From assembly GCA_027064425.1 (NCBI GenBank), contig JAMOPO010000005.1:1-20559 (forward strand): a stretch of DNA of 20,559 nt, in the 5' to 3' direction. Positions within the stretch are counted from its first letter, which is position 1. Each line of letters begins with the position of its first letter. The position numbers and the translations under genes were made by a program. Below the pieces are notes generated by a model, which made no database searches, was not told the DNA's origin, and saw only the letters and a list, made by a program, of their open reading frames with translations. Source of the stretch: Methanobacteriota archaeon. GTDB taxonomy: Archaea; JAADCQ01; Methanopyri; Methanopyrales; Methanopyraceae. This document shows, in pieces, positions 1 through 20,559 of this stretch.

Positions 1-1000
1 GACCCAGCGCGACGGCGTCCATGCGCTCCTCCAGGTCCCGCGTCGTCTCCTCCGAGACGAACTCCTCGTACCGCGAGCTCAGGTACTCGTACACGGCCTC
101 GCCGCGCGAGGTTGGGAAGATCCACCGGCGGCGCGGGGTCTCGTACACGTAGCCCCGGCGGAACAGCTTCTCCACGATCTGCGCGTAGGTGCTGGGCCGG
201 CCCAGGCCGCGCTCCCGCATGTCCTCCACGAGCTCCGACTGGTCGTACGGGTACGCCTCGTGCCGCTCGATGACCTCCACCTCGCCGATCTCCAGCTCGT
301 CGCCCTCCTCCAGCTTGGGCGCCTCGCGGATGCCGTACGAGGGCAGGTCGTACTCCGTGAGCACCTTTGTGAACCCGGGCTCGAGGATCTCCACCACGCC
401 CTCCAGCTCGATCTCGGCCACGGGCGTCCCGTCCACCTTCACGTGGAGGACGGCCTCCTGGTACAGGACCTTCGCCGGCCTCATCTGACTCGCCATGAAC
501 CGGCGGAAGATGAGCTCGTACAGGCGCAGGTGATCGCGGGTCAGCGTGATGGTGGTCTGGAGCGCGCCCTCCCGGATCATGGTGCGGAGCTCCTCCGGGT
601 CCGCCGGGCGCGTCGGCCGGATGCACTCGTGCGCGCCCTCCACGTGCTCCGACTCCGGCTCCCAGGTCCGCGGGTGGAAGTCCTCCGGGTCCAAGTTCGC
701 CTCGATGTACTCCCGGGCGACCCGCTTGCCCTCGTCCGAGACCCGGGTGGAGTCGGTTCGGTGGTAGGTGATGATCCCGCCCTCGAAGAGGTCCTGGGCC
801 AGCTGCATCACGCGCTCGGAGGAGAGCCGCAGGCGGCGCGTCGCGACCTGGAGCATGGTTCCAGTCTCGAAGGGAGGCTGCGGGTTGATCTCGCGCTCCT
901 CGCGCTTGACGCTGACGACCTCGGCCGGGCGCCCCTCCAGCTCCTTGAACGTGCTGCGGGCGAGCGACTCGTCCCGTATCTTAACCTTCACCTCCGCCAA
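1..1000 (-). CDS. rgyA: Reverse gyrase subunit A (C-terminal topoisomerase IA part of a split reverse gyrase); 3' end runs off the window
   Basis: Absent from the ORF track because there is no stop in the window. Manual translation from TTG at 1000 gives AEVKVKIRDESLARSTF...PQPPFETGTMLQ...VMQLAQDLFEGGIITYHRTDSTRVS (catalytic Tyr motif)...EGAHECIRPT...RGLGRPSTYAQIVEKLFRRGYV...LEERMDAVALG. The protein starts shortly before the active-site Tyr region, as in the heterodimeric Methanopyrus kandleri enzyme. GAGGGG SD-like sequence upstream. Confidence 0.93.
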   Translation of the reverse strand, partial: MAEVKVKIRDESLARSTFKELEGRPAEVVSVKREEREINPQPPFETGTMLQVATRRLRLSSERVMQLAQDLFEGGIITYHRTDSTRVSDEGKRVAREYIEANLDPEDFHPRTWEPESEHVEGAHECIRPTRPADPEELRTMIREGALQTTITLTRDHLRLYELIFRRFMASQMRPAKVLYQEAVLHVKVDGTPVAEIELEGVVEILEPGFTKVLTEYDLPSYGIREAPKLEEGDELEIGEVEVIERHEAYPYDQSELVEDMRERGLGRPSTYAQIVEKLFRRGYVYETPRRRWIFPTSRGEAVYEYLSSRYEEFVSEETTRDLEERMDAVALG

Positions 1001-1463
1001 GGTCCGCGGTCCCCTCTTCCAGGAGGCTGAGGGTGAGGGCCAGGGCGAAGATCGCCTTCCGCGAGACCCGGTCGTTCGGGGGCGGGTAGGGCATGGATAC
1101 GTTGAATCTTCGGTGCTTGACCACCCCACCCCGCGGCACGTGAACGGTCCTGGGCGGCGCCAGGTCCTCGGGCCACGGGATGGTCACCGGGACCCGCACC
1201 CGGTCCTCTCCCTCCCGAGGCTCCTCATCCCACGGCACGGACAGCAGGGTCGTGCAGCGCAGCCGGCATCGGAGGCAGGGATGCTCGGCGTCCGGGCGCG
1301 CCAGGCTCGCCCGTACGGACCTCAGGACCACCCGGTCCGGGTGCACGGGGTCGAGGAGTCGGCGGCCGAAGGCCCATTGGTCGGTGTTTCGGCAGCGTCC
1401 CCAGGGCGCGGGCTCGTAGACTCGCTGGAGGAACGCGGGGTACGAGAACTGGCGGAAGGCCAA
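981..1463 (-). CDS. Hypothetical protein (160 aa) with a CxxCxxxC cluster, upstream of and overlapping the rgyA start
   Basis: Fills the dcd-rgyA gap on the same strand. TTATAA box at 1494-1499, about 30 nt upstream of its TTG. No recognisable family. Confidence 0.45.
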   Translation of the reverse strand: MAFRQFSYPAFLQRVYEPAPWGRCRNTDQWAFGRRLLDPVHPDRVVLRSVRASLARPDAEHPCLRCRLRCTTLLSVPWDEEPREGEDRVRVPVTIPWPEDLAPPRTVHVPRGGVVKHRRFNVSMPYPPPNDRVSRKAIFALALTLSLLEEGTADLGGGEG

Positions 1464-1510
1464 GTGAGCCCGGGGTGGCGCGGGCGCGGGGGGTTATAAG
1501 CGGACCGATT

Positions 1511-2119
1511 TCAGCTCTCCCGGCCCTTCCCTTCCTCGTTCTCGTCTCGGAAGTCCAGGTGCAGCCGGGAGGGGGCGGGCCGTTTGTCGCCGTAGTACTT
1601 GCCGCTGAACTCGGGGTACACCCGCTCCGCCGCGCTCGACAGGCGGTGGAACACGATCTGGACGATCCTCATGCCGGGGCGCAGCTTCACGGGCATCGGG
1701 TTGAAGTTGACGAGCTCCAGCGTGAGCCGACCGCGCCAGCCCGGGTCCACGTACCCGGCCTCGACGTGCGCCTGGATGCCGAGCCGGCCGAGCGAGGAGC
1801 GGCCGTGGAGGACGCCGGTGATCTCGGGCGAGTTGATCTCGATCCACTCGTAGGTGACGCCCAGGACGAGCTCGCCGGGGTTGATCACGAACTCCTCGTC
1901 CTCGTCGATCACGATGCGCTCCGTGTTCTCGCCCGCGTCCTTGGTCGGGTCGATGCACGGCTTGTGCAGCGTCTTGAAGACGACGAACTCGTTCCCCAGG
2001 CGCAGGTCCAGGCTCGCGGGGCCGAGGGCCTCCTCCAGGTAGTCCTCGTCCAGCGGGTCGATCACGATCTCGCCCGTCTCCAGCGCCCGCTTGATGTCCC
2101 GGTCGGAGAGCACCGTCAA
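1511..2119 (-). CDS. dcd: dCTP deaminase
   Basis: VLSDRDI, PASLDLRLG, GRSSLGRLG, AGYVDPGWRGRLTLELVN, PGMRIVQIVF and GKY motifs. Confidence 0.95.
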   Translation of the reverse strand: MTVLSDRDIKRALETGEIVIDPLDEDYLEEALGPASLDLRLGNEFVVFKTLHKPCIDPTKDAGENTERIVIDEDEEFVINPGELVLGVTYEWIEINSPEITGVLHGRSSLGRLGIQAHVEAGYVDPGWRGRLTLELVNFNPMPVKLRPGMRIVQIVFHRLSSAAERVYPEFSGKYYGDKRPAPSRLHLDFRDENEEGKGRES

Positions 2120-2192
2120 GGCGTCGTCCCCCGCCGACTCACCTCGCGGAGTCCCGTGGCGTTTCGGGTTCCGCGTACAAAGTTTCGCCCGG

Positions 2193-2729
2193 TCAGTCCG
2201 CGCGGATCTCCCGGCGCTTCAGATCCACCCGACCGCCGACGCGGGCGGCCGCCTCGACGAGGGCCTTCACCTCCCGGGGCGGGACCCCCGTCTCCTCGCT
2301 AATGCGCCGGCACTCATCGAACTCCGCCTTGACCGTGACCGTCTCGCCGTCCGGCGTCTCGGCGATCTTGACGCTCACCTCCCACCGCCGGTCCCCGTAC
2401 TCCACCTCCACCGTCTCGAACCGGGAGGGGACGGAGTAGACCCCGTCCGCGTCGAACCGGTCGACGCCCGTCGAGCCCGTGAGGGTCATGATCTCGCGCG
2501 CCACGCGCTCGGCCGTCTCGTCGGGGTCATCCCCGCCGTCGACCAGGACCAGGAGCACGTGCCCGGGCCGGTTCTTCTTGGTCGTACAGGGGAGGGCGTG
2601 GCAGGCGAGGACCTCGTCCATCTCCACGAGCCGTTGGATCGCGTCGCCGATCACCTCCCCGTCCCGATCGTCCACCACGGTGACCAGGAACATGAGGTGG
2701 GAAGGGTTGTAATCCAGCTCCAGGGTCAC
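2193..2729 (-). CDS. LarC (DUF111)-like nickel-insertion protein, C-terminal-domain type
   Basis: VDDRDGEVIG, TKKNRPG, TGSTGV and KAEFDECRRISEETGVP match LarC C-terminal motifs. No His-rich N-terminal part. Confidence 0.75.
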   Translation of the reverse strand: MTLELDYNPSHLMFLVTVVDDRDGEVIGDAIQRLVEMDEVLACHALPCTTKKNRPGHVLLVLVDGGDDPDETAERVAREIMTLTGSTGVDRFDADGVYSVPSRFETVEVEYGDRRWEVSVKIAETPDGETVTVKAEFDECRRISEETGVPPREVKALVEAAARVGGRVDLKRREIRAD

Positions 2730-2749
2730 TCCCCCCGGGGAGTGCGGGC

Positions 2750-4024
2750 TTGGGATGGGAGCTCACGGGCTACCTCGAGTTCCTCAAGGTCGTGGTCCTG
2801 TCCGCCGCCGTGGGCATGCTCATCGGCGTCGAGCGGGAGCACGCGCAGCCGGCCCGTCGGGTGGCCGGGTTCCGAACCTTCACGCTGGCGGGCCTCCTCG
2901 GCGGTCTCTCCACGTACCTCGCGAGGATCGGGGTCGGGCCGCTGGCGGGTGCGGTCCTCGCGGGCGCGGTGGGGCTGGTGGTCCTGCTTTACGCCATGCG
3001 CGTGTACCGGAGGCGCTCGCTCGGGGTCGTCACCCCGATGGCGCTCCTGGTCACCCTCGTGGCGGGCGGGCTCGTCGGGGTGGGCCGGTTCAAGGAGGGG
3101 GCCACGCTCGCGATCGTCACCTCGGTCGTCCTGCTCTCTCGGACCCGGGTCCACCCGGTCCTGCGGCGGCTCTCGGACCGGGACGTGCTGGACGCGATCA
3201 CGGTCTTCTCGCTGGCCGCGCTGGCCTACCCGCTCTGCCCGCCCGGGCCGGTGGACCCGTGGGGAGTGCTCAACCTCCGGAGCGTGATCGAGATCGTCCT
3301 GATCGTGCTGGCGGTGACCGCGATCGGGTACGTGGGCATGCGGGTCTCGGCGCGGGGCGGGGCCCTGGCCACGGCCCTGGTCGGTGGGTTCGTGAGCAGC
3401 TCGGCGACGACGGCGACGGTGGCGGCCCGGTTCCGGGAGGTCCCGGAGGTCGTGGCGGTGGTCGTCTCGGCCGCGGTGGCGGTGGCCGTGCTCCGGAACA
3501 TGGCGTACGTGGGGATGATCTCTCGGGAGCCGGTGCTGCTCGAGTGGGTCGCGTTCGTCGCCGTCCCGGCGGCGGTCGCCGGCCTGCTGGCCGCGGGGAT
3601 CGGGGTGAGTCGGCTGGACGTGGAGGAGGAAGAGCTGTGGCGGGTGGTCCGGAAACGGATCCGCTCCCCGCTGTCCCTGGGGCCGGCCGCGAAGCTGGGG
3701 CTGATGATCTCCGGGTTCGCGATGGTGCTGAAGGTGGCCCAGCTGCTCGCCGGGAAGTTCGGGGTCGTGGTGGGGGTCGTGGTGGGCGCGCTGGCGAGCA
3801 GTCACGCGATGAGCCTGACGCTCGCGTACATGGCCGCCTCGGGGGCGCTCGGGCCGGACGTGGCCGGCCGGCTGATCGCCGTGGCCTCGCTGGAGGCGGT
3901 GCTCGTCAAGCTGCCGTGGGTGTGCGCGTTCGGCGGCCCGGCGCTGGCGCGGAGGGTGTGGTGGTACCTGGCCCTGCCGGCCGCGGCGGGTGCGGCGGGG
4001 CTGCTCGCGGCGCTGCTCGTCTAG
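2750..4024 (+). CDS. MgtC/SapB-family membrane protein with DUF4010-type C-terminal region
   Basis: GMLIGVERE...AGFRTFTL at the N-terminus, GGFVSSSATT motif, about 12 hydrophobic segments, GGGGAG SD before TTG. Confidence 0.88.
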   Translation: MGWELTGYLEFLKVVVLSAAVGMLIGVEREHAQPARRVAGFRTFTLAGLLGGLSTYLARIGVGPLAGAVLAGAVGLVVLLYAMRVYRRRSLGVVTPMALLVTLVAGGLVGVGRFKEGATLAIVTSVVLLSRTRVHPVLRRLSDRDVLDAITVFSLAALAYPLCPPGPVDPWGVLNLRSVIEIVLIVLAVTAIGYVGMRVSARGGALATALVGGFVSSSATTATVAARFREVPEVVAVVVSAAVAVAVLRNMAYVGMISREPVLLEWVAFVAVPAAVAGLLAAGIGVSRLDVEEEELWRVVRKRIRSPLSLGPAAKLGLMISGFAMVLKVAQLLAGKFGVVVGVVVGALASSHAMSLTLAYMAASGALGPDVAGRLIAVASLEAVLVKLPWVCAFGGPALARRVWWYLALPAAAGAAGLLAALLV

Positions 4025-5400
4025 CGCTGCTTCCGGAACTTGACCACGAAGAAGCCGGACGTGTCGTGCACGTGGGGCCACATTCGGCCGGCCTCGAGGG
4101 AGGGGGAGACGCCGTCCACCTCGAGGTGCGGGCAGAGGAAGTCGAACTCGGAGCGCACGTCCTCCGCCCGCAGCCGCTCGGTCTTGAGCGCCTCGGAGGC
4201 GACGAGCTCGTTCTCCTCGGGCGTGATCGTGCAGGTGGAGTACACGAGCACGCCTCCCGGCTTGACCAGCCGCGCGGCCGCCCGGATCATCTGCTTCTGC
4301 TTCGCGGAGAGCTCTCGGACCTCCTTCGGCCCGATCTTCCACTTCACGTCCGGGTCGGTGCGCAGGGTGCCGAGGCTCGTGCACGGTGGGTCGAGCAGGA
4401 CGCGGTCGAACTTGCCGACGAAGCGCGGGTTCCGCCCGAGCCGGCGGACGTCCGCTCGCATGATCTCGATGCAGTCATCGAAGCCCATCCGCTCGGCGAA
4501 CTTCTGCAGCCGGCGGAGCCGGGTCCGACTCACGTCCACGGCGAGGATCTCCACGTCGCCCTCCGTCAGCTGGGCGATGTGCGTGGTCTTACCGCCCGGG
4601 GCTGCGCACAGGTCCGCGATCCGCTCCCCCGGCTGCGGGTCGAGCACCTCGGTGACGAGGGCGGCCGCCTCGTCCTGCGGGATGATCCAGCCCTTGTTCC
4701 AGCACTCGAGCTCCTCGAGCCGGAGCGGCTTGCCCTTCTCGATCCGGATGCAGTAATCCACGTACCGTCCGCGCTCGACCTCGAACCCGTGCTCCTCGAA
4801 CTCCTCGATGACCTCGTCCACGTCCGCCTCCGCCGTGTTGACCCGGAACGTGTAGTGCTCCGGGGGCTGGTTGTGCACCTCCATCAGCTTCTTCAGCTCG
4901 TCCCGCCCCAGCAGCGGCTCGAACTTCTCCACGAACCAGCGCGGGTGGTGGTACTCCAGGCACAGCTCGTCCAGCTCGTCCTCCGGCTCCGGCCCCTCGT
5001 AGTTCTCCAGGTCCGCGACCACCCCGTGCACCCGGCGGTGGTTCAGGCCCAGCTCCTTCGCCGCCTTGGCGGCACAGTCCGTGACCGGGGCCGGGTGCTT
5101 GCCCTCGTACAGGACCTCGTTCGCCGCGATCATCACCAACGCCCGCTCCAGCGGGGGCAGCCGGCTCCTCGCGATGTCGTCCACCACGCGCTCGAGCGTG
5201 CCGTACCGCCGCAGCGTGTCGTACACGAGGCTTCGGGTCACGGACTGGATCCGGTCGTTGTAGTCCGAGAGCTCCTGCCGCAGGACGTACTGGATCGGGT
5301 ACGACTTCGTCCTCATCACCTCCAGCAGCGACCTCGCCGCCAGCGCGTAGCACGTGATCCAGAACTTGTCCGGGCTGACCTCCTCCGCCAACCGCCTCAC
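4021..5400 (-). CDS. RsmB/NOP family RNA (cytosine-C5) methyltransferase with N-terminal NusB-like region
   Basis: PQDEAA, DLCAAPGGKTT, FDRVLLDPPCTSLG and GGVLVYSTCTITPEENE (both catalytic Cys present), PHVHDTSGFFV. Confidence 0.93.
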   Translation of the reverse strand: MRRLAEEVSPDKFWITCYALAARSLLEVMRTKSYPIQYVLRQELSDYNDRIQSVTRSLVYDTLRRYGTLERVVDDIARSRLPPLERALVMIAANEVLYEGKHPAPVTDCAAKAAKELGLNHRRVHGVVADLENYEGPEPEDELDELCLEYHHPRWFVEKFEPLLGRDELKKLMEVHNQPPEHYTFRVNTAEADVDEVIEEFEEHGFEVERGRYVDYCIRIEKGKPLRLEELECWNKGWIIPQDEAAALVTEVLDPQPGERIADLCAAPGGKTTHIAQLTEGDVEILAVDVSRTRLRRLQKFAERMGFDDCIEIMRADVRRLGRNPRFVGKFDRVLLDPPCTSLGTLRTDPDVKWKIGPKEVRELSAKQKQMIRAAARLVKPGGVLVYSTCTITPEENELVASEALKTERLRAEDVRSEFDFLCPHLEVDGVSPSLEAGRMWPHVHDTSGFFVVKFRKQR

Positions 5401-5831
5401 CCCCTCACCACCACGGTGTTCCCACCGCGCCGCTTCGCCTCCCGCAGGGCCTCCAGCGCCCGCCGGACCGCCGGCGACTCGCGCTCCGGAACGAGCCGGT
5501 GACGCGGGGCCGGGGCCACGCCCACGCCGATGCTGATCGTCACCTCACCCTCGAACCGGCGCTCGAACTCGCGCCGAATGCGCTCGCACTCCTCCACCAC
5601 CTCCTCCAGGAGCTCCTCTCCCCCCGGTATCTCGACAATGAACTCTTCGGTACCTCGCTCCCGATCCGGCCCCTTGACCGCCACCGCGCCCGGGAACCGG
5701 GACAGGAACCGCTCGACCAGCTCCGTGAGCAGGCCGGTGGCGGGGTTGGGGGAGTACTCCGACCACCCCTTCTCCCGCACCACCTCGCCGAAGTTGTCCA
5801 GGTCGCCCGCCACCGCCACGCTCTTCAGCAC
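5397..5831 (-). CDS. Stand-alone divergent GGDEF-like (palm-fold nucleotidyl cyclase/transferase) protein, 144 aa
   Basis: Start reassigned to GTG 5831, overlapping the serA stop. Motifs DLDNF, RGTEEF, VTISIGV and ALREAKRRGGNTVV appear in GGDEF-domain order. Stop overlaps the methyltransferase start (GTGA). Confidence 0.72.
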   Translation of the reverse strand: MLKSVAVAGDLDNFGEVVREKGWSEYSPNPATGLLTELVERFLSRFPGAVAVKGPDRERGTEEFIVEIPGGEELLEEVVEECERIRREFERRFEGEVTISIGVGVAPAPRHRLVPERESPAVRRALEALREAKRRGGNTVVVRG

Positions 5832-7393
5832 AGGACCAGGTCCACCCGCCGCACCTGCTCCACCTCGTCGATCGCCCGCAGGCACTCCTCCGGCGGCTCC
5901 TCGTCCGTCCTGATCACCATGATCGCCTCCCCACCCTTCTCCCGGCGACCCACCTCCATCGCCGCGATGTTCACCCCGTGCTCACCCAGGATCAGCCCGA
6001 CCTCACCGACCACCCCGGGCCGGTCCACGTGCCAGACGAACAGCGTCGGCCCGCTCAGCTTGAACCGCAGCTCGTACCCGTTCACCGACGTCAGGTAGAC
6101 CTGCCCGTCCACCCACGTGCCCCGCAGCGACGTCTCGTCCTCCTCCGACCGCAGCGAGACGGCCAGCTCGTCCTCGTCCAGCTCGTCCGAGACCGCGAAC
6201 TCGACCTCGATACCCCGGTCCTCCGCCACCCTCACCGCGTTCACCATCGTCACCGGCTCCTGCAGGATCCGGTCCAGACACCCCTTCAGCACCGCCCGCT
6301 TCAGCGCCTCCCGCTCCCGCTCGCCCGGCTCCTCACCCACCTTGATCGTGACCGACTTCAGCCGACCCTTGAGCAGCTGCGCGCCCACGTCCGCCAGCCG
6401 CTCACCCACCTCCATCAGCCGCTTCGTCGCCTTCGGCACCCCGGCCAGCGGGAGGTTGACCACGTTCTCCGGGATCTCACCCTTCAGCACCCGCTCGATC
6501 TCCCGCGCCACGATCAGCCCCGCCGCCCGCTGCGCCTCGCTCGTCGACCCGCCGATGTGCGGCGTGAGCACCACGTTGTCCAGCTCGTACAGCGGGTGAT
6601 CCTCACCCGGCGGCTCCTCCGCGAACACGTCCAGCGCCGCGCCCGCGATCCACCCCTCCTTCAGCGCCTTGACCAGCGCCTCCTCGTCCACCACCTCACC
6701 CCGCGCGCAGTTGATCAGGAACGCCGACTCCTTCATCAGCTTCAGCTCCCGCTCCCCGATCATCCCCCGCGTCTCGTCCGTCAACGGCACGTGAATCGTG
6801 ACGATGTCCGCCCGCCGCAGCAGCTCGTCCAGCTCGTCCACCAGCTCCACGCCCAGCTCCTCCGCCACCTCCTCCGGGATGTACGGGTCGTACGCGATCA
6901 CCTCCATCTCGAACGCCTTCGCCCGCTTCGCCACCTGCCGCCCGATCCGACCCAGTCCAATGATCCCCAGCACCTTCCCCGCCAGCTCCACACCCATGAA
7001 CCTCTGCCGCTCCCACTCGCCCCGACGCACCGACCGATCCGCCTGCGGGATCTTCCGCGCCAGCGCCAGGATCAGCCCCATCGTGTGCTCCGCCACCGAG
7101 ATCGAGCTCGACTCCGGCGCGTTCACCACGATGATACCGCGCTCCGTCGCCGCCTCCACGTCGATGTTGTCCACGCCCACGCCCGCCCGCGCGATCACCT
7201 TCAGGTTCTCCGCCTCCTCGATCAGCTCCCGCGTCACCTGCGTCCCGCTCCTCACCACCCACGCGTCCGCGTCCCTCACGTGCTTCCGAATCTCCTCCTC
7301 GTCCGCGTCCTCCAGGACCACCACCTCACCCAGCTCCTCCAGCTTCTCCAACGCCTCCTCGTGGATCGGATCCGTCACCAGAATCTTCGCCAC
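5825..7393 (-). CDS. serA: D-3-phosphoglycerate dehydrogenase (with ASB and ACT domains), 522 aa
   Basis: Start reassigned to GTG 7393 (AKILVTDPI) after a GGGGGTG SD. Motifs [37 protein letters not shown] and the C-terminal DRPGVVG ACT. Confidence 0.96.
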
Positions 7394-7754
7394 GAGCGCA
7401 CCCCCCGCCCCGCCCCGGACAGCCCGGAAAAATATGTTGATGGACCCACCGAGCCACGCCGTCGATCCCCCGCGGCTCGGACCGCGGACGCGCCGAACGG
7501 CGAGCGCGTCGGCCCGTCCCGCCCTAATTAGCGGGCCAGCCGGGACCGGCCCGCGCGACCGGACATCACAGCCCCGAGCGGCAGACGCGGCCAGGCGAGC
7601 GGGGCAGGGGCTGGGGGAGCTGATCCCGGATCGGGTGGGACCACAGTCGGGAACGGCACGCTGCGAGGTCTTCACGCACATCGCGCGGTGCCAGCTTCTA
7701 AGCCTCTGCCGGGTGTACGGCACCGCCCCCGCGAACCGCGCCAGCGATGATCGG

Positions 7755-8816
7755 CTACAACGACCCGCCGCGTCCCCGGGCTCCTCGCAGCGTCACGAGG
7801 GTGAAGAGAGAGTGTAAGACCGGGAGCAGTCCTAGTGGAGTTCCACGGGACCCTTGCGGGTGTGGGTACGGCGGGGGCAGCCAGTGGCTGCGCACGTACC
7901 GCTCGGTAACGAACACGTGCTTCGTAACGAGGTCGGTGGGTGATCTGAGCGGAGCACCCGGCTTCGGCGCCCTGAACTCGAGAAGCAGCGGCCCGTTCGT
8001 CCGGACCTCAATCACCGTGCAGTACCCGTAAAACAGCCTGCGCTCGTACTGCCACCTGGGTTGGAAGGTCTTAGGGAGGTCGCCACCCGGTAGGAGCCGC
8101 GAGACCCTCCGCCGCCTCGCCTCGCTGTCACCACTTAAGTCCAGCGCGTACAGGTAGCACCAGAAGGCTAGGTGAACGCCGCCCGGCAGGTCGTACTCGA
8201 CCTCGTCGTACGGGTGCCGGCCCCGGAACAGGACCTTACCGTCGAGCGTCAGCACGTTGAAGTCCAGCGTCCAGCCGAGCGCTACGACCCAGCTCCCGGG
8301 TGGCAGTACGATCTCAATCCATCCATCGCGGGTCGGCAGGCTCGCCTCGACCACGAACGTCCTCCCGATGACCCGCGAGGGTTCCAGGTACAGCAGACCG
8401 CCGGACTCCCTCAGCGAGTACCGGACGGGACTCCACGGACCCGCCGGGATCGCCTGCCTACGACTCTCGACCCACTCCCACTTCACTCCGCTAGGAATCA
8501 GCGCACGGTACACCATCACTCCCCGCGGCAAGGCGAGCTCTCGGACGTTGTACGCGCCCAAGATCACCCGGTAGTGATCGTTCTCCCTCCAGAGCGGAGC
8601 CACGAGCAGGAAGTGATCGCCGGAGGGATACGGGAACCCCAGGCGACCCGAGCCGGGCAGAGCCCAGCGCGGCGGGAGTGGGAACTCCGGGACTACCCAT
8701 GGCGGACAGTCTTGGGAGATGTCGCTGACGGTCAGCGCCCCCGCGGATTGTGCCGAGGCAAGCAGCAGTGCAATCAGTAGCGGGACGGCCAAGACGTGCC
8801 GGTGCACCCGGGGCAC
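7755..8816 (-). CDS. Hypothetical secreted/surface protein (signal peptide, Pro-rich linker, hydrophobic then basic C-terminus)
   Basis: N-terminus [27 protein letters not shown]; C-terminus [36 protein letters not shown]. Less biased codon usage than neighbours. GGGGGT-type SD region at the start. Confidence 0.65.
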
Positions 8817-8945
8817 CCCCTGTGACGGCTCCCGACTTGTTCAACCGGTGGAGGGAGGAATTAGGTCGTGCGGAGGCGGGGAGCGAACGAGGACCGGGTC
8901 AGGAGCATTACCAGCGCTCGCGCCTGCGTCCCGCGCAACTGACCC

Positions 8946-8991
8946 TTTATAAGCGTTGCCATGCCCGGGCTCCCGATACCCCGATTTATAA
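8946..8991. promoter_or_regulatory. Two TTTATAA TATA boxes (8946-8952, 8985-8991) in the divergent intergenic region
   Basis: The only AT-rich boxes between divergent genes; the second lies about 55 nt upstream of the polyferredoxin ATG. Confidence 0.6.
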
Positions 8992-9044
8992 GGCGGCGGC
9001 CGTCCCGGGACCGGAGCACCGGGCCGCACTTGGGGGAAGCGCAA

Positions 9045-10118
9045 ATGGCGGACGGTCGGCTCAAGCCCGTGAAGGAGGTCTCCCCGCCCACCCTGAGGAT
9101 CGTGCGCGAGGGCGCGGAGACGCGGGAGCTCGTCGTGAACATGGAGCGGTGCGCCGCCTGCGGGCTCTGTCAGACCGCCTGTCCGGTGAACGCGATCACC
9201 GTGGAGCCGCCCTCCGCCGTCGTGCGGAGGGGCGAGGACCCGATCGACATCGACGAGGAGGAGTGCGTCCTCTGCGGCATCTGCGCCTTCGTCTGCCCGT
9301 ACGACGCGATCACGCTGCTCATCGACGGTGAGCCCGCCACCGAGCGCGGCTTCCCGAAGCTGCCCAAGGACGTGGAGGTGGACGAGGAGGAGTGCGTGTA
9401 CTGCGGGCTCTGCGCGGACACGTGCCCGCAGGAGGCGATCACCGTCGAGCGGGAGGTGCCCAGCCCCGGCGACCTGGCCATGGGTGAGATCGAGATCGAT
9501 GAGGAGAAGTGCATCTACTGCAAGGCGTGCGAGGAGGCGTGCCCGGCCGACGCGATCACGGTCGAGCGGCCCACGCCCAGCGCCAGCGACCCGGAGCCCG
9601 AGTTCAGCATCGAGGTGGACGAGGACAGGTGCGTGTACTGCGGCGTGTGCATGCGGACGTGCCCGGTGGACGCGATCAAGGTCGGCTGCATGATCTGCTA
9701 CGGCACGACGCGCGGTGAGCTGCCCGAGAAGGGCGAGATCGAGGGCGAGATCGCCGTCAACAGGTCCCGGTGCGTGTACTGCTCCTGGTGTGAGCAGGTC
9801 TGTCCGGTCGAGGCCATCGAGGTCACCAAGCCCTACCAGGGCAGCATCGAGATCGACGACGAGGAGTGCGTCGGGTGCGGGCTCTGCGTCGAGGTCTGCC
9901 CGTGCAACGCGCTCGAGTTCGAGAAGGGAGGGACGGCCGGGAAGACGCGGATCGTCGTCAACACGGACGCGTGCGCCTACTGCGGCGCCTGCGCCCGGGC
10001 GTGCCCGGTGGACGCGATCGAGGTCGTGCGCGAGGACGTGACCGCGATGCCGGAGCTGCCCACCAAGGCCTGGGAGCGCGCCCTGGACCGCGTGCTGTGG
10101 CCCACGGAGAAGGAGTAG
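9045..10118 (+). CDS. fwdF: Polyferredoxin with eight [4Fe-4S] motifs, FwdF-like (formylmethanofuran dehydrogenase subunit F type), 357 aa
   Basis: Eight CxxCxxCxxxCP motifs plus an extra CMIC. Start reassigned to ATG 9045 after a GGGGGA SD. Size and layout fit FwdF. Confidence 0.8.
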   Translation: MADGRLKPVKEVSPPTLRIVREGAETRELVVNMERCAACGLCQTACPVNAITVEPPSAVVRRGEDPIDIDEEECVLCGICAFVCPYDAITLLIDGEPATERGFPKLPKDVEVDEEECVYCGLCADTCPQEAITVEREVPSPGDLAMGEIEIDEEKCIYCKACEEACPADAITVERPTPSASDPEPEFSIEVDEDRCVYCGVCMRTCPVDAIKVGCMICYGTTRGELPEKGEIEGEIAVNRSRCVYCSWCEQVCPVEAIEVTKPYQGSIEIDDEECVGCGLCVEVCPCNALEFEKGGTAGKTRIVVNTDACAYCGACARACPVDAIEVVREDVTAMPELPTKAWERALDRVLWPTEKE

Positions 10119-10139
10119 ACCCCCTCACGCCCCGGGCCA

Positions 10140-10162
10140 ATCGTTACGAACTTTGAAACCAT
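10140..10162. repeat. 23-bp palindromic motif, copy 1
   Basis: ATCGTTACG-aactt-TGAAACCAT; symmetry extends into the flanks (cca...tgg). Confidence 0.7.
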
Positions 10163-10336
10163 TGGCTGGGGAGAAAGGGTCGGGCATTACCGGGCGATCC
10201 TCCCGAGCGCGAAGGTTCCGGAGGTTGTGGTGGGCCGAGGGACTCCTCGCTGCGCGCTCCGGACTGCTGCGGTCCTTACGGAAACCGAGCGCGGATGGCC
10301 TGTGAGGTTTAAGCTGAGGCGTCCGGTGGCGTGGAC

Positions 10337-10505
10337 GGGGCGCTCCCGTCGGGCCGGGGAGTAAGCCGCGGGCGCCTCGGGCCCGTCCCGATGTGGGTCG
10401 GCGGGAACCCCGAACCGAGGGGACCGCCGGCCCGAAGGGCCCCCTGACGCGGGGGCTCGGGCCCGGGGCGGCCGCGGCCGAAACCCGGTCCGACGGGAGC
10501 GCCCC
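10337..10505 (+). promoter_or_regulatory. Highly structured fdhA 5' leader enclosing the SECIS
   Basis: 10337-10358 pairs with 10484-10505 (22 bp, one G-U). 10365-10385 pairs with 10458-10478 (21 positions, one G-U, one G-G). TTTAAG box at 10308-10313. Confidence 0.8.
10395..10433 (+). promoter_or_regulatory. Archaeal SECIS element in the 5' UTR of fdhA
   Basis: GGGTCGGCGG-GAA-CCCC-gaaccga-GGGG-A-CCGCCGGCCC: a 10-bp stem, GAA/A internal loop and GC apical stem, matching the archaeal SECIS consensus. Confidence 0.9.
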
Positions 10506-10536
10506 CGCCGCGCGGGTCGAAGGGGGTGAGAATGCC

Positions 10537-12588
10537 TTGGCGAGGCTGCGGTTCGTGCCGCAGGTGTGCCCGTTCTGCGGGTGCGGATGCGGGGTCCTGG
10601 TTGGAACGGACGGGGAGCGGATCCGGGTGCTGGAGCCCTGGCGGCGGCACCCGGTCAACGAGGGGCGCCAGTGCATCAAGCTCTGGGAGGCTCCGGAGGC
10701 GTTCCGACGGGACCGGCTGGAGCGGCCGGCGCGGGTGACCGAGTCGGGTGAGCTGCGCGAGCTCTCGTGGAACCGGGCGCTTGAGGAGGTGGCGGAGGCC
10801 CTCGGGTCCTTCGAGCCGGAGGAGGTGTACTTCGTCACCTCGGCCAAGGCCACGAACGAGGACAACTACGTCGGGCAGAAGCTGGCCCGCGCGCTCGGGA
10901 CGAACAACGTGGACCACTGCGCGCGGCTGTGACACGCTCCGACCGTGGTCGCGCTGTCCGAGGTCTTCGGGTCGGGGGCGATGACCAACTCGATCCCGGA
11001 CCTCGCCGAGGCGGACTGTTACCTGGTCGCGGGCTCGAACACGGCGGAGCAGCACCCGATCGTGTACCGCAGGATCGTGGAGGGGGTAGAGGACGGCGCC
11101 GACCTGATCGTGCTGGACCCGCGGCGCACGCTGGTGGCGGAGCTGGCGGATCTGCACCTGCGGGTGCGGCCGCGGTCCGACCTGGTCGTGTTCCTGTACA
11201 TGGCCCGGGTGATCCTGGAGGAGGGGCTGCACGACGAGGAGTTCATCGAGGAGCGGACCACCGGGTTCGAGGCGTTCGCGGAGTACGTCCGCGGGGCGGT
11301 CTCGGAGGAGGACGTTCGGAGGATCGCCGGGGTGGACCCGGAGGACGTCCGGGAGGCGGCCGTGCGGTACGCGGAGGCGGACCGGGGCTGCATCATCTAC
11401 TGCATGGGGCTCACGCAGCACGACATCGCCTGCCGGACGCTGCGGGCCCTCTGCGCGCTCGCCCTGCTGACGGGTAACGTGGGCCGGCCCGGCACCGGCG
11501 TCAACCCGCTCCGCGGGCAGAACAACGTGCAGGGAGCCTGCGACGTGGGCGCGCTGGCCACGCACTTCCCCGGGTACCGGCGGGTCGGTCCGGAGGCGGC
11601 GGAGGAGCTGGCCCGGCTCTGGGGGTTCGAGGTGCCCGAGGAGCCCGGGCTGCGGCTCCCGGAGGCGTTCGACTCGGACGAGATCGCGGCGATGTACATC
11701 TTCGGCGAGAACCCGGCGGTCTCGGAGCCGAACTCGCGCCACGCGGTCAGGAAGCTCCGGAACCTGGAGTTCCTCGTCGTGCAGGACCTGTACCTGACGG
11801 AGACGGCGGAGCTGGCGGACCTGGTCCTGCCCGCCGCCGGCTGGGCGGAGCGCACGGGCACCTTCACGGCGACCGACCGGCGCGTCCAGCTCTCGGAGAA
11901 GGTCGTGGACCCGCCGGGCGAGGCCCGGCCCGACTGGTGGATCCTGGAGGCGGTGGCCCGGCGGCTGGGGCTCAAGGGGTTCGGCCACCGGTCGCCGCGC
12001 GAGGTCTTCGAGGAGATCCGGCGCGTCGTCCCGCAGTATCGAGGGATCACGTACGACCGGCTCCGGAGGCGGCCCGGCGGGATCCACTGGCCGTGCCCGG
12101 AGGAGGACCATCCGGGCACGCCGATCCTGCACACCGAGGAGTTCGCCACCGAGGACGGCAGGGCCCGGTTCCCGAGGCCGGAGGACGTGGAGTACCGGGA
12201 GCCGGAGCGGGGCGTGGATGAGGAGTACCCGCTGATCCTCACCACCGGTCGGGTGTACGCGCACTACCACACGAGGACGATCACGGGGCGTTCCCGGCTC
12301 CTGGACAACGAGGTGCCGGAGTCGTTCGTCGAGATCCACCCGAAGGACGCGGAGCGCTACGGAGTGTCGGACGGTGAGGAGGTGATCATCGAGACGCCGT
12401 ACGGCAGGTGGCGGTGCCGCGCGCGGGTCACCGATCGGGTGCGAGAGGGCGTGATCTTCACCCCGTTCCACTTCGGCGAGAACGCCCTGACGCCGCCGGA
12501 CATCATCGATCCGGAGGCGGGGATCCCGGAGTACAAGCACGTCCCCGCCCGCATCAAACCCTCCTCCCGGGGCGGGTCCGGCTCCTAG
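10537..12588 (+). CDS. fdhA: Formate dehydrogenase alpha subunit, selenocysteine-containing (UGA at 10930-10932), 683 aa
   Basis: ORFs 10393..10932 and 10945..12588 are in the same frame and read VDHCARL-TGA-HAPTV, the active-site Sec/His motif. N-terminal CPFCGCGC, PLRGQNNVQGACD, LTTGR..HYHT. TTG start after GGGGGTGA SD. Confidence 0.95.
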
Positions 12589-12591
12589 GGG

Positions 12592-13746
12592 GTGAAACCC
12601 ACCGTGTCGGGGATCGAGGTGAACGGGTGCTACCTGGCCCGGTCGTCGGACCCCGACACCGTGGAGGAGGCCGCGTGCGGCGGGGTCGTGACGGAGCTGC
12701 TGCGGTACGCGCTGCGGGAGGATCTGGTGGACGTGGCCGTCTGCGTGGAGCGGGGTATCGACGCGCTGGACGGGCGGCCCGTCGTCGTGGACGACCCGGC
12801 CGAGGTGCCCTCCGGCTCCTACCACTGCGCCCCGACCCAGCTGGCCCGGCTCGTGGCGGAGCTTCACCGGGAGGACCCCGAGCTGCGGGTCGCGGTCACC
12901 TGCAGGCCCTGCGACGCTCGAGCCCTGGAGCGGCTGGCCGAGCGCGACCTCGTGAGCCTGGATCGGGTGTACCGGATCGGCCTCAACTGCGGCGGCACCT
13001 TCGAGCCGAGGGTCGTGCTGGAGATCCTGGAGGAGCACGACGTGGACCCGCTGGACGTGGAGCGGGAGGAGGTGGCCAAGGGCAACCTGATCATCGAGCT
13101 TCGAGACGGCGAGGAGATCAAGGTCTCGATCGACGATCTGGAGGAGAGGGGGTCCGGACGGCGCGAGAGCTGCCGCCGGTGCGACGAGAACGTCCCGGAG
13201 CGCGCGGACCTGGCGTGCGGTAACTGGGGCGTCCCGGACGAGATGATGGGGAAGTGGACGTTCGTGGAGGTCAAGACCGAGGACGGGCGCGACCTGCTGG
13301 CCGGCGCCGTGGAGGAGGGAGCGGTGGAGGTGCTGGAGGCGCCCGAGAGGTCGGTGCGGATCCGGGAGAAGATCGACGAGATCATGCGGAAGATGGCCCG
13401 CTCCTGGCGGGAGAAGACGCTGGACGAGGATCACCTGGCGGAGGCGCTGGAGGCGCTGAACCGCTGCATCAAGTGCCGGAGCTGCCGGCAGGTGTGCCCG
13501 GTCTGCGAGGCGTGCGAGGAGGAGGGGTGCTGGGCCTTCGCCGGCCGGGAGTCGGTGACGCCCACCCCCGCCTGGCACGCGCACGTCGCCCAGTGCGTCG
13601 CCCTGTACTGCGTCGAGTGCGGGGCCTGCGAGACCGCGTGCCCCGCGGAGATCCCGCTGACCAGGATCTACAGCGTCCTGCGTGAGCGGCTCCCGGACCT
13701 GCTGGACCGCATCATGGAGGGGCGGCGAGCCTCCGCCGGGGAGTGA
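12592..13746 (+). CDS. fdhB: F420-dependent formate dehydrogenase beta subunit (FrhB/FdhB family)
   Basis: CGGVVTELL, SGSYHCAP, VTCRPCD, IGLNCGGT, RRESCRRC, ADLACGNWG and two C-terminal ferredoxin motifs; starts 3 nt after fdhA. Confidence 0.93.
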   Translation: MKPTVSGIEVNGCYLARSSDPDTVEEAACGGVVTELLRYALREDLVDVAVCVERGIDALDGRPVVVDDPAEVPSGSYHCAPTQLARLVAELHREDPELRVAVTCRPCDARALERLAERDLVSLDRVYRIGLNCGGTFEPRVVLEILEEHDVDPLDVEREEVAKGNLIIELRDGEEIKVSIDDLEERGSGRRESCRRCDENVPERADLACGNWGVPDEMMGKWTFVEVKTEDGRDLLAGAVEEGAVEVLEAPERSVRIREKIDEIMRKMARSWREKTLDEDHLAEALEALNRCIKCRSCRQVCPVCEACEEEGCWAFAGRESVTPTPAWHAHVAQCVALYCVECGACETACPAEIPLTRIYSVLRERLPDLLDRIMEGRRASAGE

Positions 13747-13807
13747 GCGCCGGCGCCGCCCGACCCTCCTTACCTTCCCGCCTTACCCCCCGCGCGTCGT
13801 CGGGGCA

Positions 13808-13830
13808 ATCGTTATGACCTGCGTAACGGT
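13808..13830. repeat. 23-bp palindromic motif, copy 2
   Basis: ATCGTTATG-acctg-CGTAACGGT. Confidence 0.75.
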
Positions 13831-13837
13831 AGGGGAC

Positions 13838-13897
13838 GTGGATGATGACAGCGGTGGGCACGGAGCGGGTGAAGAGCCCCAGCCCCATGCTGACCGC
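13838..13897 (+). ncRNA. C/D-box methylation guide sRNA
   Basis: C box ATGATGA 13842-13848, 12-nt guide, D' CGGA 13861-13864, C' GTGAAGA 13869-13875, 14-nt guide, D box CTGA 13890-13893, terminal stem GTGG/CCGC; intergenic. Confidence 0.85.
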
Positions 13898-14619
13898 TAC
13901 CGCTCGCCCGGGCGCACCCCGGTGCGCTCCTCCACCACCCGCTCGACCAGCTCCTCCCGCCTGAGCCGGGAGTAGAGGCCCTGCCAGCCGCCGTCCTCAC
14001 CCTCCCACCACTCTTCGAACCCGTCCAGCCGCTCCGACAGCCACGCGCAGAGGCACAGGCCCAGCAGCCGCGCCGACCGCTCGTCCCACGCCCGGCGGAA
14101 CCCCTCCGACAGCCGCTCAGCCGCCTCCCCGAGCTCGTCCAGCAGCACGTCGGCCGCGTCCTCCAGCACCGCCAGCGCGACCAGGCCCCGGACCGGGTGC
14201 ACGTCCAGCCGCCGGTACACCTCCCTCAGCGCGGCCGCCGGCCCCTCCCCGTCGACGCCCCAGCACGCCAGCGTCGCCTCCGGCGAGAGCACCGGCAGGC
14301 CGTACAGACCCCGGCCCTCCACCAGCGCGCGCAGCCGTTCCACGAGCGACGACTCGACCCCGCTCAGCCCCAGGACCCCGCGGAGCACCTCCCAGGGCGA
14401 GCCGTCAGCCTCCATCTGCAGCGCCGAGCGGCGGAAGATCGAGGCCACCCGCGCGACCGCCTTCGCCACCGGCCAGACCTCGTCCACCCGCCGGATCAGC
14501 GTCCGCTCCTCGGCCCGGCGGTCGTCCAGCACGTCCCGGGCCGCGTCGATCACCGCCTCGGCCCACTCCTCGTCCACGCCGAAAACCGACACGGCTCCCT
14601 CGACCTCCAGCTCGATCAC
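13897..14619 (-). CDS. Hypothetical helical protein (240 aa) translationally coupled to the ParA-family ATPase
   Basis: Start reassigned to GTG 14619, a GTGA overlap with the upstream stop. Host-like Glu/Arg/Leu/Ala-rich composition. No recognised family. Confidence 0.75.
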   Translation of the reverse strand: MIELEVEGAVSVFGVDEEWAEAVIDAARDVLDDRRAEERTLIRRVDEVWPVAKAVARVASIFRRSALQMEADGSPWEVLRGVLGLSGVESSLVERLRALVEGRGLYGLPVLSPEATLACWGVDGEGPAAALREVYRRLDVHPVRGLVALAVLEDAADVLLDELGEAAERLSEGFRRAWDERSARLLGLCLCAWLSERLDGFEEWWEGEDGGWQGLYSRLRREELVERVVEERTGVRPGER

Positions 14620-15518
14620 CCCTCGAGAACCCCCGTGACGTGGTCGCGCCGCTGCCAGTACTGCGCGATCAGGAAGGCCACCTCCCGGAACAGCCGCTCG
14701 TACTCCCGAGGCCGCGACCGCCGCATGCGGAGCGGGATGCCGAGGTCCGTCGCCGACTTGATGACCTGAGCGTCCGGGATGTGCACCCGGTCCACGGCAC
14801 CGACCACCTTGCTCAGCTCGCGCCGGACCCGCTCCAGGTTCGCCTCCCACTCCACCGTGCCGGGCTTGTAGTCCTTGTTCAGCACGAGCACGCGAACGTC
14901 GGGCCCGTGCTCCGACTCCAGGAACCGGGTGATCTGCTCGGGCGAGGACGGGTCCATCACGGGCACGATCGTGTCGCACGCCCGCAGCACCCGCTTGACC
15001 CACCGCTGCTCGGAGTTCATCGGCGGGGTGTCCACGAAGGCGATCGGGGGCCGCGCGCCCCCATCCTCCCCGCGCACCAGGTCGTGCACCCCGGCCACCA
15101 GCCGTCGAACGCGCTTCCGGCTCGCCACCCGCCTGTAGTCGCCGCTGGCGGGCACCGCGAGGAACGCCGCGCCCAGGCCCGCGGCCCGATCGTCGAGCAG
15201 CTCCTCCAGACCGTCCGGCTCGAACTCGAGGCGGTACACCTCGAAGCCCTCGATCTCGCCGACCCGCTCCGGCCTGAAGGGACCGCGACCGGCGAGCAGC
15301 TGCTTCAGGGTGAGCCCGCTCGACTCGCGGTTGCCCTGCGGGTCAAAGTCTATGAAGATCGTCGGGCACGCCGGAACGCCGCCGTAGCCCCGGGGCCGCG
15401 CGAACTCCATCCCGACGTTGAACGCCACGGTGGTCTTGCCCGTGCCACCCTTGTAGGCCGCCACGCCCACGACCAGCGGGGCGCGCGGCTCCAACCCTCC
15501 CGCCCCCGCCTCCGGCAT
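14616..15518 (-). CDS. ParA/MinD/Soj-family ATPase
   Basis: Deviant Walker A KGGTGKTT, IDFDPQGN, FVDTPP, LVLNK. Start probably ATG 15518 or TTG 15494; the longer track start would run through the palindromic site. Confidence 0.88.
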   Translation of the reverse strand: MPEAGAGGLEPRAPLVVGVAAYKGGTGKTTVAFNVGMEFARPRGYGGVPACPTIFIDFDPQGNRESSGLTLKQLLAGRGPFRPERVGEIEGFEVYRLEFEPDGLEELLDDRAAGLGAAFLAVPASGDYRRVASRKRVRRLVAGVHDLVRGEDGGARPPIAFVDTPPMNSEQRWVKRVLRACDTIVPVMDPSSPEQITRFLESEHGPDVRVLVLNKDYKPGTVEWEANLERVRRELSKVVGAVDRVHIPDAQVIKSATDLGIPLRMRRSRPREYERLFREVAFLIAQYWQRRDHVTGVLEG

Positions 15519-15594
15519 TGGGAGAACTGGGCGGCCCGTTATCGTTACAGCAAGCACGATCCCGGGAACCCGTCGAGGCGGCGTTGACGCGGCC

Positions 15595-15617
15595 ATTGTT
15601 TCGATCATCGAAACAAT
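15595..15617. repeat. 23-bp palindromic motif, copy 3 (perfect arms)
   Basis: ATTGTTTCG-atcat-CGAAACAAT. Confidence 0.8.
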
Positions 15618-15679
15618 TGGGGCGACGCCGCGCCCGCCCACGGTCCGCGCGAGTCGATCGCGCGCCGATCCCGGGCAGG

Positions 15680-15702
15680 ATTGTTACGGAGTCCGTAACG
15701 GT
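15680..15702. repeat. 23-bp palindromic motif, copy 4
   Basis: ATTGTTACG-gagtc-CGTAACGGT, 6 nt beyond the tRNA CCA end. Confidence 0.8.
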
Positions 15703-15708
15703 CCGCGC

Positions 15709-15822
15709 TGGTGGGCCCGCCGGGATTTGAACCCGGGACCACCGGCTCACCGCGGCGGGGCGGGGCTCAATCCCCGCCCCGCCTCGTCAGGCCGGCGTTC
15801 TACCGGGCTGAACTGCGGGCCC
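15709..15822 (-). tRNA. tRNA-Val(GAC) with a 37-nt intron at 37/38 (15748-15784), genomic C8 and encoded CCA
   Basis: GGGCCCG-C-AGTTCAGCCCGGTAGAACG-CCGGC-CT-GAC-G-[intron]-A-GCCGG-TGGTC-CCGGGTTCAAATCCCGG-CGGGCCC-A-CCA; all stems pair; mature length 77 nt. Confidence 0.92.
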
Positions 15823-15873
15823 GCCCCCGTGCGGGGCCCGACCCGAGGGAGACCTAAAAACGTTACGGTCCCG

Positions 15874-17286
15874 CTAGGCGCCGGTGAGCCTACGGAGCGC
15901 CTTCCGAACACGTTGCGACTTCCTCTTAGAATACGCGAAGCCAACTGACTGAAGGAACCGCTCCACTTGGCACCTGTCGTGAATTCGTAATGACAGCTTG
16001 ATCCTGGCCCCACCACGCTCAGTATCATACGGGTCACGCCAGTACCTACACACCTTATCCTCGCTCACTCCCAGCTCTGAGAGTAACCCAACGACATCGT
16101 CCATGAACCCCTCTAGCGATTTCGACAGTTTCAGAGATTTGGCTAAGGTGAGCCCGACCGTGTACCTGCCACCCGATTCCGCGAGCCACCCGTCGGCGCC
16201 GAAGAGGCCGGCGAGGAACTCGGCCTTGATGCCGGTGGGTGCGCGGCGGATCCAGCCGGGGACCCGGTAGGCGCGCTCGACCTTGGGGCTGCGGGGCATC
16301 CCGAGGTGCTCGAGGTAGCGGGCGAAGGACTGGGCGTGGACGTGGACCTCGACCATGTCCTTGGTGTCCCAGCGTCGGAGGCCCGTCCTGACGCCGAGGT
16401 CGTGGAGGTCGTGGGCGAGGTCTCGGAGGCCCTCGGGCTCGCCGGCGAAGGTGAGCCGGGGGCGTCCATTGACCTCGTGGAGGCTGCCGTCGCCGAGGGC
16501 GTAGCCGAGGATGCGGGCGAGGAGCGGCGCCTTGTGGTCGTCGAGGTCGAGTGGGAGGAGGCCTCGGCGGCGGAGGTACGCCTCCTGTTGGTCGGGCAGG
16601 TCGGGGTCGTGCAGGACGGGGTCGGGTGGGGCCTGAACGGGTCGGGTGCGGGCTCGGAGGCGTTCGATGCGGCGCTCGAGTCGGGTCTTGAGCCGGTGGG
16701 CCTCGCGGCGCTTGCCCTCGTGGTACGGGAAGCCGACGCGGGTGAGGAGTCGGTGGACGTGGGTGTCGCCGTCGATGTGGAGGTGGGCGCGGAGGTGTTC
16801 GCGGCCGGAGGGTCGGGTGGGGGTGGCGTGTACGCGGAGGTCGTGGAGGAGTGTGCGGACGTCTCGGAGGAAGGCGGTGAGTCGGTCGCGGTGGCGGGCC
16901 GGGGTGGTCATGGTGAGGGTGACGCGCGGGGTGGTGGGGTCGTCGTCGGTGATGGTGGCGCGGGCGTCGTGGAGGCCGGCGAGGTAGGCGGCCTTGAGGG
17001 AGGGTGGAGCGTGGTGGACGGCGTCGGGAACCTTGGGGCCGGTCTCGCGTCGGGGGCCGGTCGGGGCGCCGAGTCGGAGGAGCTCGCGGGCGGGTCGGTG
17101 GAGGGTGAGCTCGGTGGTGCTCGGTGGGTGGAGGTCGAGGCGGTGAAGGTCCTGCTGGAGTCTCGGGAGGGCCTGTGGGTCGACGGTGAGTCGGGCGCGG
17201 TGGGTCCGGTCGCGGGGGCACTGGGTGATGGAGCCTCGGGCGGTGAGGTAGCCGAGGAGCCGGTACAGTGCCGGGCGTTGGCTCAG
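15874..17286 (-). CDS. Free-standing tandem LAGLIDADG (intein DOD-type) endonuclease-like protein, about 470 aa; start uncertain
   Basis: The frame stays open upstream of track ATG 16911 up to a TAA at 17320-17322. N-terminal unit: LLGYLTARGS / YLAGLHDARA / VGFPYHEGK. C-terminal unit: ILGYALGDGS / FLAGLFGADG / VGFAYSKRK. No HINT splicing motifs seen. CTG 17286 is the proposed start. Confidence 0.78.
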   Translation of the reverse strand: MSQRPALYRLLGYLTARGSITQCPRDRTHRARLTVDPQALPRLQQDLHRLDLHPPSTTELTLHRPARELLRLGAPTGPRRETGPKVPDAVHHAPPSLKAAYLAGLHDARATITDDDPTTPRVTLTMTTPARHRDRLTAFLRDVRTLLHDLRVHATPTRPSGREHLRAHLHIDGDTHVHRLLTRVGFPYHEGKRREAHRLKTRLERRIERLRARTRPVQAPPDPVLHDPDLPDQQEAYLRRRGLLPLDLDDHKAPLLARILGYALGDGSLHEVNGRPRLTFAGEPEGLRDLAHDLHDLGVRTGLRRWDTKDMVEVHVHAQSFARYLEHLGMPRSPKVERAYRVPGWIRRAPTGIKAEFLAGLFGADGWLAESGGRYTVGLTLAKSLKLSKSLEGFMDDVVGLLSELGVSEDKVCRYWRDPYDTERGGARIKLSLRIHDRCQVERFLQSVGFAYSKRKSQRVRKALRRLTGA

Positions 17287-17446
17287 GGTTGTTCCCCGGG
17301 ACCCGGTGCCGGCCGCGGGTTAAGGTGGCGCGGTGTTCGCTTGCTGTGCGGGGCCCTCTCGAGGGGGGTGGGGGAGCCACCGTTAAGGTAACTCCTATAA
17401 ATCGCCGGGGCGTCTTCGGGGCCCGCCGGGCGCGGGGGTCCTCCGC

Positions 17447-17680
17447 TTGCTGAAGACCCTGATGAGGGCGCTCAAGGAGGACCGGGAGGCGGCGGAGCGG
17501 GCCCTCAGTCGAGTTGAGCGGATCAAGCGTCAGGTGTCCGGGGAGCGGGTGGAGGTGGAGGAGGTCGCCGAAAAGGTGGGCGTGGAGCGCGATCTTCCGT
17601 ACGATCGGTGCGAGGACGTTGCCCGGGAGCTGCCGAGGCTGAGGAATCTCCGGCACCGGTCGCTGGCCGGGGAGCGTTAG
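17447..17680 (+). CDS. Small hypothetical helical protein (77 aa)
   Basis: Host-like codon use and charge pattern; TATAAAT box at 17396-17402; GGGGGT SD-like sequence upstream. Confidence 0.55.
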   Translation: MLKTLMRALKEDREAAERALSRVERIKRQVSGERVEVEEVAEKVGVERDLPYDRCEDVARELPRLRNLRHRSLAGER

Positions 17681-17745
17681 CGCGCGGGTGGGTCGCCGTT
17701 TCCCGGCGTCACGCGCCGTATCGTCCGCCGCGCTCGCCGCTCGTG

Positions 17746-18978
17746 CTAGGATCCGGGGCCTACGGGGCTGAGCTCGCGGACGTCGTCGCGCCCGGGCAGT
17801 TTGCGGTGGAGCAGCCAGGATTTGATGCGGATGATGCCGGCCAGTGGTAGGACTCGGGCCAGGGCGGGGTCGGGGTGGGGTAGGGTCTCTCGGAGCTCGC
17901 AGAGCTCCTCCTGGGTGAGGGTGGTGAGGGGCTCGGCGGTGGCGACGGGGACGACGTGCTCGATCTCGTGGTGGACGAGGTGCCTCCAGGAGCGGCCGGC
18001 CTTGACCTCGTCGGGACGGAGGTCGGCGGTGAGGGCGCGGGCGACGGGCTCGGGGAAGTAGTCGGTGGGCTGCTCCTCGACCTCGTCGTAGGTGAGCCCG
18101 TAGCCGCGGGCGTCCATGACGGTGTCGAAGGTCTCGGGGTAGAGGGGGACGAGCCGGCGCAGGTCGGTGTAGGCGGTCTCGTGCTCCTCGTGGACCCAGG
18201 GCAGGTACCCGCGGCGGGCGAGCGGGCCGGGCAGGGCGGCGGCGTTGGCGCGGAGGACGCGGTGCTCCCAGCGGAGGACGGGTGGCAGGTCGTGCGGGTG
18301 GATGAGCCGGGCGAAGTTGTCGAGGACCTCCTCCTCGACCCCGTAGCGCTCGGCGAGCCACTCGAGGAGGGGCTGGTAGGGCTCGTCGGCGAGCACGTCG
18401 GAGTACTCGGCGAGGGTTCGGAGCAGCTCGGGGTAAGCGTCCGGGTCGCCACGCTCCCAGCGCCTTAGGAGCTCCCGGGTGCGGGGGCACTCGAGGTCGC
18501 GGGCGAGCTCGCGGGCGCGGTTGAGGAGAACGTCGGGGCGGTCGTGAAGGTAGGCGGGCTCGTCGCCGGGAAGCTCGGCCTCGGGGGTCAGCCGGTGGGG
18601 TCGGAGGACGCGGGCGACGTGCTCGCGCCACTCGGGGTCGTGGAGGATCGCGGCGAGGGCGGCCTCGGTGCTGCCCAGCCGGAACTCCCGGGCGAGGCGC
18701 ACGAGGAGGGCGACGCCGGCGAGCTGGGTGGGCGTGGTGTCGGCGCGGACGGTGGTGCTGGCTCGAGGGGACCAGCCGTCGCCCTCCACCAGCTCGCTCG
18801 CGTTCACGGTCTCCCCGGCGCGGAGGCGGGAGAGGAGCTCGTGGAGCGTGTCGCGGACCCAGTCATGCAGGACGTCGTTGGCCGTGGTGAGGGCGCCGAT
18901 GACGTCGAGGAGGGCGCGGCCGAGCTCGACGTCGCTCACCGGGAGCCGGACGGTAACCCCAACCCGCCTCACCCCCAC
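17746..18978 (-). CDS. Hypothetical protein (410 aa)
   Basis: Long ORF with consistent C-ending codons and protein-like composition; no family recognised. Confidence 0.7.
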   Translation of the reverse strand: MGVRRVGVTVRLPVSDVELGRALLDVIGALTTANDVLHDWVRDTLHELLSRLRAGETVNASELVEGDGWSPRASTTVRADTTPTQLAGVALLVRLAREFRLGSTEAALAAILHDPEWREHVARVLRPHRLTPEAELPGDEPAYLHDRPDVLLNRARELARDLECPRTRELLRRWERGDPDAYPELLRTLAEYSDVLADEPYQPLLEWLAERYGVEEEVLDNFARLIHPHDLPPVLRWEHRVLRANAAALPGPLARRGYLPWVHEEHETAYTDLRRLVPLYPETFDTVMDARGYGLTYDEVEEQPTDYFPEPVARALTADLRPDEVKAGRSWRHLVHHEIEHVVPVATAEPLTTLTQEELCELRETLPHPDPALARVLPLAGIIRIKSWLLHRKLPGRDDVRELSPVGPGS

Positions 18979-19098
18979 CGAAAGGCGTTGACGGCGGGGT
19001 TTCCCTCAAGATAGAAAACCGTTTCGGAGAGGGATTCTCCACGCCGATAATCTTATCTAACCGCAACTTAACTTCGGGGCCGTGCCGGGGGGACCCGC

Positions 19099-19488
19099 TT
19101 GGCCGGCCCGCAGCAGATCGTCGAGGAGGACGGCGTGCTCTGCGCGTTCATCGCCACGAAGGATGGGTTCACGATCGACGCGGCGGTCTCGGAGGAGGTG
19201 AAGGAGGAGGTGGGCGAGGTGGATCCGGAGCACCCGGCCGCCGTCTCGTCGACGATCCTGCTGCGCGTAAAGAACCTCATGGAGCAGCTGGTGAGCCCGC
19301 GTGAGGAGGTCACGATCTCGGTCGTCGGCGGCCACTCGCTCGTGCTGAAGGAGGTGCAGGGGTACTTCATCGTGGGGCTCCTGTACGACAGCGAGCGGAT
19401 CACCGAGGGCCTGGCCAGGATGCTGCTTCAGCAGCTGGAGGAGGCCGCCCAGCGGTTTTACGAGGAGTCCGGGGTTCGGGGCGAGTAG
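19099..19488 (+). CDS. Roadblock/LC7 (MglB-like) domain protein
   Basis: DGVLCAFIATKDGFTI...PAAVSSTIL...GLARMLL pattern, 129 aa; GGGGGG SD before TTG. Confidence 0.8.
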   Translation: MAGPQQIVEEDGVLCAFIATKDGFTIDAAVSEEVKEEVGEVDPEHPAAVSSTILLRVKNLMEQLVSPREEVTISVVGGHSLVLKEVQGYFIVGLLYDSERITEGLARMLLQQLEEAAQRFYEESGVRGE

Positions 19489-19494
19489 CGCCGT

Positions 19495-19881
19495 ATGGAC
19501 GACTTCAACACCGCGATGCTGGCGGCCTTCCTGGCGACGCTCCGGGAGCTCGAGACGCCCGCCAACGTCGTCCGGGCGCTCGCCGACGTCCTCCCGGAGC
19601 GCCTCGAGAGCCGGGAGGCCGAGCGGGTCCTGGAGGTGCTCGAGGGGCTGCCCGAGCGGAGGGGGAGCGTGGAGGGCGCCTGCGGGGAGACCTACCGGGT
19701 GAGCGACGGCTAGATCGCCGTCGAGGACTGCCCCTGGAGACCCGTCTGCGACCTGGTCGAGTCGGCGGTGGGGAACGTCCTCTGCCCCGTCGCCCTGCTG
19801 ATCGCGGTCCTCAACGAGGTCTGGTTCGAGCGCGTGGAGCGGGGTGAGGACGGTTGTCGGCTGATCCTGCCGCGCGGGTGA
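19495..19881 (+). pseudogene. V4R/methanogen-output-domain-like protein interrupted by an in-frame TAG (19711-19713)
   Basis: After the TAG the frame continues IAVEDCPWRPVCDLVESAVGNVLCPVALLIAVLNEVWFERVERGEDGCRLILPRG to TGA 19879-19881, which overlaps the next GTG start. Confidence 0.7.
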
Positions 19882-20300
19882 TCTCGCCCACGCACACGGT
19901 CGCGGTGGCGCTCGTGCTCAACCGGATCATCGAGCGGAACGACGGGCGGGTCACCTACGCCCACCTGAGGATCGTGGTCGACCACCTCCAGGACCTGCTC
20001 GAGGCCGATCTCGAGCCGCTGGTCCGGGCGCTGCGGGAGGGCGGGACCGTGAGGCTGGGCCTGGACGGGGGCGAGCTCGCGCTCGAGGTGGAGGACGACC
20101 GGGTGACGGTTCGGGAGTGCCCGTACCGGGGGGAGTGCCGCCGGCTCTCGGGGGTCGCCGACGGACCGCTCGTCCTGCCGTGCACGGTCCTGGTCCAGCT
20201 GGCCCTGGACGAGCTCGGAGAGGGTCGGCACGTCGTCGGGCTCGAGCGCGGGGACGCGGAGTGCTCGCTGAGGCTCGTCGAGGGGCCCGCCAATCGTTAA
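19878..20300 (+). CDS. V4R/methanogen-output-domain-like protein (140 aa)
   Basis: VTVRECPYRGEC...LPC...AECSLRL Cys pattern; GTG 19878 in a GTGA overlap. Confidence 0.68.
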   Translation: MISPTHTVAVALVLNRIIERNDGRVTYAHLRIVVDHLQDLLEADLEPLVRALREGGTVRLGLDGGELALEVEDDRVTVRECPYRGECRRLSGVADGPLVLPCTVLVQLALDELGEGRHVVGLERGDAECSLRLVEGPANR

Positions 20301-20335
20301 AGTGAGGGGATCGGGCCCACCGACAGCGGCGGCCG

Positions 20336-20413
20336 GCCGGGGTCGTCCCGGCGGGTCGTGAGAGCGGGGCGGACCCCCGCCCGATGACGGCCCGTCGTTT
20401 CCGCCCCGGTACA
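20336..20413 (+). ncRNA. H/ACA-type pseudouridylation guide sRNA
   Basis: Lower stem GCCGGGG/CCCCGGT then ACA (20411-20413). Bipartite 7+7-nt pocket TCGTCCC / GTTTCCG. 10-bp upper stem 20350-20359/20387-20396. K-turn-like GAGA / CCGATGA below an apical GCGGGG/CCCCGC hairpin. 14 nt from the top of the pocket to ACA. Confidence 0.75.
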
Positions 20414-20439
20414 AGCCCCCGGAGGGCTCCCTCCGGCGT

Positions 20440-20462
20440 ATCGTTACGAGATCCAAAACGAT
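20440..20462. repeat. 23-bp palindromic motif, copy 5
   Basis: ATCGTTACG-agatc-CAAAACGAT, directly abutting the thrB SD. Confidence 0.72.
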
Positions 20463-20474
20463 GGGGGGACCGCG

Positions 20475-20559
20475 GTGGCCGTCACCGCCCGGGCACCGGC
20501 GACCATCGCCAACGTCGGGCCCGGGTTCGACGTGTTCGGGCTGGCCGTCGACGGCTTCC
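20475..20559 (+). CDS. thrB: Homoserine kinase, 5' fragment
   Basis: GTG start after GGGGGGA; translates to MAVTARAPATIANVGPGFDVFGLAVDGF, the PAT.AN.GPGFD signature. Confidence 0.9.
   Translation, partial: MAVTARAPATIANVGPGFDVFGLAVDGF

Follow-up and report, generated by a model that had tools for sequence, protein, structure and literature searches.

The window analysed here, a 20,559-nt stretch of archaeal DNA, carries five copies of a 23-bp palindrome that recurs throughout the genome and that is explained, by a reading to which the sequence comparisons give about an even chance of being correct, as a genus-specific, two-way terminator or attenuator marking the 3′ ends of transcription units and probably recognised by a symmetric factor in double-stranded form. 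The five full copies of the preliminary description, at 10140, 13808, 15595, 15680 and 20440, are all present and are the sole matches in the window to its degenerate pattern, with 0–2 mismatches; dinucleotide-preserving shuffles give an expectation of 0.11, and five or more copies were reached in 0 of 100 shuffles. As read off the five copies, all ten half-sites share A1, G4, T5 and T6 without exception. Genome-wide, the same pattern gave 10, 55, 85 and 105 matches at up to 0, 1, 2 and 3 mismatches, respectively, and of 52 pairs of 9-mer half-sites in inverted orientation, 49 were separated by exactly the 5 nt that had been described as fixed. A refined consensus, ATCGTTACGA-NNN-TCGTAACGAT, matched 110 sites with at most 5 mismatches of 20, as compared to 1, 2 and 1 matches in three shuffled genomes, and in non-CDS DNA alone 54 matches (≤3 mismatches) and 82 matches (≤5 mismatches) compare with means of 0.0 and 0.48 in 50 dinucleotide shuffles (maximum 3). 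The frequency on which the preliminary description had staked the motif is thus far above shuffled expectation.

With its outer flank, the extended consensus reads (GA)ATCGTTACGA-NNN-TCGTAACGAT, the palindrome itself being 23 bp long, with arms of about 60% A+T in a genome of 67.8% G+C, half-site cores 14 bp apart, and an R11/Y13 symmetry that extends into the would-be 3-nt RNA loop. The copies differ from each other in centre and flanks. They fall on 21 of 57 contigs, at 3.9–13.1 per 100 kb on each of the seven contigs longer than 40 kb, and are either solitary or in frequent, irregular doublets 17–260 bp apart, such as C3:131778/131795, C26:313/576 and the window pair 15595/15680. No CRISPR-like regular repeat-spacer array is formed, and a 22-mer scan of the assembly, from which arrays may be missing as unassembled, found no CRISPR array; a CRISPR repeat acting as Cas6 substrate was rejected for lack of regular arrays of repeat and spacer. 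The preliminary description had also offered a centromere-like, parS-type site, which was abandoned: 110 sites on 21 contigs are not few, and they do not cluster near parA.

The proposed check in related genomes bore the motif out, with the palindrome present in all 6 genomes of the genus and absent from the 15 other archaea that were searched, and it is the sequence, not only the pairing, that is conserved across genomes with 61–71% G+C. Within this genome, 76 of 110 palindromes lie no more than 70 nt downstream of a called 3′ end (37 tRNA genes, 38 CDS and one 5S rRNA), the gene calls behind this and the other position statistics coming from a crude codon-usage caller made for the analysis. 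Each of the 34 tRNA genes detected by Rfam has a palindrome behind it, and the gap between CCA and palindrome is 5–11 nt (n = 37) and exactly 6 nt in 24 cases, as compared to a mode of 8 nt in the related genome G004. Behind protein genes, the palindrome begins 12–61 nt past the stop codon (n = 38), within 12–35 nt in 33 cases and never closer than 12 nt, and the intervening spacer is C-rich and G-poor (59% C vs 34%). In the rRNA genes, palindromes lie 84 and 276 nt after the 16S and 134 and 397 nt after the 23S. The 3′ ends so marked are often those of highly expressed genes, among them mcrA, mcrB, atpA and the genes of EF-1β and the ribosomal proteins S10, S15 and L7Ae, and also those of ordinary biosynthetic genes such as thrC, purM and pdxS.

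The orientation of the neighbouring genes follows the same trend. A palindrome is found in 22 of 90 convergent, 43 of 372 tandem and 2 of 164 divergent spacers, a count that left 38 of the 110 sites unplaced, and at least 10 tRNA-linked palindromes face the stop codon of a convergent gene 14–37 nt away. At one locus, tRNA-Ala is followed by a palindrome and then by tRNA-Ile with its own BRE/TATA box (score 13.9), an order which implies separate units on the two sides. The flank base A occurs on 56 of 83 polymerase-facing sides vs 39 of 97 other sides, and the arms facing a tRNA are better kept (0.71 mismatches vs about 1.4), with 28 mismatches of 380 at tRNA sites in the arm facing the 3′ end and 62 of 380 in its partner. 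Other stop signals appear to be scarce, since a T5 run within 60 nt after the stop codon is found at 29 of 1127 stops (6.6 expected) and a T4 run after 2 of 42 tRNA predictions. The palindrome itself follows 43 of 1127 stops, and 1 of these 43 flanks has a T5 run within 60 nt. At the 3′ flank of fdhB, a run of T5–T6 in G002, G003 and G005 stands in place of the palindrome present in this genome (G000).

The preference of the preliminary description for a dimeric protein on double-stranded DNA over an RNA hairpin held up in the sequence-based tests. The two arms vary independently (Fisher p 0.12 for positions 8/16, 0.33 for 7/17 and 1.0 for 10/14), and the 700 pair cells, taken in transcript sense, comprise 545 Watson–Crick, 32 G·U, 41 A·C and 82 other combinations; with G·U not favoured over A·C, there is no sign of compensatory or wobble pairing. 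Of 14 tRNA-linked sites from G004, G003 and G001, 10 carry a C·A mismatch in the sense strand and 1 carries U·G, and a hand count in G004 showed 30 of 41 sites to pair a C-type with a T-type arm, which is non-Watson–Crick at 8/16. RNA folding at 98 °C predicted no structure for any of the 70 sites or for the perfect consensus (ΔG 0), whereas a control 10-bp G+C stem still folds (−4.4 kcal/mol), these energies being extrapolated and ignoring very high intracellular salt. Such salt has been reported for this heat-loving methanogen genus, presumably Methanopyrus. Together, the independent arms, the lack of a G·U preference and the unfolded RNA suggest that a symmetric, presumably dimeric factor probably recognises the palindrome as double-stranded DNA, a free RNA hairpin being the less likely reading. 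Against such a factor counts the spacing of 14 bp between half-site cores, which a simple helix-turn-helix dimer would not usually have.

A signal at the RNA level is a tentative alternative, in which the transcribed palindrome would form a hairpin, with a protein perhaps clamping it, and would serve as the target of a nuclease maturing pre-tRNA 3′ ends, as a site of processing between cistrons or as a 3′ cap that shields upstream RNA from exonucleases, a part that REP hairpins play in bacterial operons. The tight CCA spacing, with its modes of 6 nt here and 8 nt in G004, is in keeping with such a signal, and so are the C-rich, G-poor spacer and the 12-nt minimum from stop codons, a distance that corresponds roughly to the reach of the ribosome. 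Some copies inside operons are directly followed by SD-like runs and start codons and would therefore lie within those mRNAs, a contig assembled from RNA reads bridges one copy in G002, and copy 15595 is a perfect inverted repeat in which two symmetric double changes, at positions 3/21 and 7/17, have kept the pairing intact. A 3′-maturation signal has also been the speculation in PMC5217627, as far as its available text goes. Against this stand the lack of any excess of compensatory changes, the C·A mismatches of the relatives, the non-Watson–Crick pair of most G004 sites, the conservation of sequence at differing G+C and the predicted absence of folding at 98 °C; an A+T-rich stem would also be odd where G+C stems were possible, and pure pairing does not predict that the arm facing the 3′ end should be the better kept.

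Three further explanations were weighed. That the palindrome is promoter-like, bound by TFB/TBP as a weak promoter firing outward across it or as a non-productive block, is unlikely. Its arm and flank (sGAATCGTTA) do match the BRE-to-TATA junction of the genome's own tRNA promoters, mimicking BRE and the first TATA half, and 'AAnCGTT' is the core of many real promoters. On a matrix derived from 36 tRNA promoters of this genome, the register that begins 4 nt ahead of the palindrome averages 1.1, with the genome's 99.9th percentile at 1.55, and tRNA sites average 3.1; the left arm and flank of copy 13808 reach 9.1, which by tRNA promoter geometry would put a start near 13836–13838, where the match to a C/D-box-like sRNA begins, and several start codons lie 12–20 nt behind a copy. 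The mean for real promoters, however, is about 13 with this matrix (36 promoters totalling 467.8), YG interrupts the TATA half of the palindrome, and any A+T-rich word scores high at 68% G+C. The palindrome is distributed over spacers in the reverse of a promoter pattern, with the scarcity in divergent and the abundance in convergent spacers noted above, and a promoter would make no sense at the tRNA-linked copies that face a convergent stop at close range. The distance from palindrome to C/D-box-like sRNA is 7 nt here and about 45 nt in G003, and with a start 6–7 nt past the palindrome, transcripts of the genes behind it would lose their SD-like G runs. A BRE/TATA promoter was accordingly rejected as a class for the palindrome, on mean scores of 1.1–3.1 vs about 13 and the lack of enrichment in divergent spacers; a single copy, 13808, reaches 9.1. 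The same 2 of 164 divergent, promoter-side spacers leave the global regulator site that had been proposed unsupported.

Equally improbable is a role at chromosome level, as a site that a topoisomerase, an SMC/condensin loader or a nucleoid protein would bind or cleave behind highly transcribed genes, comparable to gyrase or IHF at bacterial REP/BIME or to the centromere-like site of the preliminary description. About 110 dispersed, extragenic copies, many of them following tRNA genes, rRNA genes or strongly expressed protein genes, would suit such a site, one window copy lies ahead of a ParA-like gene, and the palindrome is restricted to the genus, as topoisomerase V is, so far as is known. 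The exact CCA spacing and the orientation-dependent flank point instead to transcription, as does the interchange with an oligo-T run at fdhB; many copies lie behind ordinary biosynthetic genes, there is no clustering near parA, and the gene after parA encodes an acidic, helical protein without a Pfam match. A selfish repeat, a REP- or MITE-like mobile element tolerating 3′ intergenic positions, is very improbable. The many similar, dispersed copies, their frequent doublets and the differences in presence or absence between species at some loci are what such an element would leave, but varied centres and flanks imply no recent burst, all 6 genomes share an orthologous copy between mcrB and mcrD, and every Rfam-detected tRNA gene carries a palindrome at a fixed distance. 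A search for RAYT (Y1) transposases (PF01797), of the IS200 kind, found none in G000, a genome 99.17% complete, and detected them as a control in 6 of 14 reference genomes.

For a terminator working from either direction, it is proposed that a symmetric, dimeric factor bound to the duplex palindrome probably halts or dislodges RNA polymerase, and that the nascent RNA may next pass to aCPSF1/FttA, a general factor for cleavage and termination, of which an orthologue is encoded in the genome (909 bits). The C-rich, G-poor stretch between stop codon and palindrome may leave the emerging RNA accessible, although this stretch and the 12-nt minimum also fit an RNA-level signal, and the tight CCA spacing suggests that the stop is placed for a very short tRNA trailer. 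A difficulty is that a classical roadblock stalls the polymerase about 10–15 nt before the bound protein, so with a gap of 6 nt the block would need to act at the centre or the far arm of the palindrome for the CCA to be transcribed. The roadblock or boundary element is thereby the one option of the preliminary description that the 3′-end positions favour, over the centromere-like and global regulator sites.

Inside operons, the proposed terminator would act as a leaky attenuator. The order mcrB–palindrome–mcrD is kept in 6 of 6 genomes, and mcrG and mcrA are each provided with a BRE/TATA-like box; a leaky stop after mcrB would lower the accessory mcrD and mcrC alone. At about 10 of 39 tandem sites, among them those at thrB and mcrD, the next start codon lies 8–27 nt behind the palindrome without a canonical promoter between, from which it follows that either termination is leaky there or the element does something else. 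Genes right behind palindromes carry SD-like G runs and then start codons. The bridging contig in G002, from the assembled contigs of four RNA runs of one study (X1–X4), which are too coarse for RNA ends at palindromes, indicates that some transcripts, or contaminating DNA, cross the palindrome.

Part of the motif is already in print. PMC5217627 (2017), in its available text, reports CGTTA(N)9TAACG after about half of the tRNA genes of M. kandleri AV19 as lineage-specific; these bases are positions 3–7 and 17–21 of the present consensus and occupy the same spot, a few bases after tRNA genes. The preliminary description, which did not recognise the motif as described, was only partly right, since the tRNA-downstream part has been published. 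Its wider role at 3′ boundaries was not found in the literature, and the available text of the review PMC13675443 lists no such archaeal signal. As compared to that 2017 account, as far as available, the present analysis extends to all 34 Rfam-detected tRNA genes, rRNA genes, 38 protein-gene stops, convergent spacers and six genomes. Archaeal oligo-T terminators acting with aCPSF1/FttA occupy the same place in gene architecture, just downstream of genes, in the available parts of PMC8716108, PMC7515710 and PMC13675443. Unlike them, the palindrome has no sense-strand run of five or more T (its longest is TT) and is a strict palindrome of fixed spacer and conserved sequence. The bidirectional intrinsic terminators of bacteria, in the available text of PMC13675443, are likewise shared by convergent genes and lie at least 12 nt past the stop, whereas the palindrome lacks flanking U/A tracts, a G+C-rich stem and covariation. 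No U tract follows it (38 of 95 sites have T at position 24, and 25–30 are G/C-rich), and an intrinsic terminator of bacterial type was ruled against by this, the A+T-rich unfolded stem and the absence of compensatory changes.

A further analogy may be offered by the protein-bound terminators of eukaryotic systems. Reb1, Nsi1 and TTF-I bind Pol I terminators and mTERF1 binds the mitochondrial rRNA/tRNA-Leu boundary, and such sites can stop polymerases arriving from either side. These too are specific duplex sequences behind rRNA or tRNA genes, and the strict dyad symmetry, fixed spacer and independent arms of the palindrome would fit a bound protein; its CCA spacing is tighter than the classical roadblock footprint, and the analogy implies no homology. 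Bacterial REP/BIME elements are short, imperfect extragenic palindromes of about a hundred copies, at 3′ ends, in convergent spacers or between cistrons, and often doubled. The palindrome resembles them as a numerous, imperfect, extragenic element at 3′ ends and differs in its fixed distance from tRNA ends, the one copy per tRNA and its A+T-richness in a G+C-rich genome. Pol I is also named in the available text of PMC13675443.

In the window, all five copies are at gene boundaries, as first described, with the details of their contexts corrected. Copy 1 (10140..10162, no strand assigned, as for all copies) lies 21 nt past the stop codon (10116–10118) of a polyferredoxin, fwdF-like gene (8961–10118), with the start of fdhA 230 nt beyond it. 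G003 and G004 have it at the orthologous position; in G001, G002 and G005, no palindrome was found there at ≤6 mismatches, the G005 contig ending 108 nt after the stop. Copy 2 (13808..13830) lies 61 nt past the FdhB-like stop (13744–13746) and 7 nt ahead of the C/D-box-like sRNA (13838..13895, plus strand), in which C and D boxes are visible and which matches Rfam sR41 weakly (22.1 bits, E 0.066, under the gathering score); the same sRNA in G003 follows the fwdF palindrome. Copy 4 (15680..15702) lies 6 nt past the CCA of tRNA-Val(GAC) (15709..15822, minus strand), which has a 37-nt intron and an encoded CCA and was called by ARAGORN with introns allowed and by Rfam RF00005 (46.8 bits). Copy 3 (15595..15617) is a second copy behind this tRNA, 62 nt beyond copy 4 and 76 nt ahead of the ParA-like ATG (15518–15516, minus strand). 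Copy 5 (20440..20462) is about 30 nt past the ACA box of a conserved H/ACA-like sRNA (20335..20413, plus strand), which ends in ACA and is 95% identical to G002 over 79 nt, and 12 nt ahead of the thrB GTG (20475). In G002, no palindrome (≤6 mismatches) was found at the thrB locus or at that of the H/ACA-like sRNA, and in G004 one lies 84 nt ahead of thrB, in a divergent spacer. Among the lone half-sites of the preliminary description, 15541 does not score as a promoter (0.7) and the other four turned out to be promoter-like: 15859 belongs to the BRE/TATA promoter of tRNA-Val (15851..15868, minus strand, score 11.6), 19018 to a BRE/TATA-like box at 19010..19027 (minus strand, 10.8), 17379 is beside one at 17386..17403 (plus strand, 7.5), and 20293 falls in a promoter-like box at 20288–20305 (5.2), ahead of the H/ACA-like sRNA.

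The pattern AYYGTTWCG-N5-CGWAACRRT has exactly five matches in the window, at 10140, 13808, 15595, 15680 and 20440, the places reported in the preliminary description; the expectation is 0.11, and five were reached in none of 100 dinucleotide-preserving shuffles. The genome containing the window (as contig C5; 1.54 Mb, 57 contigs, 67.8% G+C) holds 105 matches to the same pattern at up to 3 mismatches. Alignment of the genome-wide matches gave the refined consensus ATCGTTAYGA-NNN-TCRTAACGAT, usually with GA in front, which returned 110 sites (at most 5 mismatches of the 20 specified bases) compared with 1–2 per shuffled genome; in non-CDS DNA alone, 82 sites were found, where 50 dinucleotide shuffles average 0.48. 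The excess over shuffles and the fixed spacer postulated from the window alone therefore both hold genome-wide, the spacer being 5 nt in 49 of 52 inverted half-site pairs. The palindrome is a real feature, A+T-rich within a G+C-rich genome. The copy at 15595–15617 carries two double changes from the consensus (positions 3/21 and 7/17 of 23) and is still a perfect inverted repeat because both are symmetric; paired changes of this kind are rare overall, with T7/A17 in 2 of 70 oriented sites.

With introns allowed, ARAGORN made 42 credible tRNA predictions, 38 of which have the palindrome behind them, the remaining four having no CCA end and looking spurious; the tRNAs detected independently with the Rfam model all fall within these 38 (34/34). 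The gap from the encoded CCA to the palindrome ranges from 5 to 11 nt, with 24 of 37 cases at exactly 6 nt. The 5S rRNA is followed by a palindrome after 12 nt, whereas copies lie 84 and 276 nt behind the 16S and 134 and 397 nt behind the 23S rRNA. A further 38 sites are located 12–61 nt behind stop codons, 33 of them at 12–35 nt, the protein-gene positions resting on a crude codon-usage gene caller made for this analysis. The genes ahead of palindromes include mcrB, mcrA, atpA, those for ribosomal proteins S10, S15 and L7Ae and for EF-1beta, nrdD, thrC, pdxS, purM and the window genes. In total, 76 of the 110 sites follow a 3' end by at most 70 nt; 8 are inside ORF calls (mostly with 4–5 mismatches, one being a gene-call artefact) and the other 26 are second copies of doublets or fall on short contigs or in unannotated stretches. 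Leaving out 38 sites without placement, a site is held by 22 of 90 convergent, 43 of 372 tandem and 2 of 164 divergent spacers, a distribution characteristic of elements at 3' ends and contrary to what promoters or operators would show. The site density of 3.9–13.1 per 100 kb on every contig longer than 40 kb, i.e. an even spread, rules out a cluster of the centromere-like kind initially considered. The tRNA-His and tRNA-Ser(TGA) loci are, together with their palindromes, near-identical on two contigs each (C16, C18, C29/C32), which probably reflects duplication in the assembly or a repeated region.

Each of the six genomes of the genus to which the window belongs, presumably Methanopyrus, carries the motif, with 13 to 58 sites at up to 2 mismatches and none for a reversed-pattern control, in line with the conservation that the preliminary description had proposed to check; none of 15 searched genomes from other archaeal families has it. 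The CCA-to-palindrome gap has its mode at 6 nt in the window's genome and at 8 nt in G004, another genome of the genus, where the extra bases are A's directly behind the CCA and the shift is genome-wide, not gene by gene.

Together, these positions make it probable that the palindrome is a 3'-boundary signal acting in termination, attenuation or 3'-end formation. The tRNA genes of the window's genome have classical BRE/TATA boxes ~45 nt ahead of the mature 5' end, and in the order tRNA-Ala, palindrome, BRE/TATA (score 13.9), tRNA-Ile the palindrome divides two units with their own promoters, since the box stands between it and tRNA-Ile. A run of five T's occurs within 60 nt behind 29 of 1127 stop codons, compared with 6.6 expected when each flank is shuffled (upstream regions are a poor control for T runs owing to the T-rich TATA boxes there), so that oligo-T is rare but real; T4 lies behind 2 of the 42 tRNA predictions and the palindrome behind 43 of the 1127 stops. 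At fdhB, the orthologous 3' flank has a T5–T6 run in three relatives (G002, G003 and G005) and the palindrome in the window's genome; the two signals take up one functional slot. The first 10 nt behind the stop are 59% C where a palindrome comes next versus 34% otherwise. The genome also encodes an orthologue of aCPSF1/FttA, the general archaeal termination nuclease.

Some sites would require less than a complete stop. At about 10 of 39 tandem sites, among them that of thrB in the window, the next start codon is 8–27 nt behind the palindrome, with G-rich SD-like runs before it and no canonical promoter in between, and there the palindrome must be leaky or an attenuator. In G004, a palindrome is found in the divergent spacer 84 nt ahead of thrB, and none was found at the thrB locus of G002. 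The palindrome between mcrB and mcrD is orthologously placed in each of the six genus genomes; as mcrG and mcrA have their own BRE/TATA-like boxes in the window's genome, a leaky stop behind mcrB would lower only the accessory mcrD and mcrC. Such boxes are seen in this cluster (contig C26, 18400–24300) before mcrB, mcrG and mcrA, with another directly behind mcrA, and it may therefore comprise several transcription units rather than one mcrBDCGA operon.

Whether the signal acts in DNA or RNA was addressed using 70 sites orientable by their upstream gene, giving 700 potential pair cells. An RNA-level signal would have the transcribed arms pair into a hairpin, and 545 cells are Watson–Crick; G·U pairs (32) are matched by A·C (41), with 82 other combinations, and the variable partner positions are independent (Fisher p 0.12, 0.33 and 1.0). 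On the sense strand of tRNA-linked sites in the relatives, a C·A mismatch occurs in 10 of 14 and U·G in 1 of 14, and in G004 one C-type and one T-type arm are combined in 30 of 41 sites (hand count). The dyad symmetry reaches positions 11 (purine in 77/95) and 13 (pyrimidine in 70/95), which counts against RNA pairing because pairing is impossible in a 3-nt loop. Flanks outside positions 0/24 pair at about chance level (19–35 of 70) and thus provide no extended stem. In RNA folding predicted at 98 °C with standard parameters, a rough extrapolation to this temperature and the cell's salt, none of the 70 sites folds, nor does the perfect consensus, whereas a 10-bp G+C stem does. The independent arms, the lack of G·U preference, the A+T-rich composition and the lack of a predicted fold favour the dimer on double-stranded DNA suggested earlier over a hairpin, and an RNA-level signal is the less likely alternative. 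The favoured interpretation, based on sequence comparison, is that a symmetric factor reads the palindrome in duplex DNA; for the fuller proposal of a terminator or attenuator recognised in this manner, the chances are about even. Transcription direction nevertheless matters, as the two sides differ in flanking A (56 of 83 sides facing an incoming 3' end versus 39 of 97) and in arm quality (0.71 mismatches per tRNA-facing arm versus ~1.4).

Assembled contigs from four RNA runs of one study (X1–X4), which are blind to RNA ends and strands, were placed on 20 kb of G002. Among the 24 of 71 loose-end rows listed, poly-A ends show that mature tRNAs terminate at the CCA, at 6079, 7610–7612 and 1494. 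One contig (769–1523) spans the palindrome at 1465–1487, and for a convergent ORF the longest contig ends at 7652, 11 nt short of the palindrome at 7619–7641, although contigs cannot show RNA ends in either case; 7611–7651 is uncovered among the RNA-run contigs listed.

To our knowledge, what is understood of archaeal termination concerns almost solely the aCPSF1/FttA nuclease and U-rich tracts. In the window's genome, a conserved A+T-rich palindrome, in place of scarce T runs, marks all detected tRNA and rRNA ends and those of many protein genes. A bolder and more doubtful extension of the terminator reading is that the genus may have largely swapped oligo-T termination for DNA terminators that are sequence-specific and bound by protein. 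Seated on the 23-bp palindrome, a symmetric factor would halt RNA polymerase from either side; the stop directly behind every tRNA would leave almost no trailer past the encoded CCA, further stops would lie behind rRNAs and highly expressed genes, and within operons, e.g. at mcrB|mcrDC, the element would serve as a tunable attenuator. If true, this would be the first terminator system of the Reb1/TTF-I/mTERF style in Archaea. A terminator function as such would represent a new kind of stop signal, possibly protein-mediated, for the archaeal, Pol II-like polymerase, and would account for the making of encoded-CCA tRNA 3' ends in this lineage. The ~100 natural sites per genome and their natural variants provide material for direct tests, and the palindrome gives hyperthermophile genetics a compact two-way insulator and Methanopyrus annotation a flag for transcription-unit ends and unannotated RNA genes.

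The preliminary description did not recognise the motif as a described element, which stands only in part. According to the available text of a 2017 motif-discovery paper (PMC5217627), about half of the M. kandleri AV19 tRNA genes have CGTTA(N)9TAACG ~10 bp downstream; the motif is called specific to this organism and speculated to be a 3'-maturation signal. This was the only description of the motif found in the accessible text searched; that of PMC3695527 does not mention it, and the archaeal termination signals in the accessible text of a 2026 review (PMC13675443) are limited to U/T-rich and cleavage-linked routes. No published account was found of a general role for the palindrome as a two-way signal of 3' boundaries, whether of tRNA, rRNA or protein genes, of species exchanging it for oligo-T, or of its use inside the mcr cluster.

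Taken together with its outer flank, each arm looks like the junction of BRE and TATA in promoters of this genome; its score is near the 99.9th percentile of positions genome-wide and far below that of real promoters. The idea that distal arms are better promoters aimed back at the tRNA was not supported (2.13 versus 3.09). Of the five lone half-sites previously listed (15541, 15859, 17379, 19018 and 20293), all except 15541 turned out to be promoter-like BRE/TATA boxes, that at 15859 being the tRNA-Val promoter and that at 20293 preceding an H/ACA-like sRNA. The latter (20335–20413) ends in ACA, has a 95% identical stretch at a non-syntenic locus of G002 and gave no Rfam family match at E up to 1. 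The intron-containing tRNA-Val (15709–15822) is missed by default ARAGORN and found with introns allowed or by Rfam.

Candidate binders were sought in the window. Directly upstream of tRNA-Val, a 345-aa LAGLIDADG_3 protein (E 1e-13) is encoded at 15874–16911 on the minus strand, and LAGLIDADG-like paralogues occur near other tRNA genes in this genome and in G002; it was dropped as binder, since this query found relatives in only four of the six genus genomes and no PDB entry is clearly related. Beginning at the stop codon of the ParA-like gene, an ORF of ~240 aa (13897–14618, minus strand) may encode a ParA partner protein; its product, acidic and helical with no Pfam match, was likewise dropped. 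Neither CRISPR arrays nor a RAYT transposase were found in the assembly.

The copy at 13808 has a promoter score of 9.1, and its placement suits a promoter for the adjoining C/D-like sRNA. A general link to C/D boxes was rejected: a strict pattern scan gave only 10 C/D sRNA candidates, and a looser scan beside palindromes found a C/D-like gene at 4 of 110 sites. In G003, unlike the close placement at 13808, the same C/D sRNA lies ~45 nt behind the fwdF palindrome with nothing intervening; in the window, an fdhA–fdhB block (10163–13807) separates the fwdF palindrome from the sRNA, with a palindrome at each 3' end, and this comparison suggests insertion or rearrangement of the fdh genes at a palindrome. 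Within this block, fdhA (formate dehydrogenase alpha, 10393–12588) is split by an in-frame TGA at 10930–10932 in the context C-A-R-L-TGA-H, which likely encodes selenocysteine, and ARAGORN predicts a tRNA-Sec on contig C27 at 117682–117773.
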